Shown: in pieces, positions 1 to 64,000 of the stretch
Position numbering within the stretch: the stretch's first letter is position 1
Layout of the letters: the number at the start of each line of letters is the position of its first letter
Assembly (NCBI GenBank): GCA_044226015.1
Contig: JBGAHS010000002.1
Location: 657,571 to 721,570, forward strand
Source: Candidatus Obscuribacteraceae bacterium
Lineage (GTDB): Bacteria; Cyanobacteriota; Vampirovibrionia; Obscuribacterales; Obscuribacteraceae
DNA: 64,000 bases
Direction: 5' to 3'
Notes under the pieces: model-generated
Seen by the model: the letters and a program-made list of their open reading frames with translations, nothing else
Database searches by the model: none
Told to the model about the DNA's origin: nothing
Translations under genes and position numbers: made by a program

Positions 1-4
1 AACA

Positions 5-1123
5 ATGCTGGAAGAGGCTCGTTTGGCATGCTTTGAGACTTTCGGAGCTAATTCAGAAGAAGTAGTACGATATTATGCCGACCTTGCCGAACTAAATCTA
101 GAAACAGGCACAGCTGCATCTGCTACACAAGCTGCTGATCAATGCCTTAAGTTAGTCGAAAAAAATGGAAAACAGGGATTTGAACTGGCGAAAGCACAAG
201 TACTCATGGGTCGAGTTTTGTCTAACCAAAATTACAATGAAATGGCACGTGACTTTCTGAAGAAAGCTCTGCCTGCATTAGAAATGGCACCCGGCATCGA
301 CAGACTAGAGTACGCAAATGCGCTTGCCAGTCTCGCACTTGTCGAGAAAAAAATGGGCAATGAAGACGAATCTGCAGAGCAGATGAAAAAAGCCTTTGCC
401 ATCAAAGATGATGCTGTTGATTTAACAAAAACTGAGAGTCAGAAGGGTGTCGTTAAATACAAATGGACTGAGGGACTCTACGGCAGTCGTCAAATTGTTG
501 ACCCAACCTATCCATTGAAATACATGGTTGTAGACGGTGTGAGAGTCGCTTGTACAGTGGTGCGCAGCTACAAGCATATGGCAGTTCTGATTTCACTGGC
601 AAATTGCTCACCTAAGCCACTTCACTTAGCAGTCGGTGCAGCATCGCTCGAAAAGCTCAGCCCAGGACGAAAGCTAATGGAATATTGCGACCCCGGCTTG
701 ATAGACGAAGTGCTGGAAGAAGATGTGATTCTCGATAGAACGTGGCGTCGAAAAGCTTTATGCCACATTCAAAAATCGCGCAGAATTCCTGGCTATCTAA
801 AAAACGGAGTCTTAGACTCTGACGATTTTTTTGGCAACAATGAATTCGGGCTGTACGGAGCCTGGGATTCACACCTGCGTGATGCACCACCCATAGTGAC
901 ACGTGAGCAATTCTTTTATGATGAGCGACCCAAGCACGGAGACCAGGAAATACTCGGCTTCATGCGTGGGAATGCTTCAGTTCGCCCAACATACATTGAA
1001 ACAGGCGCAGCCAGAACGGGAGTAGTTTTCTTTTTAAGAGACCGATGGGACGACGCTCTTGTGCGCGTCAAAATCGGCAACGCCGAACTCCAATTTCCAT
1101 TTCACGTAGCCCCAGGACAATAG
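5..1123 (+). CDS. TPR-repeat protein with uncharacterised C-terminal domain (probably 5'-truncated by window edge)
   Basis: Helical TPR-like repeats (YANALASLALVEKKMG); ORF starts at window edge. Confidence 0.75.
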   Translation: MLEEARLACFETFGANSEEVVRYYADLAELNLETGTAASATQAADQCLKLVEKNGKQGFELAKAQVLMGRVLSNQNYNEMARDFLKKALPALEMAPGIDRLEYANALASLALVEKKMGNEDESAEQMKKAFAIKDDAVDLTKTESQKGVVKYKWTEGLYGSRQIVDPTYPLKYMVVDGVRVACTVVRSYKHMAVLISLANCSPKPLHLAVGAASLEKLSPGRKLMEYCDPGLIDEVLEEDVILDRTWRRKALCHIQKSRRIPGYLKNGVLDSDDFFGNNEFGLYGAWDSHLRDAPPIVTREQFFYDERPKHGDQEILGFMRGNASVRPTYIETGAARTGVVFFLRDRWDDALVRVKIGNAELQFPFHVAPGQ

Positions 1124-1137
1124 CAAAGGAAAAAACC

Positions 1138-1494
1138 ATGTGGGAAAGATTGCAAATGAGTGCGCAGCAACTTATGGGTCAGGGAAAGCCAGCTGAGGCT
1201 GAGAGTTATTTCCGCCAATCTCTGATGGAAGCGGAGAAAGAATTTGGAATGTGGCACAACAATGTTGCAACGATTCTGAACAATCTTGGAAGTTGCTACC
1301 GTGTGCAGGGACGATGGATTGAAGCAGAGTCAAGCTACAAGAGAGCTCTTGAAGTCAGACGAAAGGCACTTGGTCCACTACATAAAGACGAAGTCATTAT
1401 TTTGGAAAATTATGCAAAGGTTTTGCGTTCACTAAACAAAGAAGCCGAAGCAAAAAAGATGGAGCAAACAGCAATGGGAATTATGCGTCGCTAG
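1138..1494 (+). CDS. Small TPR protein
   Basis: VATILNNLGSCYRVQGRWIEAESSYKRAL..LGPLH is a kinesin-light-chain-type TPR; ATG at 1138 after AAGGA. Confidence 0.85.
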   Translation: MWERLQMSAQQLMGQGKPAEAESYFRQSLMEAEKEFGMWHNNVATILNNLGSCYRVQGRWIEAESSYKRALEVRRKALGPLHKDEVIILENYAKVLRSLNKEAEAKKMEQTAMGIMRR

Positions 1495-1544
1495 GGCGCA
1501 CGTCAAACGGTATAACAAAAGGACTATCAAAAGACGCCAGAAAA

Positions 1545-1700
1545 GCCTTTGCAGCGAAGGGAATCGAATAGGACTTGCGAAAAGAATCGAGTAGATTTGG
1601 CCGGCAAGGGGATTCCAGTAGACTTTGCAGCAATGGGAATGAAGTAGAACCTCGCAACAAAATCGAGTAGATTTGGCCAGCAAGAGAAACCAAACAGACT
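1545..1700. repeat. Degenerate ~76-bp tandem duplication
   Basis: ctttgcagc..gggaat and aatcgagtagatttggcc(g/a)gcaag each occur twice about 76 bp apart. Confidence 0.75.
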
Positions 1701-1914
1701 TCTCCGTGCACAGATTCATCGACACGCAGATTCACCTAGCGCAAAGAATCCAAGTGGTACATTCTTCCTAATTCGAGAAATTTGAGAGTCGGATATACAT
1801 AAGCCCAGACTTGTAAAGCGGTCGCATCAGCGGTCTTTCGCTGTTTTGTGCAATTTTCCACGTTTGAAAGTGGTATCACCCGAGGTATTAAAAATGCGTA
1901 GAGGTATCACTGAG

Positions 1915-2232
1915 ATGAAAGCCACCATGAAGACTTTATCTGCTATTTTGCTTGCGCTAATTTGTGCGGTACCAGCAACACAAGCCCAAGACCTCAGCTG
2001 GGAAGCGCATTACAGCAAGGCAGAACGAGCCTATGCAAAGAGAAATCTTTTCGAAGCAAGACACGAGTTCTTGGTGGCACTCAAAGAAGCAAAAAACTGC
2101 CAGGCCGATCGAGAACTGGCGAGTAAAGTAGAAAACCTCGCACTCAGCTACCAGTCGCAAGACAATGCCGCGCTCGCGCAACCATTGATCAAATTGGCGC
2201 AAAAGCTGAAATCAAACATCCCAACGATGTAA
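1915..2232 (+). CDS. Small secreted TPR-like protein
   Basis: Signal peptide (MKTLSAILLALICAVPATQA) then helical repeat; start uncertain. Confidence 0.7.
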   Translation: MKATMKTLSAILLALICAVPATQAQDLSWEAHYSKAERAYAKRNLFEARHEFLVALKEAKNCQADRELASKVENLALSYQSQDNAALAQPLIKLAQKLKSNIPTM

Positions 2233-2308
2233 ATTGAACCTATGGACTTTGTGAGACTGCTACGTCTCATATATAATAGGTGCTCATCAAATATTGTGGG
2301 GAGCAGCC

Positions 2309-2689
2309 ATGACATCTTTCCTGGAAAACGACGTTGAACTCAACAAAGTACTGACTGGCAAGGTCATCGCAAGTGCCTCCAGCAGCCTGACGTTTTTCGC
2401 TGTCAAATTTACAGATGGTTCTGGTGTTTTGCTTGAATCGGTCGGAACTCCCGACAGCTTGACTGTAAGGCATACCCTCATGAGCGCGGATGAACTGCCG
2501 CAAATTGATGAAGCCGTGTGCAAGGTAGATTGGGGTTGGATTACAGAATCGACAATCAAGTCAGTGCGCACAACGATTGGCTCTTTTAAGTTCATGCTTG
2601 AGCCCGCAGAAGATTTATTGGTCACAGCAATGATTTGGGAGCAGAAACCATTTCTCGGTTTCAAGCCATACCAAGCAAGCACAAAATAG
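2309..2689 (+). CDS. Hypothetical protein
   Basis: ORF with GGGGAG RBS and globular-looking sequence. Confidence 0.65.
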   Translation: MTSFLENDVELNKVLTGKVIASASSSLTFFAVKFTDGSGVLLESVGTPDSLTVRHTLMSADELPQIDEAVCKVDWGWITESTIKSVRTTIGSFKFMLEPAEDLLVTAMIWEQKPFLGFKPYQASTK

Positions 2690-2794
2690 CTTTAGCACTA
2701 CAGCTTCTGCGCTTCTCTGCTTCTTGATTCAACAAGCACTACATATAGTGCCAGAGCAAACAGTTCATCATCTTGTGGCTTTAGACTGAGCAAA

Positions 2795-4480
2795 ATGGAT
2801 CGGCACAAGCACAATCAGATAATACTCGGGCTGGCTACCATAATAGTGCTCGCTAGCACTGCAGCTTGCGGACAAAAGTCACTAGAAAATAAACCAAAAC
2901 AGACAACATCTCCGCTGACTGCTGAAATCAGCATAGACGCTTCCAGAGTTATCAGAACGATTCCACCAGAGCTTTTTGGAGCGAACATAGAGTGGACGAT
3001 GAATATGCAGGGAATCTGGTTAGCCGAAAAAAACTGCATTGATCCAGAAATACTGCAGCTGTCAAAAGAGTCCGGGCTTGCTCTTTTTAGATATCCCGGA
3101 GGCACCGGTGCTGATTACTATGACTGGGAAAAGGGAATCGGTCCTGCGGCTAGCCGTCAACAACAAAGACGCGTTATTAGCGAAGGTAGTGAAGTTAATT
3201 TATTTGGTACAGATGAGTTGCTCTCGTTCTGTGAGAAACTTGAAGCAAAAGCAATTTTGACAGTGAACCTGATCACCGAGTCTTCGGAAAAGGCAGCAAA
3301 TTGGGTAGCTTACTGCAACCGACAGAACGACTATCAAGCCTCAAGAAAGGTCCCGTCAGCGGTGCAAAAGATCGCTTTTTGGGAACTAGCAAACGAGCCT
3401 TACATGAAGGCAGACAACCCCAATACCAGAGCAAGCTCGATTAGCGCGGAAGAATATGTGCGCAAAAGCAAAGATTTCATAGATGCAATGCGGCGAAAGG
3501 ATGCCTCAGTCAAAATCGCGGCTGTTGGGGGAAGTGACTTTACTCGATACTCCTTTCTTTCCGATAGAGACTGGAATCAAAAAATACTCAAACAATTGGG
3601 CAATAAAATCGATGTGCTCTCGTTGCACACCGGGTATGCACCACTAATAATCGAGAATACCGACTATTCCCTAGAGGACGTGTATTCTTCACTACTTGCA
3701 TTTCCAAAATTGATGGACGAAAACCTGAACAAAGTAAGCAGAGAAATTGACGATTGCGTCAAACCATCACCATCGAAAGTAAGCATAGCAGTGACAGAGT
3801 GGGCGCCTTTATTTCATGTTGCAACAACGAGTCCATGGGTCGACCATCCAAAGACCTTCGGCTCAGGACTGTACACAGCATTGGTTTTACAATCACTAAT
3901 TCGCAACCCACGAGTTAGCGCAAGCACTTTCTTCAAGCTGAAAGACTTTCTTTTCGGCGGAATTATCGGATTTAACAACGTTCCAAAATCCAGCTTTTAT
4001 GCTTTGAAAATGTATTCAGCGTTGCGCAAGCAAAACCTGCTTGCCTGCAAAACCGAATCACCTACTTATGATGCAAAAGCCGTCGGATTGATTCCAGAAA
4101 TAAAGCAAGTGCCTTTGCTAGACACCATCTCAACAATGCACCCTCAGAGAAAAACTCTTTCAATCTGCGCTATTAACCGCAGCATCGACACAGCCTTGCG
4201 AACTCACATTGAGATAAAAGACTACAAGCCTAAACCCGGTTGCAAAATCACCATATTTGATGCCGCCAATCTGGACTCAAACAATGGAAAAGACATTCCA
4301 GACGTTCCAGGCTACAGTTGGGCGCACCAAAAAGAAGCGACACACAACCCCCAGTTTCAACAAGGGCGACCGGGCACTCTGCAACTACAAACCCGTGCCT
4401 TTAGCGGCGCAAGCAACAGTTTCGATTTCACTTTCCCACCGCATTCGGCAGTTTGTCTTACTTTAGAAAGTGCAATCTAG
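2795..4480 (+). CDS. GH51-like alpha-L-arabinofuranosidase family lipoprotein
   Basis: Lipobox-like STAAC; FRYPGG, WELANE (acid/base) and AVTEW (nucleophile) motifs; C-terminal FTFPPHS. Confidence 0.8.
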   Translation: MDRHKHNQIILGLATIIVLASTAACGQKSLENKPKQTTSPLTAEISIDASRVIRTIPPELFGANIEWTMNMQGIWLAEKNCIDPEILQLSKESGLALFRYPGGTGADYYDWEKGIGPAASRQQQRRVISEGSEVNLFGTDELLSFCEKLEAKAILTVNLITESSEKAANWVAYCNRQNDYQASRKVPSAVQKIAFWELANEPYMKADNPNTRASSISAEEYVRKSKDFIDAMRRKDASVKIAAVGGSDFTRYSFLSDRDWNQKILKQLGNKIDVLSLHTGYAPLIIENTDYSLEDVYSSLLAFPKLMDENLNKVSREIDDCVKPSPSKVSIAVTEWAPLFHVATTSPWVDHPKTFGSGLYTALVLQSLIRNPRVSASTFFKLKDFLFGGIIGFNNVPKSSFYALKMYSALRKQNLLACKTESPTYDAKAVGLIPEIKQVPLLDTISTMHPQRKTLSICAINRSIDTALRTHIEIKDYKPKPGCKITIFDAANLDSNNGKDIPDVPGYSWAHQKEATHNPQFQQGRPGTLQLQTRAFSGASNSFDFTFPPHSAVCLTLESAI

Positions 4481-4553
4481 CACGCAACCAAAATATTCCT
4501 TGTCGGAAGCAATAACCCGATGTAATTCAAACGCGTACATTACTTGCAAGAAG

Positions 4554-5294
4554 CTATTTTTTGCGAATCGGAGTTGATGGAGCTGGATTTAACAGCGTAA
4601 TCAAAAGAGGAATCTCAAGCGTTGTTATAATACCCATCGGTCTTTCCGCATGCCCGCCGCTATTGGTGATAATAATAGCTTTCAGATGCTTACCTCGCTT
4701 GTAGGAAGCTTCAAATAAGGCGAGGGCGTCGAATATAGAACTCTTCGCGCCAAGCACAGAAAATTCTTCAGCACCTTCCGCAAACTGCAGAACGTCGCGA
4801 ACCCTGGTGCCTGGGTCGATATAATCTGCAGAATGAAACGCGTCAGCTAGCCACATTGCAATGGCTTCGGTGGTTAGCAATCCAATGAGCTTGTTACCGT
4901 TATAGACCGGAGCTTGATTAAACTGACCAGATTTCAGCTGAGCCAGTACGTTTTTGAGCGAGTCCTGTGGTGCACAGACCACGACATGGCGGTGAAAATG
5001 GTCTTCGAGCAACTCTGCATGAATAATTTTGTCTGCTATCGACTCGATTCGCGAGACCACGTCTGGATGTGGCTCAGCTATGGCCTCCGTTCCGATTCTC
5101 TTGTGAACAATTGCGTTTCGCAGTTCGGCGAATTCTTTAAGGTCCTCCTTAAAGTGAGCAAAAGCCGGATTAGACCTCGAAACGTGATCGAGCAAAAACG
5201 AAAAGGATTCGTGTCCAGACCCCGTTATCCGCCTCAGCTCTTCCTCGAGCCGACAAAAGGCATTCAAAAATCGTTCGGACAATTCAGTAGACAT
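4554..5294 (-). CDS. CBS-pair protein with N-terminal HEPN-like helical domain
   Basis: ELRNAIVH (R-x4-H) then two CBS repeats (QAPVY..LIGLLT; AIIIT..PMGIIT). Confidence 0.75.
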   Translation of the reverse strand: MSTELSERFLNAFCRLEEELRRITGSGHESFSFLLDHVSRSNPAFAHFKEDLKEFAELRNAIVHKRIGTEAIAEPHPDVVSRIESIADKIIHAELLEDHFHRHVVVCAPQDSLKNVLAQLKSGQFNQAPVYNGNKLIGLLTTEAIAMWLADAFHSADYIDPGTRVRDVLQFAEGAEEFSVLGAKSSIFDALALFEASYKRGKHLKAIIITNSGGHAERPMGIITTLEIPLLITLLNPAPSTPIRKK

Positions 5295-5397
5295 CGTACC
5301 CAGGAATTGTTAGATTGAGCATATTATGAGAGATTGACAACCTTCTTTCTTATGTAAGGATAGCTTGGTTGGGGTAAATAATTTGCAGGAGCTAAAA

Positions 5398-6678
5398 ATG
5401 AAAAAAGCAGTTCTAAGCAAATTGGTGCCCGCGCAAACGCTTGCGCTACTTAGCTTTCTCGCATATGCTGTTCCTGCGGAAAGCCAGGAAATGCAGTATT
5501 CTGGCGGGTCCGACGAATTTGCGCAGCTCAACAATGTGCTCAACAACGCAGATGCCGGTCGCAGCTGGAGCGCGCCGCAGGGCAACATGGGCGGCGGCGG
5601 CATGAACGGCTCCCAGATGGGCAACATGGGCGGCGGCATGAACGGCTCCCAGATGGGCAACATGGGCGGCGGCATGAACGGCTCCCCAATGGGCAACATG
5701 GGTGGCGGCATGAACGGCCCCCAGATGGGCAACATGGGCGGCGGCATGAATGGCTACATGGGCGGCGGCATGATGAACGGTTCCCAGATGGGCAACATGG
5801 GTGGCGGCATGATGAACGGCTCCCAGATGGGCAACATGGGCGGCGGCATGATGAATGGCTCCCAGATGGGCAACATGGGTGGCGGCATGATGAACGGCTC
5901 CCAGATGGGCAACATGGGTGGCGGCATGATGAATGGCTCCCAGATGGGCAACATGGGTGGCGGCATGATGAACGGCTCCCAGATGGGCAACATGGGTGGC
6001 GGCATGATGAACGGTTCCCCAATGGGAAATGGTTTCACGCCAGGACCCCAAACTGGCAATATGGGCGGCATGATGGGCGCACCTCAAATGGGCGGCATGA
6101 TGGGCGCACCCGCCATGAACAATAGCCCTTTCGGCAACCTTGCAAAGCTGATGGGTGGACAGCCCAACCCTCTAACCGGAAATGTGCAATCCACCGGAAA
6201 CAAAGGCATCGGAAGCATGCTTCAACAGTTCATGCAAGGTAATGCCAACTCGCCTGGTACTGCAGTTGGTGCCAGCAATCCGTTCAACCGAATGAACCTT
6301 TTAAAGACTTTTTTCGGCGGGGCTCCAGGCACCGCAGGCAGTGGCAGCAGCAGCGGCAACTCCGCTGAACAGCAAGCAAAGAACGCGAGCGTTACTGGTC
6401 AGGCTGAGGCATTATTCCAGAGGGCGACGAATCAAGCAGCGCAAGCCGTTTCTGATGCAGAACGTGCCAGCAAAGGGTATGGCGATAAGGGCTCGCGCCT
6501 GGCCGCGGCATCCAGCGCACAATACCACGCAAATGATGCACGAGCGGCCGCCGACGAAGCTGGAAATATAACCTATAGCGGTCCTCAGTACGCACAAGAT
6601 TACGCAGCACAAGCCCGTGCACAGGCAAATCGGGCGCAGGAAGCTGCAGACCGTGCCGCTTACAATGCTGCACAATAG
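5398..6678 (+). CDS. Secreted Gly/Met/Asn-rich low-complexity repeat protein
   Basis: Signal peptide, GNMGGGM(M)NGSQM repeats, Ala/Gln-rich helical C-terminus; GGAG RBS. Confidence 0.8.
   Translation: MKKAVLSKLVPAQTLALLSFLAYAVPAESQEMQYSGGSDEFAQLNNVLNNADAGRSWSAPQGNMGGGGMNGSQMGNMGGGMNGSQMGNMGGGMNGSPMGNMGGGMNGPQMGNMGGGMNGYMGGGMMNGSQMGNMGGGMMNGSQMGNMGGGMMNGSQMGNMGGGMMNGSQMGNMGGGMMNGSQMGNMGGGMMNGSQMGNMGGGMMNGSPMGNGFTPGPQTGNMGGMMGAPQMGGMMGAPAMNNSPFGNLAKLMGGQPNPLTGNVQSTGNKGIGSMLQQFMQGNANSPGTAVGASNPFNRMNLLKTFFGGAPGTAGSGSSSGNSAEQQAKNASVTGQAEALFQRATNQAAQAVSDAERASKGYGDKGSRLAAASSAQYHANDARAAADEAGNITYSGPQYAQDYAAQARAQANRAQEAADRAAYNAAQ
5581..6030 (+). repeat. Coding 36/39-bp tandem repeat (about 12 units)
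   Basis: ggcaacatgggYggcggcatg(atg)aacggctcccagatg repeated. Confidence 0.95.
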
Positions 6679-6703
6679 AGAACCAGTCAAAACCTAACCC
6701 TCC

Positions 6704-6795
6704 GAAGCCGCAAGGATGGCGCCCTTCCAGTCCAGAAGCCGCCAAGATCGCGCAGTTCCCAGTCCAGAAGCCGCCAAGATGGCGACTTTCCCAGT
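6704..6795. repeat. Three tandem REP-like units (~32 bp)
   Basis: gaagccgccaagatggcg...ttcccagtcc and two variants. Confidence 0.75.
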
Positions 6796-6870
6796 TCCGA
6801 AGAAGGCTACATCGTTAGCCAATTTTGGTGCTACTATTTCTAAGCTGATTCCAGAAAAGGACGAATCGTT

Positions 6871-7665
6871 TTGAATAAGAGAAGGAAACTTGGTTCCACA
6901 ACGCTGATTATGGCTGCTGTCCTGCTACTCTCTGCTTCCTGCGCCAATGCGAAGGAGCATAAAGCAAAACCAGAAGTACAAGAACCCGCTCCAGCCACGC
7001 AGATTATAAAAAGCACGGGAGAGCTAACAAAAGCTGACCTCGCTACTGCAAATGGATCCGCACGAATAGGCATGTCTTCGGGAAACATCTACTGCGTGTT
7101 GACTTCGATTCAAACACGTGTACAGCTCGACCCAGATAAATGGAGTGGAGACGACGAAGCCACAAATTGGACAACCTGGCTCACAGCCTTCGACGACAAC
7201 CTCTATGCAAATTGGATTAAGAACGGCTCGGTTAACGGACAAGAGACTGTCGCAATTCGCATAAATCCGGACAGTTCAGTCGAAGTCACAAATAACAGTT
7301 TCTTCCCAGATAAAGACAATAAAGAGTCAAACTCACAACAAGTTTTCGAAGCTGCAATAGTCAAATCTTTGAATGAAACTCTGAAGATGGCAAAAGCAAT
7401 GCCAACTACAAAAAACAAATTGAAAGAAGTGCATATGTCGCTGACATTCATGCGAGATGTGAAGGCTGTTCCTCGCATCGGCAAGAACGCTTACGGCTTC
7501 GTTGCAGTCGTTGGTGACAAGGACTTCGTCACCGTTTACGAGCGCACCAGCGATGACGGACGCTTTCCAGGAATTCAAATTCTCACCGATATAGATGAAC
7601 CTGGCAAAGTTGTTCCACTAGATCAAGGTGCATTTGACCAAAAGGTAAGTGAATCAGAAAAGTAG
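6871..7665 (+). CDS. Exported hypothetical protein
   Basis: Basic N-terminus plus hydrophobic signal (LLLSASCANA). Confidence 0.7.
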   Translation: MNKRRKLGSTTLIMAAVLLLSASCANAKEHKAKPEVQEPAPATQIIKSTGELTKADLATANGSARIGMSSGNIYCVLTSIQTRVQLDPDKWSGDDEATNWTTWLTAFDDNLYANWIKNGSVNGQETVAIRINPDSSVEVTNNSFFPDKDNKESNSQQVFEAAIVKSLNETLKMAKAMPTTKNKLKEVHMSLTFMRDVKAVPRIGKNAYGFVAVVGDKDFVTVYERTSDDGRFPGIQILTDIDEPGKVVPLDQGAFDQKVSESEK

Positions 7666-7733
7666 CTGAGGCTAATCGAATTTTGCTAAAGGATCCTGCC
7701 TGGTGGCATAGACTGCCGTAAGGGAGCGCGAAC

Positions 7734-8474
7734 CTATTTCTTTTGATAGATTCGCTCAACGGCAGAGATAGCCTGATCAAGCAAGTTTTCCTTGTTATTC
7801 ATGATCGCGTTGTAGCGATCTTTAGCGGAGCTGCGTCCCCAGAGCTTGCAGTTATCGGCAAAGACTTTATCCGCTTCCGTGCCAGGGTACTTCAAATCCT
7901 TCATTATATGTGAACTGGTTTCAGGATCGAGCGGGTACACACGCCCGTTGCTTGCCTTCTCCCAGACGAGATGACCTTTTTGCGCTTCAATATCGACCTT
8001 GTCTTGCTGTTTGACCTTGGCATCGTAGAGTTCTTTGGCGGGGTTGAACATTACGTTGTGGAGGTTTCTCAGGCGCGAGGTTTCGTATTCATTTACTTGA
8101 ACATTCTTTCCATTCACATCAAAAACTTCATCCTTCAGTCCGCCCATTTCTCCGAACTTGTTCTGCGGGCTTACGGAGATGTGCTTCACATGGCCGGCGT
8201 CCTTGCCTTTGCCCATATCAAATTCAATGTGAGGAAGGCTTGAATTGAACACCTTTCCACTTTCAGATTTGGAAGCGTGATCGCCAGCGGCTTTTAGCCC
8301 TTGCAGTACAGTCTTCAATTCTGATGGATGCTGGGTGGCGATTTGCTGCAACTCGTCTTGAAACTTGTGCTGTCCTTCATGAGCCTGGTCGCTCTTAAAA
8401 GCGTTCTTCAGGTCTTGCACTTCGGTCTTTATATAGTTTCTGTCTTGCATTTCCTCGCCCTCACTCATTCCCAA
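7734..8474 (-). CDS. Hypothetical hydrophilic protein
   Basis: 246-aa ORF, Lys/Glu rich, no recognisable motif. Confidence 0.65.
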   Translation of the reverse strand: MGMSEGEEMQDRNYIKTEVQDLKNAFKSDQAHEGQHKFQDELQQIATQHPSELKTVLQGLKAAGDHASKSESGKVFNSSLPHIEFDMGKGKDAGHVKHISVSPQNKFGEMGGLKDEVFDVNGKNVQVNEYETSRLRNLHNVMFNPAKELYDAKVKQQDKVDIEAQKGHLVWEKASNGRVYPLDPETSSHIMKDLKYPGTEADKVFADNCKLWGRSSAKDRYNAIMNNKENLLDQAISAVERIYQKK

Positions 8475-8607
8475 TGCGTTCCCAATGCGTTCATATTAGT
8501 CAGCAAATCTGAAAAAGATCTGAGAGTTTTTGACCTTGAGATATTGGGTTACGAAAATGTCAGGTGCATTGAATAAAGTTCATAAATCCGCGACTGAGGG
8601 CAGAGCA

Positions 8608-10284
8608 ATGGGTTCCAACGACAGACTCGAATACTCCGAATCTCCTTCTGACTCTTCAAGAGCCGATAGCACTTACGACCCAGTTGCTCTTTACCAAGAA
8701 GGCATTAGTAGCGGATATTTCGGACCCAAAGTAGGCGGTTGAGGAGGCGGCGTCTGCCCTCCAGGTGGAGGGAGCGACTACATAACTCCAGAGCAGTACC
8801 AACCAGTTTATCCAAGCGATTCGTCCCCACTACCCCCGATGAACATCTCGGGTGGAGTCATCAAACCCGAAGCAAACAAATGGGGCAGCAAATCTGAATA
8901 CATAAATGCGATCAACAAAGCTGGCTTTGACCATCAGTTGATTGATTCGGATAAAAACGAAGGCAAGCCTCAAGGCACATCTGAAGGTAAGCCAGAAGAG
9001 AATCAAGACAAACCAGAAGACAATTATAATTTCCACCAGGATGGAACATCAAAGGGCGACGCTGACCCATTCCAGTTCCACCAGGGCTCAAAAGACAAAC
9101 AAAATTCGAGCGACGGAAACAAGGGTGATTCATCCGAGAATCCAGATGGAAAAAAAGCCGAAAACTCTCCCGAAAAAGAATATCAAGACAAGTTAGCTTA
9201 CGCAGCCAAGAATGGCTTGCCAGTGGTCGTAGTCTTTGGCAATCAGGAAGCAAAAGACACGGAAAAAGCAGCGAACAACTTGCAGTCCAACATGCAATCC
9301 AAGGACGCTGTATACATTTACGCCGATACAAACAAAATTGATCCGAATTCTGACTTGGGCAAAGTCATCAGACGCAACGCGTCGAGCGGCGAAGGTCTCG
9401 GAGATTCAGGGAAGAGCGACATGAGCTTCACCGGTGTGTACACCGTTGAGAAGAAAGCTGATGGTTCACTCGGCATCGGCAAAACCATAGCAACTGTCCA
9501 TGGTGGCAGAGAAGAAATTTCTGCAATCGTGAAGGATCAACTGCAATACGCAAAACGCGGCACACTCAACCTTGGCGGAGGAGACCAGACTGCTCCACCA
9601 AATAACCCTGAGAACAAACCTAACGATCAAGACTTTCGTCCAAATCCGCAAGAGCCGAACCCAGACAAACAAAATAACCCTAACGACAACTCCAACAACA
9701 ATAACAACAACAGACCAGACGCTGATAAGAGCGATGGAAACGATCGTGAAACGTTCCAAAAACAACGTGACGAACGCTACAAACAGCGGCTCAAAGAACT
9801 TGAAGAAGTTGGTGGAAAGAAAGGATACAACCTCAAGCAATATGCACAGGGTTGGGGTCGCTTCCTTGAGCGTAATGAAGTTCCAGAAGGACCAGTGAAA
9901 GACGCTCTCAACGAATTCGGGCAGCAGATGCTGACCGGTGATTTCGATGGAAAGAAACTTGCAGAAATGATGGAAAAAGCTTCTGCAAGCAATCAACAGG
10001 CTTTGAATGAAGCTCTTCTTGCAGCCAATAAAGAACTCGGCAGCAGCGGATTGCGACTCAATGCAGACATCGACCCTGCAAGTGGCAAACTCAAGTCTAT
10101 TGAACTGACAGAGGCAGTTGCTTCAGGACAATCCAGAAACAGCTTGAGAATCAATAGTGATGGACAGTTCGTGTCTGGCACAGCAATGGACGTTCCAGGA
10201 GCGGCCCAGCAATTTAAGCCGATACCGATAGAAGAATTGTCCAGGCGACTGGCAAAGAAATCAGAACAAGCGGCGTGTCCGTGA
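8608..10284 (+). CDS. Hypothetical protein with one in-frame TGA (8740-8742); candidate selenoprotein or nonsense allele; degenerate thioredoxin-like domain
   Basis: 8608-8742 and 8839-10284 share a frame with no other stop between them: GPKVGG*GGGVCPP. AAKNGLPVVVVFG resembles a Trx-fold start but lacks CxxC. Confidence 0.65.
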
Positions 10285-10458
10285 AACGGCTAACCGATTG
10301 AAACCGTGAGTTTCAAAAGAAAATTGAAAGAGTAGTCTAAACCCTGAACTTCGCAGAATGCGGTGGCGAGTCAGAGCGGATGAATCAGTGTGAAGATGAG
10401 TCAGAGCGTCGACGACGATACGCTGCTAAACCCGTCAGGGGCGACGAGCCAGAAAGGG

Positions 10459-11079
10459 TCAACTTAGCTCTGGCAGCTTTTTAACGAATCCAAGTTGATA
10501 CATCTCTTCAAGGTCATGATTGCTAGCCTTAGCACATGTACCAAGTACAAAATCTGCAAAAGGTATCACCACGTTAAAATTCTTACTTGGATATTTGTGA
10601 TGCAACCAGTGGTATCGCGCAAGATACTTGTAGATTGGCCAATTGCTGAAACCGCGATGCTCAGGTTTGTGCATTTCGAGGTGAATCTTATTCCAAATCC
10701 AATGGTGCATGGTTGCTACAAAGACAAAAATTAGAGCGCCAGGCCAAGAGAAAATCGCAATTACAAGTGCGAAAGGAATAGCCTTTATTGGAGCCTTTTG
10801 CACTGTTAGACGAATCTCCTTGTCCTCCCCAACGGGCACGGGTTCATCAGTAAAATGTTCAGAATAGTGTTCTTTATGGTGGACGATAGCATGAGCTTGA
10901 AATGTTCGCTCAAATCTTGCAAAACTACGTCTATGCATCAAACGGCTATGCACTTGATGTTCAATAAAGGACATTAGTATGCAAGAAAAAATAAACCAGC
11001 CAAATAGCTGCAATACAAACACAGTAGACTCCAGTAAGTACGGGATTAGGCTGGTTAGTTTCCGAAATCCTATCCTCAT
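10459..11079 (-). CDS. Fatty-acid hydroxylase / sterol desaturase family membrane protein
   Basis: His boxes HSRLMH, HAIVHH, HLEMH, HWLHH followed by NFNV; start uncertain. Confidence 0.8.
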   Translation of the reverse strand: MRIGFRKLTSLIPYLLESTVFVLQLFGWFIFSCILMSFIEHQVHSRLMHRRSFARFERTFQAHAIVHHKEHYSEHFTDEPVPVGEDKEIRLTVQKAPIKAIPFALVIAIFSWPGALIFVFVATMHHWIWNKIHLEMHKPEHRGFSNWPIYKYLARYHWLHHKYPSKNFNVVIPFADFVLGTCAKASNHDLEEMYQLGFVKKLPELS

Positions 11080-11643
11080 CAAAAGAAAAGATGTAAGAGT
11101 AGAGAAACTACATGCTGCATGGGTCACGCAGCTGGGTTAACTATAATCGTCACCGCGTTTTGTGAACGCTTTTCTCATGGGATAAGCAGCACTCAACCAT
11201 AAAAGAACTCAAGAAAATCCCCCGCACCTGATCGAAGCATAGCCGAAGAACGATCTCTTGCGGGTTAACTTATTACTAGCAACACATAGCGTTACTTATC
11301 ACAAAGCGATCACCTGGTGTGAACCTAATTTTTATCAACCCGAAAAGTCACAAAAGCTCTACCGTCCGCCGAAGAGTCAGCCACACAGGAGATCTAACTG
11401 TCCACACAGGATCAAGCCATCCTATCAGATGCTGGTTGGAAGCCCGGCGCTCCCAGACGAGAAGCCCACTCAGGATCTACTCGAACCAGAAGAGATCACC
11501 ACTCAAATCTTTTTGGTTCCTGGCTGAACACTAAGAATCGAGCTGCCACCACTTAAGCTCTACCACCCGCCACAACACATGATCAAACTGCTGATTCGAT
11601 CCAACCGGCAGCGCAAAAGACGTCTAGTATGCGAACCCGCGAT

Positions 11644-12846
11644 TTATACGACTTGCCCCGCAGAGAATCCCGAAGCCCATGCCCACTGGAAGTTGTAGCC
11701 TCCCAATTGACCAGTGACATCAACAACCTCGCCGACAAAATACAGACCTGGCACTTTTTTTGATTCCATTGTCTTTGCGGACAGCTCGTCAGTACTGACA
11801 CCGCCTCTGGTGACTTCAGCTTTCTGGTAACCGAAGTTTGCAGCAGGCACTAGTGACCACGCATGCAGTTTTCTACAAAAATCATCAAGCGTTTTGTCAG
11901 CGAGTGAATTGATTGGCCGCGAAGATTGAAATAGTTCGCAAAGCTTATCTGCAAGCCTCGCTGGCAACAACTCCTGCAATGCGTTTCGCAATTCCTTCTT
12001 GCTCTTTTGCGCCTGTAGTTCAGCCAGGAAAGCTCGCACATCAACATCTGGGCATGTGTCGATTTGAAGTGCATCGCCTGGATGCCAATAAAGAGAAGCC
12101 TGCAAAATGGCTGGTCCGCTCACGCCTGTATGAGTGAACAGCGTGTTTTCTCTAAAACTATGTTTTCGACATTTCACGGTGCTATCGAAAGATACTCCGG
12201 TTAGCTCGCCAAAGCTCTGCTTGTCTTGCGGCTTCAAATCGAAGCCAACAAGGGCAGGGTAGGTATCTTCCAACTTCAATCCGAATTGCTTTGCAATCTC
12301 GTAACCAAAACCGGTGGCTCCAATTTTCGGAATTGACAAGCCACCGGTTGCCACCACTACAGAATAAGTATGAATATCAGCATGCTCACACTGCACCACA
12401 AATCTACTTTCCTCATCAGCAGACTCTTGTCTTATTCTCTTCACCTTGGAACCAAGACGAAAACTTACTTTAGCCTTGCGACACTCCGTTACTAGCAGGT
12501 CAACAATTTGTTCTGCTGACTCATCACAGAATAACTGTCCAAGTTTCTTTTCGTGAAAGCGAATTTTGTGCGCTCGTACCAATGAAATGAAATCATTCGG
12601 TTGATATCGAGCCAGTGCTGATTTGCAAAAGTGAGGGTTAGCTGAATGATAATTTTCGGGCTTCGCGTGCAAGTTAGTAAAATTGCAACGTCCTCCACCA
12701 GAAATCAAAATCTTACGTCCGATCTTTTCCGAATGGTCAATGACAAGCACTCGCCGAAAGCGCTTCGCGGCTTCAATTGCACACATCATGCCTGCGCCAC
12801 CCGCGCCGATGACTACGACGTCTGTCTTAATAATTTCAGGTGACAC
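11644..12846 (-). CDS. HI0933/YhiN (BaiN-like) flavoprotein
   Basis: GAGGAG, GRKILISGGGRCNFTN, VTRGGV and GGYNFQWAWASG motifs. Confidence 0.95.
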   Translation of the reverse strand: MSPEIIKTDVVVIGAGGAGMMCAIEAAKRFRRVLVIDHSEKIGRKILISGGGRCNFTNLHAKPENYHSANPHFCKSALARYQPNDFISLVRAHKIRFHEKKLGQLFCDESAEQIVDLLVTECRKAKVSFRLGSKVKRIRQESADEESRFVVQCEHADIHTYSVVVATGGLSIPKIGATGFGYEIAKQFGLKLEDTYPALVGFDLKPQDKQSFGELTGVSFDSTVKCRKHSFRENTLFTHTGVSGPAILQASLYWHPGDALQIDTCPDVDVRAFLAELQAQKSKKELRNALQELLPARLADKLCELFQSSRPINSLADKTLDDFCRKLHAWSLVPAANFGYQKAEVTRGGVSTDELSAKTMESKKVPGLYFVGEVVDVTGQLGGYNFQWAWASGFSAGQVV

Positions 12847-12861
12847 CGTTCAACCGTCCAA

Positions 12862-14499
12862 TCAACCTGACACCACTTTTGGTGCAGAGGTTTCAGAAGT
12901 ATCAATCAGCATTCGTTTTAAAATCTTCCCGGTAGAATTGCGAGGCAATGTTGATCTAAACTCCACAATGCGAGGCACTTTGTATTCAGCCATGTGCTCC
13001 GAGCAAAACTCCTTGACCTTGGATTCATCAAGATTTGCTCCGGACTTCAATACCAAAACAGCTTTGACACGCTCACCCATGAGCTTATCTGGCACACCCA
13101 CGACCGCAGCCTCTGCCACCTGCTCAAGCTTCAGCAAGACCTCTTCAATCTCCCGAGGGTAAATGTTAGCTCCACCTCGAATGATCATTTCCTTCTTACG
13201 ACCCACGATAAAGACATAACCATCTTCATCGATGTAGCCCAAATCGCCGGTGAAAAACCAGTCGCCGTCCATACTCTTTTGAGTTTCTTCAGGCAACTTG
13301 TAATAGCCTTTCATGATATTCGGACCTTTTATGCTCAACTCGCCTACATTTGCGGATCCGACAGAGAGCACAGTACCATCATCAGCGACCACACGCATTT
13401 CAACGCCTGGCAAGACTGGTCCTACCGAGCCAGCTTTCCGCACACCTTTTAGAGGATTGATCGTGGCCACACAAGCGGTTTCGGTCATGCCGAAGCCTTC
13501 AACTAACACCGCACCGAAAGCGGTTTCCAGTTGCTTAATCAGTTCAGGTGCAAGCGCGGCCGCACCACTGAAACATACGCGAACGGATTCGAGGTCGTAC
13601 TTATTTTTCTCAAGTTCCATCAGGCAAAACTGATACATTGCAGGAACAAGCGGTACCAGCGTCAGTCGTTCTTTCTCGATTATCTTCAGTGCCTGCACCG
13701 CTTCAAATTTAGGCATTATCGCCAGGGTGCCACCACGAGATAGCGTGCCAATCATGAGAATCGTAATTCCATAAATGTGGCACATAGGCAAAACGGCAAG
13801 AGTTTTGTCCAGCTCAGAAACGTCGAATAAGTCGAGCCTTTCTGGAAAAATGCTAAGCATATTGAAATGGCTTAGCATTGCGCCTTTGGGCTTTCCAGTC
13901 GTACCTGATGTATACACTATGAGGGCGAGGTCCTCATACGGGTTGATGTGACAGTACCAATCAACAGAATTCAGTTCTCTCAATTCCTGCGAGAGATCAA
14001 TAATAGGCACACCAAGCTGGCTTGCATTTCCAGAACAAGAAGTCGAAGTTGCAGAACTGGCACCGCATTCAGTATCACGACTTACGAATATGTGTTTAAG
14101 AATCGAACCTTCAGCTTGAGACTTAAGAGCCTCCGCAAGCGTACTTTCGTGCAAAATCAAGGTTGTTGATTCAGAATCACTCAATATATGCGCAATTTCG
14201 TCAGACTTGAGCAATGCATTGATTGGAACAATTGTAAGACCGAGTCCAGCAGCAGCAAAAAACGCAGCCACATAATCGGGATGATTTGGAAACAAGATTC
14301 CAACCTTCTCCCCTGGCTTCACACCAGCGTCTAGCAACTGAGTCGCAACCGCAGCAATTCGTTGCATCAGAACGGAAAAGGTCCAGCGTGTCTCATTGTA
14401 GACAAGCGCTTCTTTGTTCGGCAGGAGGATGGCTCGATTTTTCAGCAAAGCAAAGAAGTGCATCGACGCAGATAACTGGTCTGTCGAACCCTTACTCAT
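12862..14499 (-). CDS. Long-chain fatty-acid--CoA ligase
   Basis: YTSGTTGKPKG, EGFGMTE, FTGDLG, GRKKEMI and PRNSTGKI AMP-binding motifs. Confidence 0.92.
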   Translation of the reverse strand: MSKGSTDQLSASMHFFALLKNRAILLPNKEALVYNETRWTFSVLMQRIAAVATQLLDAGVKPGEKVGILFPNHPDYVAAFFAAAGLGLTIVPINALLKSDEIAHILSDSESTTLILHESTLAEALKSQAEGSILKHIFVSRDTECGASSATSTSCSGNASQLGVPIIDLSQELRELNSVDWYCHINPYEDLALIVYTSGTTGKPKGAMLSHFNMLSIFPERLDLFDVSELDKTLAVLPMCHIYGITILMIGTLSRGGTLAIMPKFEAVQALKIIEKERLTLVPLVPAMYQFCLMELEKNKYDLESVRVCFSGAAALAPELIKQLETAFGAVLVEGFGMTETACVATINPLKGVRKAGSVGPVLPGVEMRVVADDGTVLSVGSANVGELSIKGPNIMKGYYKLPEETQKSMDGDWFFTGDLGYIDEDGYVFIVGRKKEMIIRGGANIYPREIEEVLLKLEQVAEAAVVGVPDKLMGERVKAVLVLKSGANLDESKVKEFCSEHMAEYKVPRIVEFRSTLPRNSTGKILKRMLIDTSETSAPKVVSG

Positions 14500-14766
14500 C
14501 GCACTTCCTCTGCATTCCATACATGCGAATTATCGCCTGTGAGCAAGCTCAGTACTTTAGTGTCCTCTAACGCACCATGCGCTGAGCCGCAGCCAGACAG
14601 GAATACAAGCGCAAACAAAAGCAGCTGAGCCGCAAAATTGCTTATGCACCGTTCAGACACTTGCTCACTAATTCCCCAATGTTGCCTGAAAACAAGCGAT
14701 GCTGCTTACGGATTGGACGGCAACACTCTGCGGCGCGTACCCATAGCACACGGTGCCCGCAATCTT

Positions 14767-15306
14767 CTAGGAGATCGAAAACGCCCCCTTAAACGACTGT
14801 GGATAATGAACCTTGTAGCATTCATTATCGTCTTCGCAGTCTCGTTTGCTAGCAACGACAGCCCCTTCAAGAAACATCGACTCCGAGAGGGCGTCGATGA
14901 CTGTTTTTGCAGCCACCTCCACATCGATTACCATAGAGTAAATATTGATGGTGCTGTTGCCAATGTCACCACCTTCGCAATGCCCATTGCCAGTCCATCC
15001 GAGACATTCCTGAAGCAAGCCTTCGATCAAATGACGTGTCTCGAGGTCGCCAGGACTGCCCCACCCATCCAATTTATACTGAACAACGAGTTCACCGCGT
15101 GCTTCCATTTGATCAAATCCGTCAGAGAGCTTGGGTTTGCACTCGCGCTGAATGAGCCGTTCTCCATTTTCACTTGCAGCTAACTTGATTTCAGTGGTTT
15201 CGCCAATTTCGCCCAGTCGCCCCCAATGAGTCACAACCTTGCCAGTTTCTTCCCAAGCCTCCCAGTAGAGAATTTCATCGATATTCTTTTTGTACAGCTT
15301 TAGCAT
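14767..15306 (-). CDS. WGR-like domain protein
   Basis: YWEAW..VVTHWGRLG N-terminal WGR motif; acidic C-terminal domain. Confidence 0.65.
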   Translation of the reverse strand: MLKLYKKNIDEILYWEAWEETGKVVTHWGRLGEIGETTEIKLAASENGERLIQRECKPKLSDGFDQMEARGELVVQYKLDGWGSPGDLETRHLIEGLLQECLGWTGNGHCEGGDIGNSTINIYSMVIDVEVAAKTVIDALSESMFLEGAVVASKRDCEDDNECYKVHYPQSFKGAFSIS

Positions 15307-15667
15307 TTGGATTTACGCTCAATCAGTGGCAGACAACTGGCTCGCAAGAATGACACCTGCATTCGGTATTTTCACAGAGGCATTTGCATAAACGCAAGTC
15401 AGCCTTAGGCATTCGGAGCTGTACGCATGATTTCGAAAAAAATTCGATTTGCGGACCTTAGACAGACCAAGCCGAAATCTGCAGGCGGATTTTGTTGCGA
15501 TATTGGATTGGATGACGATTGTAAATCTTGGGCTGAATCGATACAAAGCTCAAAGCAAGCCGCTCCGGCTCTTAAATCCTGGGCTGATGACTGCTTGAAA
15601 GCCAGTGTTTTCCCAGGAGCGAAGCGGGTCACCTGTCGAGTTCAGGGGAATATCTACGCACCATCGT

Positions 15668-15988
15668 CGCAGATAAACCTGAAAACTCCACCGGTACCGT
15701 TTGAGTTCTCGAAAATATCTTCGCACCCTCAGCCGCAGATAAACCTGAAAACTCCACCGGTACCGTTTGAGTTCTCAAAAATATCTTCGCACCCTCAGCC
15801 GCAGAAAATCCTGAAAACTCCGCCGGTACCGTTTGAGTTCTCGAAAATATCTTCGCACCCTCAGCCGCAGATAAACCTGAAAACTCCACCGGTACCGTTT
15901 GAGTTCTCAAAAATATCTTCGCACCCTCAGCCGCAGATAAACCTGAAAACTCCACCGGTACCGATTGAGTTCTCGAAAATATCTTCGC
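15668..15988. repeat. 66-bp tandem repeat, about 5 units, palindromic core
   Basis: cgcagataaacctgaaaactccaccggtaccgtttgagttctcgaaaatatcttcgcaccctcagc at 15668, 15734, 15800, 15866, 15932. Confidence 0.95.
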
Positions 15989-16060
15989 TTCAATGGTCGA
16001 CAACAAAAGCAAAGGCGCCGCAAACCTAATCGCGACGCCAAATTTCAGAATTCGTTATTC

Positions 16061-16750
16061 CTAAAAAGCTACAACTACTACGTTGCCGCCTTTTTCTTTT
16101 GCTTCAATCATGGCTTCACAAGCTGCTTCCAGCAGTCCATGAGGGTCAGCACTATGTTTTGGATAGCTGGAAACCGCCAACGACGCCGTCAAGCTAATTA
16201 GCTTTCCGCTGCGAGGGTCCTTAATTTCCAACATCGCGACTTTTCTGCGAACGCGCTCTGCAACAGTGGCAGCGCCTTCCGCATCAGTTTCGTGGAGTAC
16301 TGCAACCAGTTCCTCACCGCCCCAGCGGGCTGGCATATCGATTTCTCGAACTGAGTTGCGCAAAATTTTGGAAACTTCGACCAGTACCTGGTCTCCAATT
16401 TCGTGACCGTAACGCAAGTTGATGTCTCGCAAACAGTCTATATCGATGAGCATCAAAGATAGTGAATAGCCGAGTCTCACGGCTCTCTTTAATGAATGTG
16501 TCAGATGTTCCTTAAAAGCATGTCTATTGGGAAGTTGAGTCAGAAGGTCCGAACCCATCATCTCCTGCAAGCGAGCTTGCGTATTTGATAGTTCATGACG
16601 CAACCGGTCAATTTCTCTGTCTTTCTCGCGAAGCAGCTTCTCATAATCAACGTTGGCATTCTGGTTTTTATGCATCTGCCAATCTGCTGGTCTGTTGTTG
16701 TGCTGCCCGCCGTGGATGTTCTGCAGCATTTGTGTTATGCGTGCTTTCAT
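16061..16750 (-). CDS. Diguanylate cyclase (coiled coil + GGDEF)
   Basis: DLLTQLPNR, IDID, I-site REID and RWGGEEL. Confidence 0.9.
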   Translation of the reverse strand: MKARITQMLQNIHGGQHNNRPADWQMHKNQNANVDYEKLLREKDREIDRLRHELSNTQARLQEMMGSDLLTQLPNRHAFKEHLTHSLKRAVRLGYSLSLMLIDIDCLRDINLRYGHEIGDQVLVEVSKILRNSVREIDMPARWGGEELVAVLHETDAEGAATVAERVRRKVAMLEIKDPRSGKLISLTASLAVSSYPKHSADPHGLLEAACEAMIEAKEKGGNVVVVAF

Positions 16751-16936
16751 TCCAACCCCCGCTGTGCCTTGTGTCTCATGTAACTACCTGATTGAGCTGA
16801 AGTCTTCGCCAATTTGCTTGAGAGAGATGCTTTCGTAAATCCCGCAAGATGCTCATCGATAGTCGCCCGGTGAATCTCCATATATTAGCCCTAGTTAGGA
16901 TTAATTGCTAGTTATGTAGTGGGGAAATCACCATGA

Positions 16937-18271
16937 TTAATTTATTGCCACTTGCGAAAGTATATTTATATGACCGCGATCCAGCAATACAAGCCAATAC
17001 TTGTGTTTATCGCTAGTAACCTGAAAGGTAATTGTCGCTTCCTGAAGGGCGTTGGGACCTACTTTCTTATGTGCTTCCTTCAGATCTGATAAAGCATAAG
17101 GAAAACAATTCTGGTTATGGTCAGATTTCAGGGCAATATCAGCAAAGTCGTATGAACGATTGCTGTGATTTTCCACCAGAAATTTTACTGAGAGTAGCTT
17201 GGATTTCTTGTCACCAAAGGGTCCAGGGCCGAAGCGCAAATCCTTTATCACGAAATCAACGTTATCTAGTTTTGGTTTTGGCGCCTTCGATGGAATAACG
17301 TCCTGCTTGAACGCCGGCAGAGTTATATCAGAAGGCAAATTGATTTCGATTTCTTCACCAGCAAGATTGCTTTGAATATTACCTTTGCGGTGTAGCGCTG
17401 CAGCAACACCTATGGCAGCACCAACGCCTCCACCAATTCCAACAGAGATACCGTAAGATGCGATTGCAACGCCGATTCCTGTCATTTGCACTGAAGCAAG
17501 GGCACCGCCGATGGCACCAACTGTGGTGTACCCTGTTGTTGTGACCACCTGTTTTGCGATGGTCTTACCAGTACTTTCTTTTGTCGTAGCTTTCGCATCT
17601 AACGGCACAACGTACTCACCATCGGGAGACACTAGCTGATCAAACTTCACTTCGACATAGCCATCGCGTCCCATGCGCTTCTGACGCTCAACACGAGTCA
17701 CATGCCCCTTAACGCGCCATTTTCCGGGCAACACTACCGTTTCGCCTTCTTTCAAATCAGTTGAAACTTCAGCCCATATCTCATCGCCGACTTTGGCTAA
17801 CTCAGAATTCAAGTTAGCACTGAGATTCAACCCAAGCTTAGTACCTTGCGGCACCACTTCGGTTTTGCCTTCTATAAATGGATAAGCAGTCTGAGAAACA
17901 TTGCCTTTCAAAATCTTTGAAGAAGATCCAGCAGCTCCTGAAGCGGCGCCAGATCCAGCAGCTCCTGAAGCAGCGCCTGACCCCGCGGCCCCTGAAGCAG
18001 AGCCTGCTCCCACAGCCCCCGAAGCTGAGCCTGAAGAAGCGCTTGCATTCATTTTGGTCGGCGTCGGCATGCCTTTGGCTTGCCCGCCAACATGAGCTAC
18101 GGAGTGAGCGGAGGAATTCCCTGCCTGCGATTGTGCGCTCGAAGATGATTGTGCATGCACAAGCGAAAGTGGGTAAGTGAACGTCGTCGCAATTAGAACT
18201 GGCAGCAGAGCAAGAGACTTTCCCCTTCCGATGCTGCTTGAATTCACGGTGGTTGCAAAGAGCTTACTCAT
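16937..18271 (-). CDS. Exported protein with TrbI/VirB10-like beta domain, Gly-zipper segment and Ig-like C-terminus
   Basis: Signal peptide, GSGAASGAA repeats, LNSELAKVGD..VKGHVTRV pattern, GAIGGA glycine zipper. Confidence 0.6.
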   Translation of the reverse strand: MSKLFATTVNSSSIGRGKSLALLPVLIATTFTYPLSLVHAQSSSSAQSQAGNSSAHSVAHVGGQAKGMPTPTKMNASASSGSASGAVGAGSASGAAGSGAASGAAGSGAASGAAGSSSKILKGNVSQTAYPFIEGKTEVVPQGTKLGLNLSANLNSELAKVGDEIWAEVSTDLKEGETVVLPGKWRVKGHVTRVERQKRMGRDGYVEVKFDQLVSPDGEYVVPLDAKATTKESTGKTIAKQVVTTTGYTTVGAIGGALASVQMTGIGVAIASYGISVGIGGGVGAAIGVAAALHRKGNIQSNLAGEEIEINLPSDITLPAFKQDVIPSKAPKPKLDNVDFVIKDLRFGPGPFGDKKSKLLSVKFLVENHSNRSYDFADIALKSDHNQNCFPYALSDLKEAHKKVGPNALQEATITFQVTSDKHKYWLVLLDRGHINILSQVAIN

Positions 18272-18471
18272 TAGGCTTTCCGGAACCTGACGATTGGAAA
18301 CGACGACAGCGCATCCGACAAGTTCCTAAGGGTAGCGCTTGATTTCGTTCTTTACAAGTACCCTTCTTGCACATGTTCGCAAACAGAAATGCGGTTCAAA
18401 AATCGCCCCAGAAAGCGAAAGAGCAGCAACTCGCCGCTCTCTCCAAAATCAAAATAGTTACAAAGAGAAAA

Positions 18472-19137
18472 CTACATCTTCTTATTGAGCAGCTCCTTGA
18501 GCTGATCAAGAAATCCCTTCTTTTCACCGTTTGCGGCAGGCGCTGCTGCCTCTTTCGGCTGAGTTCCACTGCTCTTATTGCTGGTCTTCAACTTGAGCTC
18601 AACTTGCTTGGCTTCGTAGTTTTTCGGATCAATCTTGAGCGCCGCATTAACCGAGGTCATCGCAAGCGTTCTCCACCCCCTGGCCATCTGGATTTCAGCA
18701 AGAACTGCATGATACTTAGCATTGTTCGGAGCCAGCCTGATTGCTTCTTTGATGGCAGTTTCAGCCTCGGGAAAGCGTTTACGACTCAACATGTCGTTGG
18801 CACGGTCACAGTGCTTAGCAGCCCATGAATCACGGTTCTCAGCCTTGACTTCTGCCTTCTCCGCCGGAGCCTCCGCAACTGCTGCGATACCCTTATTTCG
18901 GGCGAGCCTTCTTAGCGCATCATACTCGTCCTTCTGCTTCGCATCAGAGAGAACTTCATGCGCACGAGTCACCTTTGAAAACTCCACTTGAGCTTCAGCA
19001 CGCTTCTCTGGGTCATTCGGAAAGCGGTCTGGGTGCAATTTCTTTGCAAGCTTCAAATACGCTTTTCTGATTTCATCAGGCGCCGCAGTTTCCTCGACAC
19101 CTAAAACACCGTAAAAATCTTCCTCAATATCCAGCAT
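18472..19137 (-). CDS. J-domain + TPR co-chaperone
   Basis: DFYGVLGV..LHPD J-domain followed by TPRs; divergent from clpB. Confidence 0.9.
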   Translation of the reverse strand: MLDIEEDFYGVLGVEETAAPDEIRKAYLKLAKKLHPDRFPNDPEKRAEAQVEFSKVTRAHEVLSDAKQKDEYDALRRLARNKGIAAVAEAPAEKAEVKAENRDSWAAKHCDRANDMLSRKRFPEAETAIKEAIRLAPNNAKYHAVLAEIQMARGWRTLAMTSVNAALKIDPKNYEAKQVELKLKTSNKSSGTQPKEAAAPAANGEKKGFLDQLKELLNKKM

Positions 19138-19457
19138 ATTTCTCGTTTTTCTTAAGCGAAGTTGTGGGAAACCATCATCTGCATCGATCCGCCGATACGC
19201 GATGATTCAGAACAAGTCACCAGCGGCTGATGATCTGTCAACCTTACATATTCCCAATTCCTAACATAGATCACATAGTATCCGCCTTTTTTCTTTGAAA
19301 AGATCGAAAAAATCAGCCTTTTGGCCGACTGGGGCTGTCGAGTCTAAATAAATTCGGAATTTGTGAATCACGTATAATGCTGCACCCCATAATCTCTATT
19401 AGGAGACGACTCAAATCCGTTGTGATGAGTTGTTGACGAACTCTGGCGAAAGGCGGA

Positions 19458-22130
19458 ATGAATATGAACCTAGATAGATTCACACATAAAGCAAGAGAAG
19501 CCGTTACTAACTGTCAGGAGATTCTATCCAGATTTTCCCACAGTCAAGTCTTACCGGAACATCTGTTGCTCTCACTTTTCGAGCAAGAAGATGGGCTAGC
19601 CGGAAAGATACTGACAGCGCTGGACATCAAGGATGAACCGATTGTCGAGGAGCTTTCCCGCTATTTGACAAATCAGCCAAAAGCTTCATCAGTTCAAGTC
19701 AAGAAAGACGAAATTGTCGTCTCATCGAAGCTGATCGGCATGCTGGAAGAAGCTGGCAAAGAGGCGGAACGCCTCAAAGACCAGTTCATAAGCATCGAAC
19801 ACTTGATGCTGGTGCTCTGCGACGCTTCAAAGTCGCAGGCTGGAACCATCCTGAAACAACACGGCGTCACGCGCGACCGCATCTTGCAGGTTCTCACTCA
19901 AATTCGCGGAAGCCAGAACGTCACCTCGCAAGACCCAGAGCAAACCTATCAGGCGCTGGCCAGATACGGAAAAGACCTCACAGCCGCTGCGGCTGCGGGA
20001 AAGCTCGACCCAGTCATTGGTCGTGACGACGAAATTCGCCGCGTCATGCAGGTGCTCTCACGTAGAACGAAAAATAACCCGGTGCTTGTTGGAGAGCCCG
20101 GGGTAGGTAAAACGGCGATTGTAGAGGGTCTTGCACAACGCATCACAAAGAGAGACGTCCCCGAAGGTTTAAAAGACAAAAAGCTCATTGCGCTGGACAT
20201 GGGCTCGCTTATAGCTGGTGCAAAATACAGAGGTGAGTTCGAAGAACGTTTGAAAGCAGTCCTCAAGGAAGTTACAGAATCGAACGGCAAAATCATTCTC
20301 TTCATCGATGAACTTCACACAGTAGTTGGCGCAGGTTCTTCGGGCGAAGGTTCGATGGATGCTGGCAATTTGCTGAAACCACCTCTGGCACGCGGCGAAC
20401 TACACTGCGTGGGTGCGACCACTCTTGATGAATACAGAAAGCACGTCGAGAAAGACCCAGCACTGGAAAGACGCTTCCAGACAGTTTTTGTCGACCAGCC
20501 AACTGTCGAAGATTCAATTTCGATATTGCGCGGTTTGAAAGAACGCTACGAAGTGCACCACGGGGTGCGCATTCAAGACGCAGCGCTCGTCGCAGCAGCT
20601 GTGCTTTCGCACCGGTACATCGCGGACAGAGCCCTTCCAGATAAAGCAATTGACCTGGTGGATGAAGCTGCCGCTCGCATGCGCATAGAAATCGACTCGA
20701 TGCCAGCTGAACTCGACGAAATGGAACGTCGCAAAATTCAACTCGAAATTGAGCGCGAAGCCCTAAAGCGCGAACGGGACGCTGCTTCAAAAGAACGTCT
20801 TGAAAAAATCGAAAAGGAAATTCAAGACATTCAAGAATCAGCAGGAGTCTTGCGCAACCAATGGAACACCGAAAAAGACGCGCTCAATCGCCTTCAGCAG
20901 CTGAAAGCAGAACGCGAAGCTGTGAACGTGCAAATTGAGCAGGCTGAACGTAACACCGATTTGGCAAAGGCTGCGCAACTAAAATACGGCACCTTGATGG
21001 AAATCGAAAAACGCATAGCTCAAGAAGAAGAAACTTTCAACCAGAAAAATGTTGCTCGACTTCTATCACAAGAAGTAAGTGCAGAGGACATCGCCGAAAT
21101 CGTTTCCAAATGGACAGGCATTCCTGTTACAAAGCTGATGGAAGGTGAGGTTCAGAAGTTGATTAGACTTGAGGATCACCTCCACAAACGGGTAATCGGA
21201 CAAGAGGAAGCAATCGAAGTGGTGGCAAATGCGGTGCGTCGTGCACGTGCAGGGTTTAAAGATCCGAACCGCCCAATAGGAAGCTTCCTCTTCCTCGGAC
21301 CCACCGGCGTAGGCAAAACAGAGCTTGCAAAAGCGCTTGCTGAGTTTCTCTTCGATGACGATCGCGCGATGGTGCGCATCGACATGTCTGAATATCAGGA
21401 GCGCCACACAGTAGCAAGACTGATTGGTGCACCTCCAGGATACATCGGATACGATGAAGGCGGTCAGCTCACAGAGGCTGTTCGACGACGCCAATACACC
21501 TGCGTGCTCTTCGATGAAATCGAAAAAGCGCACGGCGATGTGTTCAACGTCTTGTTGCAAGTGCTCGATGAAGGTCACCTCACCGACTCGAAGGGTCGCC
21601 ATGTTGATTTCAAAAACACGGTAATCATCATGACCTCCAATATTGGTAGCCAACACATTCTCGACTACCAATCAAAATCGGCATCTGACTCTTCTGACGA
21701 AGCTTATGACGATATGAAAGACAAGGTTCTTTCAGCATTACGCCAGCACTTCCGCCCAGAGTTCCTCAACCGAATCGACGAGACAGTTGTTTTCCACGCA
21801 CTGACGCTGGCACAACTCAAGCACATTGTCGAACTTCAAGTTCGCCTTCTCAACAAGCGACTGGAAGAACGAAAGATTGTGCTCGAACCAACCCCAGAGG
21901 CAATGGAATGGCTGGCAAACTCTGGATACGACCCCATGTACGGTGCGCGTCCGCTTAAGCGAGTTATTCAACGTGAAATTGAAAACACACTTTCGCTCGA
22001 GATGCTCGAAGGCAAGTTCCAGGACGGAGACCGCATCGTAGTAGACGTGGGCGACGAAGGACTTGAATTCAAGAAAGACGCCGTCGTACTTAGCACCGCC
22101 GGCACCGCTGGCAGTGCTGCAGCGACATAA
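19458..22130 (+). CDS. clpB: ATP-dependent chaperone ClpB
   Basis: Two AAA+ modules ([16 protein letters not shown]) with long middle coiled coil; GARPL. Confidence 0.98.
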
Positions 22131-22178
22131 TTGAATCACAATCAAGTCGGTCTAATTCAATCTAGATCGGCACCGGCG

Positions 22179-22202
22179 AGAGGAACAGGCAACTGTTCCT
22201 CT
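22179..22202 (+). terminator. Stem-loop downstream of clpB
   Basis: Perfect 10-bp stem agaggaacag-gcaa-ctgttcctct with GNRA loop; weak U tract. Confidence 0.6.
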
Positions 22203-22236
22203 GTCCATTTGAGCGCGGCCGACGGGCTGACGCTAC

Positions 22237-22309
22237 TTTTAAGAACTCAATCGGTACCGGTGCAGTTTTCGCGTTTTTCTGCGCCTGAAGAGCGAAGATA
22301 TTTTTGAGA
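22237..22309 (-). repeat. Single diverged inverted copy of the 66-bp repeat
   Basis: agaactcaatcggtaccggtgcagttttc..tctgcg.ctga..gcgaagatatttt matches the reverse complement of the 15668 unit. Confidence 0.85.
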
Positions 22310-22373
22310 CCGGTAAGCATAGAGCTTTGTGATCGAGTACAAGGCTAGATCGGCGAGCTAGCGACTGCGCTCT

Positions 22374-23525
22374 TTACCGATCATTGCTTGCAGCTGCAGC
22401 CGATGCCGCAAGCAACTCGCGCTCATACTTAGACACGCACTCAGACCTTATTTCGCGAGCACGAAAATCTAGCTTATTCGCCAGCGCAATGCGCTTCGTT
22501 TTGCGCAAAATAGTTGCATAAGTTTCAACACAAGCCGCGACAGACGGATGATTGCTTCCGAATAGCTTGACTCGTGTTTTCATCGCAATCTTCACTAGTG
22601 GCTCAGCATCGGCATACTTCCGCAAACCAAGGTACATATTGCCCAGGTTCATAGTTAAACCAGAGAAGTCCTCATCGGAGGTTGCGTTGTTCAATTCCTT
22701 AATTGCAATGGCTCTCTTGTAAATCGACTCAGCCTGCTTGAACTTCTTTTGCCCCCGCATGAATTCGGCAAGCTTTGACAGAACGCGCGCTGCCACGGGA
22801 TTTTGAGGCCAATACATGTCTTCGCTTTCGATCATGGTGCAGGCGACTAATTCAAGTGCCTCAACCTTACGGTCTTGTGCAAAATAGAGATTGATTATCT
22901 CTGACAAGCTCAAATAGTCGACAGTGTAACCAATCGCGCACTTGTCTTTGATTATGGCAGCAGCCTTCTCGGCATATGACTTGGACGCATCCATATCACC
23001 TTTTGCATCGCAGACCACTGCAAGCGCAATCAATGAATAGCCAGCCTGATAACTATTAGCCGGGTGCTTCGCCTGAAACACCGATAGCAGTTTCTGCAAA
23101 GCAGTTTCCGCTTTATCCAATTGCACGATGTTGATGTAAAAATATACAAGACTGCGAATTGCCTGAACAATGCCGTCCTCATTCGATTCTAAATCGTGAT
23201 TGACCGACTCAAGCGCGTGCAGCAGCATGCTCTCCGCTTCGATATTTCTATCCTGCAGAAAAAACAACCAACCAAGCTTTTGCTTTGCCAACTTAATTTG
23301 CTCGTGGTTTGTTGGGTTTAACGCAGAAGCAATTGCCAATCCACGATTAAGCAAATCCTCAGCTCTGGCATAATTCTTCTCGGTCAGATGATACTGTGCG
23401 GCGGCATTCAGCGGCGTCAGCAATTCTGGGTTATCACGCCCGTGCATTTCTTCAGCACTTAGAAGATTTGCCTCCAGCATTTCCCCATCCGAATTATTTC
23501 CGTTACCTGCCTGCTGGTTCGCCAT
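22374..23525 (-). CDS. TPR protein
   Basis: Multiple TPRs (AESIYKRAIAI, FGSNHPSVA). Confidence 0.85.
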   Translation of the reverse strand: MANQQAGNGNNSDGEMLEANLLSAEEMHGRDNPELLTPLNAAAQYHLTEKNYARAEDLLNRGLAIASALNPTNHEQIKLAKQKLGWLFFLQDRNIEAESMLLHALESVNHDLESNEDGIVQAIRSLVYFYINIVQLDKAETALQKLLSVFQAKHPANSYQAGYSLIALAVVCDAKGDMDASKSYAEKAAAIIKDKCAIGYTVDYLSLSEIINLYFAQDRKVEALELVACTMIESEDMYWPQNPVAARVLSKLAEFMRGQKKFKQAESIYKRAIAIKELNNATSDEDFSGLTMNLGNMYLGLRKYADAEPLVKIAMKTRVKLFGSNHPSVAACVETYATILRKTKRIALANKLDFRAREIRSECVSKYERELLAASAAAASNDR

Positions 23526-23542
23526 AACATACTCCGCAATTG

Positions 23543-25240
23543 TTACTTGCTGTCTTCCGACTCTCTAACGCTAGTTTTTTCTTCAGCGATGGAACCATAA
23601 TATGCTGCCATCACGCGATTTTGTGCTTCCTTAATAGTGATTCCCATTCTCTGTGAAAATAGCGCAATATCTTCAAATTCCGGCTGGGCATTGATGAGAT
23701 TGCCAAGCTTATCGAAAGCCAGCTTCACCCTGACTTTCAGGTCATCTACTGTCAGTTCTTGCCAACGACGAGCAGCAAACAACCTGTTTTCTCGTCTTGA
23801 GCGAACGCCAATTGAAGTGGTCTCCCTGAGTATCATCTCCTGAAAGCGAGTCTCATCCTCAGGTCGGCATATTACGGTAAGCAGGTGTGCACTACGTGAT
23901 TTTTTCATCGTCACTGCTGTGGTAAACACATCGAGGGCACCCGCGGACAGAATTTTTTCTAGCGCGAATGAAATTGCTTGCGGCGATTGGTCGTCAACAT
24001 TGGCTTCGATTACGGAAATGACTTCCGACTCAAACGACACGGGCGCAAGGTCAGAAACGCTTTTCGAAGCGCCCCGCCCAATCAGGATGCGAACCACGTT
24101 CGGCCAGTCTTTAGGATCTTTAGTACCAGCACCATAGCCGGTGGCACCAATTTTGTCGAATGCGGGCGCCGAGCCCCAGCGCTCTGCAATTTCACAAAGA
24201 ATTGCGGCTCCGGTTGGAGTTAGGCATTCAAATGGAACAGCCAGCCCGCTGGTCAAAGCGCCTGCTTCATGCAATAGCTCGACAACGGCCGGAGCGGGAA
24301 TTGGAAAATTACCATGTTCGGTCTTTACCGTCCCGTTGCCCAGTGGAACTGCAGTACAAGTACTAGACTCGATTTCAGCGAGGTCATATGCAATGGCGAA
24401 TCCAACTATATCTACAATTGCATCAATCGCGCCCACTTCATGAAAATGAACCTCCTCGATTGAGACCGCGTGTACACGGGCTTCAGCCCTGCCTAGCCTC
24501 TGAAAAATATTCGTTGCAAGCTGCTTGGCTCTGGATGAAATCCCCGAATTCTGAATTATCGCCGTGATTTCGCTAAGCCCTCTGTGGCTGTGCTGGTGCG
24601 AGCCCCCATGCCGGCGAGATACTCCATACCCGGGAGCGCTGCCATCCTGGCGGCTCCTAGCGTCTCCGTGATGCTCAAGGGATCCCTCGTGCCCGTGGTG
24701 CTCGTGGGATCCTTCATGCCCGTGGTGCTCGTGCGATCCGTCACGCCCGTGGTGCTCGTGCGATTCTTCAAGCCCATGGTGCTCGTGCGATCCGTCAAGC
24801 CCATGGTGCTCGAGCGATTCTTCAAGCCCGTGGAGCTCGTGCGATCCGTCACGCCCGTGGTGCTCGTGCGATTCTTCAAGCCCATGGTGCTCGTGCGATC
24901 CGTCACGCCCGTGGTGCTCGTGGGATCCGTCACGCCCGTGATGCTCGTGGGATCCGTCAACCCCGTGGTGCTCGTGGGATCCGTCACCCCCGTGGTGCTC
25001 GTGCGATCCTTCGGGACTGGGAGCGCCGCCATCCTGGCATTCACTCACATGAATCTTCAGCGCACCAAGCCCGCATCTGCGCACTCTTTCAACACTAAAA
25101 GAAAAATACTCAGACAGCTTCAATTTGGACAGCTCGCAAAGAAAAGCGTCGCGATCAACGCCTGCATCCAGCAAGGCTGCAAGCAACATGTCGCCCGCCG
25201 CGCCGAATTGGCAATCAAAGTGAGCTAGCTTAGAACTCAT
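23543..25240 (-). CDS. larC: Nickel-pincer cofactor nickel insertase LarC (single fused ORF)
   Basis: GAAGDMLLAAL, HFHEVGAIDAIVD, TPTGAA, IEANVDD, MKKSR, ETTSIGVR and PEFED motifs. Confidence 0.93.
   Translation of the reverse strand: MSSKLAHFDCQFGAAGDMLLAALLDAGVDRDAFLCELSKLKLSEYFSFSVERVRRCGLGALKIHVSECQDGGAPSPEGSHEHHGGDGSHEHHGVDGSHEHHGRDGSHEHHGRDGSHEHHGLEESHEHHGRDGSHELHGLEESLEHHGLDGSHEHHGLEESHEHHGRDGSHEHHGHEGSHEHHGHEGSLEHHGDARSRQDGSAPGYGVSRRHGGSHQHSHRGLSEITAIIQNSGISSRAKQLATNIFQRLGRAEARVHAVSIEEVHFHEVGAIDAIVDIVGFAIAYDLAEIESSTCTAVPLGNGTVKTEHGNFPIPAPAVVELLHEAGALTSGLAVPFECLTPTGAAILCEIAERWGSAPAFDKIGATGYGAGTKDPKDWPNVVRILIGRGASKSVSDLAPVSFESEVISVIEANVDDQSPQAISFALEKILSAGALDVFTTAVTMKKSRSAHLLTVICRPEDETRFQEMILRETTSIGVRSRRENRLFAARRWQELTVDDLKVRVKLAFDKLGNLINAQPEFEDIALFSQRMGITIKEAQNRVMAAYYGSIAEEKTSVRESEDSK
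24660..25010 (-). repeat. 27-bp coding repeat, 13 x (G/E)SHEHHGxx
   Basis: Units counted directly in the LarC translation. Confidence 0.95.
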
Positions 25241-25884
25241 TTGTGATGATTTTTAATTAGAGGCAGAGTAATATCAGGAATTTTGGTATCACCTGTGATG
25301 GTGATTTCGTGATGATAAACCGGAGCCAGATTCGAATACACATCATTCTTTATCTGCATTATCTTCTTGCCCGGGGTCAGCAAAACTTCATAATCACCGT
25401 CACCATCTGTGGTTGCAACACCGCCACCATGCACAACGTGTGAAGTTCCACCCTCATCTCTGCCGACGAACCTTACCTCAAGCCCTTTGACACCGCTGCC
25501 TTCTGCCATTACACGTCCGGAAACCTTGAAGCCTTTATGCAATTGAACTATAAAGTGCTTAGATTGCTCGCCAGAAACATGTGCATAGTGAGCGCGGCTG
25601 TAGCCAGAGCGCGGGTTAGGAATAACATCAAAGGAAAGCGTGTTGCAGGGCTCGTGCTCGACTTCAAAATTGCCTTTGCCGTCTGACTTGCCCGACGAAT
25701 CTTCCTGCTTATCCTCATCATGAACAACAATTTTCACGCCACCAACTGGCTTACCTTCCGCATCCATGACTTTGCCCTTTAAGAAAGCCGAGTCGGCATT
25801 TGCGGCAGGTGACATCATAACTAAACAGATTGTTAGTGCTGAAATAAGAAAGCGCATGAACCACCTTTTGCTCGATGCGTTCAA
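25237..25884 (-). CDS. Secreted carboxypeptidase-regulatory-like domain protein
   Basis: Signal peptide; two GxVxDxxGxPV..TDxxGxF/Y beta-sandwich repeats; ATGA overlap with larC. Confidence 0.8.
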   Translation of the reverse strand: MNASSKRWFMRFLISALTICLVMMSPAANADSAFLKGKVMDAEGKPVGGVKIVVHDEDKQEDSSGKSDGKGNFEVEHEPCNTLSFDVIPNPRSGYSRAHYAHVSGEQSKHFIVQLHKGFKVSGRVMAEGSGVKGLEVRFVGRDEGGTSHVVHGGGVATTDGDGDYEVLLTPGKKIMQIKNDVYSNLAPVYHHEITITGDTKIPDITLPLIKNHHK

Positions 25885-25938
25885 TATACACTATGTGGGC
25901 AAGAAAAGCCTGTGCTGTCTATTTAGCACAAACAAAGT

Positions 25939-27039
25939 TCAACGGACTCCGGAGTGTCCTTGCATAGAAATGAAAACAAAACTCAAGATAGCGAGAACCA
26001 AAATAGCGACAACGCCAACTGCAACTTTAACTTTCGGAGAAAGCCCATGTTTCGATTCATCCATCATATTGCGCATTTTTGCATGCTCAGGCGCGGGGGC
26101 AGTTTCACCCTTGTTCTGGTTAGCCGTGGGGTCTAGCAGTGCTGCAATTTCCGCCGAAGCTCTCAATTCATGAGTTTTCAACTTCGCAAGCGCCTCTGAC
26201 AGCTCATCTGCCGTTTGATAGCGCTTCTTCGGGTCTTTCGATAAACACTTCAGAACCAACTGCTGCAAAGCAGGCACCACAGCTGTTTTCTCATCGAACA
26301 CCGGCGCATTGTGCACGTGCTTCTGCATTACTTCAATCGGATTTTTGCCCAGGAAAACAGGGCTTCCAGTCAGAACCTCATGCATCACAACCCCTAGCGA
26401 ATAAATATCAGTTCTGCAATCGAGATCTTTAGCCATGCACTGCTCTGGACTCATGTAGAAAGGACTACCAACGACTTCACCTGTAACCGTGATGCGCGAC
26501 TCTTCATGATTGTCACCAGGCATGAGCTTCGCCATGCCGAAATCCAAGACTTTCGCGACATCGCTTCCATCTGGCAGTGTCTTGATCAGAATATTGGCGG
26601 GCTTCAAATCGCGGTGCAGAACACCATTCTTGTGCGCATGTGAAAGCCCAGCGCAGACCTGCTGAAAAATATCAAAAAAGCGAACCCGACTTATGCCATG
26701 CGCTGTTTTCAGCTCGTCGGCAAGCGAACGCCCCTGAAAATACTCCATAGCAATGTAAGGAACCCCATCGGGAGTTAAGCCATAGTCGTGAATGCCAATA
26801 ATATTAGGATGTTCGAGCAAACTTGAGGCCTGTGCTTCGAGCTTGAAGCGCTTCAAATTAGTCTCTGAAATCTTCTGCGGATGCACAAACTTCAAGGCGA
26901 AGGTCTTGTTCATCACCGCATGCTTTGCGAGATAAACTCTTCCAATCGCACCAAAACCAAGCAGGGAGATGATTTCGTAGCGATTGTCTACAACCGTGCC
27001 GGGTTGGAACTCTAATACTAGGTCGTCCTTTTTTGGCAA
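25939..27039 (-). CDS. Hanks-type Ser/Thr protein kinase with C-terminal TM
   Basis: HRDLKPAN, DFG, GSPFYMSPEQ, DIYSLG. Confidence 0.95.
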   Translation of the reverse strand: MPKKDDLVLEFQPGTVVDNRYEIISLLGFGAIGRVYLAKHAVMNKTFALKFVHPQKISETNLKRFKLEAQASSLLEHPNIIGIHDYGLTPDGVPYIAMEYFQGRSLADELKTAHGISRVRFFDIFQQVCAGLSHAHKNGVLHRDLKPANILIKTLPDGSDVAKVLDFGMAKLMPGDNHEESRITVTGEVVGSPFYMSPEQCMAKDLDCRTDIYSLGVVMHEVLTGSPVFLGKNPIEVMQKHVHNAPVFDEKTAVVPALQQLVLKCLSKDPKKRYQTADELSEALAKLKTHELRASAEIAALLDPTANQNKGETAPAPEHAKMRNMMDESKHGLSPKVKVAVGVVAILVLAILSFVFISMQGHSGVR

Positions 27040-27088
27040 GAGCCCCCCAAGCTCAGACTGCGATCATAGTTTACCCCGATATACCACG

Positions 27089-28150
27089 CTACGAACAGCA
27101 GTAGGCTAATGTTCGAGCAAAATCCTTAAACCCCTGGTGATTATTGTATTTCGAGTCTTCCCGCATCATTTCCTGGCAGACCCAATCTAACATCAACACG
27201 ATCATAAACTCGCTAAACTGGCTCAAAACTTCCATCGATTTCAGTGTGCTGCTGGTGCTTCCATAGCCCTCAAGGAACGAAGTCATGCGCCGTTGGTTGA
27301 AGAGCTCGCGGCGCTCTTGCCCCTCACGAACAGGCTGAAGACAAAACACGAAAAGCGCGTAAGCCAGGTCGTAGACTGCACCTCCGACGGAAGCATAGTC
27401 CCAATCGATGACACAGGTGATACTTGTGTCAGTTGCCAGAACGTTCTCGCAGTGGAAATCGCCGTGATTAATGGTTGTTCGAGATTTCTTGTCAGCCTCA
27501 ATCAAATCGGCGGCAAGAAACTCTGACTGCTCAACTGTGCGACTAAAGTCTATCGCCTTCAGAAGCTCTATTTCCGCCGCTAACGGCGAATCACTCGCGA
27601 ATTTGTAGCCAGAAAACTCACGGGCTGTATGGTCGAGTCGCCCAGGCATAGTACCGATAATTTGGGCGGTTCGAACAAATGCCCTCAGACCAGAATTACG
27701 TCGCACCAATTGCGACCCAGCATAATGAAGCCTGCCCAGCGTGGAACCAGCCGAGTAACAGAGGCGCGACGGACAATCAAAGTTCAGCCAATCGTAGCGG
27801 TCGCGACTCTCAACAAAATTCTGGCACGACCAGATGTGGCGCAAAAGCAGCATACAAGAGCCTTCACTGGAAACGTGAAACTCCGGCACATTTGCAAAAC
27901 CATTTCTAGCTAGATTGTCGCAAAGCCATCGCTGCAAGTCAGCATTGGCGCACGGTTCTGAGAGGCTGTTCTCGGCCGTGCGCTTCAAAAACAAACGCAC
28001 AGACTCACCTGCGCGCGTAGCTCGCACACAAAATGTAGAGAGAGATTCGTCAACTGGAGTCACCGCAGAAGCTTCAAAGCCAAACAACCCAGCCGCTTCC
28101 TTTGCTTCCTCAATTATTTCCGTCTTAAATGTTCGCTCTGAATTTGTCAT
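27089..28150 (-). CDS. APH/homoserine kinase type II-like phosphotransferase
   Basis: HGDFHCEN Brenner motif, VIDWD, YDLA. Confidence 0.8.
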   Translation of the reverse strand: MTNSERTFKTEIIEEAKEAAGLFGFEASAVTPVDESLSTFCVRATRAGESVRLFLKRTAENSLSEPCANADLQRWLCDNLARNGFANVPEFHVSSEGSCMLLLRHIWSCQNFVESRDRYDWLNFDCPSRLCYSAGSTLGRLHYAGSQLVRRNSGLRAFVRTAQIIGTMPGRLDHTAREFSGYKFASDSPLAAEIELLKAIDFSRTVEQSEFLAADLIEADKKSRTTINHGDFHCENVLATDTSITCVIDWDYASVGGAVYDLAYALFVFCLQPVREGQERRELFNQRRMTSFLEGYGSTSSTLKSMEVLSQFSEFMIVLMLDWVCQEMMREDSKYNNHQGFKDFARTLAYCCS

Positions 28151-28336
28151 CTTCTCGCCTGCTCGACAGGCAGATTGTAGCGCCTCTGCACCATATGGCG
28201 TGGCAGTTTTGGCATTTCGCAACATGCGAAAACGATAAGTCGACCGGAATAACGCTTTGCCGTAGAATAGGACTTGATAAGTCGCCGCCGGCTTCGACCA
28301 TAAGAAGCTTGCGACTTTTGTCTCTCTGAGGAAACA

Positions 28337-29449
28337 ATGGTCAAAATCGGTAACTTCGAGCTGAAAAGCCGTGTATACGTGCCACCTATGGCTGGTGTCA
28401 CCGACATCGTCTTTCGCAACATCGTTCGACAGGTCGACCCGAACTGCCTATTGTCGACAGAGATGGTTTCAAGCAAAGGCTTGATGTACCGAAAAGACAC
28501 GCACATTATGGACCTTGACCCAGATGAACATCCGATTGGAATTCAAATTTTCGGTCACGAACCAGAAATCATGGCGCAGGCAGCACAGATGGCAGAGGCT
28601 CGCGGAGCTGATTTCATCGACATTAACATGGGCTGCCCCGTTCCAAAAATAGTTAAAGGCAAGGACGGGTGCGCCCTCATGCGCGAGCCAGAGCTTGCGC
28701 GAGAAATCATCAGAACTGTCAAAGCATCGGTGAAAGTGCCTGTCACCGTGAAATTTCGCCTGGGCTGGGACGACACTTCAAGAAATGCAGTGGAGTTTGG
28801 CGAAATGGCGGAGGACTCAGGCGCCTCACTGGTAACGGTTCATGGCAGAACTCGTGCACAGCTCTATGCAGGAAAAGCCGATTGGTCGTTCATAGCAAAA
28901 GTGAAGAAAGCGCTCTCCATTCCTGTGTTTGGAAATGGTGATGTTTTTGAAGCGGACGACGCACTTAAGCTGCTGGAAATAACAGACTGCGACGGAGTTG
29001 CCGTTGCCCGGGGCTCGCTGGGCAATCCCTGGCTTATTCCTCGCATCACAAAATATCTTGATAGGGGAGTTCTTGATGCGCCTCCCGACGATGTAGAACG
29101 CCTGGTAATTGCGTTCAACCATTGCGTTGGACTAGTGAAGTACAAAGGGCTGAGAGTTGGAACGAGCGAAAGCCGGCGCCACATGACTCATTACACAAAG
29201 GGAATCACTGGCGGAGCGCCCTTCCGCAATCGCCTCACACAAATAAACAGCGTGGAAGACTGCTTGAATGTGCTAGCAGATCTCGCAGAGCATGTTGGCG
29301 GACCATCAGCCAGAGAGCGCTTCTTACTTACAGTAGAGGGCACATATCTCGAATATTGCAAACATCCAGGCGAACGGGCAGGCGATCGTAAAAACTGTGT
29401 CCAGACCCCAGTTGATGTCGATGCCATCACGCCAGTCGCAGTACCATAG
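28337..29449 (+). CDS. dusB: tRNA-dihydrouridine synthase B
   Basis: PMAGVTD, IDINMGCP, VHGRTRAQ, GNGDV. Confidence 0.93.
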   Translation: MVKIGNFELKSRVYVPPMAGVTDIVFRNIVRQVDPNCLLSTEMVSSKGLMYRKDTHIMDLDPDEHPIGIQIFGHEPEIMAQAAQMAEARGADFIDINMGCPVPKIVKGKDGCALMREPELAREIIRTVKASVKVPVTVKFRLGWDDTSRNAVEFGEMAEDSGASLVTVHGRTRAQLYAGKADWSFIAKVKKALSIPVFGNGDVFEADDALKLLEITDCDGVAVARGSLGNPWLIPRITKYLDRGVLDAPPDDVERLVIAFNHCVGLVKYKGLRVGTSESRRHMTHYTKGITGGAPFRNRLTQINSVEDCLNVLADLAEHVGGPSARERFLLTVEGTYLEYCKHPGERAGDRKNCVQTPVDVDAITPVAVP

Positions 29450-29704
29450 AATTGCGTTTACGAATGGAGTCATGGTCCAACCCATGATGCCTGCCATCGC
29501 TGCGAATATGAGTAGAATTGCCCAAAAATCCATCTGCCAGTACCGCGTGAATGCCTCAGTGACGCAATAATAGGCGTGAACGCTGTGGAGTGCAATGATC
29601 CAAACCCCATAGCTAAGAGGATTTAAGCCATTTTCAGTGGTGGAATTCCCACTCCGTTTCACACAAATATTGCGCAGCTCGAAAACAACGACAAGCAAGT
29701 CACT

Positions 29705-29732
29705 TTGAAAAATCGAAAGAGACTACTATAAT
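29705..29732 (+). promoter_or_regulatory. Putative sigma70 promoter
   Basis: TTGAAA-N16-TATAAT about 40 bp upstream of ATG 29775. Confidence 0.5.
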
Positions 29733-29774
29733 CTGCAAACACTCGACATGATTGTCAACAGCTTGGAGCAAATA

Positions 29775-30179
29775 ATGAAATCGAAAAATGCCCTCCTAAA
29801 AGCAACTGGAATAGCTTCATTCGCAGCGCTATTTATCGCTTTCCCTGCTCTAGCTCAATACCAGAAAGGACAAGTTGTCGATTACAAGGAAGGCGAATAT
29901 TCCCCATGGCAAACCGGAACCGTTGAAGAAATGACGCCAAGTGGCAAGCAGGTGATAGTCAGGTCAAAACCCAGAGAATTCTACCCAAATGGTGACACGC
30001 GGGCTATCGATCTCGACAAAATTCGCCCATCAACTGGCGGCGCGCCAAATGCCGCAGCGCAGCACCAGCAGGCGTCCGCGAATACGCAGGACGGCACTAA
30101 TTTTCGACCATTCAGTAGGTGCTCGAAAAATCGAGCTTATTTCCTGCCTTTTGCGATTAAAGAGCGACAATTCAATTAA
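29775..30179 (+). CDS. Secreted SH3/Agenet-like small protein, possibly C-terminally truncated
   Basis: Signal peptide (FPALA), YQKGQVVD..WQTGTV..IRP pattern; composition changes after linker. Confidence 0.6.
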   Translation: MKSKNALLKATGIASFAALFIAFPALAQYQKGQVVDYKEGEYSPWQTGTVEEMTPSGKQVIVRSKPREFYPNGDTRAIDLDKIRPSTGGAPNAAAQHQQASANTQDGTNFRPFSRCSKNRAYFLPFAIKERQFN

Positions 30180-30193
30180 CAGAAAACGCGCAA

Positions 30194-31012
30194 CTATTGA
30201 AAATTGTGCAAGATGACGTATTGCTTGCGGGCTTCAAACCCGTCAGATGTCCATTTATGAGCATACGCGGCGAGGGCTTTTGCACCTTCCGGAAATTCGT
30301 TACCGTTTACTCTGCAGTCTGCATCTACGTCTCCATCAGCATTCGTAGCGAACATTCTGATACCGACGAAACCTTCAGACTCAATCAAAGGCTTGAAGAC
30401 ATCCATTGACTCGGTGAGGAAACAACAAGGGCAAAAGCTGTCTGCGTGCCCATCCTCATCATCCTCATCGGCACTATGAGGCTGCTGCAAAGCTTCAAGT
30501 TGATCTTCGGCATAATCGCTTATTTGCATTAGCGGTCCCAAAACGGCTCGCCTTCCTGGCTTATCGGAATCTGGTTCTCTAAAAACCAGGTACTGACACT
30601 CATTTGGTTCTGAACTCTGCACCTCAAGCAAGGTAGCGAAATCTGTTTCAATCCAGCTAACAAAGCCATTCTCGAACGCTTCGAGCGGGCTGCTGCCAAA
30701 ATCATGCTGGTACTCAAAAACACCTTCTGGAATGTAAATTGGATGGTTGACCTGAACTGTGCTGACTATCTGCACGCCTTCATCGGAGACTTGCGCATCA
30801 ACAAATTGCGGACTGATTAAGTAACCGCTGTTCGTATGCACAAGAAAACTGTCATGACTTACTACATCATGCCCGTATTCGTTGAGGAGACGCCTCATCA
30901 GGTCCACCAGGTCCAGGTTTTCGACCTGCTGATTGCCCTTCTCGTCCTCAAAGCCAATTTCCAGGTCAAAACCGGAACCGGGATTGCTCTCGATCAGAGT
31001 AGGTTGTTGCAT
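30194..31012 (-). CDS. Acidic hypothetical protein (DUF6348-like)
   Basis: FCPCCFLT and ADCRVNG motifs; family assignment from memory. Confidence 0.6.
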   Translation of the reverse strand: MQQPTLIESNPGSGFDLEIGFEDEKGNQQVENLDLVDLMRRLLNEYGHDVVSHDSFLVHTNSGYLISPQFVDAQVSDEGVQIVSTVQVNHPIYIPEGVFEYQHDFGSSPLEAFENGFVSWIETDFATLLEVQSSEPNECQYLVFREPDSDKPGRRAVLGPLMQISDYAEDQLEALQQPHSADEDDEDGHADSFCPCCFLTESMDVFKPLIESEGFVGIRMFATNADGDVDADCRVNGNEFPEGAKALAAYAHKWTSDGFEARKQYVILHNFQ

Positions 31013-31030
31013 TTTAATGACCGTTCTAGT

Positions 31031-31252
31031 TTAGTAGACGCGGAAATCGCCAGGTCCAGATGTCGAAATCAGGATGGTTCCATCGCCTTCTGCTGCAACC
31101 ATTTGAAGCGCCTGAATTACAGGGTTGGTTGCTCTGGGCTGATCGCGTGTTTCAGACTTAATTTGCTTAGCGCGCTGCGCCACTTTCAAAACCAATTCAT
31201 AACGGTTGGTATGGCTGTCCAGTAATTGATCGAGAATGCGAGTAGTACTCAT
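31031..31252 (-). CDS. rpoZ: RNA polymerase omega subunit
   Basis: NRYELVLKVAQRAKQI..PVIQAL; ATGA overlap with gmk. Confidence 0.92.
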   Translation of the reverse strand: MSTTRILDQLLDSHTNRYELVLKVAQRAKQIKSETRDQPRATNPVIQALQMVAAEGDGTILISTSGPGDFRVY

Positions 31253-31914
31253 TGGCTACAATTTCCGCCGTGCTGTTTTCGTATACGACAACGTTCAGCA
31301 TACACGATATGCACCAAATTGGTAACTGCAACGTCTATATCGTCGTTAATAACTTCATAGTGGAAGAGGTTCTTCTCACGCAATTCGTCTTCAGCCTTGG
31401 CAAGACGGCGCTTAATCTTTTCCTCGCATTCGGTGGCCCGGCTCTCAAGGCGCTGGCGCAGCACTTCGAAGGAAGGTGGAGATATGAAAATCAGGAGAGA
31501 TTCAGCGCGCTTCCGCCGAATTTGATGAGCGCCCTGCACCTCAATTTCCAAGAGAACATCATTACCACGATTTAACTGTTCATCAACCCAGAAAAGCGGC
31601 GTTCCATAGCAGTTCCCCGCAAACTCCGCCCACTCAAGCAAATCAGGCTTCATTGCCTCAAAATCGTCACGGCTTCGATAGAAGTAGTCGACGCCTTCCT
31701 CTTCTCCCGGACGTTTGTCGCGCGTCGTCACCGACACTGATTTCACGAGACTGGGAACCTGCCCGAGCAATCGTTTGGTCAATGTACCCTTGCCAACCCC
31801 GGATGGACCAGTGAGCACGATCAGGTTGCCCTTTCGCAAAGGCACCGTTTTGTCAGAAAACGCTTCGAACCCTGACTCGCTCGCGGATGGCATTTTGTTT
31901 ATCTGTTTCACCAT
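31249..31914 (-). CDS. gmk: Guanylate kinase
   Basis: GPSGVGKGT, TTRDKRPGE, YGTP, LEIEVQG. Confidence 0.96.
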   Translation of the reverse strand: MVKQINKMPSASESGFEAFSDKTVPLRKGNLIVLTGPSGVGKGTLTKRLLGQVPSLVKSVSVTTRDKRPGEEEGVDYFYRSRDDFEAMKPDLLEWAEFAGNCYGTPLFWVDEQLNRGNDVLLEIEVQGAHQIRRKRAESLLIFISPPSFEVLRQRLESRATECEEKIKRRLAKAEDELREKNLFHYEVINDDIDVAVTNLVHIVYAERCRIRKQHGGNCSQ

Positions 31915-32071
31915 GGACCTAAACCAGATTACGTGAGCTGATGATTCAAAAGTAACTGATGCAAAGTTCTACGTAAAGGGTTGTCCATGAAATAAAGTGG
32001 AAATTCTTTCCAATTGTCCTGTTACTATTGCTTGTTTAGTTAGTGGTGGCGCTTCCAAACCGGATTTTTCG

Positions 32072-33925
32072 ATGCAACCGTTTGACGCTCTTAGCATGAG
32101 AGCAGTATTAGCTGAAGCCAATCCAATTCTGCTAAATCGTCGAGTTGAGAAGATTCAACAGATAAGCAGAGATGAGGTCGTCATTTCGCTGCGTTCCAAA
32201 GCGGGAACAGTCCATTTGCTTGTGTCCGCCCAGGCGAGCTTCGGCCGCATATGCCTGCTGCCGACGCCACCTGCACCGAAAGGAAGCAACCCGCCACCCT
32301 TTTGCCAGCTATTGCGCAAGCATCTGACTTCAGCGATTTTGATGGAACTGACTCAGCTGCCCGGCGAGCGCGTTGTCGACCTGGTTTTTGCCTGTTCTGA
32401 TGAACTGGGTAATCGCTCAAGCAAAAGTCTGACAGCGGAAATTATGGGTCGCCACAGCAACCTCATTCTCTGGGACATTGACACAAACAAAATTCTTGGA
32501 GCCTCTCACGTCGTCACCGCAGAAATGAGCAGACAGCGCGAAGTCTCAGCCGGGCTGACTTACGTGCGCCCCCCAAAGCAAGAGAAGCCGGGAATTTTCG
32601 CCCTTAGCCACGATGAGTTTGATAAAGCTTACGCTCGCCTGCAGGCAAGCTATGCAGCTGCCAGCGAAACGCAAAACGACGGCACGGAAAAATCGCAGGG
32701 CGGAGAAATCAAAACTTACGAGCAATGGCTGATGGCAAACTTCGCTGGGCTGGGCAGGCATCTTGCCGAAGAAATTGTTGAAGCTGCAAAATTGCCTGAT
32801 GCAATCAGTAAAGAAACTACGAGCACAGCAGAGCGAGATGAGCTCTGGAAGCGCATCGAATCCATACAAAATATTAGCAACTACGCACCAAGTATGCGCA
32901 TCGACCTGACTAAATTCTCTGTGCTTTCCTGGTGGAAAGAAGAAAGCAGAGGCGCAGAATTATGGAAAGAGCACAGTTCGGCGAACGAGATGATCGATAG
33001 CTACTTCAAGGGTGTGCAACTTCGTACCGAAATTCAGCAGCTGAAAGATCGCATTCGCTCAGAACTAAAAACTGAAAACGACAAGCTTCAACAGCGCATG
33101 GAATTGGCAAAGAAGCTACTGTGCGAGTCGGCTGACCACGACAGATTCAAGAAATTTGGTGATACCATTCTTGCGCACTTGAATGAAATTAAGCCAGGAC
33201 AAAGCAAGCTTGAATGCCCCGATATGTTCGCGGAAACGGAACAAATGCTTTCGATTGAGCTCAACCCGAACGTCTCAGCATCGCAAAACGCGCAAAATTA
33301 TTATCGACGGTTTGCAAAAGCGAGGACGCGCTCGAAGACTGCAAGCGCCTCCGCGCAAGATGCAAATGACAAACTCGCGGAAGTTCAAGCGTGCACACTG
33401 ACACTCGAAAAAGCAGAGACTTTAAACGACCTTCAATCACTAAAGGAAAAGGTACTTGATCGCGGACGCAAAGCTGAAGCAGTGCCAAGCAAGCCTCAGT
33501 CAACGCATGGCTCGCAACGCGAGCACAAGGCAAGCCATCCACGTTTATTGAGCACAAAGTCATCAGACGGATTCACCATCTTGGTCGGACGTAACAAACA
33601 AGAGAATGATGTGCTAGTGAGCAAATTAGCGCACCCGCATGATATATGGTTGCACGCTCAAGGACTCGAAGGCGCACATGTTCTAATAAAACTACCGAAC
33701 AAAAAAGACCCACCGCTAAGCACCTTGAAAGAGGCTGCACAAATTGCTGCTCGTTTTGCAAAAATCGGACTGGGCGGTAAAGTAAAGGTGATCTACACCT
33801 ACGGTAAGTATGTTCGAAAAATAGCAAAAGACAAGCCGGGTTTGGTTCGATATGAAAATGAAAAGACACTGGAAGTTGATACGGCAGCGCCCCTGCCGGA
33901 AGCTTTGCGCAAGTTTTTCTCGTAG
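32072..33925 (+). CDS. rqcH: NFACT/RqcH ribosome quality-control protein
   Basis: EIMGRHSNLIL, NAQNYYRRFAK, VGRNKQEND, GAHV. Confidence 0.9.
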   Translation: MQPFDALSMRAVLAEANPILLNRRVEKIQQISRDEVVISLRSKAGTVHLLVSAQASFGRICLLPTPPAPKGSNPPPFCQLLRKHLTSAILMELTQLPGERVVDLVFACSDELGNRSSKSLTAEIMGRHSNLILWDIDTNKILGASHVVTAEMSRQREVSAGLTYVRPPKQEKPGIFALSHDEFDKAYARLQASYAAASETQNDGTEKSQGGEIKTYEQWLMANFAGLGRHLAEEIVEAAKLPDAISKETTSTAERDELWKRIESIQNISNYAPSMRIDLTKFSVLSWWKEESRGAELWKEHSSANEMIDSYFKGVQLRTEIQQLKDRIRSELKTENDKLQQRMELAKKLLCESADHDRFKKFGDTILAHLNEIKPGQSKLECPDMFAETEQMLSIELNPNVSASQNAQNYYRRFAKARTRSKTASASAQDANDKLAEVQACTLTLEKAETLNDLQSLKEKVLDRGRKAEAVPSKPQSTHGSQREHKASHPRLLSTKSSDGFTILVGRNKQENDVLVSKLAHPHDIWLHAQGLEGAHVLIKLPNKKDPPLSTLKEAAQIAARFAKIGLGGKVKVIYTYGKYVRKIAKDKPGLVRYENEKTLEVDTAAPLPEALRKFFS

Positions 33926-33934
33926 GTAGAATGC

Positions 33935-34612
33935 ATGGCAAAAATTTTGATAGTTGAGGATGACAAACAAGTTGGAGAAGTACTGAAAGACGTACTTAAC
34001 CATGAGCACTACCTCACTGACCTGGCACCAACATTGTCTGACGCAAAACACTTTCTGAAGGTGTCGGCCTACGATTTGATTTTACTAGATTGGGAACTAC
34101 CCGATGGACCAGGCGTCGACCTATGTCGAGATTTGCGCAGAGTGAACGACGCAGTGCCGATATTGATGCTGACAGGCCGCTCAGCAATACAAGACAAAGC
34201 GACCGGGCTCGATATTGGTGCAGATGATTATTTAACCAAGCCATTCGAAATCGCAGAACTTCTAGCACGCATCAGAAGCTTGCTGCGAAGACTCTGGCAA
34301 GAGAAGAGCGAGCGCCTAACTTTTGGACCTCTGGAAATGGATATACAAACCAGACAGGTTTTTCGTGATGGCAAAGAGCTGAAATTGTTGCGCAAAGAAT
34401 TTGACTTGCTTGAACTTTTGATGCGCAACACCTCAACTCACTTCTCCACAGACATGTTGCTTCAAAAACTCTGGGGCGGCGACACGGACGCAGGAACTGA
34501 CGCAGTATTCCAATGCATACGCAGACTGCGCAGAAAACTTGATGATGGCGAGGCACCGTCCATAGTGCACCTCGAACACGGACAGGGGTATTGCCTGAAG
34601 GTTCCAAGCTAG
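33935..34612 (+). CDS. OmpR-family response regulator
   Basis: ILIVEDD, LILLDW, GADDYLTKPF, winged-helix C-terminus. Confidence 0.95.
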   Translation: MAKILIVEDDKQVGEVLKDVLNHEHYLTDLAPTLSDAKHFLKVSAYDLILLDWELPDGPGVDLCRDLRRVNDAVPILMLTGRSAIQDKATGLDIGADDYLTKPFEIAELLARIRSLLRRLWQEKSERLTFGPLEMDIQTRQVFRDGKELKLLRKEFDLLELLMRNTSTHFSTDMLLQKLWGGDTDAGTDAVFQCIRRLRRKLDDGEAPSIVHLEHGQGYCLKVPS

Positions 34613-34641
34613 AATTTGGCAACGCACCGTTTGCCAGAGAT

Positions 34642-34712
34642 TGATTCAATGGAGTGATTCAATGGCTCGGTTCAATGGAGCTATTCATTGAAGCTATTCA
34701 TTGGAATGAATC
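34642..34712. repeat. Short degenerate tandem repeat
   Basis: (a/g)ttca(a/t)tgg-like unit about 5 times at ~12-bp spacing. Confidence 0.65.
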
Positions 34713-35068
34713 ATGTGATGAATCCCTAGTAGAACAGACTGAAAATACAAAGTTTTTTAGGCAATTTCAAAAAGATCAAGCGGAGTGTTTCCGTGGAGTT
34801 ACCTCTTTTTGCCCTGAAAGTCTTGCGCAAGCTATGCGAACAGCTCAAACAAAAGGTCACTGCTGAGATTTTATGTTCCGAAAACCCAACCCCAGAGCAG
34901 AGCTTTGGTGTCAATAGCAATTTGGCAAGAATTTTGAAGAAAAAAGTCAACATGCATAGGGTATTGTGAATTTAGTCCAAATTTGATCTCAACCGGTCGG
35001 GCAACTGCTTCCGGTTGAGCGTTCTCTACTGGAAAAAATTTTGGAGCACATGTCGGGGGGCTTTGTGT

Positions 35069-35560
35069 ATGAGTCGAGATCAAAAGAATTGCGGAACCAG
35101 CATCTTGCATTTGGCAAAAGTTGCAAAAATATTTGGCAAAATTTGGTCATATGGTAAGCGAGGTGTCGCCATTTCTTTGGCATCAATGATGAGCGCACAA
35201 ATGCTCACACCAGCCCTTGCGAATCCGCCCTCGCCCCCGCGGCCAGGCTCTATAAACCCTAATGGCTTTTCCGTAGTCATGAGTGGATCAACCCCTGTGC
35301 ATTCGACAGCGACACCAGCCACGATACCAGCGAGTTTGATTTCATCGATCATGAACGCAAGTGGTACAACAAATTTTCAAAAGTCTCAGGTAATCGACAT
35401 AGGCAATTACCCGAGTGGAACGCTGAGCTTTGCTGGAAATTTTGTAAACCAGTCAACGCTTTATTTGATAAGCAGCAATCCTCATGTATCAACTGCGACG
35501 ATCAAGGCCGATAACGATGAGGTATTCGCGAGATGCGAGTTGACAATCTTGAGCAACTGA
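35069..35560 (+). pseudogene. Truncated N-terminus of a large secreted haemagglutinin-like protein
   Basis: Extended signal peptide, then S/T/N/G-rich beta-type sequence (GNFVNQSTLYLISSNP..TATIKADN) that stops abruptly at the next ORF. Confidence 0.55.
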
Positions 35561-36786
35561 AGCATACATCAACAATCATAGCCATCCAAGAGTTTTTCCA
35601 GAATTTCTGCATTTCCTTCGAGAGACAATTGTGGGGGTCAAGACTTGTCGGCTCATTTAAAGTCAAGATTTCTTTCCGGTACAGGGATGGTAATTTCAAT
35701 TACACCTTTCTCAACGATAGTAAATTATCGGAAGAGCAGCGCCTAGAGCTGGAAGTTGTGCTTAAAAGATTTCTAGATGACACCACTTTTTTAAATTTTC
35801 CATTACGCAATACTGACTTTGCCTTGGAATTATCACCTGGTTTCAAAATCATACTCAAGTCCCAGTCATGTACCAAAGAGCTTCTCAGCTTGGCGAATCA
35901 AATGATTTCCAAAATTGATCTAAGAAAACTAAATCTGGGAACCACAATGTTTAGAGTCACCTTCTTGCGTGCACCAAACTCTTGCTTTTGCGTTCCTGTC
36001 TATTCCGATTCAACAGTGAAAAGGGACATTGAAAAAGCCTGCCTAATTATCAAAGAGGTCGTAGGGAATCTCTTCGATGCTTTTGAAAGAATATGTGCCG
36101 CGGACTCACTAGAGTTATGTATAGGAGCAACCGAGAACCAATTGGTGCCTGTCATACCAGATATTAAGCTAGTCGAACTGGAGCGAAGTAACTATAAAAC
36201 TTCTATTGACCTGCTTTATTGGTACAAAAGACAAGTAGAGATCGAACCGGAAAAAATGCTCTATCTTTTTGACTACCGATTGGCTCTTTCTTGGTTTTCA
36301 AATTCTGAAGACATTCTTTCTCTAGCAGAAGCTTGCATTGACCAGTGCTTTGAAAATGTAGGTGAATTATCTACCCAACAGTGTTATGGTCTTGCCAAAG
36401 CTATGGGATACTTTTGCAACAAATTCAACACTTCAAAATATGAAAGTAAGATTTTACAGCTGATGAAATTTGTTGTGGAAAACGACAAAGAAACCGCCGA
36501 GTCTTCTATCTTTGACCTTGCCTTGTACTATAAGTCTTTTGGCAAGAATGATCTTGCATATGACCAGCTCGCCTCGGAAAGGTTTAGACCATTCTTGCGA
36601 CCCGGTGTACGTTACGGCATATATCTGTCCATGATCCTAGAGATGGGGCGAAAGTGCGGAAAGAAAGAAGAAGCCATCGCATTGGTTCAGGAAGTTGCTG
36701 ATGGACTAACTGAAGAGAGATTCCAAAACTATCGTGAGAGTACTAACCGGATTATAGAAGCAGCAAAGATGATAGATGACGCGTGA
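35533..36786 (+). CDS. Hypothetical protein, visibly AT-richer than neighbours, helical C-terminus
   Basis: 417-aa ORF with no recognised motif. Confidence 0.65.
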   Translation: MRVDNLEQLKHTSTIIAIQEFFQNFCISFERQLWGSRLVGSFKVKISFRYRDGNFNYTFLNDSKLSEEQRLELEVVLKRFLDDTTFLNFPLRNTDFALELSPGFKIILKSQSCTKELLSLANQMISKIDLRKLNLGTTMFRVTFLRAPNSCFCVPVYSDSTVKRDIEKACLIIKEVVGNLFDAFERICAADSLELCIGATENQLVPVIPDIKLVELERSNYKTSIDLLYWYKRQVEIEPEKMLYLFDYRLALSWFSNSEDILSLAEACIDQCFENVGELSTQQCYGLAKAMGYFCNKFNTSKYESKILQLMKFVVENDKETAESSIFDLALYYKSFGKNDLAYDQLASERFRPFLRPGVRYGIYLSMILEMGRKCGKKEEAIALVQEVADGLTEERFQNYRESTNRIIEAAKMIDDA

Positions 36787-37027
36787 GATGTATTTTCCGG
36801 TTGGTGCTGAGCGCAGCATTCACCAAGTGCAACAGAAATTTCAACACAAGGATTATTCTGCAGCAGAAACTACATTACACTACGAGCACGGGAAGACACA
36901 CTGCCTGAATCTTCAGAGCTAGGCAAAACGCAGAATAACAGCACAGTCTTCCGATTACATAGTCAGCTTCCAAGCATGGTAACTTAGGATAGAAGCCTTC
37001 TTCCATGTGGCCGCTTGAGTTGAGAGA

Positions 37028-38902
37028 ATGGACAAGCTAGACGAGAAAAAAGTAAAGCTGACGGAAGCTGCTCCAACGGAGCAGCTAGCTTACGACCTCG
37101 CAATGAATAAAACTGAATCCTCGCAGGAAGCAGCCGACGACAACAGCTTGGATTTAGGCGTTTCAATAGCTGACCTTTCCGCTCAGAGCGCCTCCGCTCA
37201 AAGGACTAAAAGACGCAGGCGAATCCTCTTGATGCTGGCGTTGATTATCTTATCCTTGAGCACAAGCTATTACTCGTTCTGGTTGTACAACAAAACAAAA
37301 TTGATTTCAGTAACAGAACTGGGACTATGCGCAGATTCTGTTTTAGATAGACAATACGGCGCTAAATACGAACAAGACGAAGCACTTTGGCTAAATTTGT
37401 GCGCTCGCTTCACGGGCACTACAAGCGCAGGGAATAACGAAGCTCTAGAAATTGCAAGAGCTGTAGCAGCGAAGAAAAACAAGGACTACTTTGTGGCGAG
37501 GCTTTGTGAATCGCGGGCCCTGGAATATATCGCCCAGGCGAAGCGCAGCCAGAACAGGTATGAAGTGTTAGAAGACTACTACAAGAAGGCATTAGCAATC
37601 AATCAAGAAATACTAGGTAAGACTCATCCTGCAACACTGGAATGCCTCGGCCGCTTGTTCTATGAGTATTTTCATCATCAAAAACTCGAATATGCCAAAC
37701 AAGCTGCCGACTCAGGCTTAAAACTATGTAGTGAATCTTTTGGAATAAGGGAATCAACAAGTGCAGCTTTCCTTGAATGCCTAAGAAGAATCCGCCCTTC
37801 CTACTACAAATACAAGAGAGTAGATGTTCTTAGTCCTGAGACTTACTCACTCTTTAAAGACGAAGTGCCAGCCACAAATGCAGCACCAAAGCTCGCAATA
37901 TCAGATTCTCAAATGAATGCATATAGATTCATTCTCGCAGGCAAGATTCATGAAGCCGATTGTGAATATCGAAAACTTCTTCAACAAATAGCCAGCATGA
38001 AAGGAATTGACTCAACCAAGTACCGTAACGCAGCATCTTGCTATGCAACTCTATTGGCGAGCCAGGGCCGCCAGGAAGAAGCTAAACGGCTTTGCGAAAA
38101 AGCGCATATAGAATTACCAACAACAACATTTACACCTCTCGCTGACAGCCCCATCACTTCACCGGTATGCAAACCCGCATCGTATTCAGGTCAAAGAAGT
38201 AGAGTAGCAACGGCTTTCGATGTAGAGGAAAAACTGAGACCTTTTGCGAAGCAAGGAACTGTTGCTATTTCGGAATTGAAAACGAAAGCAAACCTCACTG
38301 GTTTCGGCTTTTTCGTTGGTCCGAGAATGTTGTTAACCAGCACCAGCGTAATAGGCTCCCGAAGCGACATACTAAACCGCACAGCAAAAAGCTGCTCTGA
38401 CGAGAGTGAATTTCTGTTGCTAAGAATTTTGGCAAAAGACCCTGAACACGGCATGACCATAGTGGAGGCGCTTCCATCGAGTCCTTCGTCCAGACTGGGC
38501 AGAACATTGCAAATATCTGATTTGAGCACTGATGCCTGGACTTCAGGTATATATCTATTTAAGAATACAGATAACACGATATCCTTTGGTTCGGGCATTG
38601 TAACCACAGTGGCAAGTAATACAACTGCGCCCGCTTCGACAGATGTAGTAAAATCCTGCTCCTTGAGCAATGCTGAATATCTTAATCTTAGCGCCTCTAG
38701 TGGAGAGAAAAACGATGGAGCCCCATGCTTAGGAGAGGACAGCAAGGTGATGGGAGTTGTTGTAGCTAAAGAGCTAGCCGCATCAGCCCGCTTTATTCCG
38801 CCACTTATTGAAAAGGCTGAAAAAGTACTAGCCGAACAAAAGAACAAATCGAACGAGCCCGAAAAAGGAACGCAAGCTAACAAGACACCCAAGGCACATT
38901 AA
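37028..38902 (+). CDS. Membrane-anchored TPR protein with degenerate trypsin-like domain
   Basis: TM after RRRR; TPRs (ILGKTHPATL); GFGFFV..LLTSTSV and DGAPCL..VMGVV lack catalytic His/Ser. Confidence 0.7.
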   Translation: MDKLDEKKVKLTEAAPTEQLAYDLAMNKTESSQEAADDNSLDLGVSIADLSAQSASAQRTKRRRRILLMLALIILSLSTSYYSFWLYNKTKLISVTELGLCADSVLDRQYGAKYEQDEALWLNLCARFTGTTSAGNNEALEIARAVAAKKNKDYFVARLCESRALEYIAQAKRSQNRYEVLEDYYKKALAINQEILGKTHPATLECLGRLFYEYFHHQKLEYAKQAADSGLKLCSESFGIRESTSAAFLECLRRIRPSYYKYKRVDVLSPETYSLFKDEVPATNAAPKLAISDSQMNAYRFILAGKIHEADCEYRKLLQQIASMKGIDSTKYRNAASCYATLLASQGRQEEAKRLCEKAHIELPTTTFTPLADSPITSPVCKPASYSGQRSRVATAFDVEEKLRPFAKQGTVAISELKTKANLTGFGFFVGPRMLLTSTSVIGSRSDILNRTAKSCSDESEFLLLRILAKDPEHGMTIVEALPSSPSSRLGRTLQISDLSTDAWTSGIYLFKNTDNTISFGSGIVTTVASNTTAPASTDVVKSCSLSNAEYLNLSASSGEKNDGAPCLGEDSKVMGVVVAKELAASARFIPPLIEKAEKVLAEQKNKSNEPEKGTQANKTPKAH

Positions 38903-39060
38903 TCGCAAAGCTATGCCGGGACACATTTGTCCGATCAATCATTCGATCAATCAACCCTCGCTCGGTCAGCAGCGCAGAAAAAGAAATTATCAAAAGCTAC
39001 TTCCGTAGAGCTGAAGAAATCAGATGAGTACTAAGCACCATTAATAGTACACGTCGACGA

Positions 39061-39526
39061 ACGCAGTGCCTATATTGATGCTGACGGGTCGCTCAGCAAT
39101 CAAGACAAAGCGACTGGGCTCGATATTGGTGCAGCTGATTATTCAACTAAGCCATTCAAAATTGCAGAACTTCTAACACGCGTCAGAAGCTTGCGACGAA
39201 GACTCTGGCAAGAGAAGAGCGAGCGCCTAACTTTTGGTCCTCTGGAAATGGATATACAAACCAGACAGGTTTTTCATGACGGCAAAGAGCTGAAATTGTT
39301 GCGCAAAGAATTTGACTTGCTTGAACTTTTGATGCGCAATACCTCAACATACTTCTCCACAGACATGTTGCCTCAAAACCTCTGGGGCGGCGACACGGAC
39401 GCAGGAACTGACGCAGTATTCCAATGCATACACAGACTGCGCAGAAAACTTGATGATGGCTAGGCACCGTCCATAGTGCACCTCGAACACGGGCAGGGGT
39501 ATTGCCTGAAGGTTCCAAGCTAGAAT
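39061..39526 (+). pseudogene. Degenerate partial duplicate of the 33935-34612 response regulator
   Basis: Close match to 34149-34615; 1-nt deletion near 39110; GAG>TAG at 39461-39463; 5' part absent. Confidence 0.93.
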
Positions 39527-39539
39527 ATTTGCTTTGGTG

Positions 39540-39690
39540 TGTTACTCAAGGAAATCTATTAGTTTCTGGTTTCAATCCTGGAAGCATAACCGCCTCAACA
39601 ATAGATGTCTCTATTGTTCCCGGTAATCCTCGAAATGGAAGCATACTCATTGACACCGGTGGAGGTAACATTACAACGGGAAGTCTTATA
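39540..39690 (+). pseudogene. Internal fragment of a haemagglutinin-like repeat protein
   Basis: GSITASTIDVS..GSILIDTGGGNITTGSL beta-helix-like repeat with no start. Confidence 0.5.
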
Positions 39691-39957
39691 TGTCGTTTGC
39701 AATATTCCCACCAAAACATATCGATTAGCATATATTATAGATAAGCCTGACCACTGACCGCTGGCACGCTCGCAATTCGGCCAGCCCATACAGCGCTGCA
39801 ACTGATTCTTGCACAAATTATGTGATGTCGGTTATGCCGATGAAAACGTAAATTGAGAAGCCGGGCACCACTGCGCGATAAAACCGCAGAGAACCAAAGG
39901 ACAGGGAACGAGCCCTGTCCTTTGACAAAAATACTTCTGAAGAAATCAGAGTTGCAA

Positions 39958-40644
39958 TTACATTTTGCGGAATAAGGCAACAACAACGCCTTGTATTTGA
40001 AGGTCATTCAAAGAGTTGACGTAAATCGGTTCCATTGCGGAATTTGCTGGCTGTAACCGGAATCGGTTCTTCTCTTTGTAGAAGCGTTTCAACGTAGCAC
40101 TTCCGTCGTCTAGCAATGCCACCACTATCTCACCTTGATTTGGAGATGGCTTCGGCTTGATGATTACAAAGTCTCCGTCGTGTATGCCATCTTCAATCAT
40201 TGAGTCGCCCTTCACCTTCAGCGCAAAGCATCCAGCTGAATACTGGGAATCAATCTCTAGATATTCATCGCGGCTCACTACATCGATTGGCTGACCCGCA
40301 GCAATCATACCGGCATAAGGAATGCCTATCGGAGTGGCGTCGTCGTCGTCAGAGATAACGTCTTCTCCTTCTTCTGTCACAGCGGCTACAATCGGCTTAA
40401 CAGCTTCTGGAGAATCAGCTACACGGAGCGACCTGTTAAGACCTGGCTCCCACAAGACAATGCCCTTCTTTTTCAAGGCAGTTACATGCTGGTGCACTGT
40501 CATTCGGTTTCGCAACCCCATTGCTTTGGCAAGCTCCGCCAGAGTTGGTGGATATCCATGCTCCTCAGTGAGCTGAATAATTAACCGAACGACCTCCTTT
40601 TGCCGTGGTGGAAGGGATTCTAGTTCTGTCACCACTTTTAGCAC
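39958..40644 (-). CDS. lexA: SOS repressor LexA
   Basis: GYPPTLAEL HTH, IAAG cleavage site, GDSM Ser and ATLKR Lys. Confidence 0.95.
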   Translation of the reverse strand: MLKVVTELESLPPRQKEVVRLIIQLTEEHGYPPTLAELAKAMGLRNRMTVHQHVTALKKKGIVLWEPGLNRSLRVADSPEAVKPIVAAVTEEGEDVISDDDDATPIGIPYAGMIAAGQPIDVVSRDEYLEIDSQYSAGCFALKVKGDSMIEDGIHDGDFVIIKPKPSPNQGEIVVALLDDGSATLKRFYKEKNRFRLQPANSAMEPIYVNSLNDLQIQGVVVALFRKM

Positions 40645-40999
40645 TCCTTGTTTCTAGGGTTTCAAAAGGAAAATTATCAAACACATACGTAAGTATAGTA
40701 TCGAAGTATTTTCTTGTCTAGTAGTTTATGCAACTTTTTTCGGCATTATTGCAAATTCTTTCGTGCCACCATTCGGATGGTATCACTTACGGTGCACGAC
40801 AGAACATACACCCTTTCGAAAATGATGCTTACTCACCCATGTTCGCTTGCGCTTCGGAGAGAAAGCCAGGCTCTAACAATTCGAAACTCATGCTTTTCCC
40901 TGCCGGTTACTTGACAGCCACAAATGGCTGATTTAGTTCACAACGATGTAAATGAAGAGGCCTGGTCTGCTATGCTTGCGCTCAAAGAGAGACAATCCT

Positions 41000-42469
41000 A
41001 TGCACCTCGACCCGCTAATGCTGTCACGCATTCAGTTTGCGTTGACCATTATGTTTCACTACATCTTCCCGCCACTGACGATTGGTTTGGGATTATTTAT
41101 GGTGATAATCGAGACGCTCTGGCTCTATAAAAAAGAAGCCATTTACGAGTCTATGGCTCGCTTCTGGACCAAAATATTTGCCGTCAACTTCGCCATGGGC
41201 GTCGCGACTGGCATTGTAATGGAATTTGAGTTTGGTACGAATTGGTCTCGATATTCCAAATTTGTGGGCGATGTTTTCGGCTCAGCACTTGCGGCGGAAG
41301 GCATTTTTGCGTTTTTTCTGGAATCAGGCTTTCTTTCCATTCTCGTGTTCGGCTGGGGACGAGTTGGCAAAAAACTGCATTACCTCTCAACATTGATGGT
41401 GTGCCTGGGGTCGATTTTCTCAAGCGTCTGGATAACTATTGCAAACAGCTGGCAACAGACACCAGCTGGCTATCACATAGTAAAGACTGCCAACGGACTT
41501 TTGCGCGCAGAGATCGTCGATTTCTGGGCCATGGTCTTCAACCCATCGACAGTCCCCCGGCTTCTGCACGTCTGGTTGGGCGCTTTCGTTCTAGGTGCTT
41601 TCTTCGCACTAAGCATTAGTGCATTCTACATTTTGAAAAACATCCATCTTGATTTTGCAAAACGTAGTTTCAAAATCTCTCTTGTGTATGCGGCAGCCGC
41701 ATCGATGATCGCCGCAGCATCAGGGCATCTTCAAGCCTGCGAAGTGGCGGAGAACCAGCCCGCCAAACTCGCTGCAATGGAAGCACACTTCACCACCGGC
41801 ACTGGTGGCACAGGATTGTGGCTGTTCGGGCTGCCCGATCCCAAAAAGCAGCAGGTAAATTTCGGAGTTCAAGTGCCTTCGCTGCTCAGCCTGCTGGTAT
41901 ATTTCAACCCCGACAAACCTGTAAAAGGGCTCGACGCGTTCCCCAAGGAAGACCATCCACCAATTCTGATACCTTTCATTTCTTTTCACCTGATGGTGGC
42001 ACTCGGAACTTACTTTATTGCAGTGACCATGCTTGCATTGTTCCTGTGGTGGCGCGGAATGCTATTTAACTCGCGCCCGCTTCTGTGGACTTTTGTTTTC
42101 TCAACAGTTCCTGCCATTGCTGCAAATGAATTAGGCTGGGTCACTGCTGAAGTCGGACGACAGCCCTGGGTCGTCTATGGCCTTCTGCGCACCGCTGATG
42201 GTTACTCACAGGCAGTACCAGCAGAGCACATTTTAGGCTCGATCATCATGTTTGCAGTGATTTACTCCCTCTTATTCTGGGTGTGGATCTACGTTCTGCA
42301 CCAGAAAATACTACACGGACCCGAGCCAGTAACTGACATCACTGACAATACCCCACTCGGACAACTAATCGATTCTGCATCGCGTAGGAGCGACCCGGCT
42401 GGGCCATCAATGACTAGCTCAAAATCACCGTCCGACGAGCCGGCAAATCCCAACAGCGGGGAGGCTTGA
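41000..42469 (+). CDS. cydA: Cytochrome bd ubiquinol oxidase subunit I
   Basis: [40 protein letters not shown]. Confidence 0.96.
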
Positions 42470-42470
42470 T

Positions 42471-43487
42471 ATGGATATTCACATAATGATGTTCATTCTC
42501 ATGGGAATTCTGCTTTCCGGCTATGGCATTCTCGACGGCTTTGACCTGGGCGTGGGCATTCTTCATCTTTTTGGAAAAACGGAAGAAGAAAGAGCCGTGA
42601 TGATGCACACGATCGGCCCAGTCTGGGACGGCAACGAAGTCTGGCTAGTAACTTTTGGCGGCGCCCTTTTTGCAGCCTTTCCCAATGTGTACGCTGCGTC
42701 TTTTTCAGGGTTCTACCTTCCGTTCATGGTTCTTCTCAGTGCTCTAATTTTCCGTGGTGTGTCACTCGAATTCCGCAACAAAAACAAATCTACAAATTGG
42801 AAACGCTTCTGGGATTTTTCGTTTTGTATGTCGTCAGCGCTAATCGCATTTTTGCTCGGAGTGGCTGTAGGAGACACAATGCAGGGCTTACCTGTGGATG
42901 CCAAAGGTGATTTCGTCGGAAGCATTGCAGACGTTTTTCGCCCCTACCCACTGCTTGTTGGACTATTGTCGGTAGCAGGCTGCGCAATGCACGGTTCCAT
43001 CTACTTATATTTGAAGACAAAAGAAGAGCTGCAAAGCAAAATACACCCGTGGATGTGGACCACTTTCGGCATATTTCTAGTGTTTTACATGCTCACCACG
43101 ATGGTGACTCTAATATCAGTTCCAAGCTCAGTCGAAAACTTCAAGCGCTTCCCGATTGCCTGGACTGTTGTCATTCTAAACATTCTCGCGATCGCCAATA
43201 TTCCCCGCGCGATATTTTTGAGTAGACCTTTCTACGCATTTATTTCGTCATCAGCAACGATATTGGGTCTGACTAGCCTCTTCGGAATCGCCCTGTTTCC
43301 AAATCTTTTGCGTTCCACCATTGATGAGAAGTTCAGCTTGAATATTTACAACGCTTCCTCTTCAGAGCCTACGCTCTGGCTAATTTTCTGGATTGCGTGC
43401 ATGGGTGTTCCGTTTGTTTTGTCCTATACCGGAGTGGTGTACTGGGTTTTTAGAGGAAAGATTACCGCGGAGGACGTAATCTATTGA
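42471..43487 (+). CDS. cydB: Cytochrome bd oxidase subunit II
   Basis: LDGFDLGVG, PVWDGNEVWL, FRGVSLEFR. Confidence 0.96.
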   Translation: MDIHIMMFILMGILLSGYGILDGFDLGVGILHLFGKTEEERAVMMHTIGPVWDGNEVWLVTFGGALFAAFPNVYAASFSGFYLPFMVLLSALIFRGVSLEFRNKNKSTNWKRFWDFSFCMSSALIAFLLGVAVGDTMQGLPVDAKGDFVGSIADVFRPYPLLVGLLSVAGCAMHGSIYLYLKTKEELQSKIHPWMWTTFGIFLVFYMLTTMVTLISVPSSVENFKRFPIAWTVVILNILAIANIPRAIFLSRPFYAFISSSATILGLTSLFGIALFPNLLRSTIDEKFSLNIYNASSSEPTLWLIFWIACMGVPFVLSYTGVVYWVFRGKITAEDVIY

Positions 43488-43640
43488 GTTATCAGCCGCC
43501 ACTTGGAAACCGCGGTTGACATTGTGTTTATGAGAGTTTGGGTATAAACCTGAAATAAGCGTTTATGTTCTGTAGGATCCGTTGTCATATGGTGTATAAC
43601 CGCTAGAAATACGCTTTAGATAAGCTTTGGGGAGCGAGAG

Positions 43641-44774
43641 ATGGGTAAAGGTGGTCTTGAAGATGTCGTTGCAGCGGACTCCAGTGTTTGCTTTTTAGAT
43701 GGCAAAGAAGGGCGTCTGATTTATCAGGGCTATGACATACATGATTTGGCAAAACATTCGACTTTTGAAGAAACGGTTTATTTGCTCTGGTTTGGACGCA
43801 TGCCGGTCAAATCGGAATTGGACAAACTAAACACCGACCTTCAAACAAATCGCAAGTTGCCAGACGACGTTGTGAAAATGATGAAGATGCTTCCAAAGAA
43901 GGCATTGCCTATGGAAGTACTCCGCACAATCGTTTCCATGTTGTCGATGTACGATGAAGATCCGGAAAACAACGATCGTGAACATACGATCAGAAAAGCA
44001 ATTCATCTGACAGCTCAAATGCCTACCATCATTGCTTATTGGGATAACATCCGCAATGGCAAAGAACCGCTTGCACCTCTGACAGATTGCAACCTTGCTA
44101 CAAATTTCTTGTACATGTTGAATCAAAAGATGCCGGACGAGTTGAGCGCAAAGTCACTCGACCTCGCATTGATTCTGCATGCTGACCATGAATTGAACGC
44201 CTCGACTTTCGCAGCTCGCGTCGCAGCAGCTACCGAAACCGACATGCACTCAGCGATTACTGCAGCCATCGGTGCCCTCAAAGGACCACTACACGGCGGA
44301 GCTAATCAGGAAGTTATCAAAATGTTGTTGCAGATTGGCGAGTCCAGCAATGCTGACCCGTTCATCAAGAAGCAACTTGCTGAGCACAAGAAGGTTATGG
44401 GCTTCGGCCACCGCGTATACAAGACAGAAGACCCACGTGCATGGCACTTGCGTCAGATGTCCGAAGAACTCGGAAAGCGCATCGGCGAAATGAAGTGGTT
44501 CGAAATGTCACGCACCATTGAAGAAGCAGTCTTCCGTGAGAAAGGACTCTACGCAAACGTAGACTTCTACTCCGCGTCGGTGTACTACATGCTCGGTATT
44601 CCAATAGACTTGTTCACACCTATCTTCGCAATGAGCCGCATCTCAGGTTGGGCTGCACACGTTCTTGAACAACATGCAAACAACCGCCTGATTCGCCCAC
44701 GTGCAGAGTACACAGGTCAAACGAATCTCAAATACGAGCCAATCGAAAACAGACATGCACTTTCTAAGTCCTAG
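43641..44774 (+). CDS. gltA: Citrate synthase (short type)
   Basis: ADHELNAST, GPLHGGA, MGFGHRVY, NVDFYS, RLIRPR. Confidence 0.93.
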   Translation: MGKGGLEDVVAADSSVCFLDGKEGRLIYQGYDIHDLAKHSTFEETVYLLWFGRMPVKSELDKLNTDLQTNRKLPDDVVKMMKMLPKKALPMEVLRTIVSMLSMYDEDPENNDREHTIRKAIHLTAQMPTIIAYWDNIRNGKEPLAPLTDCNLATNFLYMLNQKMPDELSAKSLDLALILHADHELNASTFAARVAAATETDMHSAITAAIGALKGPLHGGANQEVIKMLLQIGESSNADPFIKKQLAEHKKVMGFGHRVYKTEDPRAWHLRQMSEELGKRIGEMKWFEMSRTIEEAVFREKGLYANVDFYSASVYYMLGIPIDLFTPIFAMSRISGWAAHVLEQHANNRLIRPRAEYTGQTNLKYEPIENRHALSKS

Positions 44775-44830
44775 TACTGGGACGAGCAAAGTGGCGACAA
44801 TTCGATCTGCGGATTAGTCTAAAAAATCAA

Positions 44831-44864
44831 CGAGCACGCTACACCAATAGGGGTCGCGTGCTCG
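44831..44864 (+). terminator. Stem-loop after citrate synthase
   Basis: cgagcacgc...gcgtgctcg inverted repeat; no clear U tract. Confidence 0.45.
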
Positions 44865-44971
44865 CCCTTAAGGGGTGGCAGAACTAGCAGGCTTATTCTG
44901 CAAGCGAAACAGCAGCGTGATGAACGCTCGGTCGACAGAGAAAGCCGGAAAACACAGATTACTATTTAAGA

Positions 44972-45637
44972 ATGAATTGGCAGCAAATCATGGATAAAGC
45001 GTTCACTGAATTGAAAAATTCAGGCGCTGCTGCAGCCGAACCCTGGTTGCGAAAAGCAATTGAAGTAGCAGGCGACGGCACAGAGTTCCAAGCCCTGGCA
45101 ATCTTCAATATGGGGCTTGTTTGCTACGACTTGAAGAAGCCAAAAGAAGCGGAAAATCATCTTGCACACGCCATTGAAATAATTCAGGACCACTTGCCCC
45201 AGCAAGATGAACTCTACGGAATGTTCATCAAAACGATGATTGAATTCTACGAAAAAGAGGGGCGTTTCGCTGAAAGCAAAGAATACTATTTGATGGAAAT
45301 ACAGCACACCAAAAACATGTTTGGTGAGCGGCATCCGTATGTTTCAAATATGATTTGTGAGTATGCCGACGTACTGATGAAGCTGAAAGAGTTTCCCGAG
45401 GCAGAGCGGGCACTCACACGGGCACTAGACATAATGTCTGGCGCTAAGGGACCTGACCATCTTCAGAACGCAAATATTCACAGCAACCTGGCACGCTGCT
45501 ACTCGGCGTTGGGACGCACGGAAGATGCAGAATGGCATAATGCAAGGGCGGCAACTTTGAACTCTCGCCGACCACGAAATGCTGATGGACGCCCGAACAT
45601 CGAAGACAAAGACACTGTAGAGCAACAGTTAGATTGA
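44972..45637 (+). CDS. TPR protein
   Basis: TPRs with FGERHP and GPDHL turns. Confidence 0.85.
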   Translation: MNWQQIMDKAFTELKNSGAAAAEPWLRKAIEVAGDGTEFQALAIFNMGLVCYDLKKPKEAENHLAHAIEIIQDHLPQQDELYGMFIKTMIEFYEKEGRFAESKEYYLMEIQHTKNMFGERHPYVSNMICEYADVLMKLKEFPEAERALTRALDIMSGAKGPDHLQNANIHSNLARCYSALGRTEDAEWHNARAATLNSRRPRNADGRPNIEDKDTVEQQLD

Positions 45638-46158
45638 TGCCAGTTTTCGAGACAGCACGCATAGTAGTTCGCGAATTAGACATTGCTGATGCAGCCGACT
45701 TGCACACCATATGCGGTGACGCAGAAGTCATGAAATTTGTCGGCAACCTTCAACCGTACACTTTTCCACAGACAAAGCAAGCAATTTTGAAATGCCTGAA
45801 AAGCTATGGATGGAACGGCTGGGGCGGCTGGGCACTTTGCGACAAAGACAACGCTAGCTTATTCGGGTATGGTGGCTTTGAGTGGGTGGAAGAACGTTCC
45901 ATGCCAGAACTCTTCTATATCTTCAATGCCGAGCATTGGGGCAAAGGTTTCGCAAGCGAATTCGCAAAAGCAGCTGTCATGTACGCCAAAACAGAGCTAA
46001 AACTGAACCAGCTCGGAACCTCCTTTGACCCAGCCAATAAAGCCTCAATGCGTGTAGCTAGCAAGGTAGGATTCACGTTTTCCCATGAGGGACTAGACGA
46101 ATTCAATCTTCCAACCATTTACTACAGCTTGAAGCTTAATGACTTAGCTATTGATTAA
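45637..46158 (+). CDS. RimJ/RimL-type GNAT acetyltransferase
   Basis: ETARIVVR, HWGKGFASE, NKASMRV..KVGF; TGATG coupling to the upstream gene. Confidence 0.9.
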   Translation: MPVFETARIVVRELDIADAADLHTICGDAEVMKFVGNLQPYTFPQTKQAILKCLKSYGWNGWGGWALCDKDNASLFGYGGFEWVEERSMPELFYIFNAEHWGKGFASEFAKAAVMYAKTELKLNQLGTSFDPANKASMRVASKVGFTFSHEGLDEFNLPTIYYSLKLNDLAID

Positions 46159-46215
46159 AAACCCATTCACGACGGGCTAGGCTCCTATTCTCGATGAATA
46201 AAACCTTTTGTGTCC

Positions 46216-46731
46216 TCAATACTTGTTGAGACAACCATAGCGGCACGAATACCCCATAGAATAATTTCGCACAGCTTCGATGACTCGATTGGCGAACTCA
46301 AAACGATCTCCACCATCGTTGGAGAGTCCATCGAAGTCACCACGCAATGCCTTCATTGCAAATTTTTCGACGTCAATTTCCTGCCTAGTGCGTTTACCCA
46401 TAGCACGCAAAATGGGCACTGGAGGACACCATCCCTGAATTGCATGAAGTAAGAGAAATGAACCTACAATCGCCGGAATAAGTAAAAACCACGGACTCAA
46501 AAAGGCGCCCAAAGCAGTGCCAATTATCACTAGTGAGGATGCATTAGTTTCGATGATTCTCTCAACATCCCACTCAGACTCTAGTTCTTCGATGCGACTT
46601 GAAATAGCAAAATCAGGTTGAGAAGAAAACACATGAATGTTGTGCTCGATTCTTCTGTCAATATCCAAATTCGTTCTCGCCGAAGTGTTATGCCGCACCC
46701 GGTCGAATTCCGAAGGAATCATTTCTACCAT
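46216..46731 (-). CDS. DUF2892/YgaP-like membrane protein
   Basis: EWDVER, two TMs, GWCPP, KALRGDF; AGGAG RBS. Confidence 0.75.
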   Translation of the reverse strand: MVEMIPSEFDRVRHNTSARTNLDIDRRIEHNIHVFSSQPDFAISSRIEELESEWDVERIIETNASSLVIIGTALGAFLSPWFLLIPAIVGSFLLLHAIQGWCPPVPILRAMGKRTRQEIDVEKFAMKALRGDFDGLSNDGGDRFEFANRVIEAVRNYSMGYSCRYGCLNKY

Positions 46732-46836
46732 AATCGATCTCCTTCTAATTATATGTATGTCGCATAAGAGACGCGACACATGCTCACTGGTTCCGAAGAG
46801 CATGTGCCGATCGAGTTTCGTGAGCAACGCTCTGCG

Positions 46837-48570
46837 CTAGCCTGAGCTGCGTGCCATGGCTATTTCGTCAACAATGAATTGAGCGACATGGTCAATGACT
46901 ATGTCTCGAGCATCTTTGTCTCCACGCTTTTTGAATTCGACCAGACCCTGCTCGACCTTCTTACCGACAGTAATTCGCAGAGGAATACCGATTAAATCCA
47001 TATCGTTGAATTTGACTCCAGCACGTTCGTTGCGATCATCCAGCAAAACCTCAATGCCCCTTGCGCGAAGCTCAGAGTAAAGCTTTTCTGCATGATTGCG
47101 AAGGTCGTCATTTGCCCAATTAATAGGAACAATTGCAACTTGAAACGGTGCAACAGAAAGCGGCCAAATAATGCCATGCTCATCGTGATGTTGTTCTACC
47201 ACAGCCGCCAGGAGTCGTTCCACACCAATGCCGTATGAACCCATCAAAATCGGAGTCCGCGCTCCTTCAGAGGTCAAAACATGAGCGTTCATCTTTTCGG
47301 AGTAGCGTGTTCCGAGCTTAAATATATGACCGATTTCCAAAGCAGTTTTCAAACTCAAACTGGCGGAGCACTTGCTGCATTTCTCAGACCCTTTAACGGT
47401 ATGCAAGTCAACAAACCTAGCCACCTTCATGTCTCTTGTGATACTTACATTCTTAAGGTGGTAGTCATTCTGGTTTGCACCAGTAACCATTCCGGTGCGT
47501 CCTTCCAGGCGAGAGTCAGCAATCACGGTGTGAATTTTCTTTCCGTCGCCCCACTCCACGCCGCACGCACCCAGTGAACCGGGTTGAGCACCCAACGCAT
47601 CAACGATTTCAGATTCAGTAGCTGCACGGAGGGTTGCAGCTGCCAATGCCGACTGCAATTTTGATTCATTCAATTCCTGGTCACCCTGCACCAATGCAAT
47701 AACCAGTCTCTCATCGGCTCGCATCACAAGAGTTTTCACTTGCTTCGAAGCAGGATATCCCTCGCCAAACTCTTCAAGTTGTTTGATTGTCCGCACTGCC
47801 GGAGTGTGGAATTTCTCGATAGCAGCCTCACTATGCTGGGTGTCCTTTTCAAAAGCTGATTGAGCCTTCTCTAAATTTGCTGCGTAATTACAAGCATCAC
47901 AAACAACGATAGTGTCTTCGCCAGACTCACTTGCAACCATAAATTCAGCTGACGCGCTGCCGCCCATAGCTCCGGAACTAGCTTCTACCATAGTGAATGG
48001 AATGCCGCACCTCGAAAAGATCTTTTTGTAGGCCTCTCGGTGCAAAACATAAGATTTGTCGAGTCCTTCATCATTTACGTCGAAAGAATAAGAGTCTTTC
48101 ATAGTGAATTCTCGAACTCGAAGCAAACCACCTTTCGGACGCAGTTCATCCCTGAATTTCGTCTGAATTTGATACCACATCTGCGGCAATTGTTTGTAGG
48201 AGTTCAAGCTGTTTCTTGCAATCGAAGTGAATACCTCTTCATGGGTCAACCCCAGGGCAAGCGGCGAATCTTTCCTATCTTTCAAACGAAACATGATGTC
48301 CGAAACAGCTTCCAGGCGCCCCGACTCTTCCCAGAGTTCTAGCGGCTGCAGGGCAGACAACATAAACTCCTGGGCTCCAATCTCATTCATTTCCTGCCTA
48401 ATGATATCAATGATTTTCAATCTGACTCTTTGCGCCAGCGGAAGTATGCTGTAAATACCCGCCGCCAACTGCTGGATGTATCCTCCACGCAATAAAAGCT
48501 TGTGGCTAACCGCTTGCACATTTGCCGGCTCATCTCGAAGAGTCGATATAAAACAATTGCTCCAACGCAT
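46837..48570 (-). CDS. proS: Proline--tRNA ligase (with editing insertion domain)
   Basis: THEE, FRDELRP..GLLRVREF, GHIFKLG, YGIGVER, DLIGIP. Confidence 0.97.
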   Translation of the reverse strand: MRWSNCFISTLRDEPANVQAVSHKLLLRGGYIQQLAAGIYSILPLAQRVRLKIIDIIRQEMNEIGAQEFMLSALQPLELWEESGRLEAVSDIMFRLKDRKDSPLALGLTHEEVFTSIARNSLNSYKQLPQMWYQIQTKFRDELRPKGGLLRVREFTMKDSYSFDVNDEGLDKSYVLHREAYKKIFSRCGIPFTMVEASSGAMGGSASAEFMVASESGEDTIVVCDACNYAANLEKAQSAFEKDTQHSEAAIEKFHTPAVRTIKQLEEFGEGYPASKQVKTLVMRADERLVIALVQGDQELNESKLQSALAAATLRAATESEIVDALGAQPGSLGACGVEWGDGKKIHTVIADSRLEGRTGMVTGANQNDYHLKNVSITRDMKVARFVDLHTVKGSEKCSKCSASLSLKTALEIGHIFKLGTRYSEKMNAHVLTSEGARTPILMGSYGIGVERLLAAVVEQHHDEHGIIWPLSVAPFQVAIVPINWANDDLRNHAEKLYSELRARGIEVLLDDRNERAGVKFNDMDLIGIPLRITVGKKVEQGLVEFKKRGDKDARDIVIDHVAQFIVDEIAMARSSG

Positions 48571-48993
48571 TCTCTTTTCCTTATCTATATACGCAACGAA
48601 GAGAGCCCAACCATCTGTTGGCTCTCACAGCGTTTACTACTACCAGCAAAGCGTGTTAGCCAACCTCGATGGTTGGGCTGCCTGGCGCTGCTGGTGTGTT
48701 AACTGAATTCATTCCTTCATTATGTCCAGCGAAAAGTTTTTGTCAACCAATTACTTCAAAACACTAAGCCCCTATGCCACCACATATGGTGAGGGACAGG
48801 ATTGCTTAAGCGCCTCTAACCCAGATGAGAAAAAGCTCGGAAATGGCTATTTGATTAGGCTTCGCTAAGATACGCAGATCGAACGTGTCGGGTGGGATTT
48901 TTACGATTGCCCGTCGATATACAGCAGACTAAATTTGCATATGGGGAAAGGCAAGGACCTTGAAGTTTTTTATTTGGATGTGAGGTGGAGCTA

Positions 48994-50271
48994 ATGACGG
49001 ACAAAGTAATTCAATTAGATGAAGCGCGCGATAAGACTAGCGAGTCGAAGGACAACTCGAATCAGGCAGGGCAGAATCTAGTTGGCGAGTTGAACAACAA
49101 CAAACAAGAGGCTCTTGCATTGGCGAAGGCTGCGGCAGCTCCCGGACAGTTCCCGGTAGGGTACAGTGTGTTGCCTCCTTACTTGCTGCAAGATCTGGCG
49201 ACCCGTAATCCGCAAAACGGCGACTTCTTAAAGACATACACAAAGACGAAGGACATGCAGGAGACGCCTGTAGTAGTGCGACCAAGAGTCGACACAAATG
49301 CTAATGGCGACCGTGAAGTCTACGACGCCAAAGGCAAGGAAGACCACCCAGGAGACAAGGCTCGCTTCGAAGGAGAGGCAGCAACTGGAGACAATGAAGT
49401 AGACAACGCATACGACTACACTGGAAAAATACGCGACTTTTATCTAAAGGAATACGGACGCAATTCCATTGACGGACAGGGAATGAAATTTATTTCAACT
49501 GTCAACTATGGCGACAACTATGAAAACGCATTCTGGAACGGCTCACAAATGACCTACGGTCGCCCGAGTGACTCAAGCCCCTTCAAGACATTCGTTCTGT
49601 TAGATGTATGCGGACACGAAATCACACATGGCGTCACCGAGAAAGAATCCGGCATGCGCTACTACGGTCAGTCCGGTGCCCTGAACGAAAGTATGTCAGA
49701 CGTATTCGGTGAAATGATTGAGCAATACTCTAAGAAACAAACAGCAGACCAGGCTGACTGGGTAGTCGGAAACGGAATATGGAAAGACACTGTAAAGGGT
49801 CGTGGACTGCGAGACATGTTGAATCCGGGAACTGCCTATGACGATCCAGCAATCGGAAAAGACCCTCAGCCAGCACACATGAAGGATTACTGGAACGGCT
49901 GGGGAGACAATGGTGGCGTGCACTACAACTCCGGCATACCTAACAAGGCGTTTGCCACATTTGCAAAAGCTGTAGGCGGATACGCATGGGAAGATCCAGG
50001 ACACATCTGGTATGACGCAAGAAAAGCTGCAGGAAGTAACCCTGACTTCGCGACATTTGCGTACCATACAATTGAAGCAGCAAAAGCTCGCGGAAAAGCA
50101 GATCTTGTCCAGAAACTAGAAAAGGCTTGGGCTGATGTAGGTGTGGTACCTGCAGCACAAAAAGCTGCCGATACAAAGCCATCAACAGAGTCAGATCCAA
50201 ACAACGATGGCAAGCTTCCTCCACTCGAGAAAGATGATCATGATCACAAACCGCTAAAGAAAGCTGGCTAA
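48994..50271 (+). CDS. M4 family (protealysin-like) metalloprotease, copy 1
   Basis: Propeptide VLPPYLL, NAFWNG, HEITH, GALNES, GGVHYNSG. Confidence 0.93.
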   Translation: MTDKVIQLDEARDKTSESKDNSNQAGQNLVGELNNNKQEALALAKAAAAPGQFPVGYSVLPPYLLQDLATRNPQNGDFLKTYTKTKDMQETPVVVRPRVDTNANGDREVYDAKGKEDHPGDKARFEGEAATGDNEVDNAYDYTGKIRDFYLKEYGRNSIDGQGMKFISTVNYGDNYENAFWNGSQMTYGRPSDSSPFKTFVLLDVCGHEITHGVTEKESGMRYYGQSGALNESMSDVFGEMIEQYSKKQTADQADWVVGNGIWKDTVKGRGLRDMLNPGTAYDDPAIGKDPQPAHMKDYWNGWGDNGGVHYNSGIPNKAFATFAKAVGGYAWEDPGHIWYDARKAAGSNPDFATFAYHTIEAAKARGKADLVQKLEKAWADVGVVPAAQKAADTKPSTESDPNNDGKLPPLEKDDHDHKPLKKAG

Positions 50272-50641
50272 TTCACAGCAATCGAAATTATTTGAGAGGC
50301 ACCTTATTTGGTGCCTCTCTTTTTCTTCGTGAGCGCGCCAGATTCGTATAGTGAGAAGCAGGCTGGAAGCTTGCGCCCCAGGCGGAAATCCTGCGCCCAA
50401 GCGGGAATCCCGGTGATTCACTCTGCGCCATGGAGATTCGGTGCCTGCGCCCCCAGATTCGCCATACTGCGGCACACAATATCACAACCCAAAACGCTTA
50501 CTGGCATTAGGTTCTGCTCAACTGGTGGTATTGTGCAATGCAAGTGGGATTGCTACGCTTGAAGCCAATTCGTAGCAGTTGGTAGAGTAGCTCTGGACTG
50601 GGGGGTCACATTATTCAGTAGGCAAGGCGAGGTCTTTAGAA

Positions 50642-51895
50642 ATGGACGATAACTCACGTCAAAGAGTCGAGAAAGCTACACCCGTTACCGAGCGAAATGA
50701 AGAAGCAAGCAACAAACTTGCATCCGAAGCAAATGCAAAAACAGGCGAAGTTCTGGCGTTCGCCAAAACTGGCAGCGCAGCACAAAGTTTCAAACCAAGC
50801 GGATTTAGCGTCATTCCTCCATATGTCCTGGAAGATTTAGCCAAGAAAAATCCTGGTCAAGACGGCTTTTTGAAAACGTACAACAAGACAAAGGAAATGC
50901 TTGATTCACCGAGCAAAATAAAACCGAGAGCGGTAGGTGGAAATGATTCTGCCCGGGAAGTTTATGACGCTAAAGGAAAAGAAGTACAACCCGGTGATAA
51001 AGCTCGCTTTGAAGGAGACAAGGCTACTGGTAATGAAGAAGTAGACAACGCCTATGATTACACGGGCTTTATTCGCGACTTCTACAAGAAAGAATACGGG
51101 CGCGATTCTATCGACGGCAATGGCATGAAATTTGTCTCCACCGTAAATTATGGAGACAACTATGAGAATGCATTCTGGAACGGGTCGCAGATGACCTATG
51201 GTCATCCTTCAGCAGACAGCCCTTTCAAAACGTTTGTGCTTCTAGACGTATGCGGACATGAAATCACCCATGGTGTCACAGAAAAAGAATCGAACCTGAC
51301 TTATTACGGTCAATCAGGAGCACTGAACGAAAGCCTCTCGGACGTATTTGGCGAACTAATCGAACAATACTCTAAGAAGCAAACCGCAGATCAAGCCGAT
51401 TGGGTTGTAGGTAATGGCATTTGGAAAGACACGGTCAAAGGACGCGGCTTGCGCGACATGCTAAATCCAGGCACCGCATATGATGACCCAAAAGTTGGAA
51501 AAGACCCACAACCTGCCCACATGAAAGACTATCTGAAAACGTGGGGAGACAATGGAGGCGTTCACTACAACTCGGGAATTCCAAATAAGGCATTTGCAAC
51601 ATTTGCCAGAGCGGTAGGTGGCAACGCGTGGGAAACACCTGGACATATCTGGTATGAAGCCAGAAAAGCAGCAGGTAGCGACCCAAGTTTCGCACAATTT
51701 GCATATCACACGATTGAAGCAGCAAAGACTCGCAAAGATGCAGAACTAGTGAAGAAACTGGAAAAAGCCTGGTCCGACGTAGGTGTGACTCCATCTGCCA
51801 CAGAAAAGGATAATGACACACCAAGCCGTGGCGATGACGGTGACTGGGACGAAATAAGAAAAGGCGTCAAGAAAGGCTTGAAGAAAGCTTCCTAA
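50642..51895 (+). CDS. M4 family (protealysin-like) metalloprotease, copy 2
   Basis: Same motifs (VIPPYVL, HEITH); close paralogue of copy 1. Confidence 0.93.
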   Translation: MDDNSRQRVEKATPVTERNEEASNKLASEANAKTGEVLAFAKTGSAAQSFKPSGFSVIPPYVLEDLAKKNPGQDGFLKTYNKTKEMLDSPSKIKPRAVGGNDSAREVYDAKGKEVQPGDKARFEGDKATGNEEVDNAYDYTGFIRDFYKKEYGRDSIDGNGMKFVSTVNYGDNYENAFWNGSQMTYGHPSADSPFKTFVLLDVCGHEITHGVTEKESNLTYYGQSGALNESLSDVFGELIEQYSKKQTADQADWVVGNGIWKDTVKGRGLRDMLNPGTAYDDPKVGKDPQPAHMKDYLKTWGDNGGVHYNSGIPNKAFATFARAVGGNAWETPGHIWYEARKAAGSDPSFAQFAYHTIEAAKTRKDAELVKKLEKAWSDVGVTPSATEKDNDTPSRGDDGDWDEIRKGVKKGLKKAS

Positions 51896-52671
51896 GCGTC
51901 TTTGGTGCCTGCCAATTCAGCATAGGACAAGTAAACTTTTTCCAGAAAATTCTCGGAGGACTCTCCTTTATTTTCTGGATTTAGTTTTGTCCTGAAATAC
52001 AATTCAAGGTCCTTCGCAACGCGAGTACGGCTGGAAGGTTCCATCTTGTGGCGCTTTCGCAAAAACGCGAGCAAGAGCTGATATTCATCAAGTGAAAGTT
52101 GCCCAGCATCAACAAACGAAGTAGTTGGTAGCTCAGTGCTAATTTGCAAACTTCTTCCAGCCAGCTCAGGGCGCCGCTCTCTTATAACCAGAGTTCCGCC
52201 CATCAAATCGCCAAGACGACGTTCGTTCTTGTCAAAAATCATAAAGACGACACCGATCATCAGGACGCCGGCATCAATTATTCGCACCAGGTTTCTGATA
52301 ATAACCGAAGCCCAGTTCACGGGCTGACCATTCGCTTCGATAACTCGAATGTCCGCGAACTTTTTGCCTGGAGTCTGCCCGTTCCAAAGTTTCTCAAAAA
52401 GAATGAAGTAACCAAACTGGATGATAAAAGCAATGAGAATGCTTACACCCGCGACATAATAGTAAAGCGTAGTCTTGCTCTCCATCGGCATATCCATAGC
52501 TGTCACAAAAGACGCGATACCGACGGCGACAATAATCACAACAAACAAAGCCAGGTAAATCATAACCATGTCCAGGAAGGCGGCATAGATGCGACATCCC
52601 ATTCCTGCTAACTCAAGGTGTAGGTCAACATTTTCCGGGGTAGAGATTGAATAGTGTGGGCTGTTGCTCAT
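51892..52671 (-). CDS. RDD family membrane protein
   Basis: TPENVDL, RIYAAFLD, GQTPGK, RRLGDLMGGTLV. Confidence 0.9.
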   Translation of the reverse strand: MSNSPHYSISTPENVDLHLELAGMGCRIYAAFLDMVMIYLALFVVIIVAVGIASFVTAMDMPMESKTTLYYYVAGVSILIAFIIQFGYFILFEKLWNGQTPGKKFADIRVIEANGQPVNWASVIIRNLVRIIDAGVLMIGVVFMIFDKNERRLGDLMGGTLVIRERRPELAGRSLQISTELPTTSFVDAGQLSLDEYQLLLAFLRKRHKMEPSSRTRVAKDLELYFRTKLNPENKGESSENFLEKVYLSYAELAGTKDA

Positions 52672-52690
52672 TTGCTGAAATCGAGACCTT

Positions 52691-53707
52691 ATGAACGTTG
52701 AAAGATGGGTTGCAACCAGACAAATTTCCTGGCAAAAGCTGGAGGATCTTCTCCTTCAGGTTGAGAAAAAGGGTCTGCCGAGCCTTAGTAGAGAACAACT
52801 GCAATCACTTGGCAGGCTTTACCGTTCCGCAGCCTCAGACTTGTCCAGGGCAAGAGTCATGGGACTCGGCTTCGACGTTACTGGTTACCTCAACAACCTC
52901 GTCGTCAAAGGGCACAATCAAGTTTATCAGAGTCCGAGAAATCGCTGGCACGACCTCTGGCACTTTCTCTGGATTACATTCCCAACAAACTTCAGAAACA
53001 ACCTTGGCTATGTACTGTTGTCATTTCTTTGTTTCGCAATACCTTTTGCAGTAACCTGGTTCACAGTATTGCAGAACATCAATTTCGCCCACATGGAAAT
53101 GCTTCCGAACCATCCGCTTGTGTCAGACGAACTGTGGTCATACATCGAGGCGAAACAAATGTGGACAGACGCTGTCGCTGGTCACAGCCCGGCTGCCGCG
53201 AGTTTCATAGCAACCAACAACATCAAAGTGGCGCTCATGGCATACGCATTCGGTGCCACCGCCGGTTTAGGAACTCTTTTTGTCCTGTTCACCAATGGTA
53301 TGTCAATCGGAGCAACATTCGCCGTCTGCCAGGTTTATGGAATGGCAGATCGCCTGGGCGCTTTCGTTGCGCCCCATGGAGTCTTCGAGTTGAGTGCCAT
53401 CTATATTAGTGGGGGTGCAGGCTTGATGATGGCGAAAGGCATTTTATTTCCGGGACAAATGCGGCGCACTGACTCAATGAAAAAAATGGCGAAAGAAGGC
53501 TCGCTGCTAGCGTTGGGCTGCATTCCGCTTTTGCTAATTGCCGGAGCCATCGAGGGCTATGTGTCTCCCCGAACCGACATTCCACTCGAATACAAACTTG
53601 CCGTGTCAATTGCAACCGCAGTAGTGCTTCTCTTTTACCTATTTGCACCGCGAACGATACCAACAGAAAAGAAAAAAGAGAATCAAATTCAGACCGTTCC
53701 CGCCTGA
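52691..53707 (+). CDS. SpoIIM/DUF95-like membrane protein
   Basis: LYRSAASDL, IATNNIKVA, PHGVFELSA, AGAIEGYVS. Confidence 0.88.
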   Translation: MNVERWVATRQISWQKLEDLLLQVEKKGLPSLSREQLQSLGRLYRSAASDLSRARVMGLGFDVTGYLNNLVVKGHNQVYQSPRNRWHDLWHFLWITFPTNFRNNLGYVLLSFLCFAIPFAVTWFTVLQNINFAHMEMLPNHPLVSDELWSYIEAKQMWTDAVAGHSPAAASFIATNNIKVALMAYAFGATAGLGTLFVLFTNGMSIGATFAVCQVYGMADRLGAFVAPHGVFELSAIYISGGAGLMMAKGILFPGQMRRTDSMKKMAKEGSLLALGCIPLLLIAGAIEGYVSPRTDIPLEYKLAVSIATAVVLLFYLFAPRTIPTEKKKENQIQTVPA

Positions 53708-53711
53708 ACTT

Positions 53712-54470
53712 CTATTTTATTTTGGGAACGCGACCCGTGCCGTGACAAACCGGGCACTTACCTTTGCTCACAGCTTTGCCTTCTTTATCGAACGAAATGA
53801 GCTCTCCAAGATGATGTTCAGAGAATGCTTCCCATGCGCCAGAGTGATTGAACTTGATCCATCGAAGATTTGATTTTTTTCCTTCAGGTGACATGTATTG
53901 CCAGCCAGGCATTGACAGCTTGAGACAATTTGCTGGACAAATACCGCGCTGATAGCAACGAATTGTGCGCGCAGCATTGTCAGCTGTTCGGCGCATTGTC
54001 ATACTTCGAGCATGTTCTTTCAACCAGTCATATTGAACCAACGCTTTTGCGTACTGTTTTTGAGCCTGGTAGGAAGCAGCTAAATATTCGCGCGATTCAT
54101 CGTCTGCTGTCCCCGCGCTCACAAACTTCTCAAATTTTGCAATCGCTTCTTTTGTTTTACCGCTCTTGTACAGCTTAGCGGCTTCGTCAAAACCGGCTGG
54201 TTTAGGCTTTTCAACGGAAGGAAGCGAACGTGGAGCCGCAGGTGGCGATACCGGCGGTGGTGACTGAGCACCTGCTTGCTCTGTGGACCCACCGGCTCCA
54301 TCAGGAGCTTGCTCTGAATCTTTGTCGTCTTTCGACTCGGAAGATTCAATCTTCGGAGGCGGCTTAACCAGCCATGAGTCTGGGCTCTTTTCCTGCGCCG
54401 AAACTGGCGCGGACAGTAGTAAAGCCATTAATAGCGTAGGAAACAATAGACTACTGGCTAAAAATTTCAT
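53712..54470 (-). CDS. Secreted Pro-rich/TPR protein with Cys motifs
   Basis: Signal peptide, Pro-rich linker, TPR, CPANCL and CPVCHGTG. Confidence 0.75.
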   Translation of the reverse strand: MKFLASSLLFPTLLMALLLSAPVSAQEKSPDSWLVKPPPKIESSESKDDKDSEQAPDGAGGSTEQAGAQSPPPVSPPAAPRSLPSVEKPKPAGFDEAAKLYKSGKTKEAIAKFEKFVSAGTADDESREYLAASYQAQKQYAKALVQYDWLKEHARSMTMRRTADNAARTIRCYQRGICPANCLKLSMPGWQYMSPEGKKSNLRWIKFNHSGAWEAFSEHHLGELISFDKEGKAVSKGKCPVCHGTGRVPKIK

Positions 54471-54633
54471 GATAGCGTCCTCTAGACCCACCTCATTCTA
54501 ACCCTGGGTTAGAGGCATCAAAAGCTAATACTGTTCAAAATGCATCTTTTGTCACAAATTTGCATCAGAAGCAGGCTGGAAGCCGGCGCTCTCCCAGGCA
54601 AGCTCCTTCTCACATCTTCTGGGACCAGACGAG

Positions 54634-54788
54634 GCATACATGGATCGACGCCACATAGATTCGCAGACATGGACTCCTGCCACGTTGATCCGCATACATG
54701 GATCCGTTCCACATTGATTCGCATACATGGCACATCTATTCGCAGACATGGACTCCGTGCCACGTTGATCCGCATACATGGATTCGCA
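54634..54788. repeat. ~29-bp degenerate tandem repeat (5-6 units)
   Basis: cgca(t/g)acatgg..ccac(a/g)ttgat(t/c) repeated. Confidence 0.85.
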
Positions 54789-54976
54789 CACAAAATAGTT
54801 GGGGAGCGGGGCGGCAGCTTGCAGCACACAGAAACTGTACGAGACAGAATAATTAGAATCTCAAAAAGCAGTAAAGGCAGCTTGCGCTGCCTCTGCTGTG
54901 TCTTCCCCTAAAAAAGTCTTTGTCTTTTACCGCTATTTTGTCTATTACCGCTATGCCTGTAATTTATTGCTCTCTT

Positions 54977-55174
54977 CGATATCCCATTGGGCAGAGGTCT
55001 AACTTCCACCTCCTCCACATCAGCCGTCCTCTGCCTTGTGGGATTTCGATTTGGCGCTTCCTTTTAGTCGGTCATGAAAACTTTGCACATTGTGTCTTTA
55101 TTAGAATCCTTCCGGAAGAGATGACTTCCACCCAACCACCACTATCAACTTCATGCCATCTCTTCCGGGGATTC
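54977..55174. ncRNA. Candidate structured RNA: two long hairpins with related loops
   Basis: Stems atccca/tgggat + ggcagagg/cctctgcc, and gaatcc/ggattc + ccggaagagatg/catctcttccgg; both loops start acttccacc. Confidence 0.4.
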
Positions 55175-55328
55175 GTTCCGCTCCTGTCTAAATCAAACTT
55201 TCAATCAATCTTTGTTGGACTTCACGATTTCTCTTTTCTGCTTCGCTCGCTCTCTCGTCTCTCAACTCTCTTATACTATTTCTTTTTTGTAGGGAACGTG
55301 TGAGCCGTTCGTGAGGGTTTTGTGAGTC

Positions 55329-55706
55329 CTAGTGCCTGACTGGAACAGTTTGTCGGGTCAAGCTTTCCTTGGCTTTGCACGCAACATATGCATTCTCATC
55401 CTCAGTGAGAATTTTGAGAAGATCGACCGGTGCATCGAGATTTTCAGCAACGCCATAACGCACAGTTGCGAGGTCATCACATGCGAGCTTCTCCATAATT
55501 CGATAGGAGATGCATGGGTTTTGCGCGACGCTTAAACGCACGTCCCAATTTGCATCTGAAGCGAGCTCTTCCAAAATCGCATCAGGCGTGTGCGGATTAG
55601 ACGCTACTTGCCTGCGTATAACATGGTCTTGCGCTGTGGCCAATTTGGCCAGTACCTTTCCCGGCGTATGCGGGTTGCTTGCTATTACATAATAAACATC
55701 TGACAT
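55329..55706 (-). CDS. Leucine-rich-variant (LRV/HEAT-like) repeat protein
   Basis: Repeated VAxNPxTPxxxLxxLA. Confidence 0.85.
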   Translation of the reverse strand: MSDVYYVIASNPHTPGKVLAKLATAQDHVIRRQVASNPHTPDAILEELASDANWDVRLSVAQNPCISYRIMEKLACDDLATVRYGVAENLDAPVDLLKILTEDENAYVACKAKESLTRQTVPVRH

Positions 55707-55744
55707 GACTGTAAACTCCTAAATTCTGATGACGCTCAGTTCCA

Positions 55745-56170
55745 CTAATTGCAGTGACTATGCTCTGCCCACAGGTCATTTATTACCGAGAGAACCTGTT
55801 GCAACTTTGCTCCATTCACCGGCTTCACCATGTAATAGTTCATGTGAGAATCCAGGGCGCGTTGAATATCATTTTGATCATCTGACACAGTTAGCAAGAC
55901 AACGGGAATGTCATCTGCCTTAAGCAAAGTATGTACCTCTTCAAGGAATTCATGTCCTCCTTTTCGAGGCATGTTCAAGTCCAAAATAATAAGATCAGGT
56001 CGCGAAGCTTTTGAATACTCGCCATCCTTCTTTATGTAGCTGATTGCGTGCTCACCATCAGTCACAGCATGCAGATCAACATCAATGTGACAGTCTGCAA
56101 TTGCTTCTTCAACAAGGCGGCGATCAGCTGCGTGATCTTCGACTAAAAGTACATTCAATTTCTTATTCAT
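55745..56170 (-). CDS. Single-domain response regulator (Rcp1-like)
   Basis: LLVED, PDLIILDLNMP, VVLLT, KP. Confidence 0.92.
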   Translation of the reverse strand: MNKKLNVLLVEDHAADRRLVEEAIADCHIDVDLHAVTDGEHAISYIKKDGEYSKASRPDLIILDLNMPRKGGHEFLEEVHTLLKADDIPVVLLTVSDDQNDIQRALDSHMNYYMVKPVNGAKLQQVLSVINDLWAEHSHCN

Positions 56171-56196
56171 AAAACCTCCACCACGAACATTTCGAA

Positions 56197-57411
56197 CTAG
56201 GACTTACTTGGAATTTTGAAACAGAATCGCGCTCCTTTGCCGTGTTCTGATTCCACCCAGATTTCACCGCTATGCTGGACAACGATTGCTTTGCATATCG
56301 CCAGTCCCAATCCACTGCCTGGGTAAGTTTGCGTTGAGTGCAGTCGTTTGAACATCTCAAATATTTGACGTTGATACTGCCTTTCTATACCAATTCCGTT
56401 ATCTTGCACTGCAAAAATATAGCCTGAATCATACTTTTCGCAAGAGACATGGATTACCGGAGCCCGGTCAGCACTCTGAAATTTTAGAGCGTTGCCTATT
56501 AAATTTTGGAACAGCTGAGTAAGCTGAATTTTGTTTGCAATTAAGCGAGGCAATTCGTCGTGCGTGACTGTGGCTCCGGTCTCCGTGATCTTCACTTGCA
56601 GGTTGGCACAGGCATCCTCGAGGGCTTTCTCCACCTCCACATTCTCAAACTTCCTGGTGCTGTACGACACCGTCGCGTGCTCAAGAATGCCTTTAACCAA
56701 CCGCTCCATGCGTTTCGTGCCATCAACTATGTATTCAAGAAATTCATTTCCGCTTGCATCAAGCTTGTCTTTATACCTCGACTCTAACAATCCGACGTAG
56801 CCTTGAATAGCTCGAAGTGGCTCTTGCAAATCGTGCGATGCTACTCGCGCAAATTGCTGCAACATAGCGTTCGACCTGCCTAACTCATCTACCGTTCTTC
56901 GAAGCTTCTCCGCTGTGATTTTGTTTTTCGCAATTTCCTCCGACAATTGCTTGTTCGATGCAGCCAACTCAGAGGTGCGCAATGCGACGGTATCCTCGAG
57001 TTCCACAGCGCTTCTTCTTATGTGCGCGGTGCTGCGATTAGTCAACAAAATCATGAGAAGCATTATCGAAAACGGCAACGCATGACTAAAATCAAATTGG
57101 AAGATGGGCTGCGTAAAGAAATAGTCAAATAGAACGAGACTAAGAATACTTGCCCATAGTGCTGGTCCAAGGGTCGATCGGTATGCCAGCAGATATGTGG
57201 TGGCGAAGTACAGCATAATCACATCAATTAGACTGAATCGATAGCCGCCCTGAAAACACAGGTAGGTCACACTCGAGATTGCAACTGTAGCAATCAGATA
57301 TTGCATCGTCAATGATTCTAAATGCGGGGGATTTAAGACCCTATCTAGAAAGTTGTCTATGCACATCCTTGGGTCGTTGCCACATTTTTGGTTTTCAACG
57401 AGCGTGGTCAT
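56197..57411 (-). CDS. Sensor histidine kinase (DUF4118-like TM region)
   Basis: ASHDLQEPLR H-box, NLIGNALKF, DNGIG, GSGLGLAI; start uncertain. Confidence 0.92.
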   Translation of the reverse strand: MTTLVENQKCGNDPRMCIDNFLDRVLNPPHLESLTMQYLIATVAISSVTYLCFQGGYRFSLIDVIMLYFATTYLLAYRSTLGPALWASILSLVLFDYFFTQPIFQFDFSHALPFSIMLLMILLTNRSTAHIRRSAVELEDTVALRTSELAASNKQLSEEIAKNKITAEKLRRTVDELGRSNAMLQQFARVASHDLQEPLRAIQGYVGLLESRYKDKLDASGNEFLEYIVDGTKRMERLVKGILEHATVSYSTRKFENVEVEKALEDACANLQVKITETGATVTHDELPRLIANKIQLTQLFQNLIGNALKFQSADRAPVIHVSCEKYDSGYIFAVQDNGIGIERQYQRQIFEMFKRLHSTQTYPGSGLGLAICKAIVVQHSGEIWVESEHGKGARFCFKIPSKS

Positions 57412-57635
57412 TTGTGCGTTTCCTCTTCCAATGATTCGATAATATCGCTTTGTTGTGGGGGTCTTGTGAGAACGAAGTGATGATTTCGTGAGTAAATTGT
57501 GAGGAACTCGTGAGGAATGCGCCCTGAGCAAGTTCTCCAAGACGCGCCAGAGTCCGCAGCAGAAGAGCGTTTCAAGAACCATGCCATTTCATGCCTGAAG
57601 ACACAAGTGTAACTTTGCTCGCAAAAAATAATTCT

Positions 57636-57722
57636 GCTCCGCTGCAGCATCAGATCCATTTCTATGCAAAATCAGAATTATTCCGCTGCAACATCAGATC
57701 AATTGCGAAGGAAAATCAGATC
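57636..57722. repeat. ~43-bp degenerate direct repeat
   Basis: tccgctgca(g/a)catcagatc..aaaatcaga twice. Confidence 0.7.
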
Positions 57723-57884
57723 GCAGAACGAGCAATTGGCTTATAAGCAGCCTGGAAGCCTGCGTTCCCAGGCGATGTTCCTCTTCCTATGCATGACCAA
57801 ACAAACTTGCTATGCTTGATCATATAATTTCGATCTTGACCGGATCACTTGCTATGCTAATAAGGAATGTAGGAGAAATTTCCA

Positions 57885-58241
57885 GTGAACACATTTACTG
57901 AAACAGTTATCACTTCCTTATCCGCAACTAGCACCCTGGACGCCGCATTTCGCAAACTGAAAGAATGGAAATTTCCACTTGCAAAAATGGAGCCCATCGC
58001 GCAGGACGAATTTAGTCACGACATAGTGATACCATTTCGAGATAACAAACAGCATTTAGTTATCAGCGCGACATGACTGGGAGTAATAACGGCGGTCGCC
58101 GTCTGGCAGCATAAACCCAGTCCTAACGAACTCTTAAGCCATCGACTGAGTAATGGATGGCAAGCGCAGAGCTCTGAGCTTGTGGATGGTCCAAAGATTC
58201 TCGGCCATGCGAGTTGCCTCGGCTCCAATCTCGAGAGCTAA
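57885..58241 (+). CDS. Candidate 118-aa selenoprotein (in-frame TGA at codon 64, 58074-58076)
   Basis: AGGAG RBS and GTG start; frame stays open past TGA for 54 codons (ISAT*LGVITAVAVWQH...GHASC) to TAA 58239-58241, abutting the convergent kinase gene; SECIS-like hairpin follows. Confidence 0.7.
58077..58109 (+). promoter_or_regulatory. Putative bacterial SECIS element
   Basis: acggc-GGTC-gccgt at 58089-58102; loop starts 17 nt after UGA. Confidence 0.6.
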
Positions 58242-60082
58242 TGAGATCTCCTCTTCTCAATTTTTTCCATCATCGCTTCTTCTGATATCAGAGTATCAAT
58301 CCCAGTGCTAACACCGACCTCATCGTCAGCTCTTTCCTGCAGCAGACCAGCATCTTTATCATCCCCAAGTGAACGCAGAACAGAGACACAAGAGCGCATC
58401 TCTTGAGTGTGTCTTGCTGACCTCATGTATGGCATAGACAGCCACTGCCGCGCTGCCTTCTTGGCATACTCCAAGGCCTTCTCATTCATTTTATTCATAG
58501 CGCAGACTTGAGCGCGTCCAAGAAAGATGAGGTTTTCGCATTCTGCTTTATCTACCTTATCTCGTGCTTGCACTTGCGCACCCTCATTCAACATTTGTTC
58601 GGCTAGCTGAGCCTCACCAGTAACAATTCTGCAGTTAGCAGCATCGGCAAAGTATCTGACACTATCTACTTCTTCTTCACTCGCTGCTCTGGCAAGTCTT
58701 GCAGCAATCAAGTACAAATTTGCAGTAATCTTGTTCGGAAACAGCCTCTTCGGCTGCTCATATGCCATAGTACGCAAGGCGACTTCCAGCCCGAAAGAAT
58801 CTTTCAATCTTGCATTTACCGCCAACTCTGCGATCTTTCCCGAAGACAAATACAGCTTATTCATGGTTTCCGAATCTTTTGGCGGCGAATTGTGCAAACA
58901 GGTTAGGAGGCTTCTGATTGCGGAAGCCAATTCGTCGCCCGCAGCTACAGAATTTTTTTGCTCAAGAAACTTCTCACATGATTTTATACTCGATTGCATG
59001 CGAGTATAGATGTAATTTGCACGCGCTCTGCGGGCATCAAGTGCAAGTTTCGGTTTCAACTGGCTATTTAGTGAATCATTCTTAAGAGAATTACTTGTAT
59101 TGGCGAGCAGAAGCAGACCAATTCCCAAAACCGCAGAGATGGAGACTGCTGCAAGAACAAGAAACCTACCGCCTCCTTTCTTACTTTTTCGCTGCTCGAT
59201 GTTGATTGCTACTGTATCATCACCAAGTTCATTCAACAGCAAATCAATCGACTCTGCAAACTCAGCCATAGATTGAAATCGTCTCTCAGCTTGCTTTGCA
59301 GTTGCACGCTGCAATAGCTCATTTAGAAACCTATTTTGATTTTTGCCCAAGCCTGTTTTCAATTCAGGCAGAGTCTCGTTGATATGCTTATAAATGATGC
59401 CAACCGGAGTGTCCGCAACAAAAGGCACCTCACCAGTTATTATCTCGAACAAACAAATTCCCAGGGAATAAATATCAGCGCGGTGATCAACACGCTGCCC
59501 GGTGCATTGCTCAGGGCTCATATAGTTCACACTACCAACCAGAAACCCTGTCTTGGTCAACTTTATTTCACGCTCTTCTTGAAGTTTCGCAAGTCCAAAA
59601 TCGAGAATTTTGATGGTATCAGGCTCAGGCTCATCAACAAGAATAAAATTCTCCGGTTTTAAGTCACGATGAATAACACCTTCATGGTGCGCAAACTCCA
59701 TTGCATTCGCTAAATCTCTTATGATTTTGAGAGAACGAACATAGTTTAATCGCCTTTCAACAATCAGACGTCGAGCACTAACTCCTGAAATGTATTCCAT
59801 CACCAGATATGGTGCAAAAGATGAACTCACGCCTGCGTGGTAGATGCTTACGATGTTCAAGTGTTTAAGCTTGCCCAGGCTCAGGGCCTCACGAATGACC
59901 CGTTCTTTAAATACTTCGTCCGATTCCTCCACAACTTCAAAGATTTTGATAGCAACTAAACGGTCGGCATCTAGCTGTCGCGCTTTAAAAACTGATCCGA
60001 AGGCTCCCGTTCCCAATAGCTCAAGTAGCTCGTACCGATCGTCGAACGTCTTGCCTACCATGCTTTTGGGCGATAATTGCAT
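58238..60082 (-). CDS. Ser/Thr protein kinase with TM and helical/TPR-like external domain
   Basis: GTGAFG, HRDLKPEN, DFG, YMSPEQ. Confidence 0.93.
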   Translation of the reverse strand: MQLSPKSMVGKTFDDRYELLELLGTGAFGSVFKARQLDADRLVAIKIFEVVEESDEVFKERVIREALSLGKLKHLNIVSIYHAGVSSSFAPYLVMEYISGVSARRLIVERRLNYVRSLKIIRDLANAMEFAHHEGVIHRDLKPENFILVDEPEPDTIKILDFGLAKLQEEREIKLTKTGFLVGSVNYMSPEQCTGQRVDHRADIYSLGICLFEIITGEVPFVADTPVGIIYKHINETLPELKTGLGKNQNRFLNELLQRATAKQAERRFQSMAEFAESIDLLLNELGDDTVAINIEQRKSKKGGGRFLVLAAVSISAVLGIGLLLLANTSNSLKNDSLNSQLKPKLALDARRARANYIYTRMQSSIKSCEKFLEQKNSVAAGDELASAIRSLLTCLHNSPPKDSETMNKLYLSSGKIAELAVNARLKDSFGLEVALRTMAYEQPKRLFPNKITANLYLIAARLARAASEEEVDSVRYFADAANCRIVTGEAQLAEQMLNEGAQVQARDKVDKAECENLIFLGRAQVCAMNKMNEKALEYAKKAARQWLSMPYMRSARHTQEMRSCVSVLRSLGDDKDAGLLQERADDEVGVSTGIDTLISEEAMMEKIEKRRSH

Positions 60083-60108
60083 CGATTTGTGGGGACCTTG
60101 ACGCTAAA

Positions 60109-60127
60109 AATGAAAACGATTATCATT
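60109..60127. promoter_or_regulatory. Fur-family (Zur/Fur) box
   Basis: AATGAAAACGATTATCATT near-palindrome about 70 bp upstream of the MerC-like gene. Confidence 0.65.
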
Positions 60128-60196
60128 AATATACAGTCAGCATAGTGCGTAAAAGTGTATTTTCCCAGAATACTGACTGCTTAAGAGTTAGAACAA

Positions 60197-60718
60197 ATGT
60201 GTCAGTCCGCAGATGATTCCATCGCAGTAAACCACCGTCCGTGCATTGGGCGGCATGGCAAAACGGAAAAAACGCCAGTGGGCGCTCACTCTGAGCTGCA
60301 CGGTTCTGTAGACCTGTCGCAGATCAATATTGTAGCCAATGAAAACTCCTGGTCCTTAGACAAGCTGGGAATTCTTGCCAGCACAATTTGCATGGTGCAT
60401 TGCATCAGCATGCCACTTCTGATTAGCGCTCTGCCTTTTGTTGGGGCAGGATTCTTGGAGTCCGACTTCACTCATGAAGTACTGGCGGCCTTTGTTCTGG
60501 TTTTTGCTTTAGCTTCGCTCGTACCAAGCTATCTGAAGTACAAAGACAACGTTATTCTAGCCGGGCTCATCGCAGGTCTCAGCACGGTTATGTTTGCGAC
60601 ATTTTTTGTTGAAAAAACACTTGGGCACGGCTGGGAAATGCCACTTATAAGCGTCGGCAACATAATAATCGTTTTGACCCATTTGCGTAATCGCAAGCAT
60701 TTAGCCTGCAAACACTAG
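60197..60718 (+). CDS. MerC-domain membrane protein
   Basis: LDKLGILASTICMVHC, 4 TMs, C-terminal HLRN. Confidence 0.85.
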   Translation: MCQSADDSIAVNHRPCIGRHGKTEKTPVGAHSELHGSVDLSQINIVANENSWSLDKLGILASTICMVHCISMPLLISALPFVGAGFLESDFTHEVLAAFVLVFALASLVPSYLKYKDNVILAGLIAGLSTVMFATFFVEKTLGHGWEMPLISVGNIIIVLTHLRNRKHLACKH

Positions 60719-60820
60719 AATTGCAAATCCAAATTGCAGATCCCGGATTGCAAATCCAAATTGCAGGTCCCCGATTGCAGCTCCAGATTGCAGATTCTCG
60801 ATTGCAATTCCAGATTGCTG
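60718..60820. repeat. 13/14-bp tandem repeat (about 8 units)
   Basis: attgcaNNtcc repeated between convergent genes. Confidence 0.85.
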
Positions 60821-60837
60821 TAACAGATGCGCTGCGA

Positions 60838-62127
60838 TTAGTGTTTCTCGACCGCGTCGAGGTCAACTTTTCTTCCAAAGAAGGTTGACTGACCAATCGT
60901 TGGAATAGTTATGGTAAAAGTCGTTCCTTTGCCCAGCTCACTGGCAACAGCGATGGTGCCTCCGTGAGATTCCGTGATAGCCTTCACAATAGCCAGACCC
61001 AAACCGGCTCCACCCTTTGCACGCGAACGAGATTCATCGACTCGGAAGAACCGCTCAAATATTCTATCCAGAGCTTCTGCAGGAATGCCAACACCAGTGT
61101 CTGAAATTCTCAGCACCAAATTGCTTCCCGATAAATTAAGAGTGACCGTGACAGTGCCACCACTATTAGTGTAGTTGAGCGCATTCTCGAAAAGGTTGGC
61201 GAGCATGCGATAGAGAGCATCTTTGTCGCCACTAACTCTTGTAGGTGTTATTTCATCAGCCTTTAATTCAATGCCTTTGTCTTCATAGAGGTCTCCAAAT
61301 TCACCCAGAACTTCTCGAAGCAACATATCAAAACGAAGAGGTATCAGCTTCAAGGCAAGGCTCGATTGTTCAGATTTTGTCAATAACAACAGGTCTGCAA
61401 CGAGTCTTTGCATTCTGTCAGCAGTTCTACTAATAACCTCGACTCTATCAGTTGCTGCTTTATTTCCTTCCAGATCAGCAAGCAGATTGTCACAGGTTGC
61501 ATGAATTACAGCAATCGGTGTTTTCAGCTCGTGCCCCGCATCAGACATGAAGCGGCGCAGAATAGCAAAAGTGTCCTCTATAGGCCGCAAAGCTCTGCTG
61601 GCAAAGATATAACCAGCTGCGGCAAGTGCAACAATCAAGATAGGCGCCGTTGTATACAAAGCTTCGAGATATTCAGCAATTGCATGTTCTCTATGAGCGG
61701 TCGAAAGTTGAATTTGAATGAACCCTACTTTCTTTCCCTGATTATTGGTTACTTCTTCAGCCAGGGTGCGCAAATGCACCGCAGAGAATGGAACTTCGGA
61801 GGTTCCAATTCTCATGAGCGCCTTAGAACCGACAGGACCATGCTGAACAATCAATCTTCTATCGGCACCAAACAAGGTGACAGTTGGAGACAGAATCAGA
61901 TTTGAAATACTCAGCTCTTTCGGGGGCTGGCGCAAAGAAAGTGCGTCGTCAAAGCCAACTTCGACAGATGGCAGTATCACAGAATATATTTCCTGCAATT
62001 GCTCATCTAATGATTGCGAAAGTCCATGGTGAAAAAAATACGCCGATATAACTGACAAGCAAACAAACGCGGTAATTGAGAGAATCAAAAACTTGCCAGT
62101 CAGGTTGAAGCGCAGACTTTTGAACAT
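60838..62127 (-). CDS. Sensor histidine kinase
   Basis: FMSDAGHELKTP, NLFENALNY, DTGVG, GAGLGLAI. Confidence 0.94.
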   Translation of the reverse strand: MFKSLRFNLTGKFLILSITAFVCLSVISAYFFHHGLSQSLDEQLQEIYSVILPSVEVGFDDALSLRQPPKELSISNLILSPTVTLFGADRRLIVQHGPVGSKALMRIGTSEVPFSAVHLRTLAEEVTNNQGKKVGFIQIQLSTAHREHAIAEYLEALYTTAPILIVALAAAGYIFASRALRPIEDTFAILRRFMSDAGHELKTPIAVIHATCDNLLADLEGNKAATDRVEVISRTADRMQRLVADLLLLTKSEQSSLALKLIPLRFDMLLREVLGEFGDLYEDKGIELKADEITPTRVSGDKDALYRMLANLFENALNYTNSGGTVTVTLNLSGSNLVLRISDTGVGIPAEALDRIFERFFRVDESRSRAKGGAGLGLAIVKAITESHGGTIAVASELGKGTTFTITIPTIGQSTFFGRKVDLDAVEKH

Positions 62128-62810
62128 TACTTGTCCTCGAGCCTGTACCCAAGTCCATGAACTGTGGTTATTATCGAAGGCTCCCCAGAGCTGTCTAGCT
62201 TTTTTCTAAGTGCTTTGATGTACGTCCTAATGGAATCTGGAGACACCGAAGTGTCAGACTCCCAAACGCGATCGAGCAAAGCATCAGCGCTGAAAACAAC
62301 ATTGCGATTGCGCATCAAGAATTCAAGGAGAGCAAATTCTTTCGGCTCTAACTTAATGTCATGTTCTCCCTTACACACTCTGCGAGCGGCTGGGTCAAGA
62401 CTGATCATTCCCAGGTGAAGAACCTTGTCAGTGCTAGCACCAGCACCGGAAGCTCGGCGTATCAAGGCACGAACACGAGCCGACAATTCTTTCAAATGAA
62501 ATGGCTTGCACAGGTAATCATCAGCGCCCGCATCAAGGCCCTGCTCCTTATCATCAACAGTGCTTCTGGCCGTCAGCATTAACACAGGTGATTTACCACC
62601 GAGCGATCTATATTTCTTGCATATCTCAAGACCACTCATTCCCGGCAATTGCCAATCAAGAATGATGACATCATATTTGGAGACACGTAACTGATGGTAG
62701 GCCATCTCACCATTATCGAGAGTTTCGACAATATGATGGTCGCGCATCAACCAATCTTTGATTTGTTTAGACAAATCCAACTCATCTTCTACTAGTAGTA
62801 TCTTGCTCAT
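62127..62810 (-). CDS. OmpR-family response regulator
   Basis: ILLVEDE, IILDW, GADDYLCKPF, TVHGLGY; TAATG coupling to the kinase. Confidence 0.95.
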   Translation of the reverse strand: MSKILLVEDELDLSKQIKDWLMRDHHIVETLDNGEMAYHQLRVSKYDVIILDWQLPGMSGLEICKKYRSLGGKSPVLMLTARSTVDDKEQGLDAGADDYLCKPFHLKELSARVRALIRRASGAGASTDKVLHLGMISLDPAARRVCKGEHDIKLEPKEFALLEFLMRNRNVVFSADALLDRVWESDTSVSPDSIRTYIKALRKKLDSSGEPSIITTVHGLGYRLEDK

Positions 62811-62934
62811 ATATTTGCGGTACTTGTGAATTGTCGCGTGATATTCGCCATCTATTTTACACAAAAATAGTGACAGTGTCTCAGCCGAAAAATTCGTTGA
62901 GCAAACGCTCTACAAGCAAGTACAATATCTCACT

Positions 62935-63996
62935 GTGAAAAATCAAAAAGCGATCCGCAAAAAGAAACGGAAGGCGCAAAACGCTGCGCCTTCGAAGCGT
63001 TTTGTACGCAGCCTGGCACTCGCCTTGTGCATCATTTGCACTATTTGTGCATATGTGCCAGCGGGGCAACAAGACAGCTCTTCTGATCCAAAATACTCCG
63101 CGCAGGTGGCACCGATGCCTGCCGCTTTCGATAAGACACAACCTTTAGACAATCTAGAAAAACAGATCTTTTCTATGGCAGACCAACCGAAATTGCACCT
63201 TGGTGCATTTGCAGTTGAACCTGCAACAGGTCGCTACGTCAGCGTCAACGGGGAGGAAACCTTTGCAGCTGCTTCAATGATTAAGGTACCAGTGCTGGTG
63301 CAATTGCTTGATGCAATCGACAAGGGTGAAGTCTCGCCTGACGAAATTCTTGTAATGCGCAAAGACCTCATAGGTGGTGGCTCTGGATTTTTGCAATGGC
63401 GGCCAGTTGACTCCAAGGTTTCTCTAAAAGAAGCAATGGAAACAATGATCATCTTTTCAGACAATACTGCCACAAACTTGATTATCGATAGGCTAGGTGG
63501 AAAAGACGTTTGCAATCGAGCTTACTCGTATTGGGGACTCAAACACACATACATAAACAACTGGCTTCCAGACCTCGAAGGAACGAACAAAACAAGTCCA
63601 TACGATTTGGTTGAGCTTCTTGCTCGCGTCGATAAAGGAGACTTGTTGCAACCAGACAGTCGTAAACGAATGATGGCAATTATGGAAAAGACAAGAATAA
63701 AGACTCTTTTGCCATTTGGGCTGCCACCCGGAGCAAAAATTGCTCATAAAACTGGAGACATCGGCTCACTCGTTGGAGATTGCGGCATCATCGACAGCCC
63801 CGAACCAGACGGCAAGCATTTTATTGCATGCATTCAAGTTTCGCGTCCTCACAATGATAGACGAGCAAACGAATTAATAAGGCAAGTTTCCCGCGTATTG
63901 TACGCCGAGATGGTGCCGGGTGGTGCCTCACAACAAATTGCCTATTCCCAAACTCCAAGAAGAAGACATCGCCGTCATCGCGGCTCGTCTATGTAA
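62935..63996 (+). CDS. Class A beta-lactamase-like serine hydrolase
   Basis: SMIK (SxxK), SDN and HKTG motifs; N-terminal TM. Confidence 0.88.
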   Translation: MKNQKAIRKKKRKAQNAAPSKRFVRSLALALCIICTICAYVPAGQQDSSSDPKYSAQVAPMPAAFDKTQPLDNLEKQIFSMADQPKLHLGAFAVEPATGRYVSVNGEETFAAASMIKVPVLVQLLDAIDKGEVSPDEILVMRKDLIGGGSGFLQWRPVDSKVSLKEAMETMIIFSDNTATNLIIDRLGGKDVCNRAYSYWGLKHTYINNWLPDLEGTNKTSPYDLVELLARVDKGDLLQPDSRKRMMAIMEKTRIKTLLPFGLPPGAKIAHKTGDIGSLVGDCGIIDSPEPDGKHFIACIQVSRPHNDRRANELIRQVSRVLYAEMVPGGASQQIAYSQTPRRRHRRHRGSSM

Positions 63997-64000
63997 CCTT

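Follow-up and report, generated by a model that had tools for sequence, protein, structure and literature searches.

A predicted selenocysteine codon and its hairpin in a small gene of an Obscuribacteraceae bacterium and of relatives in other phyla

The gene and its hairpin

The window analysed here is a stretch of 64,000 nucleotides from contig JBGAHS010000002.1 of a Candidatus Obscuribacteraceae bacterium. It contains a small forward-strand gene that opens with a GTG codon at 57885, runs for 63 residues to an in-frame TGA (58074–58076) and then continues in the same frame for 54 sense codons, up to a TAA at 58239–58241. A sequence-only reading of the window had proposed that this TGA is decoded as selenocysteine (Sec). 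Re-reading 57885–58241 bore out its description of the frame, as well as its remark that the extended gene reaches the convergent kinase gene, the last bases of which are overlapped by the TAA. The features referred to below are listed here by coordinates, strand and description.

56197–57582, reverse strand: histidine kinase gene, divergent neighbour outside the system; no conserved neighbourhood
57871–57875, forward strand: ribosome-binding site AGGAG, 9 nt 5′ of the GTG start
57885–58241, forward strand: full gene, 118 aa, residue 64 being the predicted Sec; one alpha/beta domain in the predicted structure
58002–58022, forward strand: motif Q40-D-E-F-S-H-D46, in the beta1–beta2 turn of the model
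58074–58076, forward strand: in-frame TGA, codon 64, predicted Sec; motif T-U-[LV]-G, in the beta3–beta4 turn of the model
58089–58102, forward strand: candidate SECIS upper stem-loop ACGGC-GGUC-GCCGU, 12 nt past the TGA, with a stem of 5 bp (6 bp in most relatives)
58215–58217, forward strand: Cys111, within the motif G-[HY]-A-[AS]-C where the last helix begins; may serve as the resolving Cys or as a second ligand
58238–60082, reverse strand: Ser/Thr kinase gene, convergent neighbour outside the system; shares 4 nt with the stop of the gene and is not a conserved neighbour

A close relative (P0037) has a Met start at the same residue as the GTG start, and past the TGA a single in-frame start occurs, at 58182. 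Neither a sigma-70 promoter nor a terminator was matched at the locus. Because contigs from three of four sequencing runs (X1, X2 and X7) show no differing letter over the TGA, the sequencing error that the sequence-only reading had considered can be set aside; X1 and X2 may be the assembly's own source, and X6 holds no piece of the host organism across the TGA. The 300-nt gap 5′ of the gene contains two pairs of direct repeats, one at 57806–57816 and 57848–57858 (11 nt, 42 apart) and one at 57639–57656 and 57683–57700 (18 nt with one mismatch, 44 apart), which are possibly regulator sites between the gene and the divergent histidine kinase. Furthermore, 24–30 nt within 57745–57774 have similar copies on contigs C6, C9 and C11 of the host genome (best E 0.003), possibly marking a small repeated intergenic element.

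The GC-rich hairpin noticed from the letters, starting 12 nt after the UGA, is indeed found at 58089–58102, and its GGUC loop (58094–58097) lies 17 nt past the UGA. The bacterial SECIS model, as given in PMC13188914, describes a loop of 3–9 nt, a stem of 4–16 bp, a G in the first two loop positions and a spacing of 16–37 nt; the host element falls inside it, with a 4-nt loop that opens with G, a 5-bp stem and a spacing of 17 nt. Its folding energy is −7.4 kcal/mol for the 21-nt hairpin, −8.1 for nt 7–36 and −17.2 for 61 nt, with a model limit of −7.5. Taken alone, the host hairpin stays within chance relative to shuffles (z −0.2 to −1.5). Such hairpins follow TGA triplets in the host genome at 5.4 per 10,000, a frequency like that after TGC, TGT, TGG, TAA and TAG (4.4–6.2 per 10,000). 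The argument for a real hairpin comes from its conservation across homologues, and not from its own folding score.

The sequence-only reading had called the element fdhF-like, a description that stands for the GU in the loop and fails on two details. With E. coli fdhF the locus shares an in-frame UGA, a coding-region hairpin just 3′ of it, a small loop with GU, and the presence of SelA, SelB, SelC and SelD. However, the loop GU of the host lies at +22/+23, one base nearer the UGA than G23/U24 of fdhF, and the bulged U17 of the fdhF upper stem (both positions as given in PMC8659212) has no counterpart in the host's gene family, where the upper stem is unbroken in fold and alignment. The E. coli protein is unrelated to the host protein.

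Homologues, covariation and the Sec machinery

Homologues were gathered from several samples. In a first sample of relatives, 5 of 60 matched, each with one TGA in the same column, and a wider search returned 21 genome loci titled Obscuribacterales, Planctomycetota, Anaerolineae, Acidobacteriota and Polyangia. Within the host's taxonomic family, the gene is present in 32 of 104 genomes (TGA shown in 31, the 32nd match being partial). A Myxococcota-centred sample gave 28 matches among 301 (16 of them strong, all with TGA), and an Acidobacteriota-centred sample gave 14 among 251 (11 TGA, 3 Cys). In metagenomes, 570 of the first 600 candidates were relatives; the best 80 of these were kept, with a picking pattern that covered the hairpin's amino acids. 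No homologue was found in 300 other genomes from the host's phylum, in 7 genomes of its genus, among 26 candidates from viral contigs or among 16 candidates from a word-index protein search with the full protein, and no longer fusion form was seen among 8000 scored (weak evidence).

Pooling resulted in 137 distinct homologous genes from Cyanobacteriota (Obscuribacteraceae), Myxococcota, Acidobacteriota, Planctomycetota, Chloroflexota and metagenomes. At the column of interest, 133 have TGA and four have a Cys codon (TGC or TGT), and TAA or TAG never occurs; a partial sequence with both TGA and TAG (L185) was excluded from the counts. At least 44 sense codons follow the TGA in 132 of the 133 TGA genes. 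The homologues align on both sides of the TGA, with TGA or Cys at the column, which is the collinearity that the sequence-only reading had named as support for readthrough. Damaged copies have a frameshift (L028) or an extra stop (L033/L152 and L159).

Public annotation tends to break these genes at the TGA. When 1.84 billion representatives were searched with a profile, 210 matched; among the 150 matches listed, five long repeat proteins (summed repeat matches) were dropped and 145 were read. Of these, 38 end one residue before the TGA column, 76 begin after it and 4 are other fragments. The 27 full-length proteins among the matches listed have Cys (13), Trp (4), Ser (4), Arg (2) or, in four others, a different residue at the column. 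RefSeq record WP_149115225.1 from Limnoglobus roseus is a 75-aa fragment that ends at the TGA and is named hypothetical protein. Since the family is common yet split or truncated in annotation, RefSeq included, one HMM would correct many records.

In a 68-row tree, which has few columns and many open forks and whose groupings were taken from the drawn tree only, Cys orthologues stand at several places among the Sec rows, often on long branches, and 12 Obscuribacteraceae rows, including the host gene, form one supported group. The simplest reading would be that the Sec family is old, has gone back to Cys more than once and has been lost in patches. Gene neighbours are variable: among 109 loci, no cluster is common to more than 7, the largest lying entirely within one genus, and a Pfam scan of 118 of the 199 adjacent frames (the same-strand ones) found no recurring function. 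On a dicodon model of the host genome, the downstream half of the gene scores below background (−3.0). In a first coding-score scan and in a scan for Cys/TGA paralogues within the genome, antisense frames swamped the results.

The main hairpin, 12 nt downstream, is found in 127 of the 133 TGA genes and covaries, so the conserved hairpin that had been proposed as a check is in place. Its mean energy over TGA genes is −11.7 kcal/mol. All five core pairs are formed in 118 of 123 TGA genes, versus none of 11 genes from the Cys-only sister family described below; the loop in those 123 is GGUC in 112 and AGUU in 9. Across 43 distinct hairpins, two-sided changes occur at all six pairs, and the compensatory changes fall at synonymous sites. 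The stem encodes TAVAV in 105 genes, and in every one of them both wobble–wobble position pairs are Watson–Crick; the third-position use of the individual genes would predict 10.6. The covariation exceeds that of 500 out of 500 shuffles and of all slid controls, tests that are inflated by related sequences. G22 and U23 of the loop are invariant in all 43 distinct hairpins; they double as positions 1 and 2 of a conserved Val codon.

In the other six TGA genes (L029, L031, L095, L169, L198 and L203), residue 72 is Ser instead of Ala and the stem is shifted: it has 5–6 pairs and a CGUGU loop that lies 23 nt past the UGA. This shifted hairpin is complete in none of the 127 main-hairpin genes, and the six genes sit on several tree branches. 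The alignment thereby suggests that the SECIS register has switched through one Ala72Ser change in several lineages. The four Cys orthologues retain one near-intact hairpin and three weakened ones (−5.8, −2.4 and −1.9 kcal/mol).

The Sec machinery that the sequence-only reading had said to look for is all present in the host: the 8.19-Mb genome contains selA, selB, tRNA-Sec (selC) and selD over the cut-offs, selD being the Cys form. Among gene-bearing genomes tested, selA was found in 62 of 62. Within the host's taxonomic family, selA is present in 32 of 32 gene-bearing genomes versus 83 of 104 overall (nominal P 1.5e-4, a value overstated by kinship and incomplete genomes, just as the co-occurrence counts overstate independence). 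In other phyla it accompanies the gene in 5 of 5 (one partial) and 25 of 25 genomes. All three genomes with Cys orthologues have selA, as do 3 of 11 with the sister family. As comparison among the homologues shows, UGA 64 and the hairpin are under joint selection and travel with selA.

Two further genes of the host have a TGA at a telling position. An MsrA gene (Pfam PMSR, E 1e-47; contig C8, 621180, reverse strand; locus L206, 156–620) has the TGA at its catalytic Cys (G-U-F-W-G), followed by a less clear hairpin, and likely encodes a Sec-MsrA. A thioredoxin domain (contig C8, 209217, forward strand; locus L207) has a W-U-G-P-C motif behind a long low-complexity N-terminal part. Here, the TGA is followed by a hairpin of 7–8 pairs with GGUC at +19, and the gene likely encodes a Sec-thioredoxin. 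The four molybdopterin oxidoreductases of the host genome contain no TGA in the matched stretch.

Predicted fold, conserved residues and the sister family

AlphaFold2 (45 sequences) models the product as one compact domain across the TGA (pLDDT 94.1, pTM 0.85). Along the chain, two helices precede a four-stranded meander, which is followed by a third helix, a short hairpin and a final helix; neither a signal peptide nor a membrane helix was seen in the 118-aa product. The model puts Sec64 in the beta3–beta4 turn and Q40-D41-E42-F43 in the beta1–beta2 turn; from the meander topology, the two turns would share one edge of the sheet. In TGA genes, D41 and E42 are present in 123 of 123, D46 in 122 and H45 in 100; H45 is replaced by Leu in 16 and by Leu or Ile in 21 of the 123. 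V71, P78, L84, W92 and G102 are also invariant in the family alignment.

Cys111 occurs in 122 of the 132 TGA genes with a long enough frame, and its retention makes the partnership with Sec64 that the sequence-only reading had suggested plausible. It is missing in 10, including a Myxococcota clade of five; among the matches listed in the profile search, 5 of 13 full-length Cys-form proteins have it and 8 lack it. A clade in the Myxococcota-centred sample (L171, L173–L177 and L179) has U-N-A after Sec, and most of its members have no C-terminal Cys. This U-N-A resembles the C-N-G of the sister family.

The protein had not been recognised as a known selenoprotein family, and the database searches agree: no Pfam or NCBIfam model matched any of 45 family members at E<0.01, and PHROGs and PADLOC matched none of the 45. 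PDB sequences gave nothing below E 0.02, Foldseek found no PDB match at E≤0.001 for the predicted model, and the ESM Atlas, queried with a Cys orthologue, gave no usable match. Thioredoxin-type motifs (UxxC, CxxU, UxxT, UxxS) are absent, T-U-L-G-V having no Cys within 4 residues, and the protein matches no thioredoxin-family model in Pfam. Structural comparison with VIA-align reached best Z values of 6.4 for the gene model and 4.8 for the sister-family model, which does not establish a new fold. The 6.4 is to an OsmE/BLIP-like alpha-alpha-beta-meander (PDB 4dm5; rmsd 3.0 over 80 residues of model positions 1–90, 11% identity) and is below the tool's chance range of 7–8; the sister model scores 4.2 against OsmE/BLIP-like domains. 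Those domains are exported lipoproteins, unlike the host protein with its lack of a signal peptide, and the arrangement is a common one that speaks for neither kinship nor function.

The family is also absent from the 119 families in Table 1 of PMC13188914 and from the nine deep-Sep families of PMC12013277, and literature searches did not bring it up, although a listing that is unpublished or in a supplement is conceivable. The families of Haft and Tolstoy 2025 appear in the PMC13188914 table with NCBIfam numbers, and the NCBIfam library was scanned. The catalogued families share with this one a single Sec, Cys-containing homologues and a SECIS-like hairpin. Nearest by motif in that table are TsoY (NF047643, UxxV), DG (NF049953, GUxG) and DF (NF049942). 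However, these differ in length, in motif (here T-U-x-G plus QDEFxHD) and in predicted fold, and their models gave no match to the locus at E≤1 with stops read through.

Weak matches led to a sister family (L180–L191 except L185, and P0165–P0284) with the motifs QGEFHHD, TNCNGG and WFDPC. It comprises 2425 clusters from Myxococcota and others, and all displayed names are 'hypothetical protein'. Homology to the Sec family extends over residues 7–88 (hhalign 97.5%, E 6e-12), with Cys66 aligned to Sec64, and the order of secondary structure elements is the same. E42, H45, D46 and the Sec/Cys column are common to both families. In contrast to the Sec family, the sister family always has Cys at the column (120 of 120), has the hairpin in none of 11 genes, has a longer C-terminus and resides mostly in selA-less genomes. 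A later Cys at the helix start is likewise present in 120 of 120 members, and hhalign does not align this Cys116 with Cys111. The sister family is highly conserved and has many invariant His, Cys, Trp and Arg residues; the invariant positions include QGEFHHD, TNCNGG, another two Cys, and H35, H42, H43, C90, H111 and C116. It matches no Pfam or NCBIfam model and no clear fold. An SMI1/KNR4 identity, indicated by ESM Atlas clusters at 0.91–0.92, was rejected: only 139–152 features were shared and Pfam gave no support.

Probable recoding and possible functions

The same column and the same hairpin recur in more than 100 related genes from five phyla, which makes UGA 64 very likely a Sec codon. 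On this comparative evidence, we are close to certain that the codon is recoded by the SelB route to give a 118-aa product, as the sequence-only reading had proposed for residue 64: the column (133 TGA and four Cys codons among 137 genes), the covarying hairpin and the Sec machinery of the host all agree with it. That the gene in addition represents an uncatalogued and widespread selenoprotein family is highly probable. The recoding mechanism itself is the known one.

Two readings would do without Sec. The TGA might be a true stop separating two small genes (63 and ~50 aa) or marking a pseudogene lineage, as suggested by public annotation that calls the halves separately, by the few damaged copies and by the normal use of TGA as a stop in the host genome, where it ends 600 of 2281 long frames. 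However, no in-frame start follows the TGA before 58182, the Cys orthologues are single frames, and TAA or TAG occupies the column in none of 137 genes. With the hairpin covarying, selA co-occurring and the TGA lying inside one predicted beta-sheet, we regard a true stop as highly improbable. Alternatively, a changed code or leaky readthrough could insert Trp, Gly or Cys, in line with the four database proteins that have Trp at the column, although these are probably gene calls made with table 4. The same 600 TGA-terminated frames speak against such a change, as do the TGC and TGT codons of the sense orthologues at the DNA level and the fact that the only TCA-anticodon tRNA found in the host genome is tRNA-Sec; this reading is scarcely credible.

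With Sec64 accepted, the question becomes what the residue does. SelB–Sec-tRNA very probably binds the GU loop and decodes UGA 64 as Sec; in the scheme that we favour tentatively for the function, Sec64 on the beta3–beta4 turn would act as a reactive nucleophile that attacks a small substrate. The acidic D41-E42-x-x-H45-D46 turn could position this substrate or a metal. Cys111 would then resolve the oxidised Sec into a selenenyl-sulfide, to be re-reduced by a thioredoxin-type donor. The protein would in this case be a stand-alone cytoplasmic selenol/thiol redox enzyme built from Sec64, Cys111 and the acidic turn, a reading to which we give a little less than even weight. It is favoured by the presence of Cys111 in 122 of 132 genes and of two Cys in all 120 sister-family members, by the thiol-type oxidoreductase activity of most selenoproteins (according to PMC13188914), and by the likely Sec-thioredoxin and Sec-MsrA of the host. 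It is weakened by the lack of CxxU or UxxC, of a thioredoxin fold and of a conserved neighbour, by the gaps in Cys111 and by the Leu that replaces H45 in 16 of 123 genes.

Sec64, Cys111 and the D/E/H/D turn could instead bind a soft metal (Hg, Cu, Zn or As), making the protein a metal or metalloid binder or an organometal lyase, as thought for the MerB-like SaoL and further selenoproteins linked to metals. Typical ligands are indeed found among the conserved residues (D41, E42, D46, H45, U64 and C111), to which the sister family adds its invariant H35, H42, H43, C90, H111 and C116, and approximately 70% of predicted Sec ligand contacts involve metals (PMC13188914). No metal-resistance or transporter gene recurs alongside, the NCBIfam models of the SaoL/MbdU type are unmatched and no metal-protein fold stands out; we consider metal binding possible, if on the unlikely side. 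It is more improbable still that the protein is a hydrolase or transferase without redox chemistry, in which His45 and an acid would activate Sec64 as the nucleophile of a Sec-His-Asp/Glu triad. E42, H45, D46 and the Sec/Cys column, being common to both families, would fit such a triad. However, Leu or Ile replaces H45 in 21 of 123 genes, the second conserved Cys would be left unexplained, and the protein, very small as it is, matches no hydrolase fold.

For the Sec family as a whole, a broader and more speculative picture can be drawn. The family may be Sec-first, its fold and active site differing from those of every known selenoenzyme: Sec would sit on a beta-turn next to an acidic D-E-x-x-H-D turn, with a distal Cys, and the chemistry would be other than thioredoxin-type exchange. 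It would be distributed over soil and sludge bacteria of at least five phyla and show a SECIS register switch. It would be among the few selenoproteins found in a non-photosynthetic sister family of cyanobacteria, where 80% of genomes keep selA. It would add one family to the ~119 catalogued, outside the thioredoxin-like and metal-enzyme folds that dominate them. The cultured host Limnoglobus roseus and the natural Cys orthologues make its function directly testable, and the paired SECIS registers provide a natural test of SelB requirements.

That Obscuribacteraceae use Sec (selA in 83 of 104 genomes) and that the host genome has no Sec formate dehydrogenase is relevant to the question of what maintains the Sec trait in aerobic lineages. 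Among high-quality genomes of this family, selA is present in 33 of 38, and 51 of the 83 selA genomes are without the gene described here. The host selD (contig C9, locus L019) is directly followed by a gene with a CPxP motif, which is presumably SirA/YedF-like. Elsewhere in the host genome (contig C10, 356333–358584), 18 tRNA genes are arrayed in 2.3 kb, an arrangement that we take to be typical of a mobile element or a prophage-borne tRNA cluster.
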